DNA from: Shigella phage Ag3
Sequence record: FJ373894
Length of the DNA: 64,000 nucleotides
Reading direction: 5' to 3' (one strand)
Shown here: positions 1 through 64,000 of the stretch, one piece after another
How the letters are laid out: every line of letters begins with the position of its first letter
How positions within the stretch are numbered: the first letter of the stretch is position 1
Made by a program: the position numbers and the translations under genes
Notes under the pieces: model-generated
Told to the model about the DNA's origin: nothing
Databases searched by the model: none
What the model saw: the letters and a program-made list of their open reading frames with translations, nothing else

Positions 1-72
1 TTAATTTATTTGGTCTAAACATGCACGCGAAATAATATGTATGTCATGTTAACCAACACACGAGAGTAATAT

Positions 73-450
73 ATGAAACAGTTCGTAGGATTATATGCGG
101 TCGGATGCAGTAAGCCAGACGCCATCCTCACCGCAGGGCAATTTGTCACAGGCACCCCAGTTTGTCTGACGCAGCTGGCGTCAGACAAGAACTTACCATC
201 GGAGCCGCGATTTGTCCCTCTGGGTTTGATGACAGGCCTGAAAGTTGGTCTGTATGTCGGTGTGGTGACGTTTGAAAACGGCGTCGAAGCGAAGGTTCTG
301 CCATTCAAATTGGGCAGCGAACAAATGCTGAAGGACACTATCAGTGAACACCTGAACGCACAATGTCTGGTTTCTCTGGACAAATTGTTCGGCGCAGTAT
401 CTGATGAAGGCGAGGCCACCCCCGCCTATGTGAATCAAGATCAGTCGTGA
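73..450 (+). CDS. hypothetical protein (125 aa)
   Basis: ORF track; balanced composition, whereas the overlapping minus ORF 15..419 is S/T/P/R-rich; weak RBS. Confidence 0.35.
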   Translation: MKQFVGLYAVGCSKPDAILTAGQFVTGTPVCLTQLASDKNLPSEPRFVPLGLMTGLKVGLYVGVVTFENGVEAKVLPFKLGSEQMLKDTISEHLNAQCLVSLDKLFGAVSDEGEATPAYVNQDQS

Positions 451-1949
451 TTACCCAGCGCCACCTTCATGAACTCCACAGGGTGGCGCTCTGTCAGGTA
501 GAACTTGTATCGCTCATGAGAGTGCCTGATAGCGTGGTTCGTGCTGGCGTTGTACGACACATCATCCACTAAGTCCCATATCCACGCGACGTCCTTGGAG
601 GAGTGCTGACGCATCAGACGACCCAATGTCTGTATGACGCGGATATATGACTTGCTCGGGTGCGCCAGTACAAGGTGGTGTAGCTTCTTGATTGACACAC
701 CCTGTTGCATTGTCCCGTATGAAGCCAACAACGTGATATCCTCTCCATCCTCCATCGCTTTCTGTATGCGGCGGCGGTCTTCGATCTTCACTTCCCCGTT
801 GATGACAAACACGTTGGGCTTGACTGCGCTCAGCATATCGTACACAACCATCATGTGGGCGTCAATACGCTCGAACATGATGGCCACGTTCCCTTTCAGA
901 TTCAGTGCCATCTTGGCGATCAGTTCGTTGCGGGACTGGTGTGTAATAAGGTATTCTATTTCCTTGGTATAATCCCCGTCCAGACCAACAGCATCCGCCG
1001 GAGTGTGCTTTAGCTGAATCATCTTCACTTTGATGTCAGTGGCGTACCCGAGATTGATAAGGTCGCGAGCCGTGATGATCTTATGGTACGCCCCGAAGTG
1101 AGCCACCACCTGAAGCCCGGCAACTTTGGTGTTCGACAGCGTACCTGTAACCCCCAGGCGCTGGTCGGCGTAGATGCAGTTGTTGAGGATATAGGACAGT
1201 TTCTCAGACTTGGAGGTATGCACTTCATCCACCACGATGTCACCGAACTGGTGGAACCATTCCTTCGGCTGGTCTTGAATGCCCTGCCATGTACTGATGA
1301 CGATTGGTTTGCTGATTTCCTTTGTCGCGCCCTCAAAGATCAACTGAGTGTTGGCAACGGGCTTCCAATCGCTGCCGTGTGCGTACTCTTCAAAGTTGTC
1401 GTACAGCTGAGTGACCAGGTGAATCGACGGCACCACGATAAGCGTCTTCAGAGGACTTTCGAGAGCTTCTCTGCGCTGCCTGTAGTACCGCGCCATGACA
1501 TACAGAATAAAGGACTTACCAGCACTCGTAGCCAGTTCACAGACGCATCTGGTTTGACGCATAGCCTTGGCGATGGTGTCGTACTGATAGTCGCGGGTCT
1601 CAGCATCGATGTATTCGTGATTTTCGGTGCGGATCTTTGGATGGAGACTGTCGATGAAGTCATGGATTTCTTGATCTGGGATGTCCTGAATGTACTTCAG
1701 AGCCGGATCCAGTTCAATGGTGTATTTGTTGTTCTTGCAGAACTTGAACACCTCAAACAGTAGGCCGATATCAATCAGACCGGATGACTTGGTGAACAAG
1801 CGAACAACCCCGTCCCATTTAGAGAAGGGGTTGGGAACGAAGTTCGGGTCTTCGAATTTGAAGTAGTCATTCAGCTCTTCCCTGATAGAAAGATCTGCGA
1901 TGCAACGCATGCGGACTTCGTTAACCTTAACAATCTGAATGTCTGCCAT
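441..1949 (-). CDS. SF2 DNA helicase (UvsW-like)
   Basis: ORF track 441..2063; internal ATG at 1949 preceded by GGGAG; GKS Walker-A-like and VVDEVH motif II. Confidence 0.7.
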   Translation of the reverse strand: MADIQIVKVNEVRMRCIADLSIREELNDYFKFEDPNFVPNPFSKWDGVVRLFTKSSGLIDIGLLFEVFKFCKNNKYTIELDPALKYIQDIPDQEIHDFIDSLHPKIRTENHEYIDAETRDYQYDTIAKAMRQTRCVCELATSAGKSFILYVMARYYRQRREALESPLKTLIVVPSIHLVTQLYDNFEEYAHGSDWKPVANTQLIFEGATKEISKPIVISTWQGIQDQPKEWFHQFGDIVVDEVHTSKSEKLSYILNNCIYADQRLGVTGTLSNTKVAGLQVVAHFGAYHKIITARDLINLGYATDIKVKMIQLKHTPADAVGLDGDYTKEIEYLITHQSRNELIAKMALNLKGNVAIMFERIDAHMMVVYDMLSAVKPNVFVINGEVKIEDRRRIQKAMEDGEDITLLASYGTMQQGVSIKKLHHLVLAHPSKSYIRVIQTLGRLMRQHSSKDVAWIWDLVDDVSYNASTNHAIRHSHERYKFYLTERHPVEFMKVALGNHD

Positions 1950-1966
1950 ACAAAATCTCCCAAGAT

Positions 1967-1981
1967 ATATGGGGTATTTAG
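1967..1981 (-). promoter_or_regulatory. late-promoter-like motif CTAAATACCCCATAT
   Basis: Minus-strand motif about 20 nt upstream of helicase ATG. Confidence 0.35.
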
Positions 1982-2724
1982 CGATCCGGCCAGACTCCGT
2001 TCTGTTCTTTATCCATGCGATGGTACAGACGAACACGCTCAAACATCTTTGCCAGGATGTCATCGCGGTTGAACTCTATGATGGTTGGCGTCAACGATGA
2101 CTCGTTGGCAATCACATTGATGAGGCGGGTGATCTTGACACCGAACATCTGCTGGAACATAACAGAGTACAAGCACAGTTGGATACTGTAGTCCTCGATC
2201 ATTCCCCGCGTCTTCATGGTGTTCGATGTCTTGAAGTCGATGATAGCAGGCTTACCCTCATAAACCCCAATAAGGTCCACTCGACCTGCGAGACCAAGCA
2301 CCTCGCTATATAACGGGATCTCCTGAGCATAGATCTTTGTCATCTTGTTCAGATAGGGGAACAGCTGCTTGAACATGAACATGTATTCGCCAGCCGCTTC
2401 CAACACTTCTTTCATTGGGCGGTTCTTCAAATACAGTTCACATGCAAGGTGCAGCTTCTCCCCTCGGTCAGCGCAACGCATGGTCTCAAGGTCGGCGGCC
2501 TCTGCACCCAGCTTCTCCCTCCAAGCCTCAAGCCATTCATGATCACCAGTACGCCCCAGCATCGTCGTTACAGACGTCAGCTTGACACCAGTTGGTGACA
2601 CATAATGACGACCGTTCTCCGTCGTCACACACTCCAGTTCCTTATGAGGAAGTTCGTACTGCTGGAATGTGTAATGACGATTTTCGAAGTCGTTCAGCTT
2701 GCGCAGGGCTTGGAGAGATGCCAT
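1978..2724 (-). CDS. PD-(D/E)XK nuclease (RecB/Cas4-like)
   Basis: ORF track 1978..2802; ATG at 2724 overlaps upstream stop (ATGA); motifs GRVDLIG, IIDFKTS, QLCLY. Confidence 0.6.
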   Translation of the reverse strand: MASLQALRKLNDFENRHYTFQQYELPHKELECVTTENGRHYVSPTGVKLTSVTTMLGRTGDHEWLEAWREKLGAEAADLETMRCADRGEKLHLACELYLKNRPMKEVLEAAGEYMFMFKQLFPYLNKMTKIYAQEIPLYSEVLGLAGRVDLIGVYEGKPAIIDFKTSNTMKTRGMIEDYSIQLCLYSVMFQQMFGVKITRLINVIANESSLTPTIIEFNRDDILAKMFERVRLYHRMDKEQNGVWPDR

Positions 2725-3176
2725 CAGGAACCATCCATATATTTTCGCCAATCGATGGCATTCTTCACTTCGTATCCCAGCTTGTTCAGGCGATCCAAAC
2801 AAGTCTCGATGAACTTGACTTTTGCTTTTTGTTCTTGTAACAGAACAGACAGTTCTACATAGTCATCGTCGGCTTTGACCCATGTGTCCAGGTCAGACTT
2901 CAGGGGGCGAACCTTCAGGGGGCGCTCTGCGTAGATGTTCGGGGGTAACTCCCCTGCGTAGTAGCGGCGCAGATAGAGATCGATCTGGCGGAAGCGCCCG
3001 TTGAGGAATTCAAGATAACGCCCCTCACGCAGATAATGCCGTTGTACGGCCATCCAAGAGCGCCCGATTTTCAGTGAGATCTGGTCAAGGTTCATGTCTT
3101 CTGGGTCCACTGTAATCAGCGGCTCCAGTTCGTTCATGATGTCCTCGGTTGCCATTGTCTGTAGTTGTTCTTTCAT
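2724..3176 (-). CDS. hypothetical protein (150 aa)
   Basis: ORF track; tightly packed in minus-strand operon. Confidence 0.5.
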   Translation of the reverse strand: MKEQLQTMATEDIMNELEPLITVDPEDMNLDQISLKIGRSWMAVQRHYLREGRYLEFLNGRFRQIDLYLRRYYAGELPPNIYAERPLKVRPLKSDLDTWVKADDDYVELSVLLQEQKAKVKFIETCLDRLNKLGYEVKNAIDWRKYMDGS

Positions 3177-3218
3177 AAAATATCCCAGCTTGTCAATGTC
3201 ATAGAATTATACCGTATT

Positions 3219-3719
3219 TCATGGATTAGAATCAATCACCTTCCCACCAGATAGTGGGACCAGCTGCTGGAACTTGAACGTCACTGTCGTCACCAGCTGA
3301 GGTACAGCCGCATCCACGTCCACCAGTACGTTGTCCAGAGCAGTCGGACGGGCTTCCTCCAGCACGAGAGTGAGGCCAATCGGTCGGTTGAGGTTATCCA
3401 GTAATTCAATGGTAATGTCCTTGGAGACAGCCAAATCCTTGCCGACGTTGCTGGTGATCCATTGGTGGATCTGTAACCATGATTTCCAGTCCTCGTCTAT
3501 AACGAAAGTAAATACGACGGGATCATAGGTTAAACGTTCTGAAGGGATAGAAACCAGTACGTCGCCAGGAGACGGACCATCGATGCCTTCAGAGTATACT
3601 CCTGGTATACTGAAGTCGTGGATGTTACGGGTTAGGAGTACAAGGTCTCCGATAGTCAGACGCCACTTATCGGACGCCGCGAAATTAGGGTTTTCGTTCT
3701 TGAATTGTACGTCGGACAT
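3219..3719 (-). CDS. hypothetical protein (166 aa)
   Basis: ORF track. Confidence 0.5.
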   Translation of the reverse strand: MSDVQFKNENPNFAASDKWRLTIGDLVLLTRNIHDFSIPGVYSEGIDGPSPGDVLVSIPSERLTYDPVVFTFVIDEDWKSWLQIHQWITSNVGKDLAVSKDITIELLDNLNRPIGLTLVLEEARPTALDNVLVDVDAAVPQLVTTVTFKFQQLVPLSGGKVIDSNP

Positions 3720-3757
3720 AATAGCACCTTTTGCTGTGGAGATATTTTGTGACCCTG

Positions 3758-4399
3758 ATGCGCGGGATCAGTAGATTGTTGTTGGCATGCGCGATGCTCT
3801 TGCTTACGAGCTGTCGCATCTTTGTCACGCCAATAATTTCTGTTTCCGAACTCTGGAACCCAGAAGTACGCACCGTACCCGTGACGTTGTCGGCCAGTGT
3901 TCCTACTTGTAACAAGGGTATGCTGGACATCATCGTGCAAGAGTTCCAGACCTTTCAGAAGCTCGTGCCTTTGGGTTGCTTCGAGGAGAACACGAGCACC
4001 CTCAAGCCATACTGGAAGACCACGATTCCCCTCCTGCGTCGTGGCGATGAAGGGAAGATTCCATACCTATCAGCAAGTATTTATTACTCTCAGAACAACA
4101 GCATCATCATCACTTTTAATCCATCATTCTACGCCAAGCTGAAGCAACACATGGTTGGGCGACTGAGTGAAACGTCGGATATAATCGTGACGTTCAAGAT
4201 CATGAATGACTCAGACAAGCCAGTACGAATCGCAACTCAGGGTGTGTTTGTCAACAACGATGCTGTTGGGAATGAGATGAACATCTTCGAAGTTAACCCA
4301 GGGGGGACGATCTGGATTAGACTGAGTAATGTGGGTGTGAACTCCCTACTGTTGGATGGCATCGAACCAGTGGGAGTTCTTCCGGCGCGGGAGCGCTGA
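3758..4399 (+). CDS. putative lipoprotein
   Basis: ORF track 3731..4399 (TTG); ATG at 3758 gives MRGISRLLLACAMLLLTSC with lipobox-like LTSC. Confidence 0.45.
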   Translation: MRGISRLLLACAMLLLTSCRIFVTPIISVSELWNPEVRTVPVTLSASVPTCNKGMLDIIVQEFQTFQKLVPLGCFEENTSTLKPYWKTTIPLLRRGDEGKIPYLSASIYYSQNNSIIITFNPSFYAKLKQHMVGRLSETSDIIVTFKIMNDSDKPVRIATQGVFVNNDAVGNEMNIFEVNPGGTIWIRLSNVGVNSLLLDGIEPVGVLPARER

Positions 4400-4400
4400 A

Positions 4401-5129
4401 TTACTTCAGCGCGCTCTTCAGATTATCAGAACCGATGTTGTTGATAACGCCACCAGCACACAGGTCTTTAGCCCACTCAGACAGTACATTGGCGAACGAG
4501 AAGTTCAGACACTTGCTGACCATGTCTTGGATGTGGGCTAACTCTGAGGCAATACCATTGGCGATATCCTGACCGATTTGCGCCACCTGAGCAATAGCAT
4601 CGTTGATGTATCCGGTAACTTCGGCGGCCAGCGCCTGGATCTTTGCCAGGCCAGCGCTCACACCCTGCGCAACTAACTCAGCCAGTTCGGCCATCTTGGC
4701 AGTAACAGTGCTGAGAGCGCCCTCCATAGCCCCGATCCACTGGCGCCCAAGAGTCTGTATGACGCCGAAGGCATTGTTGATCAGATCACAGTTGGTCGGC
4801 TCGCGCTCGATTGACTTCAGGCCAGATTTGTACGACACGGAAGTCCCGATGCGGGAATACGCTTCGTTCACAGTCTGATCACCATAGTTGTTCAGTGTGG
4901 TGAGGCTGGTGTCGGCAGAGGTGAACATCGTGTTCGTTTCATTGAGTTTGGCTGTGGTTAGACCACCTGCCGTCAGAGCGCCCTGGATTTGCGTATTTCC
5001 GGTGTTTGCCAGTGCAGCTGTAGTCGCCTTGCCGCTGGTGATTAAACCCTGAGACGTGCTGCTGAGGGACGGGAGAGGATTGTTAAATGCGTTACCCTGC
5101 TCAAGGGCGTCATAGATCTGTGCGTTCAT
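4401..5129 (-). CDS. hypothetical protein, possible virion protein
   Basis: ORF track 4401..5144; two in-frame ATGs (5144, 5129); CTAAATA motif and hairpin just upstream. Confidence 0.5.
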   Translation of the reverse strand: MNAQIYDALEQGNAFNNPLPSLSSTSQGLITSGKATTAALANTGNTQIQGALTAGGLTTAKLNETNTMFTSADTSLTTLNNYGDQTVNEAYSRIGTSVSYKSGLKSIEREPTNCDLINNAFGVIQTLGRQWIGAMEGALSTVTAKMAELAELVAQGVSAGLAKIQALAAEVTGYINDAIAQVAQIGQDIANGIASELAHIQDMVSKCLNFSFANVLSEWAKDLCAGGVINNIGSDNLKSALK

Positions 5130-5130
5130 A

Positions 5131-5163
5131 GAAAATACCCCCATGGATGATGGGGGTATTTAG
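5131..5163 (-). promoter_or_regulatory. CTAAATACCCCC motif within an inverted repeat upstream of 4401..5129
   Basis: Arms AAATACCCCC / GGGGGTATTT around ATGGATGAT loop. Confidence 0.4.
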
Positions 5164-5167
5164 GTGA

Positions 5168-5335
5168 TCATGGCAGTTTGTAAACGAAGTTGGACCAGAA
5201 CTTCCGAGCGAACTTCTTGGCATAGACCTTCCAGTCGGCGTATTCGCCCTCCTTCAGGTCGTTGTAGGTCTCGAACCCTACTGCTCCCAGGAAGTACGCC
5301 GTGAAGATATAGCAGAACAGATTGACGACAAACAT
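5168..5335 (-). CDS. small hydrophobic protein (55 aa)
   Basis: Manually translated MFVVNLFCYIFTAYFLGAVGF...; GGAG RBS; below ORF-track length cutoff. Confidence 0.35.
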   Translation of the reverse strand: MFVVNLFCYIFTAYFLGAVGFETYNDLKEGEYADWKVYAKKFARKFWSNFVYKLP

Positions 5336-5376
5336 GATGTATCTCCGCTGTGTGAACTCAAATTATTTATGGTATG

Positions 5377-5799
5377 TTACAAAAGGCGCTTGGTCTTCGG
5401 CTTGCCCATCAGTGTGATGTCCACAGGGAGGCCAGCTTTCTTGCAACGGTTGATCATGTCCAGGGTGCCAGTGGACGAACCATCCCACATCGCAATCGGA
5501 TACACTTCCAGCTTGGTCTGCCTGACGAGATCCAATGCCTTGTCTAACATGTCCTGATTGCGTTTGTTGCCCATCCCTTTCCCATACTTTTCATAATAGC
5601 TCGGAGGGATTGGCATAGGAGTGATATGAACATAATTGATTTCAGCCCAATCACGGCAAATCGTGTCGACACCCGTGGCCTCACCCTCGATCAACGTATA
5701 GACTTCATGAGGATCGAGGAGTTCGTCCAGCTTGGCGAATACCTTATCCCGCTCGGTGATTGAGCGGGAACCTGTAACGAGTACGATATATTTCTTCAT
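5377..5799 (-). CDS. SLOG-fold protein (DprA/LOG-like, DUF2493-type)
   Basis: Internal start MKKYIVLVTGSRS; motifs VLVTGSR and EGEATGVDTICRDWA. Confidence 0.5.
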   Translation of the reverse strand: MKKYIVLVTGSRSITERDKVFAKLDELLDPHEVYTLIEGEATGVDTICRDWAEINYVHITPMPIPPSYYEKYGKGMGNKRNQDMLDKALDLVRQTKLEVYPIAMWDGSSTGTLDMINRCKKAGLPVDITLMGKPKTKRLL

Positions 5800-5804
5800 G
5801 GAAC

Positions 5805-6125
5805 TCACAGCGCCCCAAGATTGCCGATGACATACAGGGAGCACAGAGGAGTGCCTGACGAACGGGGTTCGATTGTCATCCCGCTCAGGCGGATCAGTTC
5901 CAGTAAGCCGTCAGTGGTTTGATACGCGCGTGTCGAACCGTTCGGGCGATAAAGCTCCAGCTCGGTTCTTCCTTCCTTTAATGCATTACGGATACGAGCG
6001 AACACACTGTGGTCGCCGAACTTCTGTTTCAGAAGGTCCAGCTTGGTGACCAGTCGACGACGCGATTTGCGCGCACGAGGGTTCTCTTTTACGACCGCTT
6101 CTAAAATTGGGATGCTGTTAGCCAT
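5805..6125 (-). CDS. hypothetical protein (106 aa)
   Basis: ORF track. Confidence 0.45.
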   Translation of the reverse strand: MANSIPILEAVVKENPRARKSRRRLVTKLDLLKQKFGDHSVFARIRNALKEGRTELELYRPNGSTRAYQTTDGLLELIRLSGMTIEPRSSGTPLCSLYVIGNLGAL

Positions 6126-6184
6126 GATAAAGTCCTCTATTTGTAGGGGATAGGGTATGCGGTTAACATACCCCGTTCAAAGGT

Positions 6185-6466
6185 TTAGAACAAATGCTCG
6201 CCTTCCACATGGTATGCTAACACGCCGTCAGAACATTCAAAATACATGTTATCATATTCCCACAGAGCGGTGATTTCTTCACCCTGGCAAACTACCGAAA
6301 ACTTCGGCTGGCTGGCCTTAACTGGAAATTTTTCAGGGGAAGAGATTGGGGTGAATTTGGCATTTCTGACGGCCATACCAACAAATTGCTGCAATGTTAC
6401 TTTGTAACGAGAGTGGGTGATAGTACCAGCATTCAGAGCTTCGATCAATTGCGCTTTAGTTGTCAT
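6185..6466 (-). CDS. hypothetical protein (93 aa)
   Basis: ORF track. Confidence 0.45.
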   Translation of the reverse strand: MTTKAQLIEALNAGTITHSRYKVTLQQFVGMAVRNAKFTPISSPEKFPVKASQPKFSVVCQGEEITALWEYDNMYFECSDGVLAYHVEGEHLF

Positions 6467-6519
6467 GATATAGTTCCTTCATTTCAGAGTCAGTGTCGTA
6501 CTGCTTATGGAATGAAGTA

Positions 6520-6567
6520 TACGGGGTTTATTGAAGAAGTAAACCCCGTATTCAACTTTTTATTGAA
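6520..6567 (-). promoter_or_regulatory. 11-bp stem hairpin with TTCTTCAATAAA in loop/stem, plus second TTCAATAAA copy
   Basis: TACGGGGTTTA / TAAACCCCGTA stem; second half-site at 6559..6567. Confidence 0.4.
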
Positions 6568-6568
6568 T

Positions 6569-6805
6569 TTATTTAAAACGGTCAGGAAGGGTGTCGTGCA
6601 GTTCAGCTGACAGCACCAAGAACTTACCATCCGTCGTTGGGAAGCAATAGTCTTTATTGATGTGACGCAAGTGTTCAGCTACAGCTGCCACGCAGTCATC
6701 TGTCACGTCGGTCTTCTCACCAACCCACATGCTGGTTTTGGTGTTCAGCCTACCCTGGAATATAGTACCAGTCAGAGGGCTTGCGCCGATCTTTTTGATA
6801 ATCAT
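6569..6805 (-). CDS. hypothetical protein (78 aa)
   Basis: ORF track. Confidence 0.45.
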   Translation of the reverse strand: MIIKKIGASPLTGTIFQGRLNTKTSMWVGEKTDVTDDCVAAVAEHLRHINKDYCFPTTDGKFLVLSAELHDTLPDRFK

Positions 6806-6813
6806 GTTTGACC

Positions 6814-7254
6814 TCAGTTAATGCGGAACAGATGTGGATAACCACCAGGATGACCCTGACCCGTAACGAACACGTCGAACTTCGAACCCTTGATCAGGCC
6901 AGGCAGATTGCCAGAGTCCAGCAGTTCTCGGATCTGATCCATCGCCAGCATCCAGTTCTTAGCAGGTTCAGCTTCAGCCTCTCCACGATTGAGGACGAGT
7001 TCACCTTCAGAATAATACTTCCCGCTGTCCTTCATGTAGTACAGCTTGATATGGATATACTGAGGGGATGGGACCAAACGCCAGCCGTCATCAATCAGAT
7101 CCTGGCGATCATTATCCAGGGACTGGTAATCGATCTCACCAGACGCCAGACCATAGCTGCGCATGTAGCGGAACTTCTCAACACGGTCTTTCACGTCAGA
7201 GATGAAGAACTCCTTCGTGGCAGGACTGATGAAAATGTATTTCTCTTTTGACAT
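6814..7254 (-). CDS. hypothetical protein (146 aa)
   Basis: ORF track. Confidence 0.5.
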   Translation of the reverse strand: MSKEKYIFISPATKEFFISDVKDRVEKFRYMRSYGLASGEIDYQSLDNDRQDLIDDGWRLVPSPQYIHIKLYYMKDSGKYYSEGELVLNRGEAEAEPAKNWMLAMDQIRELLDSGNLPGLIKGSKFDVFVTGQGHPGGYPHLFRIN

Positions 7255-7266
7255 GATATAGATCCT

Positions 7267-7524
7267 TCAGTTCAAAATGGGATGTTCGTCGATATCGGAC
7301 TGCGTTGCAATCTCCCAGCGGACGATGTTCTCGGTTGTGATGAAATCACGGTTCAGGTGAGAGGCTGGCACATACACCATCGTGTCGACCATGAAGTAAC
7401 GCTGCTCGTTGTTCCAGGAGTCAACGTAAGCCTCAATGAGGCATACTTCGATCACTTCGCCTTTCGGCTTCTTCACAGTCTTTTTCAGGTACATGACGCA
7501 GCCCTCGGATAGTAGACGGGGCAA
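7267..7524 (-). CDS. hypothetical protein (85 aa)
   Basis: ORF track. Confidence 0.45.
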   Translation of the reverse strand: MPRLLSEGCVMYLKKTVKKPKGEVIEVCLIEAYVDSWNNEQRYFMVDTMVYVPASHLNRDFITTENIVRWEIATQSDIDEHPILN

Positions 7525-7554
7525 TAATACCTCTCGCCCCGTTATTGAAAACTG

Positions 7555-7797
7555 TTATCCTTCTTGTTCTTCCCAACCCCATTCATCTTCCCAAGACTGG
7601 CGAGGGGTCTTGCCCGCTTCGTAATCATCACGCCATGCGTCGGCGTCGGCGGCTGAACCACCCTGGCTTTTCGCGACTTTGCACAATACGTCGTGCCACT
7701 CACGGAAGGTGGAGTTGGCGACTGTGGTGTTTACAGAATCTTCTTTCAGGCTCATTGTGATTTCCTCGATTAATAGAGAGGGTAATAATACCCTCAT
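7555..7797 (-). CDS. hypothetical acidic protein (80 aa)
   Basis: ORF track. Confidence 0.4.
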   Translation of the reverse strand: MRVLLPSLLIEEITMSLKEDSVNTTVANSTFREWHDVLCKVAKSQGGSAADADAWRDDYEAGKTPRQSWEDEWGWEEQEG

Positions 7798-7814
7798 GCA
7801 ATCTTTGAAACTCT

Positions 7815-8147
7815 TTATCCAGCCAAAGTCATATTCTGGGAACCAACCCCATCTTCACATTCTGGATGACATGAAGTGCCCAGTTTTTCATGGATTACAT
7901 CCAGATGGGTAAAGATAGCGTCGATGATATCGTCTTGGTCAGACTGGACGTCAATCACCAAGCCGACCAGACCAGGCGCGGCCATTTCTTTATCTTCACC
8001 TTTCTGAGTGGTTGGGTAATCACCGTCGAGTTGGATACGGATGTTTCTGATATTGGTGAGGAGGTTGCACAAACGCTCTTTATGAGAACGAGCATTGACC
8101 AGAATTTGGGACACGGATTGTGTTGGTGATACGAGGTTACTTGACAT
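7815..8147 (-). CDS. hypothetical protein
   Basis: ORF track 7815..8189; ATG at 8147 preceded by AGGAG. Confidence 0.45.
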   Translation of the reverse strand: MSSNLVSPTQSVSQILVNARSHKERLCNLLTNIRNIRIQLDGDYPTTQKGEDKEMAAPGLVGLVIDVQSDQDDIIDAIFTHLDVIHEKLGTSCHPECEDGVGSQNMTLAG

Positions 8148-8239
8148 GATTTGTACTCCTGTTGTATGGTTGACTGTACAAGCATACAACAGGCAGGTGT
8201 ATTGAACAACGCGGGTATTAAATCGACACGATAAAGGAA

Positions 8240-8479
8240 TTAACTCGGAATGTGTCTAGCGATCTTCTTGTTGATGTCGTCTAGCAGAATACTCATCGTA
8301 TCTTTGTAGACCTCTACAGCCAATATCGATTTGGAATTCATGAATGAGCTGAAGATACCAGATTTCAAACGCCTCAACTCCTTTTCCGCTTCTTCAATCT
8401 GTCCCATGATGTATTTCTTCGCGCCCTGTAGCTCTATAGCACGGATGTCTATTTCTTTATCGTTCATGATGGCCTCCAA
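8240..8479 (-). CDS. hypothetical protein (79 aa)
   Basis: ORF track; GGAGG RBS; directly downstream of capsid-gene terminator. Confidence 0.45.
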   Translation of the reverse strand: MEAIMNDKEIDIRAIELQGAKKYIMGQIEEAEKELRRLKSGIFSSFMNSKSILAVEVYKDTMSILLDDINKKIARHIPS

Positions 8480-8513
8480 TTAGTTTGGCACATCATATAG
8501 CGAATCCCCATAA

Positions 8514-8541
8514 TGAAAAACCCCGCCGAAGCGGGGTTTTG
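8514..8541 (-). terminator. rho-independent terminator after capsid gene
   Basis: Minus-strand CCCCGCTTCGGCGGGG followed by TTTTT. Confidence 0.7.
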
Positions 8542-8559
8542 TAGGACCAGCCTGTTGGA

Positions 8560-9891
8560 TTAGAACAGACCTTTGATCAGACCTTTACGGAAGTAAGGGT
8601 TGCTGTCCTGAGCGATACCATCGGCAGTCACGTAAACCTGTGGGTCCTGGTTCGCTGGGATCTGTACGAATGGGTTCGCGCAGATGCCGTAACGAGTTTT
8701 GAACGCCATACGTGGGCTGAAGGTGGTTTCACCCTGGGTGCGGTACATTTCCAGCGGTACATACGGCGCGAAGAAGATACCAGCATCCAGCGCGGTCGCG
8801 CCTTTGTATGCCAGGGTGATGTACTCTGCTACTGCATACGGGTCGATGTAAACGCGCATGCCGTTAGACAGAACACCAGCGAAGGTCTGACCAGTTGGGT
8901 CAATCGCCAGCTTGGTGTTTTCCTGTAGCGCCGGGGCGTAATCCAGCATGCCGGACATCGCCAGAGCAGATGCTACGTTCGGAGAACACAGAACACGGTT
9001 GCCTTTACCACGACGGGTGTCAACACCGATGCCGTTCGCTTCAACTTCCAGCATGAAAGTCATGTACTTCCATTTTTCCAGCGCCCAACGACCGGAGATG
9101 TCGGTGGAGATGTCTACAACGCCGTTTGCGCCGAATTTTTTGAAGCGTACTGCACTGAAGTTCATGGTACGGATGAACTCACGGTTCATTTCCGCCTGAA
9201 TTTCAGTTACCATCACGTCGGACAGGATGCTGTCAACGTCTTCGCCGTGGATCGCCATCATGTCCTGGCGCAGTTCATGGCTGTAGTCAGCGTACAGGCC
9301 ACGAGACTTCGCAGTCACGGTTGCTTTCTGAACGGTGATACCAACACGTGCCCATGGGTTGGTGGTGGTGCCCAGCAGTTCAGCGTCGGTGGTTGGCATG
9401 CCTTTACCGATGGTGGTCACGCCAGCGCCGGAACCTTCGATCTCGGCCTGAGTAAAGCCAGATGGATCGCCAGCCTGTACAGTACCGTCACCAGAGTAGC
9501 CGGAATCAGCTTCCTGCATGAACAGTTCTTTACGGGACTGTTGGGTGTTGGATGAGTCGCCGACGCCCTGGCGAGCACGCAGAGCAAAGATCTGACCGTC
9601 AGGACCAGACAGCGGCTGCACGCCGAAGAAGTCCATCGCGATGTTGATCGGAGCCAGACGTTTTGCCATGTCGATCAGGACTGGCTGCCATTTGCCCACA
9701 GAGTTGTTCACAGAACCAGGAGCGTCAGATTCGCCCAGGTTTTTGGCGTTCCACTCAGCCTGGTTTTGCAGCAGGCGGACAGCAACGTTTTCGGCAGAAA
9801 GCGGCTGGATACTTTCAGATTCTTTCTGAAGAACTGGCAGCCACTGCTCGCGCATTTGTTCGGTAACAAGTTTCTTAGCCATGATGGTCAT
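8560..9891 (-). CDS. major capsid protein (T4 gp23-like)
   Basis: N-terminus MTI... and FFGVQPLSGPDGQIFALRA resemble T4 gp23; sits after protease and scaffold; alternative start 9882. Confidence 0.8.
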   Translation of the reverse strand: MTIMAKKLVTEQMREQWLPVLQKESESIQPLSAENVAVRLLQNQAEWNAKNLGESDAPGSVNNSVGKWQPVLIDMAKRLAPINIAMDFFGVQPLSGPDGQIFALRARQGVGDSSNTQQSRKELFMQEADSGYSGDGTVQAGDPSGFTQAEIEGSGAGVTTIGKGMPTTDAELLGTTTNPWARVGITVQKATVTAKSRGLYADYSHELRQDMMAIHGEDVDSILSDVMVTEIQAEMNREFIRTMNFSAVRFKKFGANGVVDISTDISGRWALEKWKYMTFMLEVEANGIGVDTRRGKGNRVLCSPNVASALAMSGMLDYAPALQENTKLAIDPTGQTFAGVLSNGMRVYIDPYAVAEYITLAYKGATALDAGIFFAPYVPLEMYRTQGETTFSPRMAFKTRYGICANPFVQIPANQDPQVYVTADGIAQDSNPYFRKGLIKGLF

Positions 9892-9929
9892 TCCTTACAT
9901 TGATATTCAGTTAAGTTGAAATTACTTAG

Positions 9930-9960
9930 TAGTTCAAAATCAAGCCCCCTTTCGAGGGCT
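9930..9960 (-). terminator. hairpin/attenuator between scaffold and capsid genes
   Basis: GC stem with one mismatch, U-rich tail on minus strand. Confidence 0.4.
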
Positions 9961-9973
9961 GTGGCTGCTAAAA

Positions 9974-10840
9974 TTAGCCGTTGATGCCGAAGCGACGATT
10001 ATAGTCGGCCAACTGACGCTTGATAGATTCTTTCAGCTCTTTGTCTGTTTCATCTTCATCGTCTTTGCCATCGTCGTCGTCATCGCCTTCTTTCTTAGAC
10101 TTTTTGCCTTCGTCGACTTTGTCTTTGTCGCCTTTGTTGTCGTCGTCACCGTCTTTGCCGCCGACTTTGTCCTGGAAGTCATCGTCATCGCCTTCTTTCT
10201 TCGCGGACTTACCTTCTACCAGGTTGCGGAAGGTGTGTACGCGGGAAGCGAATTCGCTTTCGGTGGTGAACTGCACCGCTTCCAGCAGATTGACAACCGT
10301 TGCTTTCTTGGTGTCGACCATGCCTTCACAGATACGGGCGATCACAGAGTCGCGCAGAGTCGCATTCGCGGCTTCTTTGATTTGACGGTTTTCGCTTTCA
10401 GCAGCCGCAGCGCGTTGTTCTGCTTCGGTCAGGCGGGCAGTCAGCGCAGCGATCTGGCCGTTTTCGTCAGTCGCAAAGTTGATACCAGCTTCTTTCAGAA
10501 CGCCAGTCAGGCCAGTCAGCAGGTTTTCAGCTGCTTCACGCTTGATCTGAGCATCGATTGCAGGAGCGTTGGTGTTAGCCCACTCTTCTACAACAGCGTT
10601 CAGGAAGCTGTCAACTTTGGTTGCGATCTCCATCAAGTGAGACTCTTTCAGCTGAGCAATCTCAGACTGATGAGCTTCAACCAGACGCAGGCGCTCGACG
10701 TTGGCAGCGTTTTCGGTTTCTTGAATAGCGGTCAGGCGAGCGGCTTCTACTTTAGATTCCAGCAGACCAGACACTTTATCCAGGAAGTCGGTGCTGAGGC
10801 CGTTAACGCCCTCAAACAGTTTTTGCAATTCAGGTTTCAT
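9974..10840 (-). CDS. prohead scaffold protein (gp22-like)
   Basis: Helical, strongly acidic KKEGDDDD low-complexity tail; between protease and capsid genes. Confidence 0.65.
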   Translation of the reverse strand: MKPELQKLFEGVNGLSTDFLDKVSGLLESKVEAARLTAIQETENAANVERLRLVEAHQSEIAQLKESHLMEIATKVDSFLNAVVEEWANTNAPAIDAQIKREAAENLLTGLTGVLKEAGINFATDENGQIAALTARLTEAEQRAAAAESENRQIKEAANATLRDSVIARICEGMVDTKKATVVNLLEAVQFTTESEFASRVHTFRNLVEGKSAKKEGDDDDFQDKVGGKDGDDDNKGDKDKVDEGKKSKKEGDDDDDGKDDEDETDKELKESIKRQLADYNRRFGING

Positions 10841-10864
10841 GATTATTTCCTTCTGAACGATTTT

Positions 10865-10876
10865 CAGTATTTAGTG
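10865..10876 (-). promoter_or_regulatory. late-promoter-like CACTAAATACTG upstream of scaffold gene
   Basis: T4-late-like TAAATA core about 25 nt upstream of ATG. Confidence 0.35.
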
Positions 10877-10885
10877 AGGCTGAAT

Positions 10886-11554
10886 TCAGCCCAGATGTCT
10901 CAATGCGATATCGAGGCGGCGCAGGAAGTCGTCTTCGAACTGAATATTGGTTTTCACCAATGAATCGACCACTTGCCCTTTGATGTCTTTAGGAACCCAA
11001 ATTCCTGAAGATTCATCAAGCTGCCATTCAACAGATTCGCTCACAGCCTTTACATAACAAACTTGTCCAGAAGGACGGTCGACTGCATCAACAGCAGTGA
11101 GCATAAAGCCAGGTTGAACGTCGTCATAACCGTTCACCGACTTGGTCTCACCAAGGCCACGTGTAGACACGGCCAAGTTGAAGTCTGCTTCAGCCAGAGC
11201 ACGAATGATCTGGCCTTTTGGTGTATTTAGCACACGCGCTCGACCGATTGCGTTTGTACCCTCCCAACGGAGGCTCTCGGTCTTCAGCGCAGCTTCAGCA
11301 ATATCTGGGAAAGGGTAGTCGGGATGTTTGAGTTCACCGATTGCGCGACGATCCTGAACATACTCTTTGTCATATGCTTCGACAGCTGGTATGCCCACTT
11401 TCTGGAGATCGTAGTTGCGTCCATTACGGTTCACCTGATTACACATCACGAATGGACCTTCGATGAACATAGCCTTACCCCCGGTGGAGGTCGTGCTTTC
11501 ACCAATTTGGAGGTCTTTCCCTATCGCCGTGATCTCACGCAACAGTTTCATCAT
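10886..11554 (-). CDS. prohead core protease (T4 gp21-like)
   Basis: GELKHP...GRARVL...STRGLGE matches T4 gp21 GELNHP...GRARVI...SSRGLGS. Confidence 0.85.
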   Translation of the reverse strand: MMKLLREITAIGKDLQIGESTTSTGGKAMFIEGPFVMCNQVNRNGRNYDLQKVGIPAVEAYDKEYVQDRRAIGELKHPDYPFPDIAEAALKTESLRWEGTNAIGRARVLNTPKGQIIRALAEADFNLAVSTRGLGETKSVNGYDDVQPGFMLTAVDAVDRPSGQVCYVKAVSESVEWQLDESSGIWVPKDIKGQVVDSLVKTNIQFEDDFLRRLDIALRHLG

Positions 11555-11561
11555 TCGCTCC

Positions 11562-11867
11562 TTAACTCAGTCCCATCATTTTGCGGAACTTCATCGCTTT
11601 CTTCTTACGACGCTCAATCTTTCGACTGTAGCCCATACCCATGCGTTTCTTGGCTCGGATTGCCTTGCGGTTGCCCAGCTTGCGGGTACGGCGCTCACTG
11701 GCGACCATAACCTCACAACGAGAACCATCCGCAGACAATTTGAAACCAGGAGCGCACTGCAGGCGACGGCGGCGTTTACCTTTTGCATTCACCTTGTCAA
11801 TGACTTTCTGCTCGTCCATGCGGGAAGCCAGGAAATCAGCGAATGTTGCAACTTCTTCGATTTCCAT
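11562..11867 (-). CDS. highly basic small protein, possible internal head/core protein
   Basis: ORF track; Arg/Lys-rich; position equivalent to T4 gp68. Confidence 0.4.
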   Translation of the reverse strand: MEIEEVATFADFLASRMDEQKVIDKVNAKGKRRRRLQCAPGFKLSADGSRCEVMVASERRTRKLGNRKAIRAKKRMGMGYSRKIERRKKKAMKFRKMMGLS

Positions 11868-11877
11868 GATGCTCTCC

Positions 11878-12096
11878 TTATTCGTCTTGCGCAGGAGACA
11901 TGTCTTGACTCAGAGAGTTCATGACATATGCGGTGCCCTGTTGAACGAGTTCCTGGGCGCGAGCGGACAGTTCAGTTTGACATTCTGCAACAGCAGCATC
12001 GGTGTCACCAGCGATGATTGCTTTTACCAGATCGATAGCGGCCATGTTCATATCCTCTAAATGTTTTCTATACTTAGTCGAATTATTCTTCACCAC
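11878..12096 (-). CDS. small prohead core protein (gp67-like?)
   Basis: ORF track; position between portal and protease. Confidence 0.35.
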   Translation of the reverse strand: MVKNNSTKYRKHLEDMNMAAIDLVKAIIAGDTDAAVAECQTELSARAQELVQQGTAYVMNSLSQDMSPAQDE

Positions 12097-13774
12097 CAGG
12101 AGGGTTAGTCGCTGGGATGACGTTAGGTCTGAATTTCAGTGGGCTGACTTCACCGCCGCCGAAGCCGCCTGATTCATCTGCCTGCACTTCAGGATATTTG
12201 CCTTCTTTCTTCTCTTGCGCGATCTTCTCTTGCTGATCTTTGATGTCTTCGTCAGACATACGCAGCAGATTGCGCTGAGCATAATCGATAGAGAACAGGG
12301 TGCCAATGTACGGTTCGATCTGACCAAGAGCAGACATGCGTTGTGCCAGGATTTCGTTTTCCTGCTGCTCACGAATGAAGCTGTCAGATGTAAATTCGAA
12401 CTTGACAAACGGCTTGATCTTTTCGTTCCAATCAGTCTGGTCAGTGATGTTCTTCAGGATCAGCTGACGACGAAGAAGTTCAAGGAAGAATCCTGAATAA
12501 CGACGACGCAGGCCTGCGCAGAATTTGTTGAAGCGCAGTTCTTCCTGGGTGATTTCAGCAAGATTGGAACCACCGATGTTGATGGAACCTTCCTCTTGGA
12601 GGCGGCTCTTAGGGATCATCAGAGCCTCGTAGAGCTTCTCGCGGAAGTATACCACATGATCCATTTGACCCAGTTGATCGCCACCACCTACGTTGGATAT
12701 CTCCGTTGCGTTCTGCCCTTCGCGGCGCGGCAACCAGTAGTCTTCAGCGATACCCATCAGATGGGTATTGCCTGCCACTTTACCAGTGGTGCGATCATAC
12801 GCCAGACGGTTCTTGAATTTACCCATCATGGCTTGCATGTATTCTTCGGCCGACTTCTTGCCCAGCGTACCCACGTCGAGATAGAACGCTCGCTTCTCTG
12901 GAGCACGCGTGATGGCGTAGATGACCGTCGCATCCTCAGTTGTAACGAGGTTGTTCAGGGGACGGATAGCGGGGTTCAGCAAGCCTGGGATAACCCCATT
13001 GGCCAACGGATCTTCACCACTGTCGATGTAGACAACGCTTTCTTCATCAAACACCAGTTCCTGCTGTGACGGCTGGAAGTTCTGAGACGTGCCCGATTGC
13101 CCAGTAAACTGATTGCGGTTGTAGTTCGGGTTGTAGTAGTATTGAAGTTTGACTTCTCCAATTACCTCGATACCGTCGCGAACTTCTTTCTTCACGATGT
13201 ATACAGGGCGGATGCAGCGCGAATCCAGCATCACCAGTTTGGCAATACCACCTTTCTTGTTCTTTGGATCTACGACAACATGGTATGCTTGACGACCTTC
13301 TACATACCAACGACGGATCTTTTGATATGCGGTGTTGTTGAAGTCCATGAGTTCAAGAACTTCCTTGAAGGCATCATTGATCTTTTCTTTGATGGAGTCG
13401 TCGATGCCTTCAACCTTTTCCAGATTGATTGTGACGGGAGTCTCATCCTCTTCACAGGTGACGACGTCGTTCACGATAATATCGACAGCCTTACGGATCT
13501 CAGGTTGCTGAGCCATAGACTGATATTCTTCGACGACTTGTTTGACGCTGAGTAGTTCACTCTCAACGCCTACGAAATTGAATGTGTTGGCACCGCCCTG
13601 CAAGATGATAGAACCATCCTGAGCATCGTCCAGCGCAACAACAGCCGCTTTTGAAAGCAACTTCTCTTCTTGGTTCGTTACCAGTTTGTCGGTGTCTACC
13701 GGGGCTTCAATCTTCCCGCCAGTACCGAACAGACCGAAGAACCCGTTACCGAATGCACCATTACCGAATGCCAT
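12083..13774 (-). CDS. portal protein (gp20-like)
   Basis: 563 aa; synteny between tail tube and prohead core genes. Confidence 0.65.
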   Translation of the reverse strand: MAFGNGAFGNGFFGLFGTGGKIEAPVDTDKLVTNQEEKLLSKAAVVALDDAQDGSIILQGGANTFNFVGVESELLSVKQVVEEYQSMAQQPEIRKAVDIIVNDVVTCEEDETPVTINLEKVEGIDDSIKEKINDAFKEVLELMDFNNTAYQKIRRWYVEGRQAYHVVVDPKNKKGGIAKLVMLDSRCIRPVYIVKKEVRDGIEVIGEVKLQYYYNPNYNRNQFTGQSGTSQNFQPSQQELVFDEESVVYIDSGEDPLANGVIPGLLNPAIRPLNNLVTTEDATVIYAITRAPEKRAFYLDVGTLGKKSAEEYMQAMMGKFKNRLAYDRTTGKVAGNTHLMGIAEDYWLPRREGQNATEISNVGGGDQLGQMDHVVYFREKLYEALMIPKSRLQEEGSINIGGSNLAEITQEELRFNKFCAGLRRRYSGFFLELLRRQLILKNITDQTDWNEKIKPFVKFEFTSDSFIREQQENEILAQRMSALGQIEPYIGTLFSIDYAQRNLLRMSDEDIKDQQEKIAQEKKEGKYPEVQADESGGFGGGEVSPLKFRPNVIPATNPPGGEE

Positions 13775-13840
13775 GATTAAGTCCTCAACATTTTCTTGTA
13801 ATTAGTGAGGGGGAATAAGATTCCCCCAGCACTGAGGACA

Positions 13841-14374
13841 TTACAGGGACTTATCAGAAATGGCCTGGAAGTAACGCAGATCGACAGTGAACTGAGTATA
13901 TGAGTCCATTGCAGACATATCCAGTTCCAGCTGGCCGAGGTTCTGAGGCCAACCCCCCTGCAGAGTCCAGGTCTTAGTGACGTTGTCGTTCGCATCCAGT
14001 AACTCCATGATCACGTCACGGAAATAGTCATCTGGATTCGCCGCCGCACGGTTGCTGTTGCTTCCGTTAATGCACTGCTGCCAAACTTCAAAGGCGTTGT
14101 AAGCAGAGTTGTTCACGACGTTGATGAACGTAATAGGAAGCGCTTCGAAGCGACGATCACCAGGGAATGGAAGTTCACGGCCACCCCAAGGCACAAGGAT
14201 CTCACCCAGCTGGCCAGTAGGAGTGTTGGTTGTTACTGCCAACAGAGACACGTCGCGAATGGTATCCGCGCCAGCTACGAATGCTGGGAAGTTGACGGTC
14301 ACACGCCAGCGGTGCTGACGCTGTACGCCGCCCCCACGGGACATGGCCGCGCGAAATTCATTAACTGTAGCCAT
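13841..14374 (-). CDS. tail tube protein (gp19-like)
   Basis: 177 aa immediately downstream of sheath gene. Confidence 0.6.
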   Translation of the reverse strand: MATVNEFRAAMSRGGGVQRQHRWRVTVNFPAFVAGADTIRDVSLLAVTTNTPTGQLGEILVPWGGRELPFPGDRRFEALPITFINVVNNSAYNAFEVWQQCINGSNSNRAAANPDDYFRDVIMELLDANDNVTKTWTLQGGWPQNLGQLELDMSAMDSYTQFTVDLRYFQAISDKSL

Positions 14375-14427
14375 TATAGATTCTCCAAAAAGAGTTACAC
14401 AATTCTAATTAGTGCTTTCAATGAAAT

Positions 14428-14443
14428 TGCCCTCCGAAGAGGG
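14428..14443 (-). terminator. hairpin after tail sheath gene
   Basis: GCCCTC-TTCG-GAGGGC on minus strand; weak U tract. Confidence 0.4.
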
Positions 14444-14452
14444 CATGTTCCA

Positions 14453-16348
14453 TCAGGAAGCGGCTACGATGCCACCGCCAGTTTCGATCTCGCTGAACTC
14501 CATGTCCGGACGTACTGCAGCAAAGTCCAGATACACCCAGTTGATGGAGTATTCTGGTTTCAGCCAGATACCCGCAACCATCTGGTTCGCAGCGATGATG
14601 TCGGCGGTGTTGTTGTCGGCGTCGCACTTCACCTGACCATCGTAGATCGCACCCATGTTGGCCAGCTGGCGGATATACGGGCGTACAGCGTTGCTGAACA
14701 GGCTACGAGTGAATTCATCGTTGTTCTCACCAAGGTAGTATTTGGCGATGGCAGCGATGTTCTGCTCGGCCATGATGAACAGACCGCGAACGTTGATGCG
14801 GTCAAACGCAGACGGGCGAGTCAGACCAGTCTTGTCGCCGTACAGCACGATGCCTTCGTTGGAGAAGGTGACGATGCTGTTGATCTGGTTGCGATACAGC
14901 ACAGCACGCTCATCAGAAGACGCAGACCACGCCATGCGGTTATAGTTGTTGTATTTGCCACGGTTGTGGAACGCAGGGGATTTGTAGATGCCCGCGATCT
15001 CAATGCTGCGTGCCCAAACACCCGCCGTACCACCACAAGCAGGGATCCAGCGCATCTTATCGTTGTACTTGTCGTACACATACGCCCAGTTGTCGTCCAT
15101 GAAGAAGTAGGAAGAGTCACGTACCAGGCTTTCACGCCAGGCCACAACATCTTCCATCTCACGACCACGGTTGCCGACCACAACGTCACGCAGAGGAGAC
15201 ACGAAGGACACAGTGTCTTTGCGCTCGGTGGAGAGATCAATCAGTGTCTGTTGCTCAATGAGTTCTTCACAGAATGCAAACACAGGCTTGGCGTCATACG
15301 CTTCGGCATTGTTCAGGGCTTCAATGGCCGCCACACGGTTGCCAGTGTAATCGTCTACACCACCTTCGAGTTCAGTGACGCCAGCAGCCAGGGTAGTGGC
15401 GAAGGTGTACACCCAATTTGAGGTGTCGTTGATCACGTCTTTGAAGTACGCATTGGAGCCATCGGATTTCTTAGAACCCTGAGTGGCCTGCATCAGTTCA
15501 TATTTTTCGATAATAGAACCGGAAGCACCAACAGTGGTGGTCACTGCAGTCGCAGTCAGACCGTTCGCATCAGGCACGATAGCAGTCACAGTCTGAGGAC
15601 CGATTGCTTTGTGAGTGACGGTGACGGTGTTGGACTTCACGACAACAGAAGAATACACGTCAGTCAGAGCCGTCAACGCAGTGCCGATTTTGGTCGCCAG
15701 GGTGGCCGGGGTGTCAGTGTCAGTGTACGCCACGTCTTCGCCAGCAACAGAGATTGAGCCTGCACCAGTAGCCGTACCGGATACGGAGATACGATCAACC
15801 TGACCAACAGCGCCAGAAGAATCTGTGATGCGACCGACTTTGTCAACGATGACGATGTGGTATTCGCCAGCCTGTGGAGCATATGCGAAGTTGTTACGGA
15901 ATTCCCAAGTCGGGAATCCAGCAGCATCACACACGTTGATCGCAACGTCGTTACCCAGGGAGCCAGCATAGCGGCCTGTCCAGGTAATAGACGCAGATGG
16001 GGACGCGGTTTCGAAGTCCAGTTTGTTACGGATAAGGATTGCAGTCTGACCTTTGGTTACAGCGTTACGTGCCGCCGGACCGACCACACGGGTCACCCAT
16101 GCAACAGAGCTGTAAGACAGGAAGTCAGCAATCACCAGGAAGTCGGTGGCAGTTGCATCGTTTGGCTTGAAGAATTTCTTCACCAGACCAGTTTCACCAC
16201 CAGTGACCAACACAGGGAGTTCTGCTTCACCCCATTGGAATTTACCGACGGTCGCACCCTGAACAACAACGGATGGAGACGTCTGAAGCGTGGCATCACG
16301 CTCAGTCCACTGTACGGACGGCGCAACGCTGAAGCTTTGAGTTGCCAT
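14453..16348 (-). CDS. tail sheath protein (T4 gp18-like)
   Basis: ORF track 14453..16381; ATG at 16348 with GGAA RBS; YDKYNDKMRWIP and YGDKT...FDRINVRGLF match gp18. Confidence 0.85.
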   Translation of the reverse strand: MATQSFSVAPSVQWTERDATLQTSPSVVVQGATVGKFQWGEAELPVLVTGGETGLVKKFFKPNDATATDFLVIADFLSYSSVAWVTRVVGPAARNAVTKGQTAILIRNKLDFETASPSASITWTGRYAGSLGNDVAINVCDAAGFPTWEFRNNFAYAPQAGEYHIVIVDKVGRITDSSGAVGQVDRISVSGTATGAGSISVAGEDVAYTDTDTPATLATKIGTALTALTDVYSSVVVKSNTVTVTHKAIGPQTVTAIVPDANGLTATAVTTTVGASGSIIEKYELMQATQGSKKSDGSNAYFKDVINDTSNWVYTFATTLAAGVTELEGGVDDYTGNRVAAIEALNNAEAYDAKPVFAFCEELIEQQTLIDLSTERKDTVSFVSPLRDVVVGNRGREMEDVVAWRESLVRDSSYFFMDDNWAYVYDKYNDKMRWIPACGGTAGVWARSIEIAGIYKSPAFHNRGKYNNYNRMAWSASSDERAVLYRNQINSIVTFSNEGIVLYGDKTGLTRPSAFDRINVRGLFIMAEQNIAAIAKYYLGENNDEFTRSLFSNAVRPYIRQLANMGAIYDGQVKCDADNNTADIIAANQMVAGIWLKPEYSINWVYLDFAAVRPDMEFSEIETGGGIVAAS

Positions 16349-16388
16349 AATCTTATTCCTTCTCGGTAGAGTTTCGCTCAATTTGAAA

Positions 16389-16399
16389 GTTATTTAGTG
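16389..16399 (-). promoter_or_regulatory. late-promoter-like CACTAAATAAC upstream of tail sheath gene
   Basis: TAAATA core about 40 nt upstream of ATG 16348. Confidence 0.35.
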
Positions 16400-16400
16400 A

Positions 16401-18611
16401 TCACCGTCTCAGCCATTCTTCCATGGACATGCCAGAGCGTTCGTCATACACCTGAACTCCACCAAACCCTGGGATACTCTCTATAGAGTGAGGATCTGGT
16501 GTTGAAAGCACACCCCCGAAAGGTAACATCTGAGATTCTTCCATCGCAGATAATCTTCCTCTCATGTCCACAGAGATACTTGAGTTTGTGAGATCACTAA
16601 ACCATTCTTGTTTCACCGCCCATGCATAGAGCACGAGAGGCATCACACAGTCATCATGACAACCATCATCGGCTTCATACCTTGTCCCAGTCCATACGAA
16701 TGTACTGAGTTCATCTATCGTGTCTTGGTCATCAACCACCAGCATCTCACGTTCGATAAGCGCCTTGAGGTTAGCACAACCATTCGAACGCACTTTCTTG
16801 TTCGTGTTGATGCCAGGCTCAGGGCGGCGGCCACCAATTCGTTTGCCAGTACCCTTCGCATCTGTGGTAGTGAAGATGATCTCTGGGTATTCAATTTCCT
16901 GGTATAGAATTGTGATTACCTGGCCGCCCACGTCGTTGTTGGTTTCAACCAGCATCGGACACGTGCCATATTTCTCGCCCATGTCGGCGATAGTGTATGC
17001 ATACATCATTGGAGGTATCGTGTTGTTCCGATACTTGGCCGCAATCTTGTGAGGATAGTCTGTGATATCCAAGATGGTCAGAACAGAGTAATCCCCCTCC
17101 ACACCTTTGCCTGTATCGGCGATACCCATGTAGATGCGCTTCGGATCGTAATCGTGGTAGATCTTGGTGAACTCGTTCGGCTCCTGATAGAGTTTCGAGG
17201 TCATCTTGTCTAGACACTTGGCAGGTATCAGTGATCCTACAGAACCACGGAACTTGATACCGAATTCCTGATCGAAACGTGCATCGCCCAGCTTCGCCCT
17301 CTGTTTGGATTCCCAGTTCGGATCCTTGGTGTATGTTGGAACACGATACCATGGAACCTCTGTGAGTTTGAAGTCGTTGTACTGAGGGTGTTCTGGGTTC
17401 GCCTTGGTGACGATGTCGTAGAACAACCCGCGCTGACCTTTCGGCGTACTGGTCAGGATACAACGTGATGTATCTGCAGATGCAATCGCCGGGAATGTAG
17501 ACTCCCAGAATTCAAAGTCGTTTTCGATGAACGCCACTTCGTCCACATACAGTAGCGATACGGAACGACCACGGATAGAGTCAGAAGATGTCGCATAAGC
17601 ATAGATCTTCGATCCGTTTTCGAACTCGATGAGTGTGGAGCCGAACTTCTCACAACCCTGTTGGAGGAAGAATGGCAAATCCTGGTATGCCTTGCGGATA
17701 CGGTCTAGGATTTCAATCGCCTGCTTCTCTTTGTTCGCCAGTACCGCGATCTCTTTGTCAGAGTGGAACATCGCATACCAGAGCAGGAACGCTGCTACGA
17801 CTGTCGTGTTGTGGCTGAGGAAGCCGTTGGTGTAGTAGCGCTGATCACTAGATTTCACCTGCAGGTCAAACATGTGATGCATCTCACCAGTCTGCCATAC
17901 CTCAACGACTTCTTCTAGACCTTCTTCGGTCATTAGCCGTGAACCAGCAACCAGATCTTTAGCAAACACTTCCTTCATGTTCTGATTGAAGAACATGTGA
18001 TCATCGGCCACGTTGATACGACGACCACTGGAAGTGATGACAACGTACTCTTGGTACAGCTTAGTCTTGTGCGCGGCGATGACAGGCACCCAGCCTTTGT
18101 CACAGCGAACAAAATAACGCTTGCCGAAGCGGCTGTCTACGAACTTATCGTGTTTGCCAAAGGCATTCAGTGGCTCGGCGTGATTTGGTCCCTCGAAGCG
18201 GCTGTGAAGCTCCTCGATGGTGACTTTAAACTCTTCTTGGCTGAACGTATCGTAAACCTCGACGATGCTGTCACCCTTCACACACTTACCAGACTGACGC
18301 GCCTGAACCACGGCGTTGAAGCGGTGATCCTGGAAGTCATGGAACAGCTGCTTCTGATAATCATGCATATCGAAGAGGATGAAGCCCTTATCGATGGTCG
18401 TGATCTTGTAGTAGTTGGCGGCGAAGTAATGAGCGTCCATTGCGCACTCAACGAACTCCGATTCTTGATCGTCGGTCAACATCAACTCTACACGAGGAGC
18501 ACGCACAGACGGCTTGCGCATGAACGTCTGGTCCATACGCAATCTGACATCATCAATCTTGAATCCCGTCTTTATCGGGGCATATTCAATATCACGCTTC
18601 TGATACGCCAT
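16401..18611 (-). CDS. terminase large subunit (T4 gp17-like) carrying an intein
   Basis: MHDYQK, RQSGK|TTVVA and AYATSSDSIRG...YVDEVAFI match gp17; ORF track starts at GTG 18620, ATG 18611 has RBS. Confidence 0.9.
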   Translation of the reverse strand: MAYQKRDIEYAPIKTGFKIDDVRLRMDQTFMRKPSVRAPRVELMLTDDQESEFVECAMDAHYFAANYYKITTIDKGFILFDMHDYQKQLFHDFQDHRFNAVVQARQSGKCVKGDSIVEVYDTFSQEEFKVTIEELHSRFEGPNHAEPLNAFGKHDKFVDSRFGKRYFVRCDKGWVPVIAAHKTKLYQEYVVITSSGRRINVADDHMFFNQNMKEVFAKDLVAGSRLMTEEGLEEVVEVWQTGEMHHMFDLQVKSSDQRYYTNGFLSHNTTVVAAFLLWYAMFHSDKEIAVLANKEKQAIEILDRIRKAYQDLPFFLQQGCEKFGSTLIEFENGSKIYAYATSSDSIRGRSVSLLYVDEVAFIENDFEFWESTFPAIASADTSRCILTSTPKGQRGLFYDIVTKANPEHPQYNDFKLTEVPWYRVPTYTKDPNWESKQRAKLGDARFDQEFGIKFRGSVGSLIPAKCLDKMTSKLYQEPNEFTKIYHDYDPKRIYMGIADTGKGVEGDYSVLTILDITDYPHKIAAKYRNNTIPPMMYAYTIADMGEKYGTCPMLVETNNDVGGQVITILYQEIEYPEIIFTTTDAKGTGKRIGGRRPEPGINTNKKVRSNGCANLKALIEREMLVVDDQDTIDELSTFVWTGTRYEADDGCHDDCVMPLVLYAWAVKQEWFSDLTNSSISVDMRGRLSAMEESQMLPFGGVLSTPDPHSIESIPGFGGVQVYDERSGMSMEEWLRR
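17808..18284 (-). mobile_element. mini-intein (159 aa) in terminase Walker A motif
   Basis: Begins CVKGDSIVEV after RQSGK, ends HMFDLQV...NGFLSHN followed by T; removal restores RQSGKTTVVA. Confidence 0.8.
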
Positions 18612-19299
18612 CGTCTTCACCTTCTTCCTTCGGCTCTGCCTGAACTTCGATTACATCTTCTTCGGGATCAGGTCCTTTGGACGCAGCTTTCGCTGCAGTA
18701 CGTTCTTCAGCACGTTTACGGGCGTCTTCGATGGTCTTCAGTAGATCACGGGAAGACCTGGCCTGTTTGCCGACGTTGACCGTGGTTGTACCATCAGGGG
18801 ACGTGGTGACCTCGACGGTTGTTTCGTCCCCAGGAGGTGGCTCTTTGTCGCCTGTAACGGCCTTGATGGTCTTCTGGTTCTCCATCAGGTCTTTGTTCAG
18901 ACCGCGCATGAGTTCGCCCAACTCTTTGAAGACTGTGAACGCGCGGGGTGCTTCAGTGGTCGTCGCGAGTTTGGCCGCCTGTCCCATCATGAACATCGTG
19001 GCTTCCTGCATGGCATAAGTCGTGTCACGGATGCGTTTGTAGTCGGTGGTGGCGTCCGTGTCTTCGAAGTCTGGAACCTTAGACTCCTTGGACTTCAGCT
19101 CTTCTGGGTCCAGAGAAGGAGGGAACACCACAGGCTCATACCCTGCAGGCTTTTCACCCAACCATTCGCCTGTATCCGGATCATAATCTTTTCCAGCCAC
19201 AGGCGAGGTCTTCTCCATGACTTCTTGAGCGACCTCATCCCGCGCTTGGATAGCACCGAGGGTGGACAATAGGCGTTCTGACATAGCACTCATAATCAA
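18592..19299 (-). CDS. terminase small subunit (gp16-like)
   Basis: Directly upstream of and overlapping large terminase; central region resembles T4 gp16. Confidence 0.6.
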   Translation of the reverse strand: MIMSAMSERLLSTLGAIQARDEVAQEVMEKTSPVAGKDYDPDTGEWLGEKPAGYEPVVFPPSLDPEELKSKESKVPDFEDTDATTDYKRIRDTTYAMQEATMFMMGQAAKLATTTEAPRAFTVFKELGELMRGLNKDLMENQKTIKAVTGDKEPPPGDETTVEVTTSPDGTTTVNVGKQARSSRDLLKTIEDARKRAEERTAAKAASKGPDPEEDVIEVQAEPKEEGEDDGVSEA

Positions 19300-19991
19300 T
19301 CTCCAGGATGATGTACGCCGTCTTTGTCAACACGGAACCACTCTGGTAGTTCCGTCCACGGCGTTTTCAAATCATTAGACATTTCGATAATTATCTCTTT
19401 GATCCCGTTGGGATCCCCGCCACCGCCGTTGTCCACCCAATAGTCGTACCCATAGATGAAGCCGCTCAGCTGGAACATGAAGGAGCAGTCGACGTGTGGT
19501 GAATCAGAAGCATCCCCTTCCCAGTTATCGGACATCTGGTGGTTAATCAGTTGGATCTTGATCTTCTGGTCTTGCTGTAGTGTATCGTTGTCCTTGATGC
19601 CACAGTCTAGAGAGGGGGTGAATACCGAATAAACCTGCTCTAGCACCTGTAACATCTCAACCAATTTCTTGGTTCGGATATTGTACTCAAAATCGATAAT
19701 CAGGGGAATTCGCTGCTTCGCCCCGGCTGTTGGCGTCGATTGTCGATTGTGGTACGTCTTCGTCACTTGTTTGTTGATCTCAAACTGACCAAAAGAGAAG
19801 GTCGCAAATGGGAGCATGTTGGATGGCACGTTCCTGTTGAGGTCATTGCGTCTCCCGATGGCCATGTGTAATGGGACTTCCATAAGGCCACGCTCTGTGT
19901 TCACCTTCAGATCAGACATAATGGTGGCAAACAGATTGATGTATTTCATCAATGAATCATGGTAGAAGTAATTTTCAAATGGTCTGGCCAT
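19296..19991 (-). CDS. tail completion/sheath stabiliser (gp15-like)
   Basis: Synteny only. Confidence 0.45.
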   Translation of the reverse strand: MARPFENYFYHDSLMKYINLFATIMSDLKVNTERGLMEVPLHMAIGRRNDLNRNVPSNMLPFATFSFGQFEINKQVTKTYHNRQSTPTAGAKQRIPLIIDFEYNIRTKKLVEMLQVLEQVYSVFTPSLDCGIKDNDTLQQDQKIKIQLINHQMSDNWEGDASDSPHVDCSFMFQLSGFIYGYDYWVDNGGGGDPNGIKEIIIEMSNDLKTPWTELPEWFRVDKDGVHHPGD

Positions 19992-19993
19992 GA

Positions 19994-20644
19994 TTATTCT
20001 CCAAAGTCGATCTTCATCTTGTCTACTGCAAGCCCCTTCTCAAGCACATCCGCCAAAGCATTGTCGGTCTGCAGAGAAGAATCCTTGTACACGTCCGGTT
20101 CGTTCTCTTCGTCCAAGATGGACAGACGTTTGTCGATATCGTCGATCTCCGGAACGCCTGTATCGAAGTTTTCGTTGCCGTACTGGAACAACGTGCACGG
20201 CAGAGAGAACGTATACCATTTGCCAAATTGCATGAAGTCTTCATCGTTGTTTGGGTTGTTGACCTTGAAGATCTTGTTCGCCAGGGGCAGGTAGATCAGG
20301 TCACCTTCCTGAGGTTGTTGTTCAATCCCAACACCGTTGCCTATCACCTCAGCAAAGCGGCGGCGCGAGATAGAGAACGTCACCTCATCCTGTAGATTAA
20401 TACCCCCGAACTTCTCCCACATCTGGGTGTTGAAGCCCTGGTAATCCTGCATGTAAACTTCGATGTCGAACGCTTGGTCGAATCGATGGTTTGCATCGTT
20501 GGTGACTGGGAATTTTTCAACGATGGAACGTGGTATATACTTGACGTCTATCCCACGCAACTGAATCATTTCTTGCACCAAATCTTCAATCAGCTTCTGT
20601 GTGCCTTGGTGATTGGTGGCGTTGAAATATTTTGAAGTGGCCAT
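19994..20644 (-). CDS. neck protein (gp14-like)
   Basis: Synteny; GAGGG RBS; CTAAATACC motif upstream. Confidence 0.45.
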   Translation of the reverse strand: MATSKYFNATNHQGTQKLIEDLVQEMIQLRGIDVKYIPRSIVEKFPVTNDANHRFDQAFDIEVYMQDYQGFNTQMWEKFGGINLQDEVTFSISRRRFAEVIGNGVGIEQQPQEGDLIYLPLANKIFKVNNPNNDEDFMQFGKWYTFSLPCTLFQYGNENFDTGVPEIDDIDKRLSILDEENEPDVYKDSSLQTDNALADVLEKGLAVDKMKIDFGE

Positions 20645-20663
20645 ATCGATACCCTCAATTTTG

Positions 20664-20674
20664 AAGGTATTTAG
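20664..20674 (-). promoter_or_regulatory. late-promoter-like CTAAATACCTT upstream of gp14-like gene
   Basis: About 20 nt upstream of ATG 20644. Confidence 0.4.
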
Positions 20675-20703
20675 TCGAAGTTTATTCTTTTGAGGAATAA
20701 CTC

Positions 20704-20916
20704 ATGCAAGTGGAAGACATCAAAGAAGTTCGCAGCGGTCGTCGCGTCCGAATCATCTGTGTGGACGCCAAGATTGGAGGCGGTGATTACGACATCGTCG
20801 GTCTGGTGAAGGAAGTGGATGGCACAGACTTCATTGAGTGGTGGAACTCCAAAGACAAGACCGAAGACGGCCTGCTGCGTGGTAGTGGCAACGGAAACCT
20901 GGATTTGAAAATCTAA
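20704..20916 (+). CDS. small hypothetical protein (70 aa)
   Basis: GAGGAA RBS 6 nt upstream of ATG; hairpin immediately after stop. Confidence 0.4.
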   Translation: MQVEDIKEVRSGRRVRIICVDAKIGGGDYDIVGLVKEVDGTDFIEWWNSKDKTEDGLLRGSGNGNLDLKI

Positions 20917-20921
20917 AAGAA

Positions 20922-20941
20922 GGGCGGGGGAACCCGCCTTT
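20922..20941. terminator. bidirectional hairpin between small plus ORF and gp13-like gene
   Basis: AGGGCGGG-GGAA-CCCGCCTT flanked by A-run and T-rich sequence. Confidence 0.5.
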
Positions 20942-20943
20942 CC

Positions 20944-21714
20944 TTATCCCATATAGAAGTCAATCGGGTATTGCTGGCCAGTACGAAGTTCTTCCTCTAA
21001 ACGCTCGATCTCCGCTTCAGCCTCACTGAACATAGTATCACCATCCAGCTCAATACCGCCAGGGAGACGGATGCCTCTTGCCTTCTTCAGCACCTCCGCC
21101 CAACGGCGTTTTACCAGAGCTGTTGCATACGCCTTCAGCCACATGTCATTCCATGCTTCTTCATTACCCTCTACCTCTGGGTCGATGTTCTGGAAACATT
21201 TGAACGCCAGAGCCTCGTCCTTCGTCAGGGCGAATTGAGGGTAGAGTTTGCGCTGGAATTTCTTGTACACGAAGGTGCGCTTCACGTTCAGCACACTGGT
21301 GATGTCGGACAGACGCTGCTGCATTGAGACATAATCGATCAGGCGGATAGACACCAGCGCTGACTTCGGCACCAACATAGCCTGCGCCATTTGCCACTGA
21401 GGGGTTGCCCAGTTACCGATAGATTCAATAGGTGGTCCTGGAATGACTTCGGTGACGTCATCGATATCTTTCGGGAATTCGATGTAGCCCTTCGTGATAG
21501 TGTCGTCATCAACGACATGGACGAAGAACGCATCCTGGCTACCATCGCGGTGATACTCCCAGAATTTCTGTAGAGCGTCATCGACAGCGTCGGACACCTG
21601 TGATGGGTCGAGGTTGATCTGAATTACGGGTGCCCCCAATTTCTTGAGGATGTAATTCATAAACCCCTTGCGGTCTCTGATAGAATTAACGGCCATTGAC
21701 GTTCCCCTTACCAC
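20944..21714 (-). CDS. neck protein (gp13-like)
   Basis: Synteny only. Confidence 0.45.
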   Translation of the reverse strand: MVRGTSMAVNSIRDRKGFMNYILKKLGAPVIQINLDPSQVSDAVDDALQKFWEYHRDGSQDAFFVHVVDDDTITKGYIEFPKDIDDVTEVIPGPPIESIGNWATPQWQMAQAMLVPKSALVSIRLIDYVSMQQRLSDITSVLNVKRTFVYKKFQRKLYPQFALTKDEALAFKCFQNIDPEVEGNEEAWNDMWLKAYATALVKRRWAEVLKKARGIRLPGGIELDGDTMFSEAEAEIERLEEELRTGQQYPIDFYMG

Positions 21715-22048
21715 TCTGGAGATCAGATACCGTAATCCGCAGAGTTCGCACGTCGTCGGACAGACTGCTGCTATTGAGTTTTAATTCAGCAACGTTCTGC
21801 TTGACGTAGTTGACGTCTGTGTTCAATACAGCGATCTTCTCACTCATATCGTTGACTTTGACAAGGATCTGGTCAACCTTGTTGGAATCCCGCTCAACCA
21901 CATCAAGACGGTTTTCGAACTTACCCATCATCCAAACAACCGAGCCAACAGAGACTATCGCCGCCGTCAGCACCCCGGTGAGGATCGCTTTCACATCGAT
22001 CACAGTGTTAGTTTGAGTTGTCATCTTGGCCTCCTGACGGGAGTTCAA
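21686..22048 (-). CDS. membrane-anchored coiled-coil protein
   Basis: ORF track; one hydrophobic segment then heptad-like region. Confidence 0.4.
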   Translation of the reverse strand: MNSRQEAKMTTQTNTVIDVKAILTGVLTAAIVSVGSVVWMMGKFENRLDVVERDSNKVDQILVKVNDMSEKIAVLNTDVNYVKQNVAELKLNSSSLSDDVRTLRITVSDLQSGKGNVNGR

Positions 22049-22256
22049 TCCCGAGGTGTTCCGCCATGAGTTGTACCGTCGCTGTCAGTTGATCGATCTG
22101 CGCTGCCTGCGCTGCAATAGTTCTGTCCTTTTCTTCCTGATTACGACGGGCGTTCAGAGCCGCTAAACCAGCAGCGCTGTCTGTGCAGATGATAGCCCCA
22201 GGGCAAGAGCTACTTCTCATCATCGATGCATGCCCCTGTACTTTTACACCACGCAT
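22008..22256 (-). CDS. hypothetical protein (82 aa)
   Basis: ORF track. Confidence 0.35.
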   Translation of the reverse strand: MRGVKVQGHASMMRSSSCPGAIICTDSAAGLAALNARRNQEEKDRTIAAQAAQIDQLTATVQLMAEHLGIELPSGGQDDNSN

Positions 22257-22306
22257 GATAATATCCTCTGTTAATGGCGGGGTTGCCCCCGCCTTGGTAA
22301 TACTAC

Positions 22307-25300
22307 TTATGCCAGAGCAATCAAACGGAAATCTTTGAATGATGGCGGCGCTGTACGGTTGCCTCTCACCAGCAGGCGGATCTTCAGGCCAACGAAAGGA
22401 TTGGTGCTGTCCACAGTCTTGTCATATTCGTATTCAAAGAATGTAGAACCGTCATTGACCAGAGGGGATGTTGGAGTCACAGTTTCCCATGCCACGTCAT
22501 CCATCTCCTGACCAGCGCGGAGCAGTTTCACCTGTACAGTCATTGAAGACTGAGAAGGTAGCATCGCACCGAAGTACTGTTTCAGAGTGGTGCAAGGGTT
22601 ATCGAATCCGATATCCTTGGTCACATAACTGAACACGTCTTCAAACGGATCCACCCCGTAGGTGTTGAAGATGATAGTGAAATCATCTCCATCAATCATC
22701 GGAGCCGTGTACACGTTGCTTTCGTTACGCGTCATTGTCGCCCGCACCTGGAAGTCACCCACTTGGCGATAGATGCCTTCCGTCGACAGAGACACGTCCG
22801 TATCGGATTCGAACTCAGCCCAATCAGAGAATGAGTTGGAGGTCGCATCGCGGTAACGGTATTCCAGTTTCAACACAGAACCTTCCAGGGCTGAATTGGT
22901 GACGCTTGCGTAGAACATGTCTACCAAGTAGTTGCCCAGGAAAGAAGCCTCTTCACCACCAATCTGCCCGTCGGAGTCGGCGTTGGAACTCAGAACAAAT
23001 TTGAACGTCGTGAACGTCGCGTCTGTCACAGTGTGTTGGGCGTTCAGTTGCTCAGGAGTGAAACCACAACCACCCGTCAGACCAGACAGGGTAACACTTT
23101 CACCCGCAGTCAGGCCATGCCCCGGCGCGTACACTGTAACAGTTGAAGAACCGTTGACACATTTCACGGTGTTCAGACCCAGAGGGCGGATCTTCGGACC
23201 GACTTTAGCATCGAAGGTCACGATGTTTGAACCAGCGGAGAAGTTACAGCGATACACACGGAACTTCATATCGGCAGTCTGGTTTGGAGTCCAAGTCGTG
23301 CCGTTGGAAGACGTGAAGAACACACCAGTGTACGGCTGCTTGGCGATGTACTCGTTGGTCAGCAAGTTCTTTTTGCCCATCTCTGCGATGTATGCGTTGT
23401 AGTCCTGAGTGTTGGCCAGGAGCACGATCGCGAACTCAGTCTGCGCCTGCAGATACACAGGATAATCAAACTTGAACATCGTTGGTACAGAAGAGTCTGT
23501 GGAGACGGAAACTTCTGATGGGTTCAAAGTCTTACGAGTGACCACAGTCGTCGCAGGCAGGCCATTACTCATCTCACGGATTTCCAGAGTAATCGGGATA
23601 TCACGGGACTTGGTGGAGAAGAAGACTTCAATCCCTTCGATGTACTCGCCACCAATATTGGTAGCAACCATGAAGGATTGAGCAATCGGGTCTTTCCACT
23701 TCGCAACTTCAACCGTCTCCGTTTTGTTTTCGGTGGACTTGGTCGCAGTGTAACCCAGGACGCGAGTGTTGACATAGGTCTTCTGAATGCCCTGTTTCTT
23801 ACCGAAGGATTTGTGAACCGCTTCAGCATTGGTCAGGGTATCGTCAGCAGACTTGCTGTCCACAGGACTATCAGTCAGACGGAAGACGTTGTCGCCCGTG
23901 TTGAACTTAACAGTCTCGTTCTGAGGAACTGCGAACACGCCTTTGATGTTGCCGTTGGCGTCAGTATTCAACGCACCACCCAGGGAGCCGCCGTTGGGTG
24001 TACAGTACGCGCTAACATCGCGTCCAGAGAAGAACGGATACACGCGAGTAAACGGACGCAGGCCTGTGGCTTCGAAGTTGATGTTCGTTTTGCGCATGTA
24101 TGGGATAACCTGCGTTTCAACGATCTGCTCGCCAGTCAGGGTAGTGGTCGTCTTGTCGGTGTACGTGTACGTGGTGACGTCACGGGTAGACACAGTCGTG
24201 CGGTAGCGGTAGCCCCACCATACACCGCCTGCGCCATGCGGTTCCCACACACGCTCAGACACGGAAACAGTACGCCATGTGCCATACACAGAACCTTCTT
24301 TGATCGCGCCGCGTGTGTTGATCGTTTCGTTGATCACACGTGGAGCAACATAGTAGTTCTCGAACCAGTAGTCGGTGGTCGGGTTCAGCTTCAGGAAACC
24401 TTCCCAGTTGAATACCGCATATGGGTTCACGTTGATGGTCGTGGTCGCATAATCCTGGCGCACAGAGATCTCACGGGTGTAGTTGCATACAACCATGCCA
24501 TCCTGAACGTTGTTCCAGCCCACTGGCGTCAGGTCAACCGCATTCTGCTGAACGAACGGGCGTAGGCGACCATTGTCAGTGTCGATTGAACCTACCCAGT
24601 CAGCAGACAAATCGTCGATCAGACGGAAGTCTTTGAACGGGTCGGCAGCGATACCGTTTTTGAAGCGCGGGTTGCCAGTGATCGGGTCGAACACCTGCTG
24701 AGTCATAGCTGAAGATTCCAGCTGTGACAGTGAGGTGTAGTATTCAACATTGGAGATACGGGTCTCCAGTTTACCGATATCACGCATCGTGTAACGACGG
24801 TTGTCGATGGTACGAATCTGAATATCGTCGATGTTGGCCGTGTAAGGCGGGATCATCAATTCGTACAGACGCATGCCGTTGTCTGGGATCGCAGGCGAAG
24901 CCAGGTTGTTGGAACTCACACCACGCGCAACGTTAAACACGCCGTTGTCGGCCAGATACACAGCATCAATACGAGGCAGATAGTACTCCGCATCGAGGAC
25001 GATAGCAGTGTTCGGGCGAACCATATCAGTGTCGGAAGCACCGCTGGTGATCTTAGGACGGAAGTCCAGGCAGTCTGCCAGGCCATACACAGTACCAGAA
25101 CTGGACGAAACATAGTTCGGAATGTCTGGGTAATCGATGGAAGAATAGGAATCCGCTGTGAAGAAATCACCAGAGCTGTGAGCGAAATACTGATACACCA
25201 CCGTGAACGTCCCTGAAATGGCTCCAGTGCCCGATAACAGGTTAGAACGATAGTATGCAGCATCACGCTGGCCGCCGTCCAGAGTGAAGTTAGAGGTGAC

Positions 25301-27145
25301 GTCAGCGCCACTTGCATTCTTCACGCTGACCAGCTTGTAGCCGTCGTGGTTGTTCAGCTGTACGCTGGCCGCCGAAGTGAACGTCACAGTCTCGGTGACT
25401 TCGGTAACAGTCTTGGTCTTGATCGTCGCTGTGGTGCGGACCATCAGTGCCAACAGGTTGATAGACTGGTTGGCGTACCCCGCACCCAGGGAAATCTGCA
25501 GTGCTGAACCGACCGGAGTACCAGTCAGGGACAGTCCCGAAGAGATATCAAACTGAGCTGCAGTGCCGTCTGCCTTCGCCGCTGAGTACAAAGAGAATTC
25601 AGGGCTGAAGCTGTAACCCAGAGGAGCAGAGATAGAGCCTGCGCCTGCCGCGTTCAACGTGATCTTGTTTGACCGCAGGACGGTGTAGTTGATGTCGATG
25701 GTCCCCGTAGGAGCCAGCGTCTTCACACCAAATACAGGCAGAGGGAAGATCAGGTCAATTGCTGAACTCTGGCTGAACTGATTAGACTCCAGTTCGCAAG
25801 AGAACATTGTTGTACCGCTTTCTTCGTATGCAACTTTGGTGACAGTACCCATGTCCCCAGTGACAACGAGGTCGCGCATATACAGACGGAATTCCGCTCC
25901 AGAACGTTCTGCTGAAATCAGGAGGGCAGTGGCCTGGACAGCGCTGGATGCGTTCAGGAACTTGTAACGGATTGTGCGAGAGACAACCGGAACCCCTTTG
26001 GAGTTCTTGGACACCAGATAGTTGCCAGTCGCAACAGCCACAGGGTTGTTGTTCAGGGTATCGGTGTCACGGGCTTTATCAATAGTGACCAGCTCTTCGC
26101 CGAGGTTTTCGATACGACGGCCACGAACGTAGGAGATCCCTGGCTTCATGACCGCCACGAATTTGCTTGCGTCACCACCTTCGGCCGGAGTGTACACGCC
26201 GCCGTTGTTGTTCTCTTTCAGATGTTCACGCAGGTCGATCTGGTGAGTAGAGACGTTGTAATCCCCGTTGGTCTCATAAGTGCGCTGCGCCATACTGTCT
26301 TCGAGGATGTTGTAGGTGGACTGGGTCACCATGGACTGAATGCGCCCGTCTTTGACTTTCGCCAGTTCAACGAAGTCGGCCACTTCTTCATCATAACCGT
26401 AGCGAGACAACACGAGGTCGATGCGCAGGCGATGCGCACCAGGGGCTTTGGAGTTCGGAGTACCCTGAGCATTGGAGAACAGACTTTCGTCTTCGGTTTC
26501 GGTGACGATGGTCTCTGTCACTTTGAATCCAACGCGGTGTGAGGTGGAGTTGGATGCGTTGTCGACGATCAGGGTAGCAGCCTCAACATCCAGGAACATG
26601 CCGCGGACGAAGTAAACGCCTTTGGTCATGCGCGCAACAATAGAGCCACCGACAGTAGCAGCCACACCATAGCCGACACGAATGAAATTATCGTTCACGT
26701 CGTAGGTGTTGAAGTACAGGTTGTCACCAGCTTCGAAACCGTCTGAACTACCACTCTCAGTCATCTCTAAGATGGCGTACATTGTATCCGGCTCAGCCAG
26801 GTAACGTTCCAGAGACAGGACGCGCGCTTTCGCATTGTTGTCCTTACCCAGAACATAGAGTTCGGAGATACCTTCCAGATCGGTGAACTCGCTACCACCA
26901 GCCAGAGTGAACTTCATGGACACTGCGGTGTTGGTGATTGTCAGGCCGCCGGGGATAACCATCGAACCGTCTTTGAACAGATGGTTCCCGAGTTTCTCCA
27001 GCTGATCCTGGAAGATGGTCTGCATCTGGTTCAGTTCACGCGTCTGAACTTTGATAGGAGCCGGACGGAACAGGATGCGTGAAAAACGCTTCTCTGGATT
27101 CCAATCATCCCAGTATGGGCGGCGGTTGAGGTTCATTTCTTGCAT
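22307..27145 (-). CDS. large virion structural protein (about 1612 aa)
   Basis: ORF track 22307..27283; ATG at 27145 with GGAG RBS; T/S/G/N-rich beta-type composition. Confidence 0.7.
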   Translation of the reverse strand: MQEMNLNRRPYWDDWNPEKRFSRILFRPAPIKVQTRELNQMQTIFQDQLEKLGNHLFKDGSMVIPGGLTITNTAVSMKFTLAGGSEFTDLEGISELYVLGKDNNAKARVLSLERYLAEPDTMYAILEMTESGSSDGFEAGDNLYFNTYDVNDNFIRVGYGVAATVGGSIVARMTKGVYFVRGMFLDVEAATLIVDNASNSTSHRVGFKVTETIVTETEDESLFSNAQGTPNSKAPGAHRLRIDLVLSRYGYDEEVADFVELAKVKDGRIQSMVTQSTYNILEDSMAQRTYETNGDYNVSTHQIDLREHLKENNNGGVYTPAEGGDASKFVAVMKPGISYVRGRRIENLGEELVTIDKARDTDTLNNNPVAVATGNYLVSKNSKGVPVVSRTIRYKFLNASSAVQATALLISAERSGAEFRLYMRDLVVTGDMGTVTKVAYEESGTTMFSCELESNQFSQSSAIDLIFPLPVFGVKTLAPTGTIDINYTVLRSNKITLNAAGAGSISAPLGYSFSPEFSLYSAAKADGTAAQFDISSGLSLTGTPVGSALQISLGAGYANQSINLLALMVRTTATIKTKTVTEVTETVTFTSAASVQLNNHDGYKLVSVKNASGADVTSNFTLDGGQRDAAYYRSNLLSGTGAISGTFTVVYQYFAHSSGDFFTADSYSSIDYPDIPNYVSSSSGTVYGLADCLDFRPKITSGASDTDMVRPNTAIVLDAEYYLPRIDAVYLADNGVFNVARGVSSNNLASPAIPDNGMRLYELMIPPYTANIDDIQIRTIDNRRYTMRDIGKLETRISNVEYYTSLSQLESSAMTQQVFDPITGNPRFKNGIAADPFKDFRLIDDLSADWVGSIDTDNGRLRPFVQQNAVDLTPVGWNNVQDGMVVCNYTREISVRQDYATTTINVNPYAVFNWEGFLKLNPTTDYWFENYYVAPRVINETINTRGAIKEGSVYGTWRTVSVSERVWEPHGAGGVWWGYRYRTTVSTRDVTTYTYTDKTTTTLTGEQIVETQVIPYMRKTNINFEATGLRPFTRVYPFFSGRDVSAYCTPNGGSLGGALNTDANGNIKGVFAVPQNETVKFNTGDNVFRLTDSPVDSKSADDTLTNAEAVHKSFGKKQGIQKTYVNTRVLGYTATKSTENKTETVEVAKWKDPIAQSFMVATNIGGEYIEGIEVFFSTKSRDIPITLEIREMSNGLPATTVVTRKTLNPSEVSVSTDSSVPTMFKFDYPVYLQAQTEFAIVLLANTQDYNAYIAEMGKKNLLTNEYIAKQPYTGVFFTSSNGTTWTPNQTADMKFRVYRCNFSAGSNIVTFDAKVGPKIRPLGLNTVKCVNGSSTVTVYAPGHGLTAGESVTLSGLTGGCGFTPEQLNAQHTVTDATFTTFKFVLSSNADSDGQIGGEEASFLGNYLVDMFYASVTNSALEGSVLKLEYRYRDATSNSFSDWAEFESDTDVSLSTEGIYRQVGDFQVRATMTRNESNVYTAPMIDGDDFTIIFNTYGVDPFEDVFSYVTKDIGFDNPCTTLKQYFGAMLPSQSSMTVQVKLLRAGQEMDDVAWETVTPTSPLVNDGSTFFEYEYDKTVDSTNPFVGLKIRLLVRGNRTAPPSFKDFRLIALA

Positions 27146-27175
27146 TTTGATGCTCCATCGATAGGTGCCATTATA

Positions 27176-27191
27176 GAGATATTTAGTATAC
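27176..27191 (-). promoter_or_regulatory. late-promoter-like ACTAAATATCTC upstream of giant structural gene
   Basis: About 35 nt upstream of ATG 27145. Confidence 0.3.
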
Positions 27192-27203
27192 AGCCAACCG
27201 AGG

Positions 27204-27236
27204 AATAGAAAGAAAAAGCCCCTCATCTGAGGGGCT
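27204..27236 (-). terminator. rho-independent terminator after tailspike A
   Basis: Minus-strand AGCCCCTCAGATGAGGGGCT followed by TTTTTCTTTC. Confidence 0.65.
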
Positions 27237-27243
27237 TTGTCTA

Positions 27244-29028
27244 TCAAGCGGAAGCATTCCATTGACCAGCATTGATCACCCATGTGCTCGTTACTTTTGA
27301 ATACACCATTTTCACGAGATTCATTTTCGTGGTGGCGGTGTTGGCACCAGTCACATCGACAGGGACACCCGCTATGCTCAATGAAGCAATGTTTGAACCT
27401 CTCAGTAAAAACGTCAGCTCCATACCATCATATGGCGTACCGGTAAATGCGATGTTGGAACCAGAAGAAACGTTTCTTCGATAGCACCCATAACCGCTGT
27501 TTATGTCGACAGAGTCAGTTGTGAGCTGTAATGGCAATTTTCCACGACTTAATTTACATGCCGTTACAACGCCGAGATCATCAATGCCTCGACTTGCGCC
27601 CCAACGTGCGATGTTGACTATGTGGCCAGTCACACCAGCGTCTTGCGCACCACCAATGTCGAAGAAACCTCCAGCCCTTGTTCCCCATATCGGCTCATCA
27701 ATTAAGCTGTTGGTGGAGTTGGTTATACTATACCCATGCGCGAGGGTTCCTTGGCTTGGGGAAGAGTGTGTACAATCTCGGAATGTGGCATCTTGAGAAC
27801 CACTGATGCGGACATCAGAGATACTATTGTTCTCATAATACATTCCATACACCTTAGTTCCCTTGGCCTGATCCAAGAATCCATATTTCGTGGTATTCTG
27901 GCTGAATCCGTTAACAAAACAGACTGCTTCTGTAGGGAATGTTGTGGTATAATCCCAAGAAGTCCCGCCGTCGGTGGAGTGTCTTACGATAATACCATAA
28001 TCCGGCATATCCACTTCCGGAGCACCAGAATAACCATCAAACCCTGTTATAACGATAGCATTGGCTCCGTTCTGTACTATTAACCGACTCGAACCAGCCC
28101 CACCACCGATAACCTCACAACCGTCTATCTTCAATCCATAACACAAAGTCCCTATCTCTATCCCGATATTATTAATGGCTGTGCCCATGTCCACCCACAT
28201 CATATCTAGATGACCATGGTTCCTCCAATATTTGGCTCTGAAAGCGACGCAACCCGTTTTACCATTCAACGATATCCTGATATTGTGTAATTTGCAGTTT
28301 CTCACTGCATTCCCACCAGAACGAGAAGGATCAATCGTGAGTACACCAACGTTGTTTTCACCAGCCAAGAATAATGCGCCGGAATGTGCATAAATTTCAG
28401 AGTTAGGATAAAACGCCAACGCCTGGCCAGTTACCGTATAGTTGCCAGGAAGAAACTGGAATGTCCCACCCTGGGATAATTTAGTTTGTATAAGAGACTG
28501 AGACATCGAAGGGTCGATAACAGTTAGACGATAAAACCCAGAGTATAACTCATCTCTTAATGCATCTGGATCCAATTTCACCCAGTTAGAACTTGACAAT
28601 CCACCAGTATTGGCAATGGTGCCACCAGCGTTTACAGATTTGGGTAAAGTCCCACCCCAACGGTAAAGACTTGTACCATCAGAAACGACTTCATTTCTTA
28701 CACGTATCGTGAACCCCGAATCGAAGTTTTCGACCAAAGTTACAAATTCCTTCCGAAGTACTGCAAGAACCCCCAGGTCTACGGTGCCCGTATTGTGTAC
28801 GAGAATGCCGTCTGCCATGCTGGTGATGGTAGCGCCAGCAGGCAGGTTAGAAGGCAGAGCATAGGAGCGCTGGGGCACCTTGTCGTAGATCACCTTATAA
28901 CCAGTCAGGGTGGATCCTGGTTTAGCATACAGAACCTCGGACTTCTTGCACCCGAACTTGCGTGCAATAGAGTCCTTGTTGGTCTCTTTCGAGACCGTAC
29001 CTTTCGGCTGTGAAAATTGCGGATTCAT
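27244..29028 (-). CDS. tailspike protein A (594 aa)
   Basis: N-terminus MNPQFSQPKG shared with 31692..33713; Gly/Asn/Thr-rich beta-helix-like repeats. Confidence 0.7.
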   Translation of the reverse strand: MNPQFSQPKGTVSKETNKDSIARKFGCKKSEVLYAKPGSTLTGYKVIYDKVPQRSYALPSNLPAGATITSMADGILVHNTGTVDLGVLAVLRKEFVTLVENFDSGFTIRVRNEVVSDGTSLYRWGGTLPKSVNAGGTIANTGGLSSSNWVKLDPDALRDELYSGFYRLTVIDPSMSQSLIQTKLSQGGTFQFLPGNYTVTGQALAFYPNSEIYAHSGALFLAGENNVGVLTIDPSRSGGNAVRNCKLHNIRISLNGKTGCVAFRAKYWRNHGHLDMMWVDMGTAINNIGIEIGTLCYGLKIDGCEVIGGGAGSSRLIVQNGANAIVITGFDGYSGAPEVDMPDYGIIVRHSTDGGTSWDYTTTFPTEAVCFVNGFSQNTTKYGFLDQAKGTKVYGMYYENNSISDVRISGSQDATFRDCTHSSPSQGTLAHGYSITNSTNSLIDEPIWGTRAGGFFDIGGAQDAGVTGHIVNIARWGASRGIDDLGVVTACKLSRGKLPLQLTTDSVDINSGYGCYRRNVSSGSNIAFTGTPYDGMELTFLLRGSNIASLSIAGVPVDVTGANTATTKMNLVKMVYSKVTSTWVINAGQWNASA

Positions 29029-29198
29029 AAGAATCTCCTGTTGTTTATTCTCGATGGTATGCGCAACGGCTTATTTAGTTGTCGGCGAGTCCAGGTATGC
29101 CGCCACCGAATATGTTGCTGGTGAACGCGCAACTGGATTGGCTTATCGAACAGACTGGAACAAAGCGCGTTATCAGGTCTGACATGGACGAATGCGAC

Positions 29199-29223
29199 TG
29201 AAGAAAAGGTCCCTTTCGGGACC
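29199..29223 (-). terminator. rho-independent terminator after tailspike B
   Basis: Minus-strand GGTCCCGAAAGGGACC followed by TTTTCTTC. Confidence 0.65.
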
Positions 29224-29229
29224 TTGACT

Positions 29230-31506
29230 TTAGTTCTGAATCAACACGGCATTGTACGATAGTGGAAAATCACCAGAAGTTCCTGAACGGGTAAACTGGT
29301 AGTTAGACCCAGAAACACCAGCAGCGACAGACGCCAACTGACTCGCTGAAGTGGCTGTCACCGCAATGCTACGGCCAGATACCAGGCTAACTATACCGAC
29401 AGCGGCAGTAACGGACCCAACGCCATTCGGGATAGTAACTAACCCGACTTGCTTGTCCGGGTGTGTCGGGGAGTCATAATGGTAGAACTTACACGAAGCT
29501 CCACCCACAAAAACCTGCCCGTAAAAGTAACAATTTTTTGTTGTTACGCTAGAGCCACCAGTTTGGTTATCTAAAACAGTAATTCCCAGTGGCTTATTTG
29601 CCAGGAATGTACAATTTTCCGCAGTTACTCCAACTACAGAGTTCACTAAAAGGTCTCCCTGCTGTGCTGCATCAATGTCATTGTTCTGGAAAAGGCAATT
29701 CACAAGCTTTGGTCTTGCCGGTACTAGGCCACCTTCTTTAATAATCTCAAGACCAAAGTAACGGCTGTCAGAGAATTTAACACCTGTAGCCATAAACTCA
29801 TTACAAGAACCCTGAATTACCACACAAGATTTATTACCGCTGCGGTTGCTGCTGTAATACCCGTTTGTTAATTGTAAATACTGAGTATTAGTCGCTCTCA
29901 GTGCAATACCGGTGGCAAGGTCTGACATGACGTCAGTCAGCCATATCCACCGGCAGTTAACTATCTCTATAGCTGCGGTGCCTAAAGTGTTATCACCACA
30001 GGCGTAGAATCTATCGCCTAGCAGCTCAATACCCTCTATGTTCGTGCTCACATGAGAGCTGTTTTCGGTTATGAACAGCCCGCATTTACACCCATTGAAT
30101 GTATTCTGGTTAAATCGAGTGTTAATCTGTCCCCCACCAAGTACAACACCGTATGTACTGGCAGCGAATCTGTTGAACCTGAAATCAAGCTCTCCAGCCC
30201 CATAACCGCCGGGTGCATCTACGCAATATTTAAGGAAGGCAAAAGAACAATTTTCAACTGTAACCAAAGGCGCTTCGATTCGTATACCAGTTGATGTGGA
30301 TTCTACGGTAACTGACTGAATCGTAAAGTCCGCAAGTCTTGCAAATTCATGAGTAACCTTGAAACATGTATCTCCGTCATTTTCAGGGCAGAATGTCGTG
30401 TTGAGCTTGCCCGCTCCGATAAGATTGGCGGGGCTATCAATAACAATATCTTTTACGAAATATTTCTCCGTTGCCGCCGGGACAAATACTGTATTAGACG
30501 CTGTAGAGGCGAGCTTAGCTGCGGCCAATGCGGCATTGATGGCCTGTGACCATGTATTAGACCCAGTTTTATAGTCGGCGGCATTGAAATAGACGGCATG
30601 GCGGGCGTTAATTATAGCCTGCTCTACAGTAACACCAGAAGAAGTCCCGACTAACGTAGCCCCGGAGCTTGCCGCTAAATCGTTTCTTAAATTTGGGTCC
30701 GTTTGTGGAGTCCAGTCGGCAACAGCAACAGGGTTGGTACTTGCTGCGATTACATGCGGCAATGCACCACTCCAGGAATACCAGGTCTTACTTACCGGGT
30801 CATATACCACTTTGTCACGGTCATTAATTGTTAAAGTGCCGCCTACGCTAAAAGTTAAACCAGAGTCAGCGTAGCCATTTTCAATAGCCCAGTTGAGTTT
30901 TAACTTGATCAAATCATCACCAACAGAGTCTAAACTCTGTTGCACCGTTTGCCCCGACGTAGTTCCAACAAGGCTTGCCCCATTATCAGAAGCCAACGCC
31001 AGGTAATTTTGTTTTACGGACATTTCTGACACGACCCAAACTCCAGCCGCAGGCGAACCTGTGAGGAAACTCACAACTCCTGTTGTGCTGTTGTAGCTGT
31101 AGTTGACACCAGGAACCTGGAACTTCCCGTCAACATACAGAGACTGTACGCCGTAGGTTGTGAAGTCTGGCGTGAAAGTAGTCTCGTTACCGTCCGCCTG
31201 AAACTTGTAGATTCTGATCCCGTTTTCATAATCTTCTGGGGACAGGATCTTGTCAAACAGACAGTACACTACATCATCAGCCTCTAGTGCTCGACCGAGG
31301 TTGACTGTGTTGCCATCGATTTCATAGTTGTCGACAGGAACCTGAACACCACCATTGATAGTGATGAAGCCCGTAACGGGATAGAACGGGAGGGAGATAA
31401 ACGTCTCTCCACCCGTTGCGGTATAAGTGTATGGAATCTGGTGTGGTGCTGTTACAACCGCTCCAAAGATGCTCTCGACGTTTCTGGTCATTTGAAGATA
31501 CCCCAT
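29230..31506 (-). CDS. tailspike protein B (758 aa)
   Basis: Beta-helix-like repeats (NCSFAF, NCTFLANK); alternative start 31491. Confidence 0.65.
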   Translation of the reverse strand: MGYLQMTRNVESIFGAVVTAPHQIPYTYTATGGETFISLPFYPVTGFITINGGVQVPVDNYEIDGNTVNLGRALEADDVVYCLFDKILSPEDYENGIRIYKFQADGNETTFTPDFTTYGVQSLYVDGKFQVPGVNYSYNSTTGVVSFLTGSPAAGVWVVSEMSVKQNYLALASDNGASLVGTTSGQTVQQSLDSVGDDLIKLKLNWAIENGYADSGLTFSVGGTLTINDRDKVVYDPVSKTWYSWSGALPHVIAASTNPVAVADWTPQTDPNLRNDLAASSGATLVGTSSGVTVEQAIINARHAVYFNAADYKTGSNTWSQAINAALAAAKLASTASNTVFVPAATEKYFVKDIVIDSPANLIGAGKLNTTFCPENDGDTCFKVTHEFARLADFTIQSVTVESTSTGIRIEAPLVTVENCSFAFLKYCVDAPGGYGAGELDFRFNRFAASTYGVVLGGGQINTRFNQNTFNGCKCGLFITENSSHVSTNIEGIELLGDRFYACGDNTLGTAAIEIVNCRWIWLTDVMSDLATGIALRATNTQYLQLTNGYYSSNRSGNKSCVVIQGSCNEFMATGVKFSDSRYFGLEIIKEGGLVPARPKLVNCLFQNNDIDAAQQGDLLVNSVVGVTAENCTFLANKPLGITVLDNQTGGSSVTTKNCYFYGQVFVGGASCKFYHYDSPTHPDKQVGLVTIPNGVGSVTAAVGIVSLVSGRSIAVTATSASQLASVAAGVSGSNYQFTRSGTSGDFPLSYNAVLIQN

Positions 31507-31519
31507 AGAGGATTTGCCA

Positions 31520-31534
31520 ATATGGGGTATTTAG
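31520..31534 (-). promoter_or_regulatory. late-promoter-like CTAAATACCCCATAT upstream of tailspike B
   Basis: Identical 15-mer to 1967..1981. Confidence 0.4.
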
Positions 31535-31691
31535 CGAATGGATAAGAAGTCGCAGGACTACCCACTTGTTTTATCTGATTACGAATTTACCCAGGCTGAT
31601 ATCGTTAATCAGCGTAGCCACTATGTTTGCCAGTTGGGTGGTTGTTAACGTGTTCACATCACCACGCAATTGCTGGCTACAACAATGATTG

Positions 31692-33713
31692 TTAGCTTAG
31701 ATTTAGACTAAACCCACCATTTGACTTGCTTATCATACCACGAACAGTTTTGTTGCCTCCACCGCTGTATTCGTCATATTGCATTTTGACATTTACAGCG
31801 ATGTTGGCGTCAATTGAATCCCATCCAGCAAAGTTCAGGAACACATTTCCGCTAGTGTCTACTGATATTGTTGGCGTGGCTGCTGTTCCTTTTGTGAACG
31901 TACTTTGCACTGAACCTTCCATTGTGCTTGCTGCTGGAGTTGTACCCATCACTAATGTTCCCTGCAATCGCCCATGCCATGCGCTAGAAACACCTGAAAC
32001 CGGGGAGTTGGCTACAACATCAACCGTCCACAAACTTACGTTTCGGTACGTACTCACAGTGCCAATTTTAAAATTCCTGGAATCTCCAGCGGCTTTAATG
32101 AACAGCATTGAACCCGTAGCGCATTTACTTGAATCAGGCGCTGCACCTGCAGATGCAAAATCAGAGAATGTGCAATTATCAAATTTTACTTTGCTGTAAT
32201 CGGTAGCTGTTAACTTAGCTTCTGGTGCATTAACATTTTCGAATTTAACTCCGCCATAGTTCGCCACTGCGCCTGTAAGCTGATTGGTATTGACATATAC
32301 ATCACCACCATTCAGCTTTCGGACCACCAGGTCACGACAGATAAATCCATTAATAGAATCGCCTGACGTCCAGTTATCGTTGGTGTTGAAGTTAAAGAAC
32401 CATGCATGGTTACCAGAGTCTCCGCCGCCAAGTTCTATGCGTCCGGTGATCACAATATTTGAATAACCATAGCCACGCGGGTTATTATCTGCTACAGACT
32501 CGTCAATCAGCTTTGTTGTGCCAATAACACTTCCCCAATTCCCCCCGACGACATCATAATTGATGGTTATGTTACGCATCAGCCCGGCAATCATCGTCTC
32601 TGTTATGGTGCTGTCCCAACCCCAATCCAGCCATATTGGTGCTACGCGGTACGGAAGCGTGTAACGCCCTGTGCTACGATATTTGTAATTGACTGTAAGA
32701 TTAGATATTTGATTATCCATGTTACCGTTATAGAAATACATTTTGATTGGCGTACCCTGTTGAGTATCAATGGCATCAACAGTTATCTGGCCACCACCAC
32801 AATTGTTCGTCAGAAAGAAATCACGACGGCAACCATTATTAACTGTATGGATGTCAACTACACCAACATTACCAAGGAGATGTGGATAGCGAGTGTCATT
32901 GTTCACACTGCGAGCAAAGAGATTTTTTACATTAGTACATTCGTAGCCTTGATAGCACTTGTTAGTCTTGCCAATAAATGTGAAATTATTGCATCCATTC
33001 AGGCGCAGTGGGGTTAGTCCGCGTTTGTCATCACCGACATACTCAAGGGTGGAAGAAGCATCCACTTCAAACACCAGATTGGTGATATTCGTCAGGTCGA
33101 ACACGCGCGTCAGGTCAAATGCACCGGAGTAAAGCAGGGTGTCCCTGATAACCAGTCCGCGAATTTCAAGGCAGTCCATATTACTTAAAGTAAAGATGGT
33201 ACTAAGACCGCCACTACCAGGACCAAAGTTCACAACCTGGTCAAAAATAATTTCAACACTTTTTAGGTTGTTAGATGTGATGTAAGACTGCAAAGATTGC
33301 AGTGTACCGAATCGGGAGAAGTAAAGGACACGTTTGTTTACAACTGAATCAAGAGCATCTTTTACTGTAGATGATTCGTATCCGACAAGACTTGCCTTTT
33401 CACCCGTCAGCAGTTCAGAACCCAGCGTTTTGCTTTCAACGCTAACCCATGCTGAAGATGATACACCACCAGTTGATTGTGGTGTTGAGTTTTTGTTCAC
33501 AGTTTTGGGCAAAGACCCACCCCAGGTATAACACTGGGCACCATTGATATGCCACACGGCGTCGGTTGCAGTCGTCACAGTAGCACCGTCTTCAAAACTA
33601 CCTTCGACCAAATTAAGACCTAAATCCGACAAAGCCCGCCGCCACAATTCACGCGGGTTTTTGTTGATTTCTTTGGCTGTTGAACCTTTCGGCTGATTGA
33701 ATTGCGGATTCAT
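31692..33713 (-). CDS. tailspike protein C (673 aa)
   Basis: N-terminal module shared with 27244..29028 (MNPQFNQPKG, WGGSLPK, TGGVSSS); beta-helix-like repeats. Confidence 0.7.
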   Translation of the reverse strand: MNPQFNQPKGSTAKEINKNPRELWRRALSDLGLNLVEGSFEDGATVTTATDAVWHINGAQCYTWGGSLPKTVNKNSTPQSTGGVSSSAWVSVESKTLGSELLTGEKASLVGYESSTVKDALDSVVNKRVLYFSRFGTLQSLQSYITSNNLKSVEIIFDQVVNFGPGSGGLSTIFTLSNMDCLEIRGLVIRDTLLYSGAFDLTRVFDLTNITNLVFEVDASSTLEYVGDDKRGLTPLRLNGCNNFTFIGKTNKCYQGYECTNVKNLFARSVNNDTRYPHLLGNVGVVDIHTVNNGCRRDFFLTNNCGGGQITVDAIDTQQGTPIKMYFYNGNMDNQISNLTVNYKYRSTGRYTLPYRVAPIWLDWGWDSTITETMIAGLMRNITINYDVVGGNWGSVIGTTKLIDESVADNNPRGYGYSNIVITGRIELGGGDSGNHAWFFNFNTNDNWTSGDSINGFICRDLVVRKLNGGDVYVNTNQLTGAVANYGGVKFENVNAPEAKLTATDYSKVKFDNCTFSDFASAGAAPDSSKCATGSMLFIKAAGDSRNFKIGTVSTYRNVSLWTVDVVANSPVSGVSSAWHGRLQGTLVMGTTPAASTMEGSVQSTFTKGTAATPTISVDTSGNVFLNFAGWDSIDANIAVNVKMQYDEYSGGGNKTVRGMISKSNGGFSLNLS

Positions 33714-33759
33714 GTGAATCTCCTGTTGTTCTCATGAAGCCCCGAAGGGGCTTTATCAA

Positions 33760-36700
33760 TTAGAAGTTGCGAGACATCTCGAACCATATACCAGCTCGGC
33801 GCTGGAGAGTCATGATAGCCAAGCCACCGGAAGCCGTGGCGTTCACCCCACCTTTGAGGCGCATCACAGTACTATTGTGAGTGAGGACAACCCCATCACC
33901 CATACGCAGGTTGATAATATCACCCGATTGTGCACCAGTGAAGTCGGTGATGGTTCCTGAAGCGATATACAGATTCGGACCAAACACCGCAGATGGGGTG
34001 CCACCCGACACCGTCACTTCACCTTTCGGATCATCAAGAGCAGTGACGTCTCTTATCACGTTGAAAGCGCCGCGCCCACGGCTAAGATAATACTTGCTGG
34101 TAGTAGCCCCGCGAGCAGCAATGTTGGTCAGGGAACCATCAGTCATCAGGGTTCCGGCGTCGTATGCATAAACAACATGCGGACGAGACGTGACCGAGTT
34201 AATGACTTCGTCATGGATGTTGACGTTGTACATTGCTTTGTTATTGGTGGCGGCCAGATAGATAGCGCAAGATCCCGCTCCATACGCGTTACCGCCGATA
34301 TTGATGTTGCCTGTGTCGCCAGCGATAGGAGTGGTGTTCGGGTTACGGGAACTACTGTAGATCGCCAGAGGATAGTCTGCGGTCAACACCCAATCAGATT
34401 CCACGGCGATGCTCGCCAAGGAACCAGCAAACAAGCCGTTGGCATTGACAGACACGTTGGTGACGCCAGCGCCCATGTAAACGCTGTATTTCCAGTCGCC
34501 GAGGATTGTATTCCCACTGACGGTACATTGGTCAACGCCCTTGTAAAGCTGGATCGCTGCGTCATCTGATGGAGATACAGCCGCTGTCGAAGTCTGGATA
34601 TGGTTACCAGAGATATTGATCCAACGACACCCCCAAGCGACGTTGACGCCAGAACTACCACCATCAATCAGAAGGTTGCCAACGACATTTACTCGCTGGC
34701 AGTTTGGACTGAGGTTGATGTTTCGGTGGGTGTTCCCTATGATGTGGTTCTTCGTAATCAGTGTGCGGAACAGACCCAGCCCCTGAACACCATGGGTGCC
34801 CCCAGAAATGAAGTTTCCTTCAATGATGGTATCGCGCAACGTGATCGTAGACGGGAACAACGGAACCCCAGCATTGGTGTCTAGGCCACCATACAGAGAT
34901 GTGATCTGCCCGATCATCCCGATGCCACAAATCGCATAGTTGCCTGTGCCCGCCCAAGGATCGGTTGGCATCTCAATGACGTTTTCGCTGATTTTGTTGT
35001 TGATGTTCATGGAAGTCGTGCTGGTCGTACCGATACGGATACCGTATGCCTCGCCAGTCCCATCCAGACCATAAACATAGTTCTTTTCAATAGTCGCACG
35101 GATAACGCCGGAAACGATGATACCCTTCCTGGTGTTGTTGTTGCCATTTAGGATACAGTTTCTGATTTGTAAATCGGTGTGCCCAGTATCAACAAAGGAG
35201 TAGAGCAGTGTGTCTGTGTTGGCAACGATACACTTCAGCTTCAGACCATCGATAACTTTGACACCAACTGTCACCAGAACACGGCCTACACCATAAACCT
35301 TTTCTGTACCGCGGACGATAACTCCTGGATGGCTCGCGGCATAATCAACAGCACCCTGAACAGCCAGAGTGAAATCTGTGTTTTCATCGACGTACTCACC
35401 AGCCGTAACCAGATGAGAGAATTGCTCTGGCGTGACATAGTATTGCATTTCGGCCAAAGTGCCCTGGGGTGTTACAACGACAGCGTTTGCACCCACCAGA
35501 CCTGTATTCCCGGCCAGCAACTCGCCTTTGTACGCTTCAAGGGCGTCTTTACTGCCAGGGGCTGGTAAGAGTGGCACCACAACGTTGCCAGGAGCGTAGG
35601 ACAAGTTGCTTCCGCTCACAGATACGATGGACGCGCCTGTTGGGATACCAGAAGGCAGACCCCAGATCTTCTGTGCAACGACATCATAGATAACCGTCTT
35701 TCCGTCCAGTTTGGTGATGGTATCGGACGACAAAATAACCTGAGAATTCGGTACGTTCACGGAACGTGCCACTTCGTTTGGTGTACGGTCGATCTGATTG
35801 TACAGGGTTGGGTCACCATTGATGACGACAACAACTTCATCACCAGCTTCGAGTTCGTCGGCCAGCGTGATGATCTTCGTAACGGAGTCATAAGTGAAGC
35901 CCAGGCCTTTCTGCTGGCGGGATCCATCGATAAAGATCTCAGAAACATCTTCGGCATCGACATCCAACTCGATCTCAGTTTCACCACCCACAGCTGATCC
36001 GCTATTGTATATCCAAGTGATAACCGTACCGCCGCCGGAACCACCGGAGCCATCGCCCAACTGGATCGGGACATATTGGATGACCTGCAGCTCGGAACCT
36101 GATGGGATTGATGGACTGAAGTCGACATTGAAACCATTGAGGGAATACTTTGACTCCAGCAGGCGCTTCCCGTCAACATACACATCAACAATGGACGGCT
36201 GTGTGGTGAGAGTTACCTGAGCTGTATCTGATGCAACTGTCTCAGTGAAGATGGTACGACTGTAAACGCGCCCCTGGCCAAGACCGACGCCAGCAGTCAC
36301 AATCCAACCACGCGCGTCTCCAGACCAGGTAAAGGTCGCAGACACGCTATCGGTGGAGAGAGTCATAGGCTCTACAGAGCCGTACATTGGGTGACCATTT
36401 GGGTCAATGGTCAGAGGATACAGGGAGAACTTTCCATACAAGTCACAGACTGTAACAGAATCGCCAATGCGCGTAGGGGAAGGGAACACCACCGTAGAGA
36501 CGCCTGTGGAGTTGTCTACCAGATAGCCTCGCCCTTCAGTGAGCGTTGCCGTAGAGGCATGCGGAAGGGCTTCCCAGCGGATACCACCGCCACCCAGCGG
36601 CAACCATCCACCATTTTCGTAGAAGCCCTCAAATTCGTCGGAGTCGGCATTGTAGCGAACAGAAGACGGGAGGCCTGCGCTGGCATTACCCTCGGGTAAA

Positions 36701-36819
36701 GTCAGGACAGCATCTGGTCCATGCTCAATCGTACCCGTGTTGAGGATACCAGCCAAAGTAGACTGTTCTTCAGCCACCAGACCGAGAGGGAAAACAGGCT
36801 GTGTTGGTTTATTAGCCAT
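33760..36819 (-). CDS. tailspike protein D (about 1019 aa, TSP4-like)
   Basis: ORF track 33760..36849; ATG at 36819 with GGGG RBS; long N-terminal domain plus C-terminal repeats. Confidence 0.7.
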   Translation of the reverse strand: MANKPTQPVFPLGLVAEEQSTLAGILNTGTIEHGPDAVLTLPEGNASAGLPSSVRYNADSDEFEGFYENGGWLPLGGGGIRWEALPHASTATLTEGRGYLVDNSTGVSTVVFPSPTRIGDSVTVCDLYGKFSLYPLTIDPNGHPMYGSVEPMTLSTDSVSATFTWSGDARGWIVTAGVGLGQGRVYSRTIFTETVASDTAQVTLTTQPSIVDVYVDGKRLLESKYSLNGFNVDFSPSIPSGSELQVIQYVPIQLGDGSGGSGGGTVITWIYNSGSAVGGETEIELDVDAEDVSEIFIDGSRQQKGLGFTYDSVTKIITLADELEAGDEVVVVINGDPTLYNQIDRTPNEVARSVNVPNSQVILSSDTITKLDGKTVIYDVVAQKIWGLPSGIPTGASIVSVSGSNLSYAPGNVVVPLLPAPGSKDALEAYKGELLAGNTGLVGANAVVVTPQGTLAEMQYYVTPEQFSHLVTAGEYVDENTDFTLAVQGAVDYAASHPGVIVRGTEKVYGVGRVLVTVGVKVIDGLKLKCIVANTDTLLYSFVDTGHTDLQIRNCILNGNNNTRKGIIVSGVIRATIEKNYVYGLDGTGEAYGIRIGTTSTTSMNINNKISENVIEMPTDPWAGTGNYAICGIGMIGQITSLYGGLDTNAGVPLFPSTITLRDTIIEGNFISGGTHGVQGLGLFRTLITKNHIIGNTHRNINLSPNCQRVNVVGNLLIDGGSSGVNVAWGCRWINISGNHIQTSTAAVSPSDDAAIQLYKGVDQCTVSGNTILGDWKYSVYMGAGVTNVSVNANGLFAGSLASIAVESDWVLTADYPLAIYSSSRNPNTTPIAGDTGNINIGGNAYGAGSCAIYLAATNNKAMYNVNIHDEVINSVTSRPHVVYAYDAGTLMTDGSLTNIAARGATTSKYYLSRGRGAFNVIRDVTALDDPKGEVTVSGGTPSAVFGPNLYIASGTITDFTGAQSGDIINLRMGDGVVLTHNSTVMRLKGGVNATASGGLAIMTLQRRAGIWFEMSRNF

Positions 36820-36822
36820 TTC

Positions 36823-36863
36823 AAATACCCCTAAATGTGTTCGTTTCATCTAGGGGTATTTAG
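36823..36863 (-). promoter_or_regulatory. CTAAATACCCCTAG motif plus inverted repeat upstream of tailspike D
   Basis: Arms AAATACCCCTA / TAGGGGTATTT; downstream arm supplies GGGG RBS. Confidence 0.4.
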
Positions 36864-36871
36864 TTTTCACT

Positions 36872-38083
36872 TTAGAAAGAAGCGACTAGATTGTAGTCAA
36901 CGGAGCAAGCAGTCGTCGTGTTCGCATTTGTTATCGTCAAACGAAGTTTTGAAGACACCACAGAACCCGCGAATGTCACCGTACCGGAAGTGGACTTCTG
37001 AATCAACAGCTCGGTCTTGATTGTCCCGTCACGGGTGATCGTCACACGATACGTATCCACGACGTTGCCTGTACCCCATTGTGCACTGATCAACACCTGG
37101 CAAAGGTTCACCAAATCGAAGTCGGGCAACGCAGAGTTCCCCGAAGCAGAGACAGTGATGCTGCTTGGGTTGGTCTTCCCGATCTTCACACGGGCAGCAA
37201 TGTCGGCGTCCAGGCTTGTCATTTTGGCGTTGTAGGTCGATGTGTTGACCTTTCCAGACAACGTGGTATTGATCGTGCCGATATCACTCTGAATGCCGCT
37301 GATGGAACTGTCCAACGCCGCCATCTTCGTGTTATACGTACTGACGTTCACTTTGTTGTTCGTCAGATCCAGTATACTGGTGTCCAGGCTAGACATCTTG
37401 GAGTTGTAAGTCGACGTGTTGACCTTCGCTGCCAGAGTGGTGTTCACAGTGTTGAACTGAGACTGGATATCCAACATATCGGCGTCGTAATCAACAACCT
37501 TCAGATAAGCGTTGAAACGCGTATCATTGAAGATAGAAGTCACAAACGCAGATGTGTCGTACTTGACAGTGTCGGTTCCACTCACCAGTAACATGGTAGT
37601 TGGCACACCAGTACCAGAGTAAGTGACCAGATTTGTGCCGTCGAAAGTGAGTTTGTTGTAGCCGCCAGATAACAACTCGATTTTCAGACCAGAGTTAACC
37701 CCGGCAGTGTCTTCACTCACGCCGTGCTTGCGCAGCATAGACAGATTGACGCCATCAGTGGAATCAACTGGCTCATCTGCGATGGTAAGTTTCTTCCCCG
37801 TAGGGATACTGACACCAGCATTGGCTCGGATTTCTGTGGCAAAAGTCTTCCGCCCGTTGATAGTTTGTTCCCCACCGTCGGTGCGAATCACCTTATTATC
37901 CAACGTGTCGTAGATGTCATCCACAGAACGCTTCAGCTCATACGTCAGATGAGCTGAAGGAGGAAACAACGGATCGTCAACAGCGAAATCGTTGATAACA
38001 TCGTTCTTGCTTACTTTGTCGTCAACAGAACCAAGAATTGCGTCAATCTGCTGACCTGTATATTGACTCAGGAAATCGGCCAT
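36872..38083 (-). CDS. tail fibre protein with internal tandem repeats
   Basis: Three repeats of about 33 aa (KVNTSTYNxKMxxLDxxI). Confidence 0.6.
   Translation of the reverse strand: MADFLSQYTGQQIDAILGSVDDKVSKNDVINDFAVDDPLFPPSAHLTYELKRSVDDIYDTLDNKVIRTDGGEQTINGRKTFATEIRANAGVSIPTGKKLTIADEPVDSTDGVNLSMLRKHGVSEDTAGVNSGLKIELLSGGYNKLTFDGTNLVTYSGTGVPTTMLLVSGTDTVKYDTSAFVTSIFNDTRFNAYLKVVDYDADMLDIQSQFNTVNTTLAAKVNTSTYNSKMSSLDTSILDLTNNKVNVSTYNTKMAALDSSISGIQSDIGTINTTLSGKVNTSTYNAKMTSLDADIAARVKIGKTNPSSITVSASGNSALPDFDLVNLCQVLISAQWGTGNVVDTYRVTITRDGTIKTELLIQKSTSGTVTFAGSVVSSKLRLTITNANTTTACSVDYNLVASF
37186..37486 (-). repeat. in-frame tandem repeat inside tail fibre gene
   Basis: Repeated GTTGACCTT...GTGTT...CAT units visible in nucleotide sequence. 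Confidence 0.5.
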
Positions 38084-38085
38084 TT

Positions 38086-38940
38086 TTAACTCCTTGAACT
38101 TTCCAGGAATACGGTAAACCCAGCAGGATGGAAATGCTGACGGAAGACGCGCTCAAACACACCTTCAAAATCAGATACGTCGCCAGGAACTCTTATCACA
38201 TACGTGAATTCATCATAGTAGTAATCGTCACGCATTCCTGTCGCGCCGTCACATTCAAAGTTATCGTCCAAACCACCAATTTCTTCCTTGGGATAGTACA
38301 CACTCACTGGGCAACCAAAGTAAATCCAGAAGAACAATTCAATCGCTTTCTTCGTCCCGCGAATGCGATAAATGTGTTTAAGCAACTTCAACCAGCGGAC
38401 ATGGTCCAGCGTTCGACGTTTGGTTCCCTCGACATACACAGAGAGCGTGTCTCCGTCTGAAGTCACCAAACTGTCCGAACCAACTGGCACAAACTTCCCG
38501 AACTCCAGGAAGGTCTTATCAACCGTTCTCTGGAATCCGAAATCAGCATACCAATCGTCGATGCGTTCGTTCTTGTCTTCCATTGAGATTAATGGCCGAC
38601 CGTCTACATCCAGCAAATTTTCGAAGTCTAGCGCCATCATGTTCTCAAACGTGCGCGTCAGGAACTTGTCTTCCAAGAAGTCCTTGGCCTCGGTCCCTGG
38701 TGTCTTGCGCTTCTTGATGTCAATCAGCTGCTCAATAGGAGATTGATCCGTATTTGGGTTCACCCAACCATCAGTGTCTGCCAGATACGCCAAGATCTCC
38801 TCTTCGGTGAATCCCTGCTGGCGATACAGCCAGTTGAAGAACGTGTCCATGAACTCGATGAACACTGGGAATTCATTCTGGTAGAACAATGGGGTTTCAT
38901 ATTTCACCCCATTGTGTCCGTTATTGAGATCTTTGGACAT
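38086..38940 (-). CDS. virion/baseplate-associated protein (284 aa)
   Basis: ORF track; overlaps upstream gene by 20 nt. Confidence 0.45.
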   Translation of the reverse strand: MSKDLNNGHNGVKYETPLFYQNEFPVFIEFMDTFFNWLYRQQGFTEEEILAYLADTDGWVNPNTDQSPIEQLIDIKKRKTPGTEAKDFLEDKFLTRTFENMMALDFENLLDVDGRPLISMEDKNERIDDWYADFGFQRTVDKTFLEFGKFVPVGSDSLVTSDGDTLSVYVEGTKRRTLDHVRWLKLLKHIYRIRGTKKAIELFFWIYFGCPVSVYYPKEEIGGLDDNFECDGATGMRDDYYYDEFTYVIRVPGDVSDFEGVFERVFRQHFHPAGFTVFLESSRS

Positions 38941-40702
38941 AACGCACCTCCGGCTCCACAGTTACAGCACCGATGCGAAGCACCTGGTTCTGTGTGGCCT
39001 GAATGTTCTGGTCAAGACCGTCTGGAGACACGATGATAGTCACTCCCTCGGTGTTGTAGTTGGATACTGTGATGCGCTGGAGTTCAACAACGCCATTCAC
39101 ATAATCAACCGTTCCAACAGCTTGTACCAGATATTCCTTGGTCGTGTCTGCTGTACTCACCTTGTACATATTCAGGACACCGCTGACATCGCGCATGTAG
39201 TAAGTGAAGTCGACCTCGGCCGGAAGCGGCTTAAACCCACTGATACGCACAGAACCAGATGCAATTGAGCGTCCATAATCGAACGTGAAGCTGTCCAGTA
39301 CCCCATAGTCTGGCTTGAAGTGGCGCTTGTACTTCACGGAAGCGATGTTTGACGCTATCGATCTGTCCATGTCGGTGATGGCCGACTGCAACTGCTCTTT
39401 ATCGAACAGTTCGTCGAATCCTTCCAGGTTCCCCAAGCCCCAGTTGACAACACCGTTCTTTACGACTGTCTTCAACTGCTCTTCGGTGTAGGCCGTGGAA
39501 GTCGGATCCCAGAACACGCGGGTGGTGACATCAACATAAGTCAGTTCGGCGTCGACAATCTTGGGTGTGATCGTACCCACATTGTACTTGTCCAAAGTCG
39601 CCACGATATCTGCCTTCTCAGCGTCCGACAGCGTCTCACCAACAGAAGGTACTACAGCAATGTAAACGTATCCAGAGTCGGGCGGAGATAGCGTGTCGCC
39701 GCCATATGCTTTGGCGCGGGAGACGTTGGAGAACAGACGCTCGGCCAACACAGCATAATCGACTTCGGCTACCGCCGCACCCTCAGCCTGATAAGCCAGC
39801 GGAGCAAGGCGCTTGATATCCTCAATGCTCTCTGGGTCTGTACCGCCAGAAGAACGTTCTGACACCAGCTCAACATCTACAAGGTTGAAGCCCCCGATGG
39901 AAGACGCAGAGGACAAGGCAGTGATGTCATTGCCGTCTGCACCAGATGTCTCCAGATACTGAAGGTACACGACGTTCCCGTCTTCTACTCGCTTGCAGAT
40001 ATAACCGTCGCCGAATTCAAACGTGTACATCCCGTCCAACCCCAGCTCAACGAAGTAGAGTTGTGCATACTGGCTCAAATCGAACGGGCTGACATATCGT
40101 GAGAAGGTAGACCGCACGTCGGAGGTCTCAGATTCTTGCACCTGCACCACCATGTGGTTGATGTCCACGGAAGAAGACGGGATCACATAGGTGGAGATCG
40201 CGCTGCCTTCCACGTCATAGGACTTGTACAGCCAGTTGCCCTGCACGAGTTTGATGTTCTCGAACTTGTAAGAGCCGTCTACAAGAGAGGCGCTCACAGG
40301 TTGGTCAACCGTGAAGTTGTAGGATTTGCCATCCTTCGCTCCAATGAACATCGCCCGGCGGTCCATTACAATCGTATCTGGAGCCGTGCTGGCGTCATAT
40401 GGAGTGACTGTGACGTTTGCGTACAGGAACGCCGCCTGGTGGTTGTGAGGGGTGTAAGACAAGAACCCCGCCGCCAGACCGACATTAGAACGCTGTTGTG
40501 CAGAGTGAAGATGGCTTTCGCCATTCAGCATGTTCTGCATGAACCCGATAGAGTTGGCATCCGAGGCCAAGATACGCACGATTGCACTGAGACCAGAACC
40601 TTCAAAGTCATAATCCTTGAAAGTTGGATCAGCTTTCATGCGCTTCTTGATAAGATACTCGAAAGCCCTGACATCGAGTGAAGGAACTGTTTGTGTGGCC
40701 AT
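38921..40702 (-). CDS. baseplate wedge protein (gp6/J-like?)
   Basis: ORF track 38921..40717; ATG at 40702 with GGAG RBS; first gene of late operon. Confidence 0.5.
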   Translation of the reverse strand: MATQTVPSLDVRAFEYLIKKRMKADPTFKDYDFEGSGLSAIVRILASDANSIGFMQNMLNGESHLHSAQQRSNVGLAAGFLSYTPHNHQAAFLYANVTVTPYDASTAPDTIVMDRRAMFIGAKDGKSYNFTVDQPVSASLVDGSYKFENIKLVQGNWLYKSYDVEGSAISTYVIPSSSVDINHMVVQVQESETSDVRSTFSRYVSPFDLSQYAQLYFVELGLDGMYTFEFGDGYICKRVEDGNVVYLQYLETSGADGNDITALSSASSIGGFNLVDVELVSERSSGGTDPESIEDIKRLAPLAYQAEGAAVAEVDYAVLAERLFSNVSRAKAYGGDTLSPPDSGYVYIAVVPSVGETLSDAEKADIVATLDKYNVGTITPKIVDAELTYVDVTTRVFWDPTSTAYTEEQLKTVVKNGVVNWGLGNLEGFDELFDKEQLQSAITDMDRSIASNIASVKYKRHFKPDYGVLDSFTFDYGRSIASGSVRISGFKPLPAEVDFTYYMRDVSGVLNMYKVSTADTTKEYLVQAVGTVDYVNGVVELQRITVSNYNTEGVTIIVSPDGLDQNIQATQNQVLRIGAVTVEPEVRYVQRSQ

Positions 40703-40740
40703 GTTTATCTCCATCACCTGAACTTGAATATGGTGTTGAA

Positions 40741-40752
40741 GATATTTAGTGG
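40741..40752 (-). promoter_or_regulatory. late-promoter-like CACTAAATATC upstream of baseplate gene
   Basis: About 35 nt upstream of ATG 40702. Confidence 0.35.
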
Positions 40753-40985
40753 GATGGGATTGAAACTTCCTCGCGCGTTATTTTATTATACTATCACTCG
40801 CTTCACTGCGTTCCGCTCGGATAACACCGCCTTGACAGGCAGTCCCATTCCACAGCCATGGAGGCTGCTTTTCGTTGTTCGTTAACACTCACAACTCAAA
40901 GGGCACAGCGATACGATACAGTCTCTGAGTGGTGTAGAAAAGTAGTTTTTGCCTATTAATAAACCGCGCTCCTATTTGTTGGCCT

Positions 40986-41015
40986 TTAATTCAATAACAC
41001 CTTCACCAATATAAT
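40986..41015 (+). promoter_or_regulatory. sigma70-like promoter candidate
   Basis: TATAAT at 41010..41015; weak -35 TTAATT 18 nt upstream. Confidence 0.3.
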
Positions 41016-41051
41016 AGTGCGGTCAATTAACCATATATTAAGGAACCTCTC

Positions 41052-41624
41052 ATGCACATCAACACTGCTATCACGAAACACATCATTCCTTTGTTAGAGA
41101 AATATGAAGGGAAGAAATCAAAGGATATTTCGTTTGAAGATATATCCGCCGAAGTGAAGCGCTTGACACGTAAAGAAGTCAATTTCCGCCGTGTTCCCCC
41201 ATCTGCAGTAGATCGGGCAAAGTCAGATTTGAACACGGCTTCCACTTTCTCCTTTAATATCGATGCCACGGCGACATTGGTATCCGAATTAACGCAGTCG
41301 TCACAAGCCCGTCGCGATCGCTTCCGCCATTTATGTGTGGCCAACGACTATCCTAGCACCCGTGTCGGCATCAAGCTTGAAGCAATCCGCTCCGAGGTGT
41401 GCTTCACAGTGAACTATATCCTGGAGCCTGAAACCAGCAACATTTATTTCGCAGCCATCATCGGCTTCTATGGTACATCCATTAATGGTTGGGCTGAGCG
41501 CGTTGAATTAAAAGAGACTCTGAACAAACACAGCATCCCGTCCACCCATTATATGTCGCTCGCAGCCGCCCGTGAATATGTGTATCTGCTCGAGCGTGAT
41601 GTGAAGTTAAAAGTGGTAAAATAA
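41052..41624 (+). CDS. hypothetical protein (190 aa)
   Basis: AAGGAA RBS; TATAAT-like hexamer 41010..41015 upstream. Confidence 0.5.
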   Translation: MHINTAITKHIIPLLEKYEGKKSKDISFEDISAEVKRLTRKEVNFRRVPPSAVDRAKSDLNTASTFSFNIDATATLVSELTQSSQARRDRFRHLCVANDYPSTRVGIKLEAIRSEVCFTVNYILEPETSNIYFAAIIGFYGTSINGWAERVELKETLNKHSIPSTHYMSLAAAREYVYLLERDVKLKVVK

Positions 41625-41681
41625 CGCTTTATTCAATACAGAATTGCAGTAAAGTTAGTTGCATGGAAGGGAGGGAACACT

Positions 41682-41828
41682 ATGTTTTACATGATGTTGC
41701 TCCTCATCCTCCTGATCGGGATTACCTTTACTCTCCTGGGTCTACCCGATCAGTCCGGTACTCAGTCGCCCACTTCGGCGCATCCGGTTTTGAGTGAAGG
41801 TTCGTCCGCACTGCTGTGGGCAGTGTAG
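41682..41828 (+). CDS. small hydrophobic peptide (48 aa)
   Basis: Manually found; GGAAGGGAGGG RBS; MFYMMLLLILLIGITF. Confidence 0.25.
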   Translation: MFYMMLLLILLIGITFTLLGLPDQSGTQSPTSAHPVLSEGSSALLWAV

Positions 41829-43681
41829 CTCAAAGAGGAGAGGACTTTTCAAATTAGCTGGTCTGTGGTAAAGTATTAAACACGAGGGAAACAGCGCATT
41901 GAGTTAGGCATCTAAAGCCGACCTCACTAATCCCAGTCTCAGGGGCATGCGTGAATAGAGGCGTGACATCCACCTTGCATGGTGTTAGTGGACGCACTGA
42001 CCGTCGGAGAACGAAACTCCCTGTTGTAGCGTGATTAGCTCAGAAATAGAGAGCACCCCGTTGGCAAGTCGACACCAACACATAGGGGAGGTCGGGGGCG
42101 CTAATCTCCATCACGCCGACAACATTATGAGTCTTCATAGAGGGTTCATAATGTTGCGTCAAAGGGCAACAAAGGTTCCTGTTGGTTGAATTAACTTGAT
42201 TCATAGTTCCTGCTGATCTTCCCGGATTCGAAGGAGCACCAACAGGCGAGGCCGGATGCGTAAGTTCCGGCAAATCGATGGCGAGGTGGTGCATTGGTGA
42301 CACGGGGTAGCGCCCAGAAGTGTGGTTCGATTCCACACCCTCGCCAACAAATTAAAGGGTTTTCAATAATGGATTGCAGAGTATAGTTAACCCACTGAAC
42401 GAAAAGCTGTTTGGGCACTAGACAAACACTTCGATGTGAACCCAGGACATGGCGTCTTGTGCTCAAACAGGTTTTCGTTTTCGTTGTGCGTGACTTTGCG
42501 GGTTTTAAGAAACAGACCACAAAAATAAATGCAAACGATGATGTAGTTCTGATGGCGGCGTAATAGCCTATAAGTCAGTGAGGTCTTCCGACTCCTCATA
42601 ACAAAATTCGGCGCACTAAAAATAGGCGGGAGGGTGTGATTAATAAGCTCCCGCCGACATCTGAGAGGGCACTTGATCGAGGTCGGTATCCGCTATACGG
42701 GATGCTGTAAAATGAATCCACGGAGTGTCCTCCCAGATGTGTCTCACAGCGCATCAGTTTGCAGTTATGCAAGCTTCAATAAGTTAAAACGCGCCTCAGG
42801 CGTTATGGGATAAAGCCTTAAACAGTGGAATCCCCAGGGCTGGCAATCCCTGTTAAAGAAGTAGCCGTGTGGGGGTCAGCCCCCACAACGCAAAGTAGAG
42901 TCCTCTGGACGTTGAACTTAACCCAAGGGTTGATTCACATGGTGAACGTTCCCGGCGGCGATAGTACAAGATGAGGGGTCATTGAAGTTCAGAGAACTCT
43001 ACTTTGCGGCAGGTACTGCAAAACAGTGATCATCCTGACAAGCGTGATCACTCTTCGACAAAGCATCGCATCGTGGCCATCAACCACATCCTCGCTCTAG
43101 TGATGAGTGGTGTTATGTTCTGTCGGCCAGCCTCGTTTGGTCCGAGCGTAGAGGACAAGTGCTGAAGTGTGACGAAGACACTGAAGTGCGGGTTGTTTAG
43201 TGAATCCTGCTAAGCGCAAGGGTTGAGTGGCAAGAAACACCTGAGGATAAGTCAACGCCATTATTCGCCATGATAATGGCATCGGGAGGCACCCGACGCT
43301 AAACCGTTTGGCCTGACGAAACAGGCAAGTATCTGGGGTCGATCACCTTATCCTCACCCAGATGCGGGTTGTAGCATGGCTGCAACTCTGATGGCTCTCA
43401 ATATTCCATAATGTGTATCGGTTGTGGATGACAGGTAAATGAGCGGAAAGGCGAGAGCCATCAGAGTTGTGACCAACCCGATCTTGCAAGCCCGTATCCC
43501 TGTATGGTTAAGACTTGCAAGTGGAAAGCCCTGGAAAAATAAACGCCTGTGGTGAGGCTACGGTGCAAGCCAAAGACCCACAGAAGCGCGTTGCCGTGAG
43601 GCGCACAAACAGGCATGCATGAACTGATCATGCACAAACGGGATAAAGGGTTGACAGTCCTTGGTTGGTCACACAATAATT

Positions 43682-43761
43682 TGGAGGATGATGGAAGGGG
43701 TAGACATTCCCTGAGGGGATGGCGGCAGCCGTTGAAGGTTCGAATCCTTCTCCTCCAACCA
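43682..43761 (+). tRNA. tRNA-Ser-like (anticodon UGA), non-canonical
   Basis: Perfect acceptor TGGAGGA/TCCTCCA and T-arm GAAGGTTCGAATCCTTC; long variable arm; C at position 33 and poor D-stem. Confidence 0.4.
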
Positions 43762-43946
43762 AATTGAGGGGCGATAGTTTAAGGGATAGTTGTCCGGACA
43801 GCGAATCCTCATAGAGAACGGCTGGGCGGCCAAACCCAGCAGGTGAGGTGAAAATCCTCAAACCCCGCCAAACATTGTTGGACTGCCAGCAAGCTCCGGT
43901 CTACGGCAGGCGTGATGGGATCGCGGAATTCAAATACCGCCTTGGG

Positions 43947-43956
43947 AGCACCTAAA
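43947..43956 (+). promoter_or_regulatory. late-promoter-like CTAAATAAAC upstream of small ORF
   Basis: About 35 nt upstream of ATG 43989. Confidence 0.3.
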
Positions 43957-43988
43957 TAAACCAGTTGTTCAATAAACAACTGGTGAGT

Positions 43989-44189
43989 ATGATGAAAACG
44001 TTCGGTGATTTTATTGCTGAGTGGGATGGCCTCGCCACCGACAACAAAGAGATTGTCGAGTTTGTTGAAAAGCGAGGTGACAAGTGGGTTGTCCTTGACC
44101 ACACCAAGACGAAGGTTCTTGGTACACATGACACCAAAGCTGACGCTGATGCCCAATTAAGGGCGATTGAAGCGAACAAGCACGGATAA
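43989..44189 (+). CDS. small hypothetical protein (66 aa)
   Basis: ORF track 43965..44189; ATG at 43989 after GGTGAG; CTAAATAA motif upstream. Confidence 0.4.
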   Translation: MMKTFGDFIAEWDGLATDNKEIVEFVEKRGDKWVVLDHTKTKVLGTHDTKADADAQLRAIEANKHG

Positions 44190-44190
44190 A

Positions 44191-44266
44191 GACGATGTAG
44201 TTCAGTCGGTAGAACGGCGGTCTGTTAAACCGTATGTCGCAGGTTCAAGTCCTGCCATCGTCGCCA
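44191..44266 (+). tRNA. tRNA-Asn (anticodon GUU)
   Basis: Cloverleaf by hand: acceptor GACGATG/CATCGTC, loop CTGTTAA, T-arm GCAGGTTCAAGTCCTGC, encoded CCA. Confidence 0.85.
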
Positions 44267-44523
44267 GACAATGGGTGTGAACGAAAGTGAATAGGCACGA
44301 AGTACGCGACCGACAAGCTCCAAGCCTCTGTCCAATAGCCGAACGGAATCTGAAGACGACGATAGTAACGCCCACCAAATTCAGAGTGTAGAGGCTACAG
44401 TAGTGCGCACCTCACGGGTTGCTACACCGGACACTCTGATACAAATCTGCCGCTGCGTGGATTAGCTGAGGAAGGATGGCCGATGTCCTCGAGCGTGGCC
44501 CAGCACGCAGCGGTAGACCAAAT

Positions 44524-44607
44524 GTGAGTGTGGCAGAGCGGTCGAATGCAGGAGACTGTAAATCTCCCCGTAACAGCGCGGTGGTTCGAATCCATCCACT
44601 CACACCA
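44524..44607 (+). tRNA. tRNA-Tyr (anticodon GUA)
   Basis: Acceptor GTGAGTG/CACTCAC, anticodon arm GGAGACTGTAAATCTCC, long variable arm, T-arm GGTGGTTCGAATCCATC, CCA. Confidence 0.85.
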
Positions 44608-44829
44608 AACACAGTAAGCGTTGCAGCCAGCTGTGTATAAAATGGGGTGACTCCACATCGGAAACGATGCCCCAACTTCCAGAAATGGTCGGGCGCAAAG
44701 CCTGTAAAGTTCCAGGAGATCGAACCAGAAGGCACTGGTCGCCAGTTAACCAATCGGCGCTGAGAAGCGCGGGGAGTTGGGCTACGGCAGATCAAATGCT
44801 CAATCGGGTGTGAATCCCGTTCAAATTTC

Positions 44830-44913
44830 GCGGGAGCCATAGGGGTTGGACAGTAGCCGACTGATCATCGGCGACGATCACTGGACAGGTTCGAATCCTG
44901 ATCTCCCGCTCCA
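44830..44913 (+). tRNA. tRNA-like gene, possibly Ile (GAU) or pseudo-tRNA
   Basis: Acceptor GCGGGAG/CTCCCGC, anticodon stem GCCGA/TCGGC with loop CTGATCA, T-loop TTCGAAT; extra base and 12-nt variable region. Confidence 0.35.
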
Positions 44914-44917
44914 AATT

Positions 44918-45006
44918 GGAAGGTTGCCCGAGAGGTTTAAGGGACTCGACTGCTAATCGAGTGGGGCTTTTAGCCCCCGAAGGTTCGAATCCTTCACCTT
45001 CCGCCA
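44918..45006 (+). tRNA. tRNA-Ser (anticodon GCU)
   Basis: Acceptor GGAAGGT/ACCTTCC, D-stem CCC/GGG, loop CTGCTAA, variable arm GGGGC/GCCCC, T-arm GAAGGTTCGAATCCTTC, CCA. Confidence 0.85.
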
Positions 45007-45570
45007 AATTTGCGATCATCGCGGAAATCCCAGACGCGAGTGGAGGCCAGGGTGAAGACTGGCACATGGGCACTGACGGCAAAGGTGTTCTACCTCCTGG
45101 AATTGGGTGGCCTGAATGGTAGGGAAAGCAGCCAAGCGTTGTGGGTTCAACTCCCACTCACCCAGCCCCAGATGGAATGGGTCCATCATCGCAAATCATA
45201 TTTTGGGCGTGACTTCCTGAAGAGTTAGAAGGTGTGCATGCCGACTCTCTCGTAATCGGGTGTTTAGGAAGTTAAGAAAATCGCGGCGAGGATAGTGAAA
45301 TGCAAATAGCTTTCTCTACGCCGACGACTTCAGGTTCGATTCCTGACGCGCTCTCCCATAAGGCAGTACCAGTGCGAAGTGTGTAGTCTTTTCAACCCAT
45401 CCCCATCGATGTGGTATAGCCAGGTAAGGAAACCTGGCTTTCTTTTGCCCCCAGCTTAATGTCTTCTTATCACCCCAAATATGTAATCCTTCGTCGTAGT
45501 TTGTTCAATGATACAAAGGGGTTTAAAATTTAACCGTTAAAACCCCTATCATTGATTTGAGGATACACCA

Positions 45571-46224
45571 ATGCGTAATGTTTCTATCTGGGAAAATACT
45601 GAAGAATGGGAATTGCAGTCCACCCCAACTATAATCCGTATGTTCCAATACAAAGGCAACAAGCGTACTCTGAACGAGTTCTTGTCGCCGAATTATATCC
45701 ATCGCGGCTCCCAGCTCGCTCCGCGTGATCTCAACCAGCCTGGCGAATGCACACCCTTTGATCTCGGCGTGAAGGGGCAGGTTGTCCTTATGGGTTACTC
45801 TAGTATTACCGCCGCCGAAGAGGGCAACGGTCAACCGTTCAAAGTATTCCATACACGCGAACAGGCAATCCATTGGCTGGTCAAAAACTTCTTCTATTTC
45901 TATGGCGATGAAAGCGCAACCCGCCGTTGTCGTAAAGCCGTTTCTATGGACTTCGACGCAGAGAATCGGAAGTACCAGGCCATGGCTCGCGAGTATGAAA
46001 AGAATCTCGTCAAGCCTGTCACTGTGGTTGACAACAAATACGTCGCTGAAGCCCCGCGTCATACAGTGAATATCGTTCCGGCCTGTGAAACGAAAGCGCC
46101 GACACCGCCTACTCCTCCGGTCAGTCGTGTTCTGAATGATCAGGGCGCTCCGGTAAAACAAAAGGCCAAGAAATCGTCATTTGTGGATAACATGATGAAG
46201 TTCCTGCGGTTGTTCGGGAAATAA
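45571..46224 (+). CDS. hypothetical protein (217 aa)
   Basis: GAGGA RBS; hairpin upstream. Confidence 0.55.
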   Translation: MRNVSIWENTEEWELQSTPTIIRMFQYKGNKRTLNEFLSPNYIHRGSQLAPRDLNQPGECTPFDLGVKGQVVLMGYSSITAAEEGNGQPFKVFHTREQAIHWLVKNFFYFYGDESATRRCRKAVSMDFDAENRKYQAMAREYEKNLVKPVTVVDNKYVAEAPRHTVNIVPACETKAPTPPTPPVSRVLNDQGAPVKQKAKKSSFVDNMMKFLRLFGK

Positions 46225-46280
46225 TAGAAGGGGGGTGTCTCTCTGCAGTAAATAATAGACACCCCTTATGGAGAATTACC

Positions 46281-46790
46281 ATGAAAGCATTTTCTGATTT
46301 TGTTAACAACCGCCTCCAAGAAATAGACCACCCTCTCATGAAGGGTAAGACACCGCTCACCACACAGGAAATGGTGAAAACAATCAATGATTACTCTGGC
46401 ATCCAGTTCAAACATGCGTCCAGCAAACAAGGCGGTTTACAACGACTAGACCACCAAATCGAATTAGGATACAGAACAACAGTAGGTGGTAAAACTGTTT
46501 CTGTAAACACGTCATTCCGCCCTATCGATCAGGCGACTATAAGAAAGTTGGATCTAGACAAGAATATCACTAGTGGTATGGATAACACTCACTATGAAAA
46601 TTCTGAGATCATATTCGAAGTAGGCGGTGATGGTTACTACAAGACAATGAAAGGCAAGAACGACGGAAATACCAAATCCATTAATGAACTTAAGAACGAA
46701 TTAAAAACGGCAGGCAGCGCCCTGAAATCTAGTAAAAACTCGGAAGACCTGGTCGAAAAATTGAAGTCTGCTGGATACCAGTCCTTCTAG
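46281..46790 (+). CDS. hypothetical protein (169 aa)
   Basis: GGAG RBS. Confidence 0.55.
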   Translation: MKAFSDFVNNRLQEIDHPLMKGKTPLTTQEMVKTINDYSGIQFKHASSKQGGLQRLDHQIELGYRTTVGGKTVSVNTSFRPIDQATIRKLDLDKNITSGMDNTHYENSEIIFEVGGDGYYKTMKGKNDGNTKSINELKNELKTAGSALKSSKNSEDLVEKLKSAGYQSF

Positions 46791-46872
46791 ATTCAGGAAA
46801 TAATCTGAGATTCTCCTTTTCTATACTCCTGTAGATACGCTATGATAAGCCAATGTCTACAGGAGAAATAGA

Positions 46873-48129
46873 ATGAACAAATTCGCTGCACAACCCCTCG
46901 CTCCATATATTCCGTTTCACACGTTAGGGAAAGGTCCATACAAAACGATTTTTGATGTCCTCTCTCTTCATCGTGAACATATTCACTGGGAAGACTACCT
47001 CTACAAACACACTCCGTGTGAACTCGTCGCCAACCCCGAAACTAACCAGCAGGTCTGGTTCAAGCGTGAAGATTACTTCGCGCCGCTATCTTGTTATATG
47101 AATGGCAAGCAGGGCATCAACGGCAGCAAACTCCGTCAGGCCATCTGGCTCATGGTTGAGCACCTGAAGGCCGGAGGCTCCCCTGACATCATCCACGGCA
47201 CTGTCGTTGGTAGTCCGCAGTCCCCTATGGCGACGGCAGTCTCTCGGCACTTCGGCGGCAAGACAACCACTGTACTCGGCGCGACCAAACCCACCACTTG
47301 TATGAACCATGATATGGTGGAAATGAGTGCCTGGTTCGGTAGTGAGTTCAACTTCGTCGGCTCCGGCTACAACAGCACCATCCAACCTCGCTGTAAGAAG
47401 CTCATCGAGCAGGTGAATCCAAAGGCGTACTACCTGGAATATGGTATTACCCTGGACCACACAGTGCATTCCCCCGAGCGCATCGCAGGATTCCATATGC
47501 TGGGCGGCGAGCAGGTTGCTAACATCCCTGACCATATCACCGATCTGATCATCCCTGCTGGATCATGCAACTCATGCACAAGCATCCTGACCGGGCTGGC
47601 GATGCACCCTAAGCCTAATCTGAAGCGTGTTTATCTGATTGGGATTGGACCAAACCGCCTGGACTTCATTGAGAGCCGCCTGCGCATCATCGGCAAACAG
47701 GCCAATCTGCCTCACATTGTCGACTTCACCCGTCGTTATCACGACAACCCAGACTATGTCCACGGCAAGAAGGAGCTTCAGCATGCCTCTAAGAGCGTTT
47801 CGCTGGCTGTCCTCCTAAGTGGTATCAGGCAGAAGGGAGAGCCAGAGGTCGTGCTTCCTCGTTTTGAGGTACACCATTGGGATCTTCACACCACCAATTG
47901 GGTTCGTTACAATGACCTGATGGATTATCAGTGGGGTGATATTGAGTTGCACCCTCGCTATGAAGGCAAGGTCATGACCTGGATCCAGCAGAACAAGCCC
48001 GAGTTGCTCAATGAGAACACTCTGTTCTGGATTGTGGGTAGCAAGCCGTACATCGAGCCAATGAAGGCCGCATGCCCTGAGCTGGCTATCCCAGATGAAG
48101 TGAACGTCAACACCTTCACTCCTTCCTGA
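46873..48129 (+). CDS. PLP-dependent enzyme, fold type II (ACC deaminase/D-cysteine desulfhydrase-like)
   Basis: FKREDYF...NGSKLRQA resembles KRDD...GGNKLRK lysine motif; 418 aa. Confidence 0.6.
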   Translation: MNKFAAQPLAPYIPFHTLGKGPYKTIFDVLSLHREHIHWEDYLYKHTPCELVANPETNQQVWFKREDYFAPLSCYMNGKQGINGSKLRQAIWLMVEHLKAGGSPDIIHGTVVGSPQSPMATAVSRHFGGKTTTVLGATKPTTCMNHDMVEMSAWFGSEFNFVGSGYNSTIQPRCKKLIEQVNPKAYYLEYGITLDHTVHSPERIAGFHMLGGEQVANIPDHITDLIIPAGSCNSCTSILTGLAMHPKPNLKRVYLIGIGPNRLDFIESRLRIIGKQANLPHIVDFTRRYHDNPDYVHGKKELQHASKSVSLAVLLSGIRQKGEPEVVLPRFEVHHWDLHTTNWVRYNDLMDYQWGDIELHPRYEGKVMTWIQQNKPELLNENTLFWIVGSKPYIEPMKAACPELAIPDEVNVNTFTPS

Positions 48130-48135
48130 TCCCTT

Positions 48136-48149
48136 CTAAATACCCCATA
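48136..48149 (+). promoter_or_regulatory. late-promoter-like CTAAATACCCCATA (copy 1)
   Basis: Followed by GGGGTATCTATG. Confidence 0.35.
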
Positions 48150-48235
48150 CAACCCGTGTGGGGTATCTATGAAACCTTTCTTGAATATTTCCGTGATATC
48201 GTCCTGTGCAAACCCGGCCTGGCAGTGCGGGAAGC

Positions 48236-48250
48236 CTAAATACCCCATAT
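48236..48250 (+). promoter_or_regulatory. late-promoter-like CTAAATACCCCATAT (copy 2)
   Basis: 25 nt upstream of ATG 48275 with GAGGAA RBS. Confidence 0.4.
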
Positions 48251-48274
48251 GGCTAACCCACTGAGGAACCCAAC

Positions 48275-48733
48275 ATGCCAACCTCCAAATTGTTTGAATC
48301 AGAATACACCAATGACATCCCCGTATGGACTGGTGTTCAAGACGGTATCACGATTGAGCTGTTTGATCGTGAAGAGACGGGCGCGGAAGAGATCTATGCA
48401 GGCGTTGAAGGCACTGATGTTGTCCGCGCCGCCGTAGCCCTTGCCACCTTCCTGGAAGATGCGCCGATTGATGGTGTGCCGTTCGAGGCGCACGTAGATC
48501 CCGAGGATCCAACGTCTATTATCATCACGGTGAATGGAGTGCCATACACTTCGTACAGCATCGAGACGGACGAAGAGGGCAGCGGAGCGCTGTATATTGC
48601 CACTGACCTGCAGCTGGAAGACGATGAGATGGATTATCTGATTCAGAATGGGGTACTGCCACCGTTCACAGATGAAGACCTGGACACAGAACTGGCCGCC
48701 GTCGGTGACGATGACGACTTCTGGGAAGAATAA
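48275..48733 (+). CDS. highly acidic protein (152 aa)
   Basis: GAGGAA RBS; about 30 percent Asp/Glu; two CTAAATACCCCAT motifs upstream. Confidence 0.6.
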   Translation: MPTSKLFESEYTNDIPVWTGVQDGITIELFDREETGAEEIYAGVEGTDVVRAAVALATFLEDAPIDGVPFEAHVDPEDPTSIIITVNGVPYTSYSIETDEEGSGALYIATDLQLEDDEMDYLIQNGVLPPFTDEDLDTELAAVGDDDDFWEE

Positions 48734-48736
48734 CAA

Positions 48737-48763
48737 AAAGGGGCATTAAGCCCCTTTCTTTTA
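48737..48763. terminator. bidirectional terminator between convergent genes
   Basis: AAAGGGGC-ATTAA-GCCCCTTT then CTTTT; A-run on other side. Confidence 0.65.
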
Positions 48764-49132
48764 GAACTCGCCCGTGTGGGCTGTGAATCTCATGGTAACG
48801 GTTTCGGTTCGCTCATCCTTTCGGAATTCGAATTTCAGACCTTCCTGGAGCATCCTTTCTCCCAGCAACTTCTTGAACTTTTTCATTTCGTGCTCTGACG
48901 GATAATGAGGACATCTGTAAGCCTGGTGGAATGCCGTGAACATATTGTCAAAGGTATACCCGCAAACGACGTATGCCATATCGTCAATTTCAACGCCTCG
49001 TGACGCCTCGAGCATAAGGGCTTTCTTCACTTCTTTGACAAAGATGTCGACAGCCTTTTCAACTTTGCTCATAGCATTCCAGGCCTGAGCCTGGGTTATG
49101 GTTGCTTGTAGTTCCTGTGCGAAGTTGCTCAT
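48761..49132 (-). CDS. hypothetical protein (123 aa)
   Basis: ORF track. Confidence 0.5.
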   Translation of the reverse strand: MSNFAQELQATITQAQAWNAMSKVEKAVDIFVKEVKKALMLEASRGVEIDDMAYVVCGYTFDNMFTAFHQAYRCPHYPSEHEMKKFKKLLGERMLQEGLKFEFRKDERTETVTMRFTAHTGEF

Positions 49133-49515
49133 TTCACTTCTCCTTCACGGTAGTCCGGGTGCACCACAGAGTTCTTCGCCTGACCATTCAAGAACTCTTC
49201 CACGATTTGTTTGGCTTCTGCAATGGAAGAAGCGCGCTTGTTCAACACACGCCATTCGAATCCCCAGCGCCCGTCTTCTTTCTGATCCCATTTGGCGATG
49301 TGAAGTTTAATGACGAGATCAGTCGCGTTTCGGTGAACAGACGGCTCATAGCTTTCTTCGTGGGACATATAGGCCGCACAAGCGCCGTTCTTGTACTCAG
49401 CTGCTGGCCATGCGCGGCGCTCAAAGGAGCGATAACGCCCCGTTGGTTCAGGGGCGACACGCCAGGTCAATTTGATCTTGGCTTCCAAACGAGCAGGAGT
49501 TTTGGGCATAGTCAT
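49129..49515 (-). CDS. hypothetical protein (128 aa)
   Basis: ORF track; AAGGA RBS. Confidence 0.5.
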   Translation of the reverse strand: MTMPKTPARLEAKIKLTWRVAPEPTGRYRSFERRAWPAAEYKNGACAAYMSHEESYEPSVHRNATDLVIKLHIAKWDQKEDGRWGFEWRVLNKRASSIAEAKQIVEEFLNGQAKNSVVHPDYREGEVK

Positions 49516-49563
49516 GATATAGTCCTTCAGTTCAAAGTAAGCCCCCGAAGGGGCTTGGTCATA

Positions 49564-50121
49564 TTAAAGACGGGAATCCAGCCAGGCGTTCTTTTCGTTC
49601 TGCCACTCCCAAGCGGCCTGACCGCCTGCCATGATCACTTCCAGGGAAGGAGTATTGTCGTCCTCGCCGCCGTGAAGGTCAGGGTCGAAGCCGTCGTCTT
49701 CAGGATCGTCTTCGCACTCATTCTGATAAGCGGAATATTCGATGTAATGGGCTTCGGCTTCACAATCCATGTCACCCAGAGCTTCCTCGAGGGACATTTT
49801 ACCTTCGGCGATCAGTTCGGCAGTCGCGTCGTCCAGGCCTGCGTCTTTCGCTTCAACGAACAGTTCGTGACGTTTCTGGAAGAAAAAGAACTGCATGGCT
49901 TCAATGCGTGAGTCGAAGAACTCTTGGCGAGGAGCAGTGATTTCACGACCATCAACCTTGCTTACCATCACGACGCGAGAACCGTACTCAACCAGGAAGC
50001 GGCCACCTTTCACTGGGTTGGAACCGTCAATTGTGCCCAGAGTGGTGATTGCGCGGCCTTCTTCAGTCCCGAACATTACGGTTTTGCCTGATTTGGACTG
50101 AGCGATAATCTCGATTGCCAT
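49564..50121 (-). CDS. hypothetical protein (about 185 aa)
   Basis: ORF track 49564..50301; internal ATG at 50121 with AAGGAAATACATC RBS. Confidence 0.5.
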   Translation of the reverse strand: MAIEIIAQSKSGKTVMFGTEEGRAITTLGTIDGSNPVKGGRFLVEYGSRVVMVSKVDGREITAPRQEFFDSRIEAMQFFFFQKRHELFVEAKDAGLDDATAELIAEGKMSLEEALGDMDCEAEAHYIEYSAYQNECEDDPEDDGFDPDLHGGEDDNTPSLEVIMAGGQAAWEWQNEKNAWLDSRL

Positions 50122-50182
50122 GATGTATTTCCTTCTCTTCAGATTGTTGTTTGTTCGTACTACAATTAGAAGTATACGCCAG

Positions 50183-50212
50183 TTATTGAAGAAGTAAACT
50201 TTATTCAATAAA
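50183..50212. promoter_or_regulatory. inverted repeat TTATTGAAGAAG...TTATTCAATAA
   Basis: Both orientations of the TTCAATAA half-site within 30 nt. Confidence 0.35.
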
Positions 50213-50216
50213 TATT

Positions 50217-50429
50217 TTAATAAATTTTGAACTCTGCTCCCTTGTACGTCGCCGACCCTCGTTCTATGAGACCGTCTGGGACAATCACCTTTGTCGGCCA
50301 ACCGCCATCGGGAGCCTTAACAGTCAGGCGTGTCTTGTGATCACCCAGCTGTGTCTGTTCATAGATCCTTCCGCGCACTATCGTCGCCCCGCCCTGGGTG
50401 ACGAGCAATCTCTTGTTTACCACTTTCAT
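50217..50429 (-). CDS. hypothetical protein (70 aa)
   Basis: ORF track. Confidence 0.4.
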   Translation of the reverse strand: MKVVNKRLLVTQGGATIVRGRIYEQTQLGDHKTRLTVKAPDGGWPTKVIVPDGLIERGSATYKGAEFKIY

Positions 50430-50471
50430 TCCCTAAACACCAAAAGAAAGGGGAGTTTCCTCCCCTTGAAC

Positions 50472-51062
50472 TTATTTCTTCAGATCAGGCCACGCACCAG
50501 AGGTCGCAGTAGACCCAGCTGGGGGAGCAGACTCAAGATCGGGAGCACCCGACTGAGTAACAACAGTGGGATCTTTTTGTACGACCCTGACCCCAAACTG
50601 CTTGAGAGCATCCACAGCCTGGGCTTTTCGCCCGTTGCTTTTGTAGTGGTTGTAGCCTTTGATACCGAATGATGCACTAATTGCTGTCAATAATGAATAG
50701 GTATACCATTCAGGTGCGGTATCGAGCGCCTGGAGGCCACCGATTACTGCTTTGATGAAATCCCCTTTATGATACTCACCAGGGAACAAAATCAGTTCCA
50801 CAACCGGAGCAGTCATGACGAGGATAGCGGGTACGGCCAACACAATAGTCCAGAATTCGTCTTTCCAAGATCCGCCGACTTCGGTGATCTTAGACAGCTC
50901 CCAATCAGAGGAGGACTTGATGGCCTCCAGCTTGACGTCGTGTTTGGCCTGAACAACTTCCCGCTTATATTGGATCAAATCAGTCCCGAGGTTCCAGAGT
51001 TGCTTGAGCGCCCCTGGGATCATACCAACGAGGGGGATTGCCATAATAAACTCCTTGGTCAA
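50472..51062 (-). CDS. membrane protein (196 aa)
   Basis: ORF track; several hydrophobic segments. Confidence 0.5.
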   Translation of the reverse strand: MTKEFIMAIPLVGMIPGALKQLWNLGTDLIQYKREVVQAKHDVKLEAIKSSSDWELSKITEVGGSWKDEFWTIVLAVPAILVMTAPVVELILFPGEYHKGDFIKAVIGGLQALDTAPEWYTYSLLTAISASFGIKGYNHYKSNGRKAQAVDALKQFGVRVVQKDPTVVTQSGAPDLESAPPAGSTATSGAWPDLKK

Positions 51063-51123
51063 TGAATGGCTCTATGGTTAAATATGCCCACGTGCTAACG
51101 GCACGGATAACCTGGAGAATTAC

Positions 51124-54123
51124 ATGACCGTCTTCTATACGAACGTTGCCCGCCGGGGCAATGACCTGTTGATTCGAATCGCAGATGACATGGGTAATCG
51201 CCGTCTGTTGAAAAAGAAATTCGAACCCACTCTCTATTTACCCACGGCTGATTATTCAAATGTTGAAAAGGTCGGCTTGCTCAACGAACCCCTGGTCTCC
51301 AAGAAGTTCCCTGACATGCGCACTGCCGACAACTACCTTGAGGAGTATAAGGAAGTCCAGGGCGCGGCCATCTATGGACAGACGGATTATGCATACCAGT
51401 TCATCGCCCACAGTTTCCCTGGAAAGATTGAGCCGGATTACTCCAACATCCATATTGCTAACCTCGATATCGAAGTGTTCACCGCTGGGTGGAAAGACGG
51501 GGAGATGACCAAGGGTCCATTCCCTCATCCGACTATTGAGCAGCAGACGTTCAAAGGTAGCGAGGCACGCATCCGCCGCTTCCATCAGCAGGTACTGGCT
51601 AACCATGACTTCATCCGTGAGCACTTTCCCAGTTCCTTTATCAGCAACAACGTGACCGACCAGTTCCCTATCATTGATAGCAATGGCAAGATCACCCAGG
51701 ACATGAATGCAGCGTTCCCTATCACGCTCATCCAGCTTCAGGACATGGCGACCAATAAGTTCATGGTGTGGGGTATGCCGTGCGCGAAGGATCGTGCGAA
51801 GTTCAGATACGATCCAGAAGACGCGGAGATCGGTGGACTTGAGGTGGAGTACAAGGAGTTTGTCACCGAGCAGGATCTGCTGCGATCTTTCCTTGACTTC
51901 TGGTCACAGCGTCAGTTTGATGGCTGGACAGGCTGGAACATTGAAACGTTCGATAGCCCGTATCTTGTTGAGCGCATGAACCAGGTTCTGGGCGAAGCCG
52001 AAACATCGCGCCTCAGTCCTTGGGGTATCATCAAGAAGCGTATCATTCGCGATAAGAAGGGCGATATCACGACGTATCAGTTCGTGGGCTGTCCTATGCT
52101 CGATTATATGCAGATCTACAAGAAGCACACGTACACCACCCGTGAGCGGTACTCTCTTGATTGGATTGCTTACTGTGAGCTGGGTGAGAAGAAGATGGAC
52201 TACAGTGAGAGCAAGTCGCTCTTTGACCTGTACTTCAACGACTATGCCAAACACACCCGATATGGTATCAAGGACGTCAAGCTGGTATGGCGTCTTGAGC
52301 AGAAGCTGCGTTTGCTTCAGCTGATGTTCGTCCTTGCGTACCGCACCAAGTCCAACTATGAAGACGGCCTGGGTACAGTGGCTCCGTGGCTGGCCATGTG
52401 CTACTATCGTCTGTATGAGAAGGGGATAGTGCCTAAGATCCAGCGTGTATACGATGGTCCGACCGATTTTGAGGGCGCATACGTCATGGAGGTGACACCA
52501 GGAATCTACTTCTGGGTCTTCTCTGAGGACTTGAACTCCCTCTACCCTCACATCATCCAGCAATACAACCTCGGTCCTGAGACTATCGTTGGCGACAAAC
52601 ACCAGCGCCGTGAGATCATTGAGGCTATGTGTGAAGAGCTGGCTACTCAGATGAATAACATGGCAACGCCGATGCACAAACGTCGGTTGATGAAAGCCCT
52701 TCACGACAAACTGTTGCGTGCGATTGACGAACGCCTGCAGGTTGTTGATGAACTGGTTGCCCTGGGTGAGTTCCACTTTGAAACCCTGCGCCGCTACAAC
52801 GTGTCCTTCACGCCGAACGTTCAGTTCTTCAGCAACGAGAAGATGTCGTTCCTGTCTGAAATCATGCGCGGTATCTACAGTGACCGTAAAGTAGAGAAGG
52901 CCAAGGGGCTGAAGTACGAGCAGTGGGCTGGTTGGTGTAAAGAGATGGCGAAGGGTGACTTCCATCTTGAGTCTGCGATGAAGTCCCGCTACTACGATCC
53001 AGAGTGGTATGAAGAGCACAAGAACATTGATCTTGATGCACTGACCGAAGTGATGAAGAAGTGGGAAGATCTGGGCGTTGCTCAAGACACCCTACAGCAA
53101 GGTCTGAAGATCTTGATGAACGCAGGTTATGGCGCGATCTCAAACGTCTGGTTCAAAGAGTACTTCAACCTCAACATCGCCGAAGCCATCACCACATCTG
53201 GCCAGCTGATCAACAAATGGAACAAGCGTTACACCGATGATTACCTGAACAAGCTGTGTGGTACGACAGGCCAGGACTTCGTCATCGCGGGTGATACCGA
53301 CTCCAACTACATCTGCATTGAGCGTCTTGTCAAGCAGTTGTGGCCTGATGTTACTGACCATCATGCTATGGTTGATAATATCGACCAATGGATCAAAGAC
53401 AACTACCAGCCGAAGACCAATGAGTGGGCACAGCTTCTGTGTAACACCATGAACGGATTTGAACAGCGCATGGTGTGGGAGCGTGAAGTAATTGCATCAG
53501 CTGCCGTCTGGCGAGCCAAGAAGATGTATGCCATGGCCGTGTACGACAGTGAGGGTATCAAGTACGAGAAGCCGAAGATCAAGTTCAAAGGTCTGGAAGC
53601 CCGTAAGTCCACCACGCCGGAATGGTGTCGTGAGCGTCTTGTTAAGTGCTATGAGAAGATCCTACTCGGCACAGAAGAGGAAGTACAGACGCTCATCTCC
53701 CAGTACAAAGAGGAGTACATGAAGCTCTCTGTAGACGATATCGCCAAGGCGTCAGGCGTGTCCGACATAGAGAAGTGTGTGGCCGCCGACGGCTCGTTCA
53801 TCTCTGGTGCTCACTATGCTGCCAAGGCATGTGTGGGTTACAACCGCATGGTAGAGAAGAACGAAGACCTCGGCCTGCCGATGATTGAGTCGGGTGATAA
53901 GGTCAACATGGTACTGCTGAAGAATGGCAACCCGTTTGGCCAGAATTACTTCGCATATCCTGAGTTCTTCCCCGAGGAACTGGGTATGGGTAAATGGGTG
54001 GATTACCATACAGCCTTTGAGAAGTCCTTCATCGACCCGATTCAGTCCATCCTTGACGTGGTCGGCTGGTCGCACAAGCGTCGTGTGAACCTTCTTGCCA
54101 TGATGCAAAAGAAGAAAGGTTGA
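51124..54123 (+). CDS. DNA polymerase, family B (T4 gp43-like)
   Basis: FTGWNIETFD exo motif, SLYPHII, VIAGDTDS; 999 aa; GGAG RBS. Confidence 0.95.
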   Translation: MTVFYTNVARRGNDLLIRIADDMGNRRLLKKKFEPTLYLPTADYSNVEKVGLLNEPLVSKKFPDMRTADNYLEEYKEVQGAAIYGQTDYAYQFIAHSFPGKIEPDYSNIHIANLDIEVFTAGWKDGEMTKGPFPHPTIEQQTFKGSEARIRRFHQQVLANHDFIREHFPSSFISNNVTDQFPIIDSNGKITQDMNAAFPITLIQLQDMATNKFMVWGMPCAKDRAKFRYDPEDAEIGGLEVEYKEFVTEQDLLRSFLDFWSQRQFDGWTGWNIETFDSPYLVERMNQVLGEAETSRLSPWGIIKKRIIRDKKGDITTYQFVGCPMLDYMQIYKKHTYTTRERYSLDWIAYCELGEKKMDYSESKSLFDLYFNDYAKHTRYGIKDVKLVWRLEQKLRLLQLMFVLAYRTKSNYEDGLGTVAPWLAMCYYRLYEKGIVPKIQRVYDGPTDFEGAYVMEVTPGIYFWVFSEDLNSLYPHIIQQYNLGPETIVGDKHQRREIIEAMCEELATQMNNMATPMHKRRLMKALHDKLLRAIDERLQVVDELVALGEFHFETLRRYNVSFTPNVQFFSNEKMSFLSEIMRGIYSDRKVEKAKGLKYEQWAGWCKEMAKGDFHLESAMKSRYYDPEWYEEHKNIDLDALTEVMKKWEDLGVAQDTLQQGLKILMNAGYGAISNVWFKEYFNLNIAEAITTSGQLINKWNKRYTDDYLNKLCGTTGQDFVIAGDTDSNYICIERLVKQLWPDVTDHHAMVDNIDQWIKDNYQPKTNEWAQLLCNTMNGFEQRMVWEREVIASAAVWRAKKMYAMAVYDSEGIKYEKPKIKFKGLEARKSTTPEWCRERLVKCYEKILLGTEEEVQTLISQYKEEYMKLSVDDIAKASGVSDIEKCVAADGSFISGAHYAAKACVGYNRMVEKNEDLGLPMIESGDKVNMVLLKNGNPFGQNYFAYPEFFPEELGMGKWVDYHTAFEKSFIDPIQSILDVVGWSHKRRVNLLAMMQKKKG

Positions 54124-54176
54124 TTCAATAAACCAAAGGGGGATATAATTCCCCCTGTTAACCCTTTGACAAACAG

Positions 54177-54527
54177 GTGATTGAAATGAAACTCAATAAG
54201 ATTCTTCTGGTGTGCGCTCTGGCTTTCTCTACCACTGCATGCTCCACCCTTCTGGACGTTGCGTCTACTGTAGACCTTGACGCTCCGTCGTTCACCAATG
54301 AACAAGCCGTGTCTAAGATGGAAGATACCATCAAGGCTCATGCCGCTCTTGACAACACCACTCCTGGTCCATTACAGACCGTCTGCAACTATGACGATTC
54401 CATCCAGGAAGACGAAACCTACCACTGCACCACCTACGTGAAGCAGGCCTCTGTCGTACTGTATGCTGACTGCACCGAAGAGCAGTGCGTTGCCACAGGC
54501 TATGACAAAGTGGAGAAAGATCAATGA
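54177..54527 (+). CDS. putative lipoprotein (116 aa)
   Basis: Signal peptide MKLNKILLVCALAFSTTAC. Confidence 0.5.
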   Translation: MIEMKLNKILLVCALAFSTTACSTLLDVASTVDLDAPSFTNEQAVSKMEDTIKAHAALDNTTPGPLQTVCNYDDSIQEDETYHCTTYVKQASVVLYADCTEEQCVATGYDKVEKDQ

Positions 54528-55303
54528 ACAACCTGGTCTGTCTTTACGACGCAAACACGAAGGTCGGCGGCCTGTATCGCGTCCTGGTGGATGTTGATCT
54601 GACGTTGGTCGATAGCCTGTCCCCTTGGGTTCAGTGGTTCAATGAAGAGAACATCGCCGCCGCTGCTATCGCTACGGGGGAACATAAGTCATATCAGTTC
54701 CAGCCGATCACCAAAGAGTGTTATATGGCTCATGCTGGCGACCTGGCTATTCTGATGCGCGAACGTGCACATCCGGCGTGGTTGATACGCCGCGTGTACC
54801 TCGCTGGGCAATGGATGTATGCTCCTACAGGGCGTGATCCTATGGATTGGTGGCGTCGCCCCGATCTGTATGCCAAGATGAACCCGCTTCCTGGTGCTTA
54901 CGAGTTCCTGGTGAATCTGAAGAAGATTCTGCTCGAAGACTTTGACAATGTTGAATTCATCGCAGTGTCCAAGTGTGAGCCGGAACACGAGCGCAGCAAG
55001 CGCCAGTTTGTCTACGACAAGTTCCCTGGTATCTTCAACGGATTTGTCAGTACTGACGAAAAGCATCTGCTGGCAGGCGATGTCCTGATTGATGACAATC
55101 CGAAGTATGTTGAGCCGTGCGGCCTGAACAACATCTTCGTCATCTTTGTTCCTCAGGGCAATTATGAAAAACTGGATCTTTCGAATTCGGAAGATATGCT
55201 TTATATTAAACCAGTAGAAGGCCAGAACCACTTCGACTTCCTGAACCGCAATATTGTCGAAGTGGTGAATCGCCTGATTGGTCATTATCAATACGTCCGA
55301 TAG
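54524..55303 (+). CDS. HAD-superfamily 5'(3')-deoxyribonucleotidase-like phosphatase
   Basis: VLVDVDLTLVD (DxDxT) and DVLIDDNP motifs. Confidence 0.55.
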   Translation: MNNLVCLYDANTKVGGLYRVLVDVDLTLVDSLSPWVQWFNEENIAAAAIATGEHKSYQFQPITKECYMAHAGDLAILMRERAHPAWLIRRVYLAGQWMYAPTGRDPMDWWRRPDLYAKMNPLPGAYEFLVNLKKILLEDFDNVEFIAVSKCEPEHERSKRQFVYDKFPGIFNGFVSTDEKHLLAGDVLIDDNPKYVEPCGLNNIFVIFVPQGNYEKLDLSNSEDMLYIKPVEGQNHFDFLNRNIVEVVNRLIGHYQYVR

Positions 55304-55312
55304 GAGGACATC

Positions 55313-55618
55313 GTGCAAGAACAATCCAAGTTTGGGGAAACCCCAGACAAGCGTTCCGGTGATAGCGATATGGATGGCGTGATTATCCATGTCAACAACT
55401 TTATTCGCCAGCAGGAGACTCCGACTCCTATCGGCGCAGCCAAGGCTCTCCATGACGTACTGGTGGAGATCGGTCAGCGCTCTGAAGCGGATGAAATCTT
55501 CTATAACTTCGACGACCAGTATAAAGTGAAGTTTGAAGAGAATGGTCGTCCGCAGGTTGCTGTATTCTGGGCACCTTGGATGGGCGGCGTGAGCTGGCGT
55601 ATTGAGGATGCTATGTAA
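55313..55618 (+). CDS. hypothetical protein (101 aa)
   Basis: AGGAGGA RBS. Confidence 0.45.
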   Translation: MQEQSKFGETPDKRSGDSDMDGVIIHVNNFIRQQETPTPIGAAKALHDVLVEIGQRSEADEIFYNFDDQYKVKFEENGRPQVAVFWAPWMGGVSWRIEDAM

Positions 55619-56304
55619 TGCTGTCGCTCTACCTGATCACGAATCTCGTCAATCATAAATTCTATATCGGTGTCACTTCAGAACCGGATAGGCGGTTGGC
55701 TGAGCATAAGTGTGGTCAGGGGAGCATTGCATTACAACGAGCGTTCAAGAAATATGGTGAAGACCAGTTCACGTTTGAAGTTCTGTTCCGAGGGAAGGAA
55801 TCAGTTATCCTTGAGATAGAGTCTGAACTGGTCTGTCAGGAGATCCTTGACTCTGGGTGGTGCTACAATATGGTCGTCGGTGGTGGGAAGCCTCCATTGG
55901 CCACGCCTGATTCATCCGCAAAGAGTGCTGCAACCCGCAAACGTTTGATCGCTGAGGGTAAGATCAAGCCACCTCCCCGCATATCGGCTGAGTCACAAAG
56001 AAGGGGTGGTGAAACCAGAAGGAAACTGATATCCGAGGGAGTGATAAAGAAGCCATTACCTCCCTCTCCAGAAGCCCAGAGGCGAGCAGGTGAAACAAGG
56101 AAACAGTTGCATGCTCTTGGCCTGATAGACATTGGTCCTGGCCGCGATGAAACGATTTACAAATGGCAGCACAAAGATGGTCGCATTGTTGAGTTAAGAA
56201 GATGCGATATGGAACTTCAATATGGCCTCCCTTCTGGTAATATAACGAATCTCTTGAAAGGTAGGGCTAAAACATGTCTCGGTTGGAGAATAATGAATGG
56301 CTAA
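55618..56304 (+). CDS. GIY-YIG homing endonuclease (Seg/I-TevI-like)
   Basis: LYLITNLVNHKFYIGVTS...RRLAEH matches GIY-YIG; Arg-rich C-terminal repeats. Confidence 0.8.
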   Translation: MLSLYLITNLVNHKFYIGVTSEPDRRLAEHKCGQGSIALQRAFKKYGEDQFTFEVLFRGKESVILEIESELVCQEILDSGWCYNMVVGGGKPPLATPDSSAKSAATRKRLIAEGKIKPPPRISAESQRRGGETRRKLISEGVIKKPLPPSPEAQRRAGETRKQLHALGLIDIGPGRDETIYKWQHKDGRIVELRRCDMELQYGLPSGNITNLLKGRAKTCLGWRIMNG

Positions 56305-57214
56305 AATAATTGTAGTGAAGGGAACAAGTGGCGTGGGCAAGGGTACGAGAGTGGTCCAGTTCATCGAATGGCTCCGTACGAAGCTGGAGCCTACCGAACT
56401 CACCTACACCATTGGTGACAAGACGCGCCCGTTTGGCCTGAAATTCGAAGAGCTGAAGTTAATCTTCGTCGGCCAGTACACTGTGTCCAACAAATCTGGC
56501 CTGGCCTCCTGGACTTCCATGGATGCTATTCATGCTACCACAGGCTCGGGTGATATCGCTCGTGATCTGGTCAAAGGCTGGCTGGCCCAGGGTTACACTC
56601 TGGTGTGCGAGGGCGAACCTCTGATGCTGTCGGATAAATGGCGTCCTGAATGGATGTTCAAGAACTATCCGATTGAATCACTGTCACTGCTGTACTTTGC
56701 ATACCCTGACCGCTATCAGTACGATGCCCGCATCCGTGGTCGCTCTGGTAAAGAAGCAGGGGACTCCGGCTGGTCGCGCAACGAATCTTACTCCAAGGAG
56801 TTTGAGAAGTCGAAGGCCGAAATGCTGGCGCTGGGCTTCACTGTGGCTGTTGATGATTACAGCGGACAGGATATCCTGTATAAATCACCGGATGCCAACA
56901 CCCAGGAGTTCCTGACCAGGCAGCAGTCGGAGTTGGCGGTACTGCCGTTCGACGCCCCGCTTTGGGTGGTGGGTAATGCGATTTGTCATCAGATACGCTC
57001 TGAACTGCGCGATGTTGACATGCACACCAAAGACTTCTACGCCTACTGCGAAACCAATCCGATGACCCGTGAGGTCGGTGGCCGGGATCCTTTGGCGCAC
57101 AGAGTCCCTGAGAAGCCGCAGAAGGCATCCAAAACTAAAACCAAGGCGAGCGCCCAGCCAGAAGCACCGAAGGCGGCGTCGCGCTCTCTCCTTGACCTGA
57201 TGAAGAAGGGGTGA
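56297..57214 (+). CDS. P-loop kinase (candidate DNA/nucleotide kinase)
   Basis: Walker A VVKGTSGVGKGT; 305 aa; overlaps endonuclease stop. Confidence 0.6.
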   Translation: MAKIIVVKGTSGVGKGTRVVQFIEWLRTKLEPTELTYTIGDKTRPFGLKFEELKLIFVGQYTVSNKSGLASWTSMDAIHATTGSGDIARDLVKGWLAQGYTLVCEGEPLMLSDKWRPEWMFKNYPIESLSLLYFAYPDRYQYDARIRGRSGKEAGDSGWSRNESYSKEFEKSKAEMLALGFTVAVDDYSGQDILYKSPDANTQEFLTRQQSELAVLPFDAPLWVVGNAICHQIRSELRDVDMHTKDFYAYCETNPMTREVGGRDPLAHRVPEKPQKASKTKTKASAQPEAPKAASRSLLDLMKKG

Positions 57215-57414
57215 TCATGAAACGGTTGTCTAATTATCTGTTATTCGTCGGTCTGGTTATGGCAGCCGTTTCAATGTGCGCTGCCCTAGCCTATCATTTC
57301 ACCCCTCTGGGCTTAACAACCTCAGAGAAGTTGAACGTGACTGTGATGTACTGTATTGGCGCGGTGATGTCTATCGGCGCTGCTGGTTACAAAATATTCA
57401 AGGAACCAAAATGA
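57211..57414 (+). CDS. small membrane protein (67 aa)
   Basis: ORF track; hydrophobic. Confidence 0.4.
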   Translation: MIMKRLSNYLLFVGLVMAAVSMCAALAYHFTPLGLTTSEKLNVTVMYCIGAVMSIGAAGYKIFKEPK

Positions 57415-57791
57415 AAATTCAAATCCCTCGCGATGCTGTGGCTGTCGCAATTGACTACACCGGAAACGCCAAGCACATTACTGCCGTGCGCCTGATTCCT
57501 GAAAAGAACTGCGTGATCCCTCAGTTCCAGCTGAACGCCAACCCGTCGTCCAAAGACTTCGGTCAGTGGCTGCAGGCTGCTCCGTTCCGTACCCAGACGA
57601 ATGCCCAGATGTTCATCTCGGGTAAGACCCACACTGCAGCCCGTCTGTGGTTCGTGACCGCTGACCGTCGCTTTGTCGATATGTGGGAGCGCCCGATGGG
57701 GTTCGTGAAACCAGAAGACATTCAGCTGGCTCCTGAGCCTGAAGTTGTTGCTCCTGCCGAGGAAGCGAAAGATGAAGATCAGGTCGGTTGA
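57411..57791 (+). CDS. hypothetical protein (126 aa)
   Basis: ATG overlaps upstream stop (ATGA); AAGGAA RBS; ORF track gives 57276..57791. Confidence 0.5.
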   Translation: MKIQIPRDAVAVAIDYTGNAKHITAVRLIPEKNCVIPQFQLNANPSSKDFGQWLQAAPFRTQTNAQMFISGKTHTAARLWFVTADRRFVDMWERPMGFVKPEDIQLAPEPEVVAPAEEAKDEDQVG

Positions 57792-57957
57792 TTTTATCTT
57801 CATGATGCTGATGTTCGTTATCTTTACGGTTTCACTCGTCGGTGTCATGGTCACAGAAGGGGTTCCACAACGCCCCTTCCTGGTGATTTGTCCTATATCG
57901 ATCACCACTTTCTTCTATCTGGCGTTCCGTGTTGAACTGGGGACCAAACTCAAATGA
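57772..57957 (+). CDS. small membrane protein
   Basis: ORF track 57745..57957; ATG at 57772 after GGAAG. Confidence 0.35.
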   Translation: MKIRSVDFIFMMLMFVIFTVSLVGVMVTEGVPQRPFLVICPISITTFFYLAFRVELGTKLK

Positions 57958-59180
57958 CCCATCTATCTAAAATGCCGACGGGCTACGCGCCCCCGGCTGA
58001 ATGGAAGTACCCGATTGACCTGGCTGTTGATTATCGTAAGCCTGAGAATCGCATGTACCTGCTCAAGGCTTGGGTGGAGGCGCTGTCCTACACCGAAGAG
58101 CACAACCAGCAGATGCGTCTGATGGATTATGCGATCGAAGTCACTGAAGGTATCAGCCTCGAACAGAAAGTCGAGCGCAAGATCTGGATGGCATTCCTTT
58201 GGGGTTGTTGCTACAACGCCATCGGTCCATGGACGATCTACAGTGAGTTCCCTGTGCCACCACAGTCCAAAGAAGAGATGCAGCGCTTCTCTGATTGGTA
58301 CAACCTGAACTTTGATCGCATGCGCTTCGATACCGACTGTCGCTACCGCAAGTCGAAGATGATTCCATGTGTTCAGTCCTATATTGACTGGCTGGCTGGC
58401 CGTACTCAATATGACGCTTTCCGTGAGATGTTGGTGTGCATCGATAAAGCAGAACAATTCACTCAGCTGTGGGACACGGCGATGTCCTGGAAATACTTCG
58501 GTCGCCTCAGTGCCTGGAACTTCCTAGAAGCCCTGAACATGGTCTTCGGGGACGAATACACCATTGACGTCCCTGGCTTCATGCTGCGTGACCGTGATGG
58601 CAGTGAGTCCAACCGTAATGGCGCGGCGTTCTTGTCCAACCGTGATGATTGGGTGACCAAGCATGGGAAGAAAAAGATCAATGGCTGTCCTATCACTGAT
58701 GAAGAGTGTGACATCCTTGAGGCCGACCTTGAACAGGCGTTCAAGGAATGCGTGGCTGAGTTCGGGCATCTGACGTTCATCAATCGCCTGAACTTTGAAA
58801 CCTCCGGCGCATGCTGGCTGAAGAAGTTCTTCCGTGAAAAGAACACCCGTTACATTGGGTGGGATGCCGAGCGTACCTGGGATGAGATCGACTACATGGA
58901 ACGCATCTGGCCGGAGTACTCCTGTGCAGCGCTCTGGGAAGCCCGTTCACTCTGGCTACCAGATACCCTGTTATGCGAAAAGGCACCTCCAGGGCACGTT
59001 CCAGGCGTTCAGAAGTGGAAGATGCCTGTGTTCTTTGAGACTGGCGTTCCTCTGCACATCTGGCATCTGCAAAAGGGTACGCGCTGGGAGCCTGACCAGG
59101 TGTATCGAGAATTGGGTAAACCGAAGATTGATAAACCGAAGTCCAACAGCGTCAACCTCATGGCACTCTTGAAACGCTGA
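57954..59180 (+). CDS. hypothetical protein (408 aa)
   Basis: ORF track; coupled to neighbours. Confidence 0.55.
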   Translation: MTHLSKMPTGYAPPAEWKYPIDLAVDYRKPENRMYLLKAWVEALSYTEEHNQQMRLMDYAIEVTEGISLEQKVERKIWMAFLWGCCYNAIGPWTIYSEFPVPPQSKEEMQRFSDWYNLNFDRMRFDTDCRYRKSKMIPCVQSYIDWLAGRTQYDAFREMLVCIDKAEQFTQLWDTAMSWKYFGRLSAWNFLEALNMVFGDEYTIDVPGFMLRDRDGSESNRNGAAFLSNRDDWVTKHGKKKINGCPITDEECDILEADLEQAFKECVAEFGHLTFINRLNFETSGACWLKKFFREKNTRYIGWDAERTWDEIDYMERIWPEYSCAALWEARSLWLPDTLLCEKAPPGHVPGVQKWKMPVFFETGVPLHIWHLQKGTRWEPDQVYRELGKPKIDKPKSNSVNLMALLKR

Positions 59181-59216
59181 TATAAATATCCTCGCCTATA
59201 AAGTGAGGATATTATC

Positions 59217-59384
59217 ATGTTACAAGATCTGTTGGTCTACGCACTTCCGGGTGTGGTTGTTGGATTCATCGCAGGTGCTCTGGTCTTCCGCAAACACGCG
59301 CAAGACGGTGAAGTGATTGTTCAGAAGGGTAAAGACATCCTGGAACAAATCGAAGCCAAACTGGACGAGCTGAAGAAAAAGTAA
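59217..59384 (+). CDS. small membrane protein (55 aa)
   Basis: Manually found; GTGAGGA RBS; MLQDLLVYALPGVVVGFIAGALVF. Confidence 0.4.
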   Translation: MLQDLLVYALPGVVVGFIAGALVFRKHAQDGEVIVQKGKDILEQIEAKLDELKKK

Positions 59385-59400
59385 TCTGATTGCGATTGCG

Positions 59401-59412
59401 TTCTTCAATAAA
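59401..59412 (+). promoter_or_regulatory. conserved TTCTTCAATAAA motif
   Basis: Also at 62321..62332; reverse orientation at 6527..6538 and 50183..50194. Confidence 0.35.
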
Positions 59413-59450
59413 GGGGAATGGGTTAATATTAGCCCGTTCCCCTTTCTTTT
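59413..59450 (+). terminator. rho-independent terminator
   Basis: GGGGAATGGG...CCCGTTCCCC 10-bp stem then TTTCTTTTT. Confidence 0.65.
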
Positions 59451-59466
59451 TGCAAGGAAATACATC

Positions 59467-59679
59467 ATGGCAATGAAACGAATTGAAGATATGTCCCTAC
59501 TGGATATGGAAGCGACTTTTGGTGATTACTTTGAGTCCACTCCGAAACAAAAAGACCCTCTGGTTGGCCGTCTGGTGGTTTCTGAAGCGTTCGCACAGAA
59601 AGTTCGCGAAGGTCTTCCGCCTGAATATGGGCGCTTCCGTAATGGCGCTTCCGTTATCGTCATGGGTGAATCTAAATGA
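59467..59679 (+). CDS. hypothetical protein (70 aa)
   Basis: AAGGAAATACATC RBS. Confidence 0.45.
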   Translation: MAMKRIEDMSLLDMEATFGDYFESTPKQKDPLVGRLVVSEAFAQKVREGLPPEYGRFRNGASVIVMGESK

Positions 59680-60062
59680 CACAGTCCGAATACAAACAGT
59701 ACCTGTACGATCTGTTCATGAAAGAAACGGATGGTACACTCCACCCTAAGAAAGCCACTATCGTCGTGCTGCATTCACAAGGCGCCCTGTCATTCTCCTA
59801 TCTTTTCAAAGAATTGGATCTGATGGGCATTGAATATAAAAAGCACATTACGCCAGAACGCACTCTGAAGCGCGCAATCGCTCACTGCGTCCATTCAGTG
59901 GCAACTGTTATGTTCCGCCATCACATCACATTTGATGAAGCGCTGGACCCACAGTACCATGAAGAGCGTTGGGATCTGTTGTTAAAGAACGGTGCCAAGC
60001 CTGAGCACAAAGATCAACTCCTTGGGATGACCAAGGCGCAACTCGTGGATGGTGTGTTATGA
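59676..60062 (+). CDS. hypothetical protein (128 aa)
   Basis: ORF track; start overlaps upstream stop. Confidence 0.5.
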   Translation: MTQSEYKQYLYDLFMKETDGTLHPKKATIVVLHSQGALSFSYLFKELDLMGIEYKKHITPERTLKRAIAHCVHSVATVMFRHHITFDEALDPQYHEERWDLLLKNGAKPEHKDQLLGMTKAQLVDGVL

Positions 60063-61171
60063 TCTATCTCCTGTTTGGTGTGCCATTGATACTGGCCATC
60101 CTGTTTGTGGTCTACCACCGCAAGACCCATGAGCCGAAAGAGACTCTGATTGCGACGGCGATTGTGGTGGTGCTGTCCTGTCTGATTCAGGTCGGGGCTT
60201 ATGCTGCGTTCTCCCTCGGCAGTTCAGGGGACGTTGAGATCCTGAACGGATACGTCACTGGCAAGGAGCGCAATAAGGTGAGCTGCGAGCACTCGTATCA
60301 GTGCAACTGCTACTACACCACATCATGCTCCGGTTCCGGTAGCAGCAAGTCCTGTACCCGTACTCGCCATTGCAGCACCTGCTATGAGCATTCGTATGAC
60401 GTGGACTGGGATGTGCTGACGACTGTTGGTAATCTGACGATTGACCGCATTGACCGCCGTGGTCTTGGCCAGCCGCCGCGCTGGGCGCAGGTTCAGATTG
60501 GTGAGCCAGCCGCCCGTGAGCACTCCTACATGAACTATGTGCTGGGCAACAAGGACTCTCTGTTCTCCCGCTCAGACCAGCAGTTTGCTGAGCGCTTCAA
60601 AGACAAGATTCCCAAGTACCCTGAGGTCTATGACTACTATCGTGTCACTCGTGTCCTGAACGTGTCCGGCCTGGCTTTGCCAACCACATACTGGAACGAC
60701 TACCTGAATGATGTTCTGAAGAAGCTGGGCGCGGCCAAGCAGGTGAACATCGTCTGGGTTGTGACATCCGGTCAGCCAGTTGAATATTTCCAGGGCTTGG
60801 TCTATGCATGGGATGGCGGTAAAAAGAACGACGTTATCGTCGTGACCGACATCAGCAAAGACCTGAAGATCAATTGGGGTAAGAGCACTTCGTTCGCTGA
60901 TGGTATGCACAACCGTGAACTTCACTCCCGCAACGGTATGGACCTGACTGGGCATGATATGGGCATCGGCGTCATGACAGACGTTGTCGCCAACATCACT
61001 AAAGGCTACAACCGCGTTGAGATGAAGGAAATGGAGTACCTGAAGTGGCGGGAACTCAAGACCTGGGAAGTTGTGGTTGTTGTTCTGCTGGGCTGCTTGC
61101 CATTCACCGCAATTTTCATATTGCAGCGAATGGAGTACAATGGTGGCCGTCGTTATCCGTTTAATTTTTAA
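60059..61171 (+). CDS. Cys-rich membrane protein (370 aa)
   Basis: N- and C-terminal hydrophobic segments; CEHSYQCNCYYTTSCSGSGSSKSCTRTRHCSTC cluster. Confidence 0.55.
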   Translation: MIYLLFGVPLILAILFVVYHRKTHEPKETLIATAIVVVLSCLIQVGAYAAFSLGSSGDVEILNGYVTGKERNKVSCEHSYQCNCYYTTSCSGSGSSKSCTRTRHCSTCYEHSYDVDWDVLTTVGNLTIDRIDRRGLGQPPRWAQVQIGEPAAREHSYMNYVLGNKDSLFSRSDQQFAERFKDKIPKYPEVYDYYRVTRVLNVSGLALPTTYWNDYLNDVLKKLGAAKQVNIVWVVTSGQPVEYFQGLVYAWDGGKKNDVIVVTDISKDLKINWGKSTSFADGMHNRELHSRNGMDLTGHDMGIGVMTDVVANITKGYNRVEMKEMEYLKWRELKTWEVVVVVLLGCLPFTAIFILQRMEYNGGRRYPFNF

Positions 61172-61189
61172 TCAAAAGAGGAAGTAAGA

Positions 61190-61759
61190 ATGTCTCAATC
61201 TAAGAGTATTGCAACAGGTTGGATCGTTGGTTTGGCTTTGCTGGGCATGGTGATTGTCTGCATCGGTACAGTCATCAGCTACTTCAACGACTTCAACCGC
61301 ACCGAACAGCAGGTCAAGAAGTTCAACAAAGACTCCGAGAACTACCTGAGCAACTACACGCTCAAAGTTCAGGAGACGGCGCAGATTCCTGACATGTACA
61401 AAGACGGCCTGAAGGAAGTGATCAAAGGTACGTTCGAAGGGCGTTATGGCGCTGATGGTTCCAAGGCGGTCATGCAGTGGATCCAGGAGCAGAACATTCA
61501 GTTCGATTCCAGCCTGTACAAAGAGATCCAGGTGGTGATCAGTTCTGGGCGTGATGAATTCCGCATCAGCCAGACCAAGAAGCTGGATATCTGCGCAATG
61601 TACGAAACCAAGCTGGCTCAGTTCCCTGGTTCGTTGATCGCTGGCATGTTTGGCTACCCGCGCATCGACCTTGACAAGACCTGCCAGGTGGTGAGCGATA
61701 CCCGTACCCAGGCCGCGTTCGACGCTGGGGTTCAGAAACCGATCAACTTCAAAGGCTGA
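61190..61759 (+). CDS. LemA-family protein
   Basis: N-terminal TM helix; C-terminal FPGSLIAGMFGY...PINF resembles LemA FPNNIVAGMFGF...KVNF. Confidence 0.55.
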   Translation: MSQSKSIATGWIVGLALLGMVIVCIGTVISYFNDFNRTEQQVKKFNKDSENYLSNYTLKVQETAQIPDMYKDGLKEVIKGTFEGRYGADGSKAVMQWIQEQNIQFDSSLYKEIQVVISSGRDEFRISQTKKLDICAMYETKLAQFPGSLIAGMFGYPRIDLDKTCQVVSDTRTQAAFDAGVQKPINFKG

Positions 61760-61891
61760 TATCATGTCAGAACGTGATAAAGAAATCGTCAAGCACGCCA
61801 ACACGCTGGCAAAGGAGCTTGGCATTGAAATTGAAGTCAAGAACATGGATGACGTTCTGACTTTCTTAAACAAATGTTTGGGGTACGAATA

Positions 61892-62317
61892 ATGGCTCTG
61901 AAACTTACTGAATCACTGACGCTGGACCAGCAGCAGGCGCTGTTAGACGAAGTGGTGATCTCTGCTGTCAAACAGGGGATCATCCGTGACGACACGTTAC
62001 TCACCCGCCCTGAGATGATTCATCATCTGGTGGTGTGCCTTGGCGAGGCCAACAATCCTCGCAAAAAGATCCGCATGTTCAAAGGCGGCGTGATCTATCC
62101 AAACGGGCGTTTCGGTTTCATTGAACCAGTGTTGAAGACTGATGGCACCCCAAACAATAATGGTGGGCATATCAAGACCTCAATCCCAGTGACACCGTAC
62201 ACCGAAGGGGTTGATGCACTTTCTTGGTTCGAGACAATCAACACCATTTATGTGATGGCACCGGACGGTAAACCAGTTCAGGATCTGCGAGGCGGCAAAG
62301 TAGAATCTGAAGACTAA
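61892..62317 (+). CDS. hypothetical protein (141 aa)
   Basis: ORF track 61874..62317; ATG at 61892 overlaps stop of a 42-aa upstream ORF. Confidence 0.5.
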   Translation: MALKLTESLTLDQQQALLDEVVISAVKQGIIRDDTLLTRPEMIHHLVVCLGEANNPRKKIRMFKGGVIYPNGRFGFIEPVLKTDGTPNNNGGHIKTSIPVTPYTEGVDALSWFETINTIYVMAPDGKPVQDLRGGKVESED

Positions 62318-62320
62318 TCG

Positions 62321-62332
62321 TTCTTCAATAAA
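62321..62332 (+). promoter_or_regulatory. conserved TTCTTCAATAAA motif
   Basis: Immediately after stop of 61892..62317, before terminator. Confidence 0.35.
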
Positions 62333-62333
62333 A

Positions 62334-62367
62334 GGGGATAGGGTATTATTGCTCTATCCCCTTTTTC
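62334..62367 (+). terminator. rho-independent terminator
   Basis: GGGGATAG...CTATCCCC stem then TTTTTC. Confidence 0.7.
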
Positions 62368-62742
62368 ATGGACAAGAACATGACAGACAAGCCAAGAAAG
62401 ATTGCGATTGTTGGAGCCGGACTGGGCTCTCGGTTGATCAAAGTTCTACTGGAAGAGAAGCTACCAGGAGTTGAGGTTGTGCACATCACTCCCGACGATA
62501 TTCCGAAGCGTCGGAGTGAGCCTGGTGAGCGTATGATCATCTGTGACGAGCTACAACAGATGCCGGACACCAAGGCTCTGCTTGTCAAGCTGAAACAACG
62601 AGACACGGAGATGTCTGCTGAATGTGATATGCGGGAGTTCTATGCCGACCGCCGCTATCAAGAACCCACACGCCTGCGTGGAGCCGCTGCTCACAAACGT
62701 CAGGCCACTAAAATGAAGAACAAACGCCGGAGCAAACGCTGA
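62368..62742 (+). CDS. hypothetical basic protein (124 aa)
   Basis: ORF track; follows terminator. Confidence 0.5.
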   Translation: MDKNMTDKPRKIAIVGAGLGSRLIKVLLEEKLPGVEVVHITPDDIPKRRSEPGERMIICDELQQMPDTKALLVKLKQRDTEMSAECDMREFYADRRYQEPTRLRGAAAHKRQATKMKNKRRSKR

Positions 62743-63194
62743 TGACTACCAAACCAACTTATGAAGAATTGGCACAGACCATTCTGACCTTTGACAGTAC
62801 TCTGAAGACCCTGTACAAGGTGCTGGGGAATAACCCGACTTCGGAGTCAGGCAACACAGTCAATCTTCTGTTACTGCTGAACCCTCTGTGGGATATTGAT
62901 GCCACTGTTGCTGCCCTGAAAGATCCTGGGGCACAGGAACCGGAACCGGAGCCAGCCCCTGTATCCACGGGGATTCAGAATTATCTGGAGAACTTTGATG
63001 AGTACTCCTTCACTGACCTGCTCCTGCGCGATATGATCAACGCAGAACGCCGTCGCCAGGAAAAGAACTGTCCTGTGGTCCAGTCTGATGAAGAAATCGA
63101 GCAGAGCGTTCGCGAAGGACTGGAGGCTTCTATAGGCCTGGCTGTGATGATTGTTCAGGCGCTGTCCTATGCTGCCAAGGGGGAAACGAAATGA
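62742..63194 (+). CDS. hypothetical acidic protein (150 aa)
   Basis: ORF track; ATGA overlap with upstream stop. Confidence 0.5.
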   Translation: MTTKPTYEELAQTILTFDSTLKTLYKVLGNNPTSESGNTVNLLLLLNPLWDIDATVAALKDPGAQEPEPEPAPVSTGIQNYLENFDEYSFTDLLLRDMINAERRRQEKNCPVVQSDEEIEQSVREGLEASIGLAVMIVQALSYAAKGETK

Positions 63195-63391
63195 AGAAAT
63201 CATCTGCGGCTGTTGCTGCTATGCTAGCGCTGTCAGAAATGGAAATCGCCGCCGCGCATCGTGGTGATGATATGTGGGGGCGTCGTTACACTCAGGGTGG
63301 CACACCCGGCGAACCGGGACATGGTCGCCCGTCTGTAACCCGCAAGAAGAAGGCGAAGACCAATGGAAAGAACAAGCGCAAACGTAAGTGA
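63191..63391 (+). CDS. small basic protein (66 aa)
   Basis: ORF track. Confidence 0.4.
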   Translation: MKKSSAAVAAMLALSEMEIAAAHRGDDMWGRRYTQGGTPGEPGHGRPSVTRKKKAKTNGKNKRKRK

Positions 63392-63546
63392 GGAGCGCCT
63401 GAAGGATTTGTCCGTTGGCAATCCCAAGTTAGCCAGATCATGGGTGATGTTTGAAGAAGGTAAGATGATGGCCGACGAGATCATCTTCCTTCGAGCAGAG
63501 GTCGCTCGATTAAGTAAAACCGAACCCAAAAAGTAGAGGATATGTT

Positions 63547-63894
63547 ATGAGTTCTATTGAACAGCTGATCACCCCACAGTATGTGTACTCCAACATTGTT
63601 GAGCACCTGCGCTCACAGTTGAACGTGGGAACCCTGAGCAGCACTGACCTGAAAGATCTACAGATCACTGAAGTTGAAGTGGCCGCGTTCGGTAGCCGTT
63701 ATCACTTCAATGTGGACTACACGCGTGTAGAAGAGCAGCAGTCCTCTATCATCGCACTGGCCACTCCGGTCAACCCTCGCAAAGAGCCTGTGTCGGTCAC
63801 CCGCACCGTCGTGGGCTATCTTGAGGAAACCCTTGAGCCTGGGGCAACCCGACCGACATTCAACTTCCAGGCACGATTTGCCACCGAAGATTGA
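63547..63894 (+). CDS. hypothetical protein (115 aa)
   Basis: ORF track; terminator follows. Confidence 0.5.
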   Translation: MSSIEQLITPQYVYSNIVEHLRSQLNVGTLSSTDLKDLQITEVEVAAFGSRYHFNVDYTRVEEQQSSIIALATPVNPRKEPVSVTRTVVGYLEETLEPGATRPTFNFQARFATED

Positions 63895-63902
63895 TCTGAA
63901 CA

Positions 63903-63926
63903 AAGCCCTCAGCCGAGGGCTTTTTC
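63903..63926 (+). terminator. rho-independent terminator
   Basis: AGCCCTC-AGCC-GAGGGCT followed by TTTTT. Confidence 0.7.
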
Positions 63927-64000
63927 AATTGAAGCCCACCACAGTATCATACCCACTCAATCAATATGTTTCCCTTTGACATTGATAGGATTTCTATACT

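What the first reader, a model, noticed from the sequence alone, without database searches (positions are those of the whole stretch)
43682..45165. tRNA cluster with canonical and non-canonical members
Asn(GUU), Tyr(GUA) and Ser(GCU) fold into canonical cloverleaves with encoded CCA. Two others are odd: a Ser(UGA)-like gene with C33 and a poor D-stem, and an 84-nt gene with anticodon GAU, a 12-nt variable region and an extra base before the acceptor. Further T-arm-only fragments sit at 45141..45165 and 45330..45350. The Ser(UGA)-like gene shares its exact T-arm with Ser(GCU), suggesting duplication and decay or an altered decoding role.
Basis: seen in the sequence. Interest (0 to 1): 0.5.

Follow-up and report, generated by a model that had tools for sequence, protein, structure and literature searches.

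The report
Phage tRNA operon with tRNA-like RNAs
This is the tRNA operon of a Vi1-like (Agtrevirus) phage: three ordinary tRNAs, two tRNA-derived genes that probably no longer decode, and several conserved, unannotated, tRNA-shaped structured RNAs, one of which resembles the enigmatic rnaC RNA of phage T4.

Summary
Asn(GUU), Tyr(GUA) and Ser(GCU) are canonical tRNAs (56-76 bits). Gene A (43682-43761, 'Ser-UGA-like') and gene B (44830-44913, 'GAU') have a perfect acceptor stem, T arm and encoded CCA, but score below the Rfam tRNA threshold and lack features needed for decoding.

The window comes from an Agtrevirus (Ackermannviridae). Relatives already annotate A as tRNA-Ser/Undet and B as tRNA-Ile, so the genes themselves are not new.

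Three things are new:
- The 'T-arm-only fragments' are the T arms of two conserved structured RNAs, E1 (45008-45196) and E2' (45205-45358). Both have strong covariation. E2' has the architecture and operon position of T4 rnaC.
- Nearly everything between the tRNAs is non-coding structured RNA (b6, X, sp2, sp3), tiled head to tail. The one exception is a 65-aa ORF with its leader. Several modules end in CCA.
- tRNAs and tRNA-like genes behave as cassettes, gained and lost at CAAAT junctions.

Best reading: A and B are non-decoding tRNA-derived members of a processed polycistronic RNA array. A is a rare recent cassette. B is widespread but dispensable. A functional tRNA-Ile role for B is not excluded, because AUC is over-used by the phage. 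Expression and charging are untested.

The parts
43468..43673 (+). b6: structured RNA module directly upstream of gene A, closed by an 11-bp helix (43468-43478 with 43663-43673).
   Evidence: RNAalifold on 8 loci including the distant L021 gave 56 pairs, 14 of them with compensatory change. The module is conserved in every Ackermannviridae locus compared.
43651..43680 (+). Sigma-70-like promoter match, TTGACA-18-AATAAT (11 of 12). Its status is uncertain.
   Evidence: Found by the consensus scan. The -35 box lies inside a b6 hairpin and is not conserved in other genera (TCGAGC in L013). It may therefore be fortuitous.
43682..43761 (+). Gene A: 80-nt tRNA-like cassette, the 'Ser(UGA)-like' gene. 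It has a 7-bp acceptor, a T arm identical to that of Ser-GCU, discriminator A73 and an encoded CCA. It also has C32, C33, G37 and no real D stem.
   Evidence: ARAGORN structure. Rfam: 24.5 bits on the tRNA-Sec model only. It is found in only two other phages, MK-13 and EspM4VN, at 100% identity, and not at all in IMG/VR. It is precisely absent in ChubbyThor and P46FS4. The closed triloop form is favoured by 6.2 kcal/mol.
43768..43870 (+). X: 103-nt conserved cloverleaf-like RNA. It consists of GGGGCG..., a long arm with a CCGG tetraloop, a second arm, a T-arm-like hairpin GAGG-UGAAAAU-CCUC, and a ...CCCC-G-CCA end.
   Evidence: Found in 185 phage records at 85-100% identity and never annotated as RNA. 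RNAalifold gave 27 pairs, 6 with compensatory change. No Rfam match. The outer helix is ambiguous (GGGG/CCCC or GGCG/CGCC) and invariant.
43992..44189 (+). 65-aa ORF, the only convincing protein gene inside the array.
   Evidence: Matches phrog_3684 (unknown function) at E 1.8e-25. No Pfam hit. Annotated as a CDS in relatives. Homologues occur in 22 IMG/VR loci, including contigs of 320-350 kb.
44191..44266 (+). tRNA-Asn(GUU), canonical, with encoded CCA.
   Evidence: ARAGORN. RF00005 75.8 bits.
44272..44377 (+). sp2-i: structured module closed by the 7-bp helix UGGGUGU/ACGCCCA and followed directly by CCA-AAU.
   Evidence: RNAalifold; coordinates. The closing helix shows only one-sided changes, so support is moderate.
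44381..44439 (+). sp2-ii: hairpin module with the 9-bp stem UCAGAGUGU/ACACUCUGA and inner helices.
   Evidence: the inner pairs G-C/A-U switch to A-U/G-C in 2 sequences. Coordinates.
44446..44520 (+). sp2-iii: 14-bp helix (44446-44459 with 44504-44517) enclosing a hairpin, followed by CCA-AAU just before tRNA-Tyr.
   Evidence: compensatory G-C to A-U and C-G to U-A changes in 3 sequences each. Coordinates.
44524..44607 (+). tRNA-Tyr(GUA), canonical type II, with encoded CCA.
   Evidence: ARAGORN. RF00005 57.3 bits. In Kuttervirus ST-W77 the same gene sits at a different place in the backbone, where sp2 and sp3 are contiguous.
44609..44823 (+). sp3: roughly 215-nt structured RNA with GNRA and UNCG tetraloop hairpins.
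   Evidence: 89-98% identical across four genera, with 1-2 nt indels that would break any reading frame. RNAalifold gave 59 pairs. The hairpin GCGC-UGAGAA-GCGC varies to GCGU-UACG-ACGC and GCGC-UUCG-GCGC, and UGGGG/CCCCA varies to UGAGG/CCUCA.
44830..44913 (+). Gene B: 84-nt tRNA-like gene with anticodon GAU. It has a 7-bp acceptor, a GGUUCGAAUCC T arm and an encoded CCA. It also has C8, C37, U73, a weak D stem, a 12-nt unpaired variable region and one extra bulged base.
   Evidence: ARAGORN -ps80. 21.4 bits on the tRNA-Sec model only. Full length in 45 phage records (Agtrevirus and part of Kuttervirus, including CBA120, where it is annotated tRNA-Ile), and truncated to 37 nt in 27 more. Both stem substitutions seen keep pairing (C to U opposite G). 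The bulged base varies A/C/U.
44918..45006 (+). tRNA-Ser(GCU), canonical type II, with encoded CCA.
   Evidence: ARAGORN. RF00005 56.0 bits. The predicted MFE structure is the cloverleaf, z = -2.85.
45008..45196 (+). E1: 189-nt structured RNA closed by a 9-bp helix (45008-45016 with 45188-45196). It contains a tRNA-like sub-domain: an 8-bp acceptor-like helix (45103-45110 with 45158-45165) and a T arm at 45141-45157.
   Evidence: RNAalifold gave 59 pairs. Pair count: 99.2% of cells paired and 15 pairs with change on both sides, against 0-3 in slid controls and 0 of 500 shuffles. The covariance model finds it in 7 loci. Indels of 1, 2 and 7 nt rule out the 72-aa ORF annotated here in ChubbyThor.
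45205..45358 (+). E2': roughly 150-nt tRNA-shaped RNA. It has a 7-bp acceptor GGGCGUG/CGCGCUC (45205-45211 with 45347-45353), two long arms, a T arm at 45330-45346 with loop UUCGAUU, and the tail UCCCA. It resembles T4 rnaC.
   Evidence: RNAalifold gave 36 pairs. Pair count: 99.7% of cells paired and 9 pairs with change on both sides, against 0-3 in slid controls. The covariance model R1 finds it in the window and 15 loci at 166-194 bits, one divergent copy in L015 (27.9 bits), and T4 rnaC at 23.5 bits over its full length.
45418..45447 (+). Intrinsic terminator (8-bp stem, then a T run) that closes the array.
   Evidence: Found by the scan. The stem changes in a compensatory way between genera: GCCAGGU/ACCUGGC, GCCGGAU/AUCCGGC, GCCCGAC/GUCGGGC.

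Best explanation
The finding is the tRNA operon of an Agtrevirus phage.

On the + strand, from at least 43468 to the terminator at 45418-45447, lies a head-to-tail array of structured RNA genes. It is interrupted only by a 65-aa ORF and its 121-nt leader. Most other modules are separated by 1-8 nt, and several end in (N)CCA followed by AAU or AAC.

Asn(GUU), Tyr(GUA) and Ser(GCU) are ordinary decoding tRNAs. Asn and Tyr match codons the phage over-uses.

Genes A and B are tRNA-derived cassettes. They keep exactly what RNA processing needs: a 7-bp acceptor helix stacked on a canonical T arm, plus an encoded CCA. This is the minihelix that RNase P, 3' trimming enzymes and the CCA enzyme recognise. 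They have lost what decoding needs:
- A has C33, G37, an anticodon loop that closes into a triloop, and no D stem.
- B has C8, C37, U73, a poor D stem, an unstructured 12-nt variable region and a bulged extra base.

Most likely A and B are transcribed with their neighbours, cut out like tRNAs, and do not act as adaptors on the ribosome. A is a rare, recently acquired cassette and may be neutral or decaying. B is older, widespread and dispensable.

They belong with the other tRNA-shaped, non-decoding RNAs of the same array (X, E1, E2'). E2' is the counterpart of T4 rnaC.

Shown here: the gene structures, conservation, covariation, cassette turnover and lack of coding capacity. Inferred: co-transcription, processing by RNase P and RNase E, and absence of decoding.
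For: Canonical versus aberrant scores.

Defects in A: the loop CCUGAGG and no D stem. The closed triloop form is 6.2 kcal/mol more stable than the open loop.

Defects in B: read directly from the sequence.

Processing-relevant parts intact: 7/7 acceptor pairs, a GGUUCGAAUCC T arm and CCA in both genes. T-loop motif: 8 observed against 0.59 expected.

A is rare and identical wherever found. It occurs in 2 other phages and in 0 IMG/VR contigs, and it is precisely absent in close relatives.

B is full length in 45 records and deleted to a 37-nt stump in 27 others, so it is dispensable.

Cassette behaviour: tRNAs and tRNA-like units are present or absent, or placed differently, in an otherwise 85-99% conserved backbone. 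Junctions fall at CAAAT or CCAAAY. CCAAAY occurs 8 times on the + strand within 43759-45009.

Neighbours are structured non-coding RNAs with compensatory changes: X, sp2, sp3, E1, E2', b6 and the terminator.

No long ORFs in 41650-45570 other than the 65-aa gene.

Precedent: T4 encodes rnaD and rnaC head to tail after its last tRNA. rnaC has a GGUUCGAAUCC T arm and two long arms and is hit by the E2' model.

Codon usage: AAC 36.8 per thousand in the phage against 21.7 in the host, and UAC 22.4 against 12.2, which fits the canonical Asn and Tyr tRNAs. UCA is 8.5 against 7.2, so there is no demand for a Ser(UGA) tRNA (host values are from memory).
Against: There are no expression, processing or charging data.

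B keeps a regular 5-bp anticodon stem, U33 and an invariant GAU loop in all 8 copies compared. Its two stem substitutions preserve pairing. AUC is the codon the phage over-uses most in absolute terms among the 14 Asn, Tyr, Ser, Ile and Met codons compared, 38.1 against 25.1 per thousand. Many genome records annotate B as tRNA-Ile.

Conservation of B (94-100%) is no greater than that of the flanking spacers, so it shows neither selection nor decay.

Thermodynamic folding is a weak argument: the canonical Asn and Tyr tRNAs also fail to give a cloverleaf as their MFE structure.

The only promoter-like match is doubtful, so the extent of the transcription unit is inferred.
Confidence: 0.55

Rival explanations
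1. B is a working, if unusual, tRNA-Ile(GAU) that supplies AUC/AUU decoding. A might be a Ser(UGA) tRNA.
For: B has the anticodon GAU with U33 and A38, the C29-G41 pair, a regular anticodon stem, and a perfect acceptor, T arm and CCA. AUC is 38.1 per thousand in window ORFs against about 25 in E. coli. ECML-4 and STML-13-1 carry a canonical tRNA-Ile(GAU) (72.7 bits) and lack B, so the Ile function is wanted in this phage family. B is annotated tRNA-Ile in CBA120 and others. ARAGORN calls A at its default threshold.
Against: B has C37, so no t6A37 is possible, and U73 instead of A73. It also has C8, G4-C69 and a mismatched 12:23 pair. By established knowledge of E. coli IleRS identity (Nureki et al. 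1994, from memory) these are most of the non-anticodon determinants. B additionally has a 12-nt variable loop, a bulged T stem or junction, and scores below 21.4 bits on RF00005. It has been lost in 27 relatives. A has C33, G37, no D stem and A73 instead of the G73 of tRNA-Ser. It is found in only 3 genomes, and UCA is not over-used.
Confidence: 0.2
2. A and B are dead pseudogenes. They are debris of cassette turnover with no RNA-level function, and the tRNA-like parts persist only because the decay is recent.
For: A is rare and identical in all carriers, so it has no evolutionary record. B is truncated in many relatives. The locus is highly mosaic and holds other aberrant tRNA-like units: c1 in the window, the Ile-derived 'tRNA-OTHER' in Kuttervirus, and a different odd unit at A's site in pSal-SNUABM-02.
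Against: In both genes the defects concentrate in the D and anticodon regions, while acceptor, T arm and CCA are flawless. B's observed stem substitutions preserve pairing, and the only freely varying base is the unpaired bulge. The surrounding non-tRNA modules are clearly under structural selection, so this is not a neutral junkyard.
Confidence: 0.2
3. A, B and the other tRNA-shaped RNAs are decoys or sponges. They could mimic tRNAs to absorb host tRNA-targeting defence nucleases or tRNA-binding factors.
For: The anticodon regions are altered while the tRNA bodies are retained. Published work shows phage tRNAs countering tRNA-cleaving defences, by title and abstract only: PMC10264068, PMC11464382, PMC11555353. 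The canonical set (Asn, Tyr) consists of Q34 tRNAs, which are known targets of colicin-E5-type anticodon nucleases (from memory).
Against: No evidence in the sequence points to any particular nuclease. A closed triloop or a C37 loop is not an obvious mimic of a target anticodon loop. A is too rare to be a core counter-defence.
Confidence: 0.12
4. A and B are chance tRNA-finder false positives.
For: Both fall below Rfam gathering scores. B is missed by ARAGORN at its default threshold.
Against: A 7-bp Watson-Crick acceptor, an exact GGTTCGAATCC T arm and a CCA in the correct register, occurring twice within an array that holds 8 T-loop motifs against 0.59 expected. B is also conserved in 45 genomes.
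Confidence: 0.01

Closest known systems
Phage T4 tRNA gene cluster with the small stable RNAs rnaD (species 2) and rnaC (species 1)
   Same: Both are polycistronic phage tRNA clusters. Non-tRNA stable RNA genes follow the last tRNA head to tail, with gaps of 1-6 nt. rnaC has an acceptor-like closing helix, two long arms and a GGUUCGAAUCC T arm, as E2' does. The E2' covariance model aligns rnaC over its full length at 23.5 bits. That search gave E 3.3e-4 over 247 kb and 1.6e-5 over 12 kb, and the alignment includes the same 5' junction CAAAUUAU. Neither RNA is in Rfam. The function of rnaC and rnaD is unknown (from memory).
   Different: Sequence similarity outside the T arm and junctions is weak. 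Ordinary tRNA regions score up to 19.9 bits with the same model, so homology is plausible but not proven. E1 has no counterpart in T4. The array here holds many more non-tRNA modules (b6, X, sp2, sp3, E1), and A and B have no described T4 equivalent.
Phage tRNAs with variant anticodon loops that evade or neutralise tRNA-targeting defences (mycobacteriophage tRNAs; T5 tRNAs against PARIS and retrons)
   Same: These are also phage-encoded tRNA genes that differ from host tRNAs in the anticodon loop or stem (titles and abstracts of PMC10264068, PMC11464382 and PMC11555353).
   Different: Those tRNAs remain functional decoders with canonical cloverleaves. A and B break near-universal tRNA rules (U33, purine 37, U8, D stem).
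tRNA-like processing signals and tRNA pseudogenes (mitochondrial 'tRNA punctuation', the MALAT1 mascRNA, minihelix substrates of RNase P)
   Same: All keep an acceptor/T-arm minihelix with a 3' CCA-type end and no decoding function, placed as punctuation between other RNAs. This comparison rests on established knowledge, from memory.
   Different: Processing of A, B or the neighbouring modules by RNase P has not been shown. This is a bacterial phage context.
GOLLD and ROOL large ornate ncRNAs of phages and prophages
   Same: They are highly structured, phage-borne, of unknown function, and typically sit next to tRNA genes (from memory).
   Different: No Rfam match to either family anywhere in 40800-45600 at E up to 1-10. 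The RNA here is built of small, independently closed modules that are shuffled between genomes.

Membership tests
Elongator tRNA (Rfam RF00005) | Covariance-model score at or above the gathering threshold of 29 bits | tested here: not met
   Asn 75.8, Tyr 57.3 and Ser-GCU 56.0 bits all meet it. For A the best clan match is the tRNA-Sec model at 24.5 bits, and for B at 21.4 bits. Any RF00005 match is lower.
Elongator tRNA (Rfam RF00005) | 7-bp acceptor stem, 5-bp T stem with a GTTCRANYC loop, and a 3' CCA | tested here: met
   A has a 7/7 acceptor, a 5-bp T stem and CCA. B has a 7/7 acceptor, a 4-bp T stem (5 bp if one base is bulged) and CCA.
Elongator tRNA (Rfam RF00005) | 7-nt anticodon loop with U33 and a purine at position 37 | tested here: not met
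   A has the loop CCUGAGG, so C33, and C32-G38 plus C33-G37 can close it to a triloop, which is favoured by 6.2 kcal/mol. B has the loop CUGAUCA, so U33 is present but position 37 is C.
Elongator tRNA (Rfam RF00005) | D stem of 3-4 standard pairs, with U8 and A14 | tested here: not met
   A's D stem is drawn by ARAGORN from a G.U, a U-A and a non-standard A:G contact. B has C8, G14 and a D stem with an A.A mismatch (and reading).
tRNA-Ser (type II) | Long variable arm with a helix, and G73 as discriminator (E. coli SerRS identity, from memory) | tested here: not met
   A could form a 3-bp variable stem with a 3-nt loop (CGG-CAG-CCG), but its discriminator is A73. Ser-GCU in the window has a 5-6 bp variable arm (5 bp in ARAGORN; 6 bp in the MFE fold) and G73.
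tRNA-Ile(GAU) | Anticodon GAU together with A37 (t6A), A38, A73, C4-G69, U12-A23 and C29-G41 (E. coli IleRS identity set, from memory) | tested here: not met
   B has GAU, A38 and C29-G41. It also has C37, U73, G4-C69 and A12.A23. The canonical phage tRNA-Ile of ECML-4 scores 72.7 bits.
tRNA-Sec (Rfam RF01852) | Score of at least 47 bits, anticodon UCA, 8+5 acceptor/T geometry and a 6-bp D stem | tested here: not met
   A scores 24.5 and B 21.4 bits. Their anticodons are UGA and GAU. Many non-standard pairs are flagged in the alignments.
T4 rnaC-like stable RNA (applies to E2', not to A or B) | tRNA-shaped RNA with a closing helix, two long arms and a canonical T arm, encoded as the last gene of a phage tRNA operon | tested here: met
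   E2' architecture and covariation. Position before the terminator. T4 arrangement and rnaC fold.
T4 rnaC-like stable RNA (applies to E2', not to A or B) | Detectable sequence and structure homology to T4 rnaC | tested here: inconclusive
   Model R1 hits rnaC at 23.5 bits, full length, with a rough E of 3.3e-4 over 247 kb or 1.6e-5 over 12 kb. tRNA-containing regions reach 19.9 bits with the same model.
tmRNA (applies to the upstream element at 42186-42654, considered as a possible partner of the tRNA-like genes) | Tag reading frame, plus a tRNA-like domain with G3:U70, plus the Rfam gathering score | tested here: not met
   A tag ORF is present and conserved as a peptide. The score is 29.8 bits against a gathering score of 47. 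ARAGORN calls it only at -ps80, with a weak tRNA-like domain. None of A, B, c1 or E2' has G3:U70 (read).

The most novel reading that the evidence does not exclude
The roughly 3.7-kb non-coding block (41.8-45.4 kb) may be a dedicated phage 'tRNA-mimic' locus. On this reading it encodes a set of non-decoding, tRNA-shaped RNAs (A, B, c1, X, E1, the rnaC-like E2'). It also encodes a widespread tmRNA-like coding RNA that lacks its own tRNA-like domain. Together they would act on host tRNA-handling or ribosome-rescue machinery, for example as decoys for tRNA-targeting defences or as modulators of trans-translation. tRNA and tRNA-like units would be exchanged as mobile cassettes at CAAAT junctions.
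Probability: 0.12. Interest if true: 0.8.

Novelty: new member of a known kind. Interest (0 to 1): 0.45.

Why it matters
Genes A and B are already in GenBank records and in one paper as plain tRNAs (Ser, Ile, even 'Asp'). They are therefore counted in analyses of phage tRNA number and codon compensation. If they do not decode, those counts are inflated for dozens of Ackermannviridae genomes.

More broadly, the work shows that what looks like spacer between phage tRNAs is a set of conserved, covarying, unannotated RNA families. One of them links to T4 rnaC, an RNA whose function has been open for about 50 years. A second, distantly related phage family carrying an rnaC-like RNA gives comparative leverage on that question. 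It also gives concrete targets (X, E1, E2', sp3, b6) for Rfam families and for knock-outs in phages used for biocontrol.

Tried and rejected
- **tRNA-Sec identity for A or B.** The only Rfam hits are to that model, but at 21-24 bits against a gathering score of 47, with the wrong anticodons.
- **A as a decayed copy of Ser-GCU or of the canonical Ser(UGA) of Klebsiella- and Dickeya-type relatives.** Overall identity is 65% and 60%, no better than between unrelated tRNAs.
- **Spacers as small protein genes.** This includes the 72-aa ORF annotated at 45010-45228 in ChubbyThor. It is rejected because of 1, 2 and 7-nt indels and compensatory base-pair changes.
- **The TTGACA-18-AATAAT site as the operon promoter with A at the transcript start.** The site lies inside the conserved b6 structure and the -35 box is not conserved.
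- **A split tmRNA in which a tRNA-like module supplies the acceptor domain for the upstream tag RNA.** No module has G3:U70, and no segment complementary to the putative 5' strand was found.
- **E1 as a counterpart of T4 rnaD.** The covariance model gives no hit.
- **GOLLD, ROOL or YrlA.** No Rfam hits.
- **MFE folding as a test of tRNA-likeness.** It is uninformative, because canonical Asn and Tyr also misfold in silico.
- **Literature searches.** Searches for prior descriptions of these RNAs or of a phage tmRNA-like element found nothing relevant. The T4 genome review could not be retrieved.


Full report
**Source and context.** The 2.3 kb around the finding is 95-97% identical to Shigella phages ChubbyThor, Gloob and MK-13 and to Enterobacter phage EspM4VN. 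All are Agtrevirus, Aglimvirinae, Ackermannviridae. It is 82-88% identical to Kuttervirus phages (taxonomy). The window is therefore part of a Vi1-like virulent myophage genome. Between the 190-aa ORF ending at 41624 and the 217-aa ORF starting at 45571 there is no long ORF. The one exception is a 65-aa gene at 43992-44189, which matches phrog_3684 of unknown function.

**Check of the observation.** ARAGORN at its default threshold finds Ser(tga) 43682-43761, Asn(gtt) 44191-44266, Tyr(gta) 44524-44607 and Ser(gct) 44918-45006. Rfam at gathering threshold accepts only Asn (75.8 bits), Tyr (57.3) and Ser-GCU (56.0).

The 84-nt GAU gene at 44830-44913, here called B, appears only when ARAGORN's threshold is lowered.
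- a 7-bp acceptor followed by a C.T mismatch
- a 4-bp T stem
- a roughly 12-nt variable region without a helix
- the loop CUGAUCA

The Ser(UGA)-like gene, here called A, has the loop CCUGAGG (C32, C33, G37) and essentially no D stem. With permissive Rfam settings, A and B match only the tRNA-Sec model, at 24.5 and 21.4 bits against a gathering score of 47.

The T arm of A is identical to that of Ser-GCU over 17 nt. The T-loop motif GGTTCRANYCC occurs 8 times in the window, all on the + strand within 42324-45343. Shuffles give 0.59.

**Prior annotation.** A is annotated tRNA-Ser in MK-13 and 'tRNA-Undet' (tRNAscan-SE) in EspM4VN. B is annotated tRNA-Ile in MK-13, vB_Hercules_SET, CBA120 and others. 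The EspM4VN paper lists five tRNAs, including 'Ser (TCA)' and 'Asp (GAT)', which are A and B (PMC7283392). Neither the records nor the paper remark on the aberrant features.

**Distribution.** A occurs in only two other phages in the 50,697-record collection. It is 100% identical in both and absent from IMG/VR. In ChubbyThor and P46FS4 it is missing precisely, with its flanks joined. At the same site pSal-SNUABM-02 carries a different odd tRNA-like unit, and Gloob and the Klebsiella-type phages carry tRNA-Met.

B is full length in 45 records, from Agtrevirus and part of Kuttervirus. It is reduced to its first 37 nt in 27 others, for example Det7 and SFP10. Among the 8 copies compared, two substitutions fall in clear helices, and both are C to U opposite G, so pairing is kept. 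The remaining differences lie in the D arm and at the extra base between T stem and acceptor, which varies A/C/U. The anticodon loop is invariant. B's identity of 94-100% is no higher than that of the flanking 'spacers'. It therefore shows neither selection nor decay.

**The 'T-arm-only fragments'.** An alignment of 45197-45362 with eight relatives from three genera, at 72-97% identity, gives a tRNA-shaped RNA, E2' (45205-45358). Its parts are:
- a 7-bp acceptor GGGCGUG/CGCGCUC
- two long arms
- a T arm (45330-45346)
- the tail UCCCA

Counting pairs on that structure gives 99.7% of cells paired. Nine pairs change on both sides, against 0-3 when the 3' partners are slid. The covariation score is reached by 0 of 500 shuffles.

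The other T arm (45141-45157) lies in E1 (45008-45196). E1 is closed by the 9-bp helix AUUUGCGAU/AUCGCAAAU and contains an 8-bp acceptor-like helix around the T arm. It has 59 pairs, 99.2% of cells paired, and 15 pairs with changes on both sides against 0-3 in slid controls. Most of that covariation comes from one divergent genome, L017.

**The 'spacers' are structured RNAs.** The evidence module by module:
- sp3 (44609-44823) is 89-98% identical across four genera. It carries 1-2 nt indels and has hairpins with GNRA and UNCG loops and compensatory changes, for example GCGC-UGAGAA-GCGC, GCGU-UACG-ACGC and GCGC-UUCG-GCGC.
- sp2 (44272-44520) forms three helical modules. Two of them are followed directly by CCA-AAU.
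- X (43768-43870) is a 103-nt cloverleaf-like RNA with a T-arm-like hairpin and a G-CCA end. It is present in 185 phage records, is never annotated as RNA, and has 6 compensatory pairs.
- b6 (43468-43673), just upstream of A, has 14 compensatory pairs, including some in the distant locus L021.
- The array ends in an intrinsic terminator whose stem covaries.

Apart from the 65-aa ORF and its 121-nt leader, most neighbouring modules are 1-8 nt apart (up to about 60 nt before the terminator). CCAAAY occurs 8 times on the + strand in 43759-45009.

**Cassette behaviour.** A blastn map of the region against 30 loci shows a conserved backbone in which tRNA-sized units are present, absent or placed differently.
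- In Kuttervirus ST-W77, sp2 and sp3 are contiguous and Tyr sits further downstream.
- tRNA-Met is inserted right after X in several phages.
- A 76-nt tRNA-like unit lacking an anticodon arm (c1, 42276-42351) is present only in the window, ChubbyThor and Gloob.
- Where junctions were inspected, they lie in CAAAT or CCAAAY.
- In Kuttervirus, the 'tRNA-OTHER' after Ser-GCU has the body of the canonical tRNA-Ile(GAU) of ECML-4 (72.7 bits), but its anticodon arm is replaced by a 30-nt insert.

**Relation to T4.** T4 encodes rnaD and rnaC ('species 2' and 'species 1' stable RNAs) head to tail after tRNA-Arg, at the end of its tRNA cluster. rnaC folds with a closing helix, two long arms and a CCGGG-UUCGAAU-CCCGG T arm. 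Rfam has no family for it.

A covariance model built from the E2' alignment finds E2' in the window and 15 loci at 166-194 bits. It also finds a divergent copy in L015 (27.9 bits) and T4 rnaC (23.5 bits). The rnaC match is full length, with a rough E of 3.3e-4 in the 247-kb search and 1.6e-5 in the 12-kb search. The alignment includes the same 5' junction CAAAUUAU and the inter-arm linker.

Regions containing ordinary tRNAs or B reach 19.9 bits with the same model. The shared architecture and position are therefore firm, while homology is only plausible. E1 has no counterpart in T4.

**What A and B most likely are.** In both genes the acceptor, T arm and CCA are flawless, and the departures from tRNA rules are concentrated elsewhere.
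- A has C33, G37 and no D stem. It has A73 where tRNA-Ser has G73. Its loop is predicted to be 6.2 kcal/mol more stable when closed to a UGA triloop.
- B has C8, G14, C37 (so no t6A37 is possible), U73, a mismatched D stem, an unpaired 12-nt variable region and a bulge.

The identity rules for SerRS and IleRS are quoted from memory of the E. coli literature. The acceptor/T minihelix with a 3' CCA is what RNase P, 3' trimming enzymes and the CCA enzyme recognise (established knowledge). I therefore read A and B as non-decoding, tRNA-derived members of a processed polycistronic array, like their tRNA-shaped neighbours. A is probably a recent, possibly neutral cassette. B is older and dispensable. 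Co-transcription and processing are inferred, not shown.

I took 39 non-overlapping ORFs of at least 150 codons from the window (46 kb) and compared them with E. coli values recalled from memory.

| Codon | Window ORFs (per thousand) | E. coli (per thousand, from memory) |
|---|---|---|
| AAC | 36.8 | about 21.7 |
| UAC | 22.4 | about 12.2 |
| AUC | 38.1 | about 25.1 |
| AGC | 11.4 | about 16.0 |
| UCA | 8.5 | about 7.2 |

This fits codon supplementation by the canonical Asn and Tyr tRNAs. It gives no reason for a Ser(UGA) tRNA. It does leave a motive for a tRNA-Ile(GAU), which is the main argument for the rival view that B still decodes.

**Caveats.**
- All structure evidence is comparative and rests on a few lineages.
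- Covariance-model E-values are rough.
- The only promoter-like match (43651-43680) lies inside b6 and is not conserved, so the start of the transcription unit is unknown.
- No expression data exist.

**Verdict.** The finding is real and correctly described. The genes are already annotated in relatives, so they are not new as such. The interpretation needs revision: A and B are best seen as non-decoding tRNA-like RNAs. The 'fragments' are parts of conserved, unannotated structured RNAs, one of them rnaC-like, within a modular RNA array that exchanges tRNA cassettes.

Noticed in passing
window 42186-42654 (core 42477-42618), + strand: A tmRNA-like coding element. It contains '...AAAAAUAAAU GCA AAC GAU GAU GUA GUU CUG AUG GCG GCG UAA UAG', which encodes ANDDVVLMAA followed by two stops, and then two conserved hairpins. 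Rfam tmRNA_permuted scores 29.8 bits (gathering score 47; E 0.0013). ARAGORN calls a permuted tmRNA only at -ps80, and no convincing tRNA-like domain was found. The tag is conserved as a peptide while its codons vary: ANDNTFLAVA, ANDNAYLAVA, ANDSEVLMAA, ANDNAYLMVA. The core is found in 729 phage records from unrelated groups: FelixO1-like Ounavirinae, Schitoviridae, Klebsiella siphophages, and P1/P7/D6. In the three records inspected (P7, SUSP2, FSL SP-058) it lies next to or inside the tRNA cluster and carries no tmRNA or RNA annotation (no feature under it in most listed records, only 'hypothetical protein' in the rest). In P7 an in-frame stop lies 8 codons upstream with no start codon between, so it is not an ordinary ORF. 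No paper describing it was found.
   Followed up: partly
window 42276-42351, + strand: c1, a 67-76 nt tRNA-like cassette. It has a 7-bp acceptor GGCGAGG/CCUCGCC, a 3-bp D stem and a GUGUGG-UUCGAUU-CCACAC T arm. In place of the anticodon arm there is only a 3-bp stub, and the 3' end reads ACA rather than CCA. It is present only in the window, ChubbyThor and Gloob, and precisely absent elsewhere. It is flanked by a CAAAT repeat and inserted inside the tmRNA-like region.
   Followed up: partly
window 42029-42117, + strand: A weak tRNA match (RF00005 24.2 bits, gathering score 29). It has a good acceptor (GCGUGAU/AUCACGC) and D arm, but an enlarged anticodon region and a degenerate T arm. The predicted fold has z = -1.96.
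   Followed up: no
window 43195-43304, + strand: A sub-threshold match to the Rfam sRNA family STnc100 (33.7 bits, gathering score 47, E 5e-5). The same match reaches 38.6 bits in Gloob. It is present only in the Agtrevirus loci.
   Followed up: no
L003 3499-3587, L008 3072-3160, L012 4226-4314, L007 3006-3094, L010 3856-3944: The Kuttervirus/Agtrevirus 'tRNA-OTHER/Undet' placed 3-7 nt after Ser-GCU. It has the acceptor, D arm and T arm of the canonical phage tRNA-Ile(GAU) of ECML-4, but its 17-nt anticodon arm is replaced by a roughly 30-nt insert (CAGG-AAAGUUUCGAGAGAACAAGGUG-CCUG). Differences between copies are pair-preserving. It is another non-decoding tRNA derivative.
   Followed up: partly
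window 43992-44189 and loci L019, L029: The 65-aa protein embedded in the RNA array (phrog_3684, unknown function) has homologues next to tRNA clusters in contigs of 320-350 kb (jumbo-phage size) and in other metagenomic viral contigs.
   Followed up: no
window 41650-43467: The whole stretch upstream of the finding is also ORF-poor and conserved in blocks across genera: 41650-42275, 42352-42658 and 43018-43196. The non-coding RNA array therefore probably spans about 3.7 kb (41.8-45.4 kb). Structures of these blocks were not analysed.
   Followed up: no
L007 188-664; L036 2754-3419: Homing endonuclease genes sit in or beside the tRNA clusters: an HNH gene in pSal-SNUABM-02 and segB in T4. This is a possible driver of the cassette turnover seen here. 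No such gene lies inside the window's array.
   Followed up: no

What the first reader, a model, noticed from the sequence alone, without database searches (positions are those of the whole stretch)
46873..48129. PLP-dependent fold-type-II enzyme in the early region, candidate DNA hypermodification enzyme
The 418-aa protein has FKREDYF...NGSKLRQA, resembling the KRDD...GGNKLRK lysine motif of ACC deaminase/D-cysteine desulfhydrase-type enzymes. Such an enzyme is unusual in a virulent phage. In hypermodifying phages, PLP-dependent enzymes act on bases already in DNA, and this gene lies near a P-loop kinase and a nucleotidase.
Basis: inference. Interest (0 to 1): 0.65.

Follow-up and report, generated by a model that had tools for sequence, protein, structure and literature searches.

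The report
Known phage DNA-thymidine hypermodification decarboxylase

Summary
The 418-aa ORF at 46873..48129 (+) is real and has a strong ribosome-binding site. The window comes from an Ackermannviridae phage; the best match is Shigella phage ChubbyThor (Agtrevirus), 98.8% nt identity.

The protein is 92% identical over 414 aa to Salmonella phage ViI gp226. Lee et al. (NAR 2021/22, PMC8989533) purified gp226 and showed it is a PLP-dependent decarboxylase that converts O-serinyl-thymidine in DNA to 5-(2-aminoethoxy)methyl-dU (5-NeOmdU). Window K86 aligns with the published Schiff-base lysine, ViI K92.

The ACC-deaminase/D-cysteine-desulfhydrase resemblance holds:
- A family profile hits only those enzymes in PDB, with K86 on ACCD K51.
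- An AlphaFold model (pLDDT 89) matches them best by Foldseek (E about 1e-11).

The partner genes are in the window and syntenic with ViI:
- 5-hmdU DNA kinase (56297..57214, 85% identical to gp243).
- Serine:DNA transferase (57954..59180, 88% identical to gp247).

In 48 of 57 distant viral loci, a transferase homolog lies within 10 kb of the PLP gene.

Verdict: observation confirmed, interpretation supported, already known, low interest. Side note: a conserved hairpin sequesters the gene's Shine-Dalgarno sequence.

The parts
46873..48129 (+). PLP-dependent decarboxylase gene, ortholog of ViI gp226 (O-serinyl-thymidine in DNA to 5-NeOmdU). Predicted Schiff-base lysine K86. ACCD-equivalent residues S114, Y363 and E364. 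Phosphate-loop region at residues 226-234.
   Evidence: ORF. 92% identity to ViI gp226 with K86 = K92. Invariant residues. Alignment to ACC deaminase K51, S78, Y294 and E295. Structure model and fold search. Biochemistry of gp226.
46819..46873 (+). RNA hairpin whose 3' arm contains the Shine-Dalgarno AGGAG of the decarboxylase gene (perfect 10-bp core at 46826-46865). Possible translational control element; function not shown.
   Evidence: MFE -25.1 kcal/mol, z = -7.5. Unique in the window. Identical in ViI and phage PC3. Different sequence but the same SD-pairing architecture in L023-L025. Only 5th of 38 upstream regions by stability. No Rfam match.
54524..55303 (+). NT5C-like deoxyribonucleotidase (Vi01_194 homolog). 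A nucleotide-pool enzyme in the same gene block; a role in the modification pathway is not established.
   Evidence: Pfam PF06941, E=1.8e-8, above cutoff. Syntenic with ViI. Co-occurs only in Ackermannviridae-like loci.
56297..57214 (+). 5-hydroxymethyl-dU DNA kinase (5-HMUDK, ortholog of ViI gp243). Phosphorylates 5-hmdU in DNA to activate it for amino-acid transfer.
   Evidence: Pfam HMUD2 PF18747, E=1.1e-159. 85% identity to ViI gp243. Kinase activity of gp243 reported in PMC8989533.
57954..59180 (+). Amino-acid:DNA transferase (clade-2 aGPT-Pplase, ortholog of ViI gp247 serine:DNA transferase). Makes O-serinyl-thymidine, the substrate of the decarboxylase.
   Evidence: Pfam ADDT PF18724, E=2.1e-60. 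88% identity to ViI gp247. Function listed in Table 1 of PMC8989533.

Best explanation
The ORF encodes the Agtrevirus ortholog of Salmonella phage ViI gp226, a fold-type-II (ACC-deaminase-like) PLP enzyme that acts on polymeric phage DNA. The pathway below is established for ViI and inferred here by orthology. Phage DNA is replicated with 5-hydroxymethyl-dU in place of some T. A 5-hmdU DNA kinase (window 56297..57214) phosphorylates the hydroxymethyl group. A serine:DNA transferase (window 57954..59180) displaces the phosphate with the side-chain oxygen of free serine, giving O-serinyl-thymidine with a free alpha-amine. This enzyme then forms an external aldimine between that amine and PLP held on K86, removes the carboxylate as CO2, and leaves 5-(2-aminoethoxy)methyl-dU (5-NeOmdU). 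That modification protects the DNA from many restriction endonucleases. Shown here: orthology, fold, conserved active-site residues, synteny and family-wide linkage to the transferase. Inferred: the activity of this particular protein and the presence of 5-NeOmdU in this phage's DNA.
For: 92% identity over 414 aa to ViI gp226, with K86 on the published lysine K92. Purified gp226 is yellow, absorbs at 410-425 nm and converts O-SerT DNA to the 301 u nucleoside with loss of one labelled carbon. Omitting gp226 from lysate mixes accumulates a 345 u (+44) nucleoside. The kinase and transferase orthologs are 85% and 88% identical and in the same order as in ViI. The closest complete genome, ChubbyThor (98.8% nt), also has gp67, thyA-like and gp160 homologs at 88%, 77% and 88% identity. 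The family profile hits only ACCD and D-cysteine desulfhydrase in PDB; it aligns K86, S114 and the G230-S234 loop with ACCD K51, S78 and its phosphate loop, and places Y363/E364 on Y294/E295 in a weak secondary stretch. The AlphaFold model has pLDDT 89.3 and pTM 0.87, and its top Foldseek hits are 4d97, 4d8t, 1tzk and 1j0a at E=8e-12 to 6e-10. In 48 of 57 distant viral loci (<65% identity) an amino-acid:DNA transferase homolog lies within 10 kb, and in all but one within about 1.3 kb. One homolog, P0108, is fused to a 5-hmdU kinase domain. 5-NeOmdU has been measured by LC-MS in ViI, CBA120 and the Taipeivirus phiHS2.
Against: No experiment exists on this protein or on DNA of this phage or its genus within the papers I could search. 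The single-sequence Pfam PALP score (30.3 bits) is below the curated cutoff of 35, and NCBIfam gives nothing. The Y363/E364 alignment to ACCD Y294/E295 comes from a secondary stretch that is not significant on its own. Similarity to the other characterised decarboxylase, M6 gp52, is marginal: hhalign probability 41%, E=2.7e-4, and BLASTP is not significant.
Confidence: 0.93

Rival explanations
1. It is a small-molecule metabolic enzyme (threonine ammonia-lyase, ACC deaminase or D-cysteine desulfhydrase) acting on free amino acids to reshape host metabolism, as several database records name it.
For: Some records call it 'threonine ammonia lyase' or 'threonine deaminase'. Its closest solved structures are ACC deaminase and D-cysteine desulfhydrase.
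Against: Identity to those enzymes is only 14-15%. No NCBIfam equivalog matches. Threonine deaminases rank far lower in the fold search, at E about 2e-7. The 92%-identical ViI protein acts on DNA-bound O-serinyl-thymidine. The family is genomically linked to amino-acid:DNA transferases in 48 of 57 distant loci.
Confidence: 0.02
2. It has the same enzyme family and DNA-level chemistry, but in this Agtrevirus the pathway uses a different amino-acid adduct, or stops at a different product, so the final base is not 5-NeOmdU.
For: The family is combinatorially diverse in metagenomes. The kinase allele is mosaic among close relatives: 40-49% identity in L018 and L029, against 86-97% for flanking genes. 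No LC-MS data for the genus Agtrevirus were found.
Against: The specificity-determining transferase is 88% identical to the serine-specific ViI gp247, and the decarboxylase is 92% identical to gp226. 5-NeOmdU is found in two different Ackermannviridae genera. The whole gene set is conserved in the nearest genome.
Confidence: 0.04
3. It is a degenerate or non-catalytic PLP-fold protein retained for another role.
For: The Pfam score is sub-threshold. The protein has family-specific extensions and a low-confidence insertion at residues 300-311.
Against: K86 and 36 other positions are invariant across 45 homologs down to 41% identity, including the ACCD-equivalent S114, Y363 and E364. The ORF is intact and has a strong SD. 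The ortholog is catalytically active.
Confidence: 0.01

Closest known systems
Salmonella phage ViI (Vi01) gp226 / Vi01_182, YP_004327553: PLP-dependent O-serinyl-thymidine decarboxylase of the 5-NeOmdU pathway
   Same: 92% identity over 414 of 418 residues. Same Schiff-base lysine (K86 = K92). Same position between the tRNA cluster and the DNA polymerase gene. Same downstream kinase and serine:DNA transferase. The upstream SD-sequestering hairpin is identical.
   Different: The N-terminus is six residues shorter and diverges over the first ~10 residues. The host genus and phage subfamily differ (Agtrevirus, Aglimvirinae versus Kuttervirus, Cvivirinae). This genome has a GIY-YIG endonuclease gene inserted just before the kinase, and only one of ViI's two downstream structural-protein paralogs.
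Pseudomonas phage M6 gp52: PLP-dependent C-alpha-glycinyl-thymidine decarboxylase of the 5-NedU pathway
   Same: Same reaction type on a DNA-bound amino-acid adduct. The KRED..APL..SK(I/L)R motif aligns, putting the published M6 K36 on window K86.
   Different: Only a remote relative: hhalign probability 41%, E=2.7e-4, and BLASTP not significant. It is 278 aa rather than 418 aa. It uses a different substrate and needs a radical-SAM isomerase first.
ACC deaminase (1RQX, 1F2D, 1J0A) and D-cysteine desulfhydrase (4D8T): fold-type-II PLP enzymes
   Same: Closest solved structures by sequence profile and by fold. The PLP lysine, the Ser78 position and the phosphate loop align, and the Y-E pair of the PVYEGK motif lines up in a weak secondary stretch.
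   Different: 14-15% identity and TM-scores of 0.5-0.66. About 80 extra residues (N-terminal ~45, an insertion around 277-335, and a C-terminal tail). The substrate is a base in DNA and the reaction is decarboxylation, not ring-opening deamination or beta-elimination.

Membership tests
ViI gp226-type DNA O-serinyl-thymidine decarboxylase (5-NeOmdU pathway) | Full-length high sequence identity to the characterised enzyme | tested here: met
   92% identity and 97% positives over 414 aa with no gaps.
ViI gp226-type DNA O-serinyl-thymidine decarboxylase (5-NeOmdU pathway) | Schiff-base lysine at the published position (ViI K92) | tested here: met
   Window K86 aligns with ViI K92. It is invariant in 45 homologs and aligns with ACCD K51 and M6 K36.
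ViI gp226-type DNA O-serinyl-thymidine decarboxylase (5-NeOmdU pathway) | Genome also encodes a 5-hmdU DNA kinase and a serine:DNA transferase that make the substrate | tested here: met
   Window 56297..57214 is PF18747 and 85% identical to gp243. Window 57954..59180 is PF18724 and 88% identical to gp247. In the nearest genome, gp67, thyA-like and gp160 homologs are also present.
ViI gp226-type DNA O-serinyl-thymidine decarboxylase (5-NeOmdU pathway) | PLP-dependent decarboxylation of O-SerT in DNA, and 5-NeOmdU in virion DNA | not testable with these tools
   Shown for ViI gp226 and for ViI, CBA120 and phiHS2 DNA, but not for this phage.
Fold-type-II PLP enzymes (tryptophan-synthase-beta-like; Pfam PALP PF00291) | Match to the PALP family model above the curated threshold | tested here: inconclusive
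   E=3.4e-7 but 30.3 bits against a cutoff of 35. Precomputed PF00291 hits are listed for a minority of the listed homologs, including the eight closest.
Fold-type-II PLP enzymes (tryptophan-synthase-beta-like; Pfam PALP PF00291) | Two-domain alpha/beta fold matching solved fold-type-II structures | tested here: met
   The model has pLDDT 89.3. All 50 Foldseek PDB hits listed are fold-type-II enzymes (my classification) at probability 1.00, with a best E of 8e-12.
Fold-type-II PLP enzymes (tryptophan-synthase-beta-like; Pfam PALP PF00291) | N-terminal lysine motif plus a Gly/Ser-rich phosphate-binding loop | tested here: met
   GSK86LRQ aligns with GGNK51(L/T)RK. IIPAGSCNSCTS (226-237) aligns with the VVCCVTGSTTAG loop of 1F2D. 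G230 and N233 are invariant, and S231 and S234 nearly so.
ACC deaminase / D-cysteine desulfhydrase (functional family) | Match to a curated equivalog model or close sequence identity | tested here: not met
   No NCBIfam family matches at E<=10. Structural alignments show only 14-15% identity. It resembles these enzymes in fold but is not a member.
Threonine ammonia-lyase (name used in some records) | Closest similarity to threonine or serine dehydratases | tested here: not met
   No threonine dehydratase appears in the profile search of PDB. They rank about 40th or lower in the fold search, at E about 2e-7.

The most novel reading that the evidence does not exclude
The conserved hairpin that buries the decarboxylase gene's Shine-Dalgarno sequence could be a T4-style timing switch. 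Read-through mRNA from the upstream gene would be translationally silent. Transcripts starting from a weak sigma-70-like promoter would lack the 5' arm and be translated. In all three sequence versions, that promoter's -10 hexamer (TATGAT or TACAAT) sits in the hairpin loop. This would couple the last hypermodification step to a particular phase of infection. A separate open point: no structure exists for any DNA-acting fold-type-II PLP decarboxylase, so how the family-specific segments (N-terminal ~45 residues and the insertion around 277-335) engage DNA is unknown.
Probability: 0.12. Interest if true: 0.3.

Novelty: already known. Interest (0 to 1): 0.1.

Why it matters
It matters little as a discovery. 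The enzyme, its pathway and its conservation in Ackermannviridae were published in 2018-2021 and are summarised in reviews. Its practical value lies in annotation. Many public records still call this gene 'hypothetical protein' or 'threonine ammonia lyase'. It can be renamed with confidence as the PLP-dependent O-serinyl-thymidine decarboxylase, and phages carrying it can be expected to have partly restriction-resistant, 5-NeOmdU-containing DNA. That affects sequencing, cloning and phage-therapy characterisation.

Tried and rejected
- Single-sequence search of PDB sequences gave only noise (HIV integrase at E about 0.5-1.5). A family profile was needed.
- NCBIfam gave no hit.
- PHROGs placed the protein in phrog_3650, 'unknown function', which was uninformative.
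- BLASTP against M6 gp52 was not significant. Only the profile comparison gave a marginal alignment.
- For the upstream hairpin, the sigma-70 and terminator scan called nothing there and Rfam had no match.
- A late-promoter explanation for the hairpin was rejected. The family's annotated late motif CTAAATACCCC lies downstream of the gene, not upstream.
- The hairpin's stability is not exceptional among upstream regions in this window: 5th of 38, mean -17.3, sd 5.5. I therefore did not promote it beyond a side observation.
- I considered and rejected ACC deaminase, D-cysteine desulfhydrase and threonine deaminase as functional assignments (see the membership tests).

Full report
**Observation.** The quoted motifs are present, FKREDYF at residues 63-69 and NGSKLRQA at 83-90. 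The start is credible, with AGGAG 7 nt upstream of the ATG.

**What the sequence alone says.**
- Pfam's PALP model (PF00291, fold-type-II PLP enzymes) matches residues 45-270 at E=3.4e-7. The score of 30.3 bits is below the curated cutoff of 35.
- NCBIfam gives nothing.
- PHROGs places the protein in phrog_3650, labelled 'unknown function'.
- A single-sequence search of PDB sequences gives only noise.

**Origin of the window.**
- The gene matches 267 phage records. Nearly all are Ackermannviridae infecting Salmonella, Klebsiella, Escherichia, Dickeya, Serratia and Shigella.
- The best match is Shigella phage ChubbyThor (Agtrevirus) at 98.8% nt identity.
- Records name the gene variously 'hypothetical protein', 'putative pyridoxal-phosphate dependent enzyme' or 'putative threonine ammonia lyase'.

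**Identification.** Ackermannviridae are known for thymidine hypermodification.
- Lee et al. (PMC8989533) list Salmonella phage ViI gp226 (YP_004327553) as the PLP-dependent decarboxylase of the 5-NeOmdU pathway.
- They purified gp226. It was yellow and absorbed at 410-425 nm.
- It converted O-serinyl-thymidine in DNA to the 301 u nucleoside, with loss of one labelled carbon.
- Leaving gp226 out of lysate mixtures accumulated a 345 u (+44) intermediate.
- They predicted K92 as the Schiff-base lysine, using PDB 1J0A as the template.
- In the ViI record, YP_004327553 is Vi01_182 (orf00226).
- The window protein is 92% identical (97% positives) to it over 414 residues with no gaps, and window K86 aligns with ViI K92.

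**Pathway partners and synteny.**
- Window 56297..57214 is a 5-hmdU DNA kinase (Pfam HMUD2, E=1e-159). It is 85% identical to ViI gp243.
- Window 57954..59180 is an amino-acid:DNA transferase (Pfam ADDT, E=2e-60). It is 88% identical to the serine:DNA transferase ViI gp247.
- The gene order matches ViI: PLP gene, small genes, family-B DNA polymerase, NT5C-like nucleotidase, kinase, transferase.
- The remaining pathway genes lie outside the window. They are present in the nearest complete genome, ChubbyThor: gp67 kinase homolog 88%, thyA-like dUMP hydroxymethylase 77%, and gp160 (aGPT-Pplase clade 1) 88%.

**Testing the fold-type-II / ACC-deaminase resemblance.**
- A protein search found 486 relatives at E<=1e-3, down to about 40% identity. 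One of them (P0108) is fused to a 5-hmdU kinase domain.
- In a 45-sequence alignment, K86 and 36 other positions are invariant.
- A profile from that alignment hits only ACC deaminases (1RQX, 1F2D, 1J0C/E) and D-cysteine desulfhydrase (4D8T) in PDB.
- That profile aligns GSK86LRQ with GGNK51(L/T)RK, S114 with ACCD Ser78, and the 226-237 loop with the ACCD phosphate loop.
- In a weak secondary stretch, HPxY363E364GK aligns with ACCD's PVY294E295GK.
- An AlphaFold model built on the alignment is confident: pLDDT 89.3 and pTM 0.87, with low confidence only at residues 1-20 and 300-311.
- The model's best Foldseek matches in PDB are D-cysteine desulfhydrase and ACC deaminase, including 1J0A, at E=8e-12 to 6e-10. 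Cysteine synthases, SbnA and serine/threonine dehydratases follow.
Identity to these enzymes is only 14-15%, so this is a resemblance of fold and active-site layout, not membership of the ACCD or DCyD functional families.
- The other characterised decarboxylase, M6 gp52, is only marginally related (hhalign E=2.7e-4, probability 41%). The alignment nonetheless puts its published K36 on K86.

**Family-wide context.**
- A scan of IMG/VR found 244 viral stretches encoding relatives, and 79 loci were retrieved.
- Among the 57 loci below 65% identity, 48 carry a homolog of the amino-acid:DNA transferase within 10 kb. In all but one it lies within about 1.3 kb of the PLP gene.
- This independent genomic linkage supports a dedicated role in DNA hypermodification for the whole family.
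- The NT5C-like nucleotidase and family-B polymerase co-occur essentially only in Ackermannviridae-like loci.

**Mechanism (steps shown for ViI, inferred here).**
1. 5-hmdU is incorporated at replication.
2. The kinase phosphorylates it.
3. The transferase replaces the phosphate with the side-chain oxygen of serine.
4. The free alpha-amine of the DNA-bound serine exchanges onto PLP held at K86.
5. CO2 is lost, leaving the 2-aminoethoxy-methyl group.

5-NeOmdU replaces about 40% of T in ViI and CBA120, and about 16% in the Taipeivirus phiHS2. It blocks many restriction enzymes. I found no measurement for the genus Agtrevirus.

**Novelty.** The enzyme, its pathway and its conservation across the family are published, so this finding is already known. 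No solved structure of this enzyme appeared in the PDB sequence search or the searchable literature. How an ACCD-like fold reaches a base in duplex DNA therefore remains open, but that is not new information from this window.

**Side observations.**
- *SD-sequestering hairpin.* A perfect 10-bp inverted repeat (46826-46865), extended to 46819-46873, folds at -25.1 kcal/mol (z = -7.5) and pairs the gene's AGGAG.
  - It is identical in ViI and phage PC3.
  - In Dickeya phage LIMEstone1 it is replaced by a homing-endonuclease ORF.
  - In three more distant loci (L023-L025) the sequence differs but the SD is again paired in a -21 to -27 kcal/mol hairpin, with a -10-like hexamer in the loop.
  - Its stability ranks only 5th of 38 upstream regions in the window. 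Neither a promoter/terminator scan nor Rfam recognises it.
  - A T4-like translational timing switch is possible but untested.
- *Other notes.* These cover a GIY-YIG endonuclease gene inserted just before the kinase (55618..56304), the loss of one of two tandem late structural-protein paralogs downstream of the PLP gene, four tRNA genes upstream, and mosaic kinase alleles in two related contigs.

Noticed in passing
window 46819-46873 (+); also L002:30480-30541, L005:1445-1505, L023-L025 upstream of the PLP gene: A strong RNA hairpin (-25.1 kcal/mol, z = -7.5) pairs the Shine-Dalgarno AGGAG of the decarboxylase gene. It is identical in ViI and phage PC3. In L023-L025 the sequence differs but the SD-pairing architecture is the same, with a -10-like hexamer (TATGAT or TACAAT) in the loop. 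It is lost in LIMEstone1, where a homing-endonuclease ORF abuts the gene. Its stability ranks only 5th of 38 upstream regions in the window, and there is no Rfam match.
   Followed up: partly
window 55618-56304 (+): A GIY-YIG endonuclease ORF (Pfam PF01541, E=4e-8; 228 aa) sits between the Vi01_195 homolog and the 5-hmdU DNA kinase, overlapping the kinase start by 8 nt. It is absent at this position in ViI and present in only 3 of 79 related loci, so it is probably a homing endonuclease insertion.
   Followed up: partly
window 48130-48275 (+): The Ackermannviridae late-promoter motif CTAAATACCCC occurs twice (about 48136 and 48237). ViI and LIMEstone1 have two tandem paralogous structural-protein genes here, each behind one such promoter. 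This genome keeps only the second (48275..48733), plus a 23-codon remnant ORF starting at 48169, which suggests a deletion between the paralogs.
   Followed up: partly
L018:18552-19436 and L029:18530-19381: In these two related viral contigs the gp243-type 5-hmdU kinase is only 49% and 40% identical to the window's. The flanking polymerase and transferase are 86-97% identical, which suggests mosaic replacement of the kinase allele.
   Followed up: no
window 43682-45006 (+): A cluster of four tRNA genes lies upstream of the PLP gene block: Ser-TGA, Asn-GTT, Tyr-GTA and Ser-GCT. ChubbyThor's annotation lists three of them, and Ser-TGA at 43682-43761 is not annotated there.
   Followed up: partly
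protein P0108: A 620-aa metagenomic homolog fuses the PLP decarboxylase domain to a 5-hmdU DNA kinase 2 domain (PF18747). This is consistent with the gene fusions reported by Lee et al.
   Followed up: no
window 54524-55303 (+): An NT5C-like 5' deoxyribonucleotidase (PF06941, E=1.8e-8) is conserved next to the polymerase in Ackermannviridae. It could deplete a competing pyrimidine nucleotide pool, but no role in the modification pathway has been shown.
   Followed up: no

What the first reader, a model, noticed from the sequence alone, without database searches (positions are those of the whole stretch)
50101..50135. Identical 21-nt translation initiation region on two unrelated genes
AAGGAAATACATCATGGCAAT precedes and spans the start of the plus-strand gene at 59467 and of the minus-strand gene 49564..50121. 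An identical RBS-to-fourth-codon sequence on unrelated genes suggests a shared translational operator, as with RegA or gp43 autoregulation in T4, or a recent duplication of a leader cassette.
Basis: seen in the sequence. Interest (0 to 1): 0.4.

Follow-up and report, generated by a model that had tools for sequence, protein, structure and literature searches.

The report
Repeated ribosome-binding module in phage
The identical 21 bases are real, but they are mostly one copy-variant of a short ribosome-binding module that this phage family (Ackermannviridae) re-uses in front of about 15-20 small accessory genes, often as the end of a repeated promoter/terminator cassette at which genes get swapped between related phages; a shared translational repressor site is possible but nothing supports it yet.

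Summary
Observation confirmed: AAGGAAATACATCATGGCAAT occurs exactly twice (50114-50134 minus, 59454-59474 plus). Each copy covers the Shine-Dalgarno sequence, spacer, ATG and five further bases of a real, non-paralogous gene.

The window is an Agtrevirus-like Ackermannviridae phage. The 21-mer splits into two parts.
- 16 nt (AAGGAAATACATCATG) are a lineage-specific translation-initiation module, consensus TTTGAAATGAAGGAAMTAYATCATG. It sits in front of about 18 mostly small hypothetical genes in the close relative P46FS4, which carries three exact copies of the 16-mer.
- 5 nt (GCAAT) belong to each gene's own N-terminus and match by coincidence.

At gene A the module ends a ~110-nt promoter-leader cassette that is present 1-3 times per genome in 281 phage records and is better conserved than the genes it drives. 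At gene B the module follows a repeated terminator hairpin.

Homology between related phages breaks at, or within a few bases past, the ATG at four module-bearing loci. This matches the PeSL "mobile regulatory cassettes" described in T4-type phages.

A RegA homologue exists in the relative. However, orthologues of known T4 RegA targets lack the module, and the leaders are unstructured. The operator idea is therefore untested and not favoured; the "leader cassette" idea is partly right, but the cassette is ancient, not recent. Modest interest.

The parts
50114..50134 (-). 21-mer copy A: SD AAGGA, 8-nt spacer AATACATC, ATG, GCA AT
59454..59474 (+). 21-mer copy B: same sequence in the same register on the ATG
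49564..50121 (-). Gene A, 185 aa, acidic C-terminus, phrog_4823, function unknown. Its N-terminal ~72 codons are replaced in SKML-39 and EspM4VN.
59467..59679 (+). Gene B, 70 aa, phrog_5099, function unknown
50116..50226 (-). Promoter-leader-start cassette of gene A. AT-rich upstream with inverted repeat TTATTGAA/TTCAATAA; -35 (G)TTTACT at 50198-50193; spacer box TTCTTCAATAA at 50183-50193; -10 TATACT at 50176-50171; CA-rich unstructured leader; TIR module.
6461..6571 (-). Paralogous full-length cassette in front of gene 6185-6466. The hairpin ACGGGG..CCCCGT brackets the -35 and spacer. Its TIR variant is AAGGAACTATATCATG.
59399..59445 (+). TTCTTCAATAAA box plus strong G/C hairpin terminator (59410-59445) directly 5' of copy B. 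No promoter is detected between it and the SD.
62319..62365 (+). Second copy (74% identical) of the TTCTTCAATAAA-plus-hairpin terminator module
49511..49541 (-). TIR-only module (TTTGAACTGAAGGACTATATCATG) of gene 49129-49515, placed behind a hairpin. Homology with P46FS4, SKML-39 and MK-13 stops at the ATG.
7249..7287 (-). TIR-only module (GAAGGATCTATATCATG) of gene 6814-7254
5333..5348 (-). Related start region GCGGAGATACATCATG of gene 5168-5335
8404..8420 (-). Partial copy GAAGAAATACATCATGG at an in-frame internal ATG of ORF 8240-8467. Either an alternative start or chance.

Best explanation
The 21-mer is 16 nt of a lineage-specific translation-initiation module plus 5 nt of coincidentally identical coding sequence. 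The module has the consensus (T)TTGAA(A/C)TG-AAGGAA-(A/C)TA(T/C)ATC-ATG: a strong SD, an 8-nt A/U-rich spacer and an unstructured context. It drives efficient translation of small accessory, mostly early-type genes of Ackermannviridae. It forms the 3' end of repeated regulatory cassettes. At gene A the cassette is a T4-early-like sigma-70 promoter (GTTTAC-N17-TATACT) with a conserved spacer box and leader. At gene B it is a repeated terminator hairpin. The copies are near-identical and lie exactly at gene starts. They therefore also act as the places where genes are inserted, deleted or replaced by recombination between related phages, as described for PeSL cassettes of T4-type phages. What is shown: the repeat family, its conservation, its position at starts, and the breakpoints at or within a few bases past the ATG. 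What is inferred: high translation efficiency, promoter and terminator activity, and recombination through the module as opposed to selection merely keeping junctions at gene borders.
For: 1) Full-length cassette paralogues match with nhmmer E 1e-31, 8e-27 and 2e-24 in P46FS4, and 5e-32 and 9e-25 in the window (alignment).
2) P46FS4 has a third exact 16-mer (19-mer AAGGAAATACATCATGGCA) before ORF28.
3) The 30-nt module gives about 18 hits in P46FS4. By my own cross-check against the P46FS4 annotation tables, 15 lie at annotated starts, and almost all are small hypothetical genes. TAYATCATG occurs 7 times in the window against 0.94 expected, 6 of them at called starts.
4) Core genes lack the module.
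5) The non-coding upstream regions are more conserved than the coding sequences. For A: 99-100% versus 86-91%, and 91-92% versus 79% in Taipeivirus. For B: 97% versus 88-89%. The A cassette is found in 281 records at 661 places, and is at least 99% identical in 177 records.
6) Homology breakpoints fall at or within a few bases past the ATG of module genes: 6464 and 49512 versus P46FS4 (the only 2 of about 28 breakpoints within 3 nt of a start); 50119 versus SKML-39 and EspM4VN; 59470 versus AV101.
7) In Se-B and PhiSH19 a 63-aa ORF is inserted between AAGGA and gene B. Gene B then uses GAGGTCCTATATC-ATGGCAATG. So GCAAT belongs to gene B and the upstream 16 nt are the exchangeable part. In Taipeivirus gene A reads ATGGGCATC.
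8) The leaders fold less well than shuffled controls (z +0.9 and +1.6).
9) The PeSL definition includes SD and ATG at the 3' end, and crossovers were mapped between the -10 and the SD/ATG (PMC2839356).
Against: Site B shares only the 21 nt plus the TTCTTCAATAA box and a hairpin with the cassette family, and no promoter was detected. Its membership by descent, rather than convergence, is therefore not proven. The exact 16-mer is also used by about 60 unrelated gene families in other phages, showing that convergence on this sequence is possible. Junctions at gene starts could partly reflect selection for expressible genes rather than recombination within the module. No expression or recombination data exist for these elements.
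Confidence: 0.6

Rival explanations
1. The module, and hence the 21-mer, is the mRNA operator of a phage translational repressor. The repressor would be the RegA homologue or another RNA-binding protein, co-regulating about 15-20 accessory genes.
For: A bona fide RegA homologue lies after the gp45-44-62 genes in P46FS4, just beyond the window's left end. The site overlaps the AUG, is 71% A+U, has a 5' A-run and is unstructured. These are the general properties of RegA sites (PMC3014915). The spacer and the bases upstream of the SD are conserved beyond what SD plus ATG require.
Against: Start regions of orthologues of T4 RegA targets (45, 44, 62, regA, rIIA, rIIB, dexA) lack the module. The 21-mer resembles the T4 SELEX and natural sites poorly; it has no AAAAUU(A/G)U tract. 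Gene B's start region is exchanged or mutated in Kuttervirus with no parallel change at A.
Confidence: 0.13
2. Independent convergence or chance: both genes simply evolved the same near-optimal strong ribosome-binding site, with no common origin and no cassette role.
For: The 16-mer precedes ORFs of at least 50 aa (or ORFs that run off the contig end) in 106 of 129 IMG/VR occurrences with about 60 different N-termini. The full 21-mer starts the gp32-like SSB gene of unrelated ~40% GC phages. 20 of 75 window genes have ATC at -3..-1, and 19 of 75 have GC at +4,+5. From memory, not a tool result: it resembles the T7 gene 10 RBS.
Against: Expected identical pairs are 1e-5 per window and 1e-4 per genome under the start-region PWM. 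Yet P46FS4 has three exact 16-mers, and the similarity of A, ORF28, ORF81 and the 6466 cassette extends about 95 nt upstream. Breakpoints cluster at module ATGs.
Confidence: 0.2
3. A recent duplication or gene conversion copied the leader from one gene to the other in this phage.
For: Exact identity with sharp borders.
Against: Both copies are present and identical in Agtrevirus and some Kuttervirus. Site B is also identical in Limestonevirus. In Taipeivirus site A keeps the 16-mer but differs at +4..+8. Site B varies in Det7, SeF6a and AV101 without co-variation at A.
Confidence: 0.02

Closest known systems
PeSL (promoter-early stem-loop) mobile regulatory cassettes of T4-type phages (Arbiol et al. 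2010, PMC2839356; Comeau et al. 2014, PMC4122927)
   Same: Repeated intergenic cassettes with AT-rich upstream, a sigma-70-like early promoter (TTTAC-type -35), a GGGG..CCCC stem-loop, and SD plus ATG at the 3' end. They sit next to small ORFans. Insertions and replacements between close relatives are bounded by the cassettes, with crossovers between the -10 and the ATG.
   Different: Found here in Ackermannviridae, for which the held literature reports no early promoters (PMC3184105; a 2024 review does not mention promoters). The transcribed leader and the SD-spacer-ATG part are themselves highly conserved. That part also occurs alone behind terminators, as at site B, without a recognisable promoter. 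Mini-circles and promoter or terminator activity are untested.
T4 RegA translational operators
   Same: They overlap the initiator AUG, are A+U-rich and unstructured, and occur on several unrelated early mRNAs. A RegA homologue is encoded by the phage family.
   Different: No sequence match to known RegA sites. The orthologues of T4 RegA target genes lack the motif. Binding is untested.
T4 gp43 and gp32 autogenous operators
   Same: Located at the translation start of a phage early gene. The same 21-mer happens to start a gp32-like SSB gene in unrelated metagenomic phages.
   Different: There is no hairpin or pseudoknot operator. Genes A and B are neither polymerase nor SSB. The Ackermannviridae pol and SSB start regions are different.
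Extended consensus ribosome-binding sites of phage early genes (Liebig and Ruger 1989, T4; cited from memory and from the reference list seen)
   Same: A phage-specific start-region consensus longer than SD plus AUG, shared by many early genes.
   Different: Here the consensus is about 25 nt, limited to a subset of accessory genes, and coincides with mosaic junctions.

Membership tests
PeSL-type mobile regulatory cassette | Repeated intergenic motif, several copies per genome | tested here: met
   Two full copies in the window, three strong plus about four weak in P46FS4, and 661 places in 281 records.
PeSL-type mobile regulatory cassette | Sigma-70-like early promoter with AT-rich upstream region | tested here: inconclusive
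   Met by sequence at site A (TTTACT-16-TATACT) and at the 6466 cassette. Not met at site B, where no promoter was found between the terminator and the SD. Activity not testable.
PeSL-type mobile regulatory cassette | Stem-loop (G-run/C-run) acting as terminator or attenuator within or next to the promoter | tested here: met
   Site B has a 16-bp hairpin plus T-run. The 6466 cassette has ACGGGG..CCCCGT around the -35 and spacer. P46FS4 ORF81 has GGGGCTTTCGCCCC. Site A has only an AT-rich inverted repeat.
PeSL-type mobile regulatory cassette | SD and start codon of the downstream gene at the 3' end | tested here: met
   All copies end in AAGGAA-N7-ATG of a called or annotated gene.
PeSL-type mobile regulatory cassette | Flanks ORFans; indels and replacements between close relatives are bounded by the cassette | tested here: met
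   Breakpoints at 6464, 49512, 50119 and 59470, and an ORF insertion in Se-B and PhiSH19.
PeSL-type mobile regulatory cassette | Recombination between copies gives mini-circles; promoter and terminator active in vivo | not testable with these tools
   Needs PCR and reporter assays as in PMC2839356.
RegA translational operator | Phage encodes RegA | tested here: met
   P46FS4 ORF43 matches PF01818 at 118.7 bits, E 1.9e-34. The gene lies just outside the window.
RegA translational operator | Site at or overlapping the AUG, A+U-rich, unstructured | tested here: met
   15 of 21 bases are A/U. The leaders fold no better than shuffles.
RegA translational operator | Resembles known RegA-bound sequences, or is shared with orthologues of known targets | tested here: not met
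   The start regions of gp45, gp44, gp62, regA, rIIA, rIIB and dexA are different. The site does not resemble aaAAUUGUUAUGUAA.
RegA translational operator | RegA binds the site and represses translation | not testable with these tools
   Needs a binding or toeprint assay.
gp43 / gp32 autogenous operator | Structured RNA element (hairpin with UAAC-type loop, or pseudoknot) 5' of the regulator's own gene | tested here: not met
   No stable structure at either start region. The genes are not pol or SSB.

The most novel reading that the evidence does not exclude
The ~25-30-nt module (TTTGAAATGAAGGAAMTAYATCATG) is a dedicated cis-element with two roles. First, it is the operator of a post-transcriptional regulon, under the RegA homologue or an unknown RNA-binding protein, that controls about 15-20 accessory early genes. 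Second, it is a preferred recombination 'landing pad' that lets Ackermannviridae capture and exchange ORFans already wired for expression and regulation.
Probability: 0.12. Interest if true: 0.6.

Novelty: new member of a known kind. Interest (0 to 1): 0.35.

Why it matters
Early gene control in Ackermannviridae (ViI-like phages used in biocontrol and in engineered reporter phages) is essentially undescribed. The CBA120 paper states that early promoters could not be identified.

The cassettes found here give concrete candidates: early promoters (GTTTAC-TTCTTCAATAA-N6-TATACT), a conserved leader and a portable strong ribosome-binding module. They also indicate where accessory genes are naturally swapped, which is useful for choosing insertion sites and expression signals in phage engineering.

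The result extends the PeSL 'mobile regulatory cassette' idea beyond the T4-type phages proper. It is not a new principle.

Tried and rejected
- Paralogy of the two genes: rejected (BLASTP E = 8, different PHROGs).
- Pfam gave nothing for either protein.
- Known RNA families: Rfam finds only three tRNAs in the window and nothing at either site.
- Structured operator: no fold better than shuffles apart from the terminator hairpin.
- Promoter hidden in the site-B hairpin (loop TAATAT): I considered it, but no acceptable -35 is present and the scan does not call one.
- Concerted evolution of the two copies: rejected, because site B varies (Det7 and SeF6a C>A, AV101 A>T, Se-B and PhiSH19 a different TIR) while site A is constant. 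A scan for the Det7 variant in IMG/VR found nothing.
- RegB-type cleavage site (GGAGRAYARAA): the module has GGAA and does not fit; not pursued.
- The resemblance to the T7 gene 10 RBS is from memory only.
- I ran no further search on genes A and B, because their function does not bear on the repeat.

Full report
OBSERVATION

AAGGAAATACATCATGGCAAT occurs exactly twice in the window, at 50114-50134 (minus strand) and 59454-59474 (plus strand). No additional site appears even with three mismatches, against 0.01 expected. Both copies place the ATG in the same register. They start the ORFs 49564-50121(-) (185 aa) and 59467-59679(+) (70 aa). The identity stops immediately outside the 21 nt.

The proteins are unrelated: BLASTP E = 8, phrog_4823 versus phrog_5099, and no Pfam hit.

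CONTEXT

The window is an Ackermannviridae genome of the Agtrevirus type. The closest records are P46FS4, ChubbyThor, SKML-39 and MK-13. Gene A lies next to the DNA polymerase gene, and gene B lies 9.3 kb away in a run of small genes.

Gene A is preceded by a T4-early-like sigma-70 promoter (TTTACT-16-TATACT) and a CA-rich leader. Gene B follows directly on a strong intrinsic terminator (59410-59445) with no detectable promoter.

IS IT CHANCE?

I built a position-specific model from 75 called start regions. It gives P = 5e-9 for a pair to be identical over the 21 positions. That is 1.3e-5 expected pairs in the window and about 1e-4 per genome.

The pairwise identity distribution has a tail of similar start regions at 16-18 of 21 matches. 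This points to a sub-family, AAGGA-NN-TAYATC-ATG. TAYATCATG occurs 7 times against 0.94 expected, and six of those are at called starts.

THE REPEAT FAMILY

Aligning the upstream regions showed that the gene A leader and the leader of gene 6185-6466(-) are homologous over about 95 nt. The shared layout is: AT-rich region, GTTTAC, TTCTTCAATAA, N6, TATACTTC, leader, CTGAAATG, AAGGAA(A/C)TA(C/T)ATC, ATG.

I assembled the P46FS4 genome from annotated stretches. A profile of this cassette finds three strong copies there, before ORF28, ORF81 and gene A (E 1e-31, 8e-27, 2e-24), plus weaker ones. It finds two strong copies in the window.

P46FS4 has a third exact copy of the 16-mer AAGGAAATACATCATG before ORF28; it extends to the 19-mer ...GGCA.

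A 30-nt profile of the 3' part (TTTGAAATGAAGGAAMTAYATCATG) finds about 18 sites in P46FS4. By my own cross-check against the P46FS4 annotation tables, 15 are at annotated starts, and nearly all belong to small hypothetical genes plus denV. Core genes lack the module: gp45, gp44, gp62, regA, rIIA, rIIB, SSB, polymerase, uvsX, gp41, primase, nrdA, td, ligase and the major capsid protein.

With the 112-nt gene A cassette as query, 281 phage records match at 661 places, which is 1-3 copies per genome. In 177 records the match is at least 99% identical.

CONSERVATION

The non-coding regions are better conserved than the genes they serve.
- Gene A, upstream 100 nt: 99-100% identical to P46FS4, MK-13, AV101 and Det7, where the coding sequence is 86-91%.
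- Gene A in Taipeivirus: 91-92% upstream versus 79% coding.
- Gene B, upstream 70 nt: 97% versus 88-89% coding in Det7 and LIMEstone1.

DECOMPOSING THE 21-MER

In Taipeivirus gene A keeps the 16-mer but reads ATGGGCATC. In SKML-39 and EspM4VN the same leader is followed by ATGAAAATT and a replaced N-terminal domain.

Gene B keeps ATGGCAATG whatever precedes it:
- AAGGAAATACATC in Agtrevirus, Limestonevirus and some Kuttervirus.
- AAGGAAATAAATC in Det7 and SeF6a.
- GAGGTCCTATATC in Se-B and PhiSH19, where a 63-aa ORF is inserted between the AAGGA and gene B.
- AAGAGGATTTCACT in AV101.

So 16 nt are the exchangeable module and the last 5 nt (GCAAT) belong to each gene. Within the module sub-family, identical 16-mers are expected at 0.4-0.8 pairs and four pairs are seen. 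The additional 5-nt match has P of about 0.005 per pair. It is a modest coincidence, helped by the frequent Ala second codon: 19 of 75 genes have GC at +4,+5.

MOSAIC JUNCTIONS

Comparing the window with P46FS4 gives about 28 homology breakpoints. Only two lie within 3 nt of a start codon, at 6464 and 49512, and both belong to module-bearing genes (the third such hit, 36820, is an assembly artefact).
- At 6466 the 86-nt cassette is 95% conserved, while the two downstream ORFs are unrelated in the two phages.
- Homology to SKML-39 and EspM4VN stops at 50119, the G of gene A's ATG, and resumes 216 nt later.
- Homology to AV101 stops at 59470, the base after gene B's ATG, where a foreign 65-aa ORF is inserted.

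Four of the five module-bearing loci in the window thus show a junction at, or within a few bases past, the ATG in at least one relative.

COMPARISON WITH KNOWN SYSTEMS

This anatomy matches the PeSL cassettes of T4-type phages. Those have an AT-rich region, a sigma-70 early promoter, a GGGG..CCCC stem-loop, and SD and ATG at the 3' end. They are associated with ORFans, and crossovers were mapped between the -10 and the SD/ATG (PMC2839356; PMC4122927).

For Ackermannviridae I found no description. The CBA120 paper states that early promoters could not be identified, and a 2024 review does not mention promoters.

Differences from PeSLs:
- The leader and the SD-spacer-ATG part are themselves conserved.
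- That part also occurs alone behind terminators, as at site B, without a promoter.

THE OPERATOR HYPOTHESIS

A genuine RegA homologue (PF01818, E 1.9e-34) lies after gp45-44-62 in P46FS4, just beyond the window's left end. The module has the general properties of RegA sites: it overlaps the AUG, is A+U-rich and is unstructured.

Three points count against it. The orthologues of T4 RegA targets lack the module. It does not resemble known RegA ligands. Site B changes without matching changes at site A. I rate this possible but not favoured, at about 0.13. Only binding or repression assays can decide.

CONVERGENCE

The exact 16-mer is used widely elsewhere. Of 129 occurrences, 106 precede ORFs of at least 50 aa or ORFs that run off the contig end, with about 60 different N-termini.

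The full 21-mer also starts a gp32-like SSB gene (phrog_1192) in unrelated ~40% GC metagenomic phages that have a different leader. So the sequence is a generally good start region, and convergence cannot be excluded for site B. Convergence does not explain the ~95-nt homology among the cassette copies, or three exact copies in one genome.

VERDICT

The identical 21-mer is real and non-random. It is the visible tip of a repeated regulatory module rather than a special two-gene operator. The most likely function is strong, unstructured translation initiation for accessory genes. Its secondary role is as a homology patch and junction for modular gene exchange. This is a new member of a known kind (PeSL-like cassettes) in a phage family where they had not been described. 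Interest is modest.

Noticed in passing
window 50183-50193(-), 6528-6538(-), 59401-59411(+), 62321-62331(+): The 11-mer TTCTTCAATAA occurs 4 times exactly, and 8 times at up to 1 mismatch against 1.2 expected. Twice it is the spacer of GTTTAC-N17-TATACT promoters, and twice it lies directly 5' of G/C terminator hairpins. In P46FS4 it is also repeatedly adjacent to hairpins. Why one box serves both contexts is unexplained.
   Followed up: partly
window 1971-1981(-), 5153-5163(-), 31524-31534(-), 36853-36863(-), 48136-48146(+), 48236-48246(+): CTAAATACCCC occurs 6 times exactly (7 at up to 1 mismatch, against 0.44 expected), each 20-40 nt upstream of structural or late-type gene starts. It is a likely late-promoter motif of this phage family, and it differs from T4's TATAAATA.
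   Followed up: partly
IMG/VR loci L011, L012, L014-L017, L020, L021, L024, L025, L027-L030, L035, L037, L038: The same 21-mer (23 nt including GA) starts a conserved 334-338-aa gp32-like SSB gene (MAMTLAEIRAKLQ...) in unrelated ~38-43% GC metagenomic phages. It sits behind a different leader with a GTGCCTA/TAGGCAC-type hairpin. T4 gene 32 is autoregulated at its start region, so this conserved leader may merit its own look.
   Followed up: partly
P46FS4 record 39443-39907 (L042), just left of window position 1: A RegA (PF01818) homologue of 154 aa lies in the T4-like gene order 45-44-62-regA. [quoted passage not shown]
   Followed up: partly
window 49564-50121(-): Gene A encodes a very acidic C-terminal half (DDPEDDGFDPDLHGGEDD...) that is conserved, fused to a variable N-terminal domain with two alleles (MAIEII... 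and MKILAE...). It is driven by one of the best-conserved non-coding stretches of the family. This could be a host-takeover or DNA-mimic type early protein; function unknown.
   Followed up: no
window 55618-56304(+): A 228-aa ORF is annotated as SegD-like homing endonuclease in P46FS4 and AV101 but is absent from SKML-39, MK-13, EspM4VN and Det7. My codon-usage-based gene caller rejected it, consistent with a foreign mobile gene.
   Followed up: no
window 8404-8420(-): GAAGAAATACATCATGG lies at an in-frame internal ATG (codon 21) of ORF 8240-8467. It is conserved in P46FS4 ORF23. It could be an internal or alternative start, or chance.
   Followed up: no
P46FS4 record 80739-80832 (L043): The annotated TTG start of ORF98 (80755) lies inside a cassette-like promoter (GGGGCTTTACTTTTG). 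A module-type start (GGGAACTATATCATG) 72 nt downstream and in frame (80827) looks like the real start.
   Followed up: no
window 28976-29045 and 33661-33730: Two tail-spike-region genes (27244-29028 and 31692-33713, minus strand) share their start region and first codons (ACAGGAGATTC..ATGAATCCGCAATT). These are paralogous N-termini, as known for Ackermannviridae tailspikes.
   Followed up: no
window 62365-62372(+): ORF 62368-62742 starts at an ATG immediately after the terminator T-run (CCCCTTTTTCATGGAC) with no recognisable SD.
   Followed up: no
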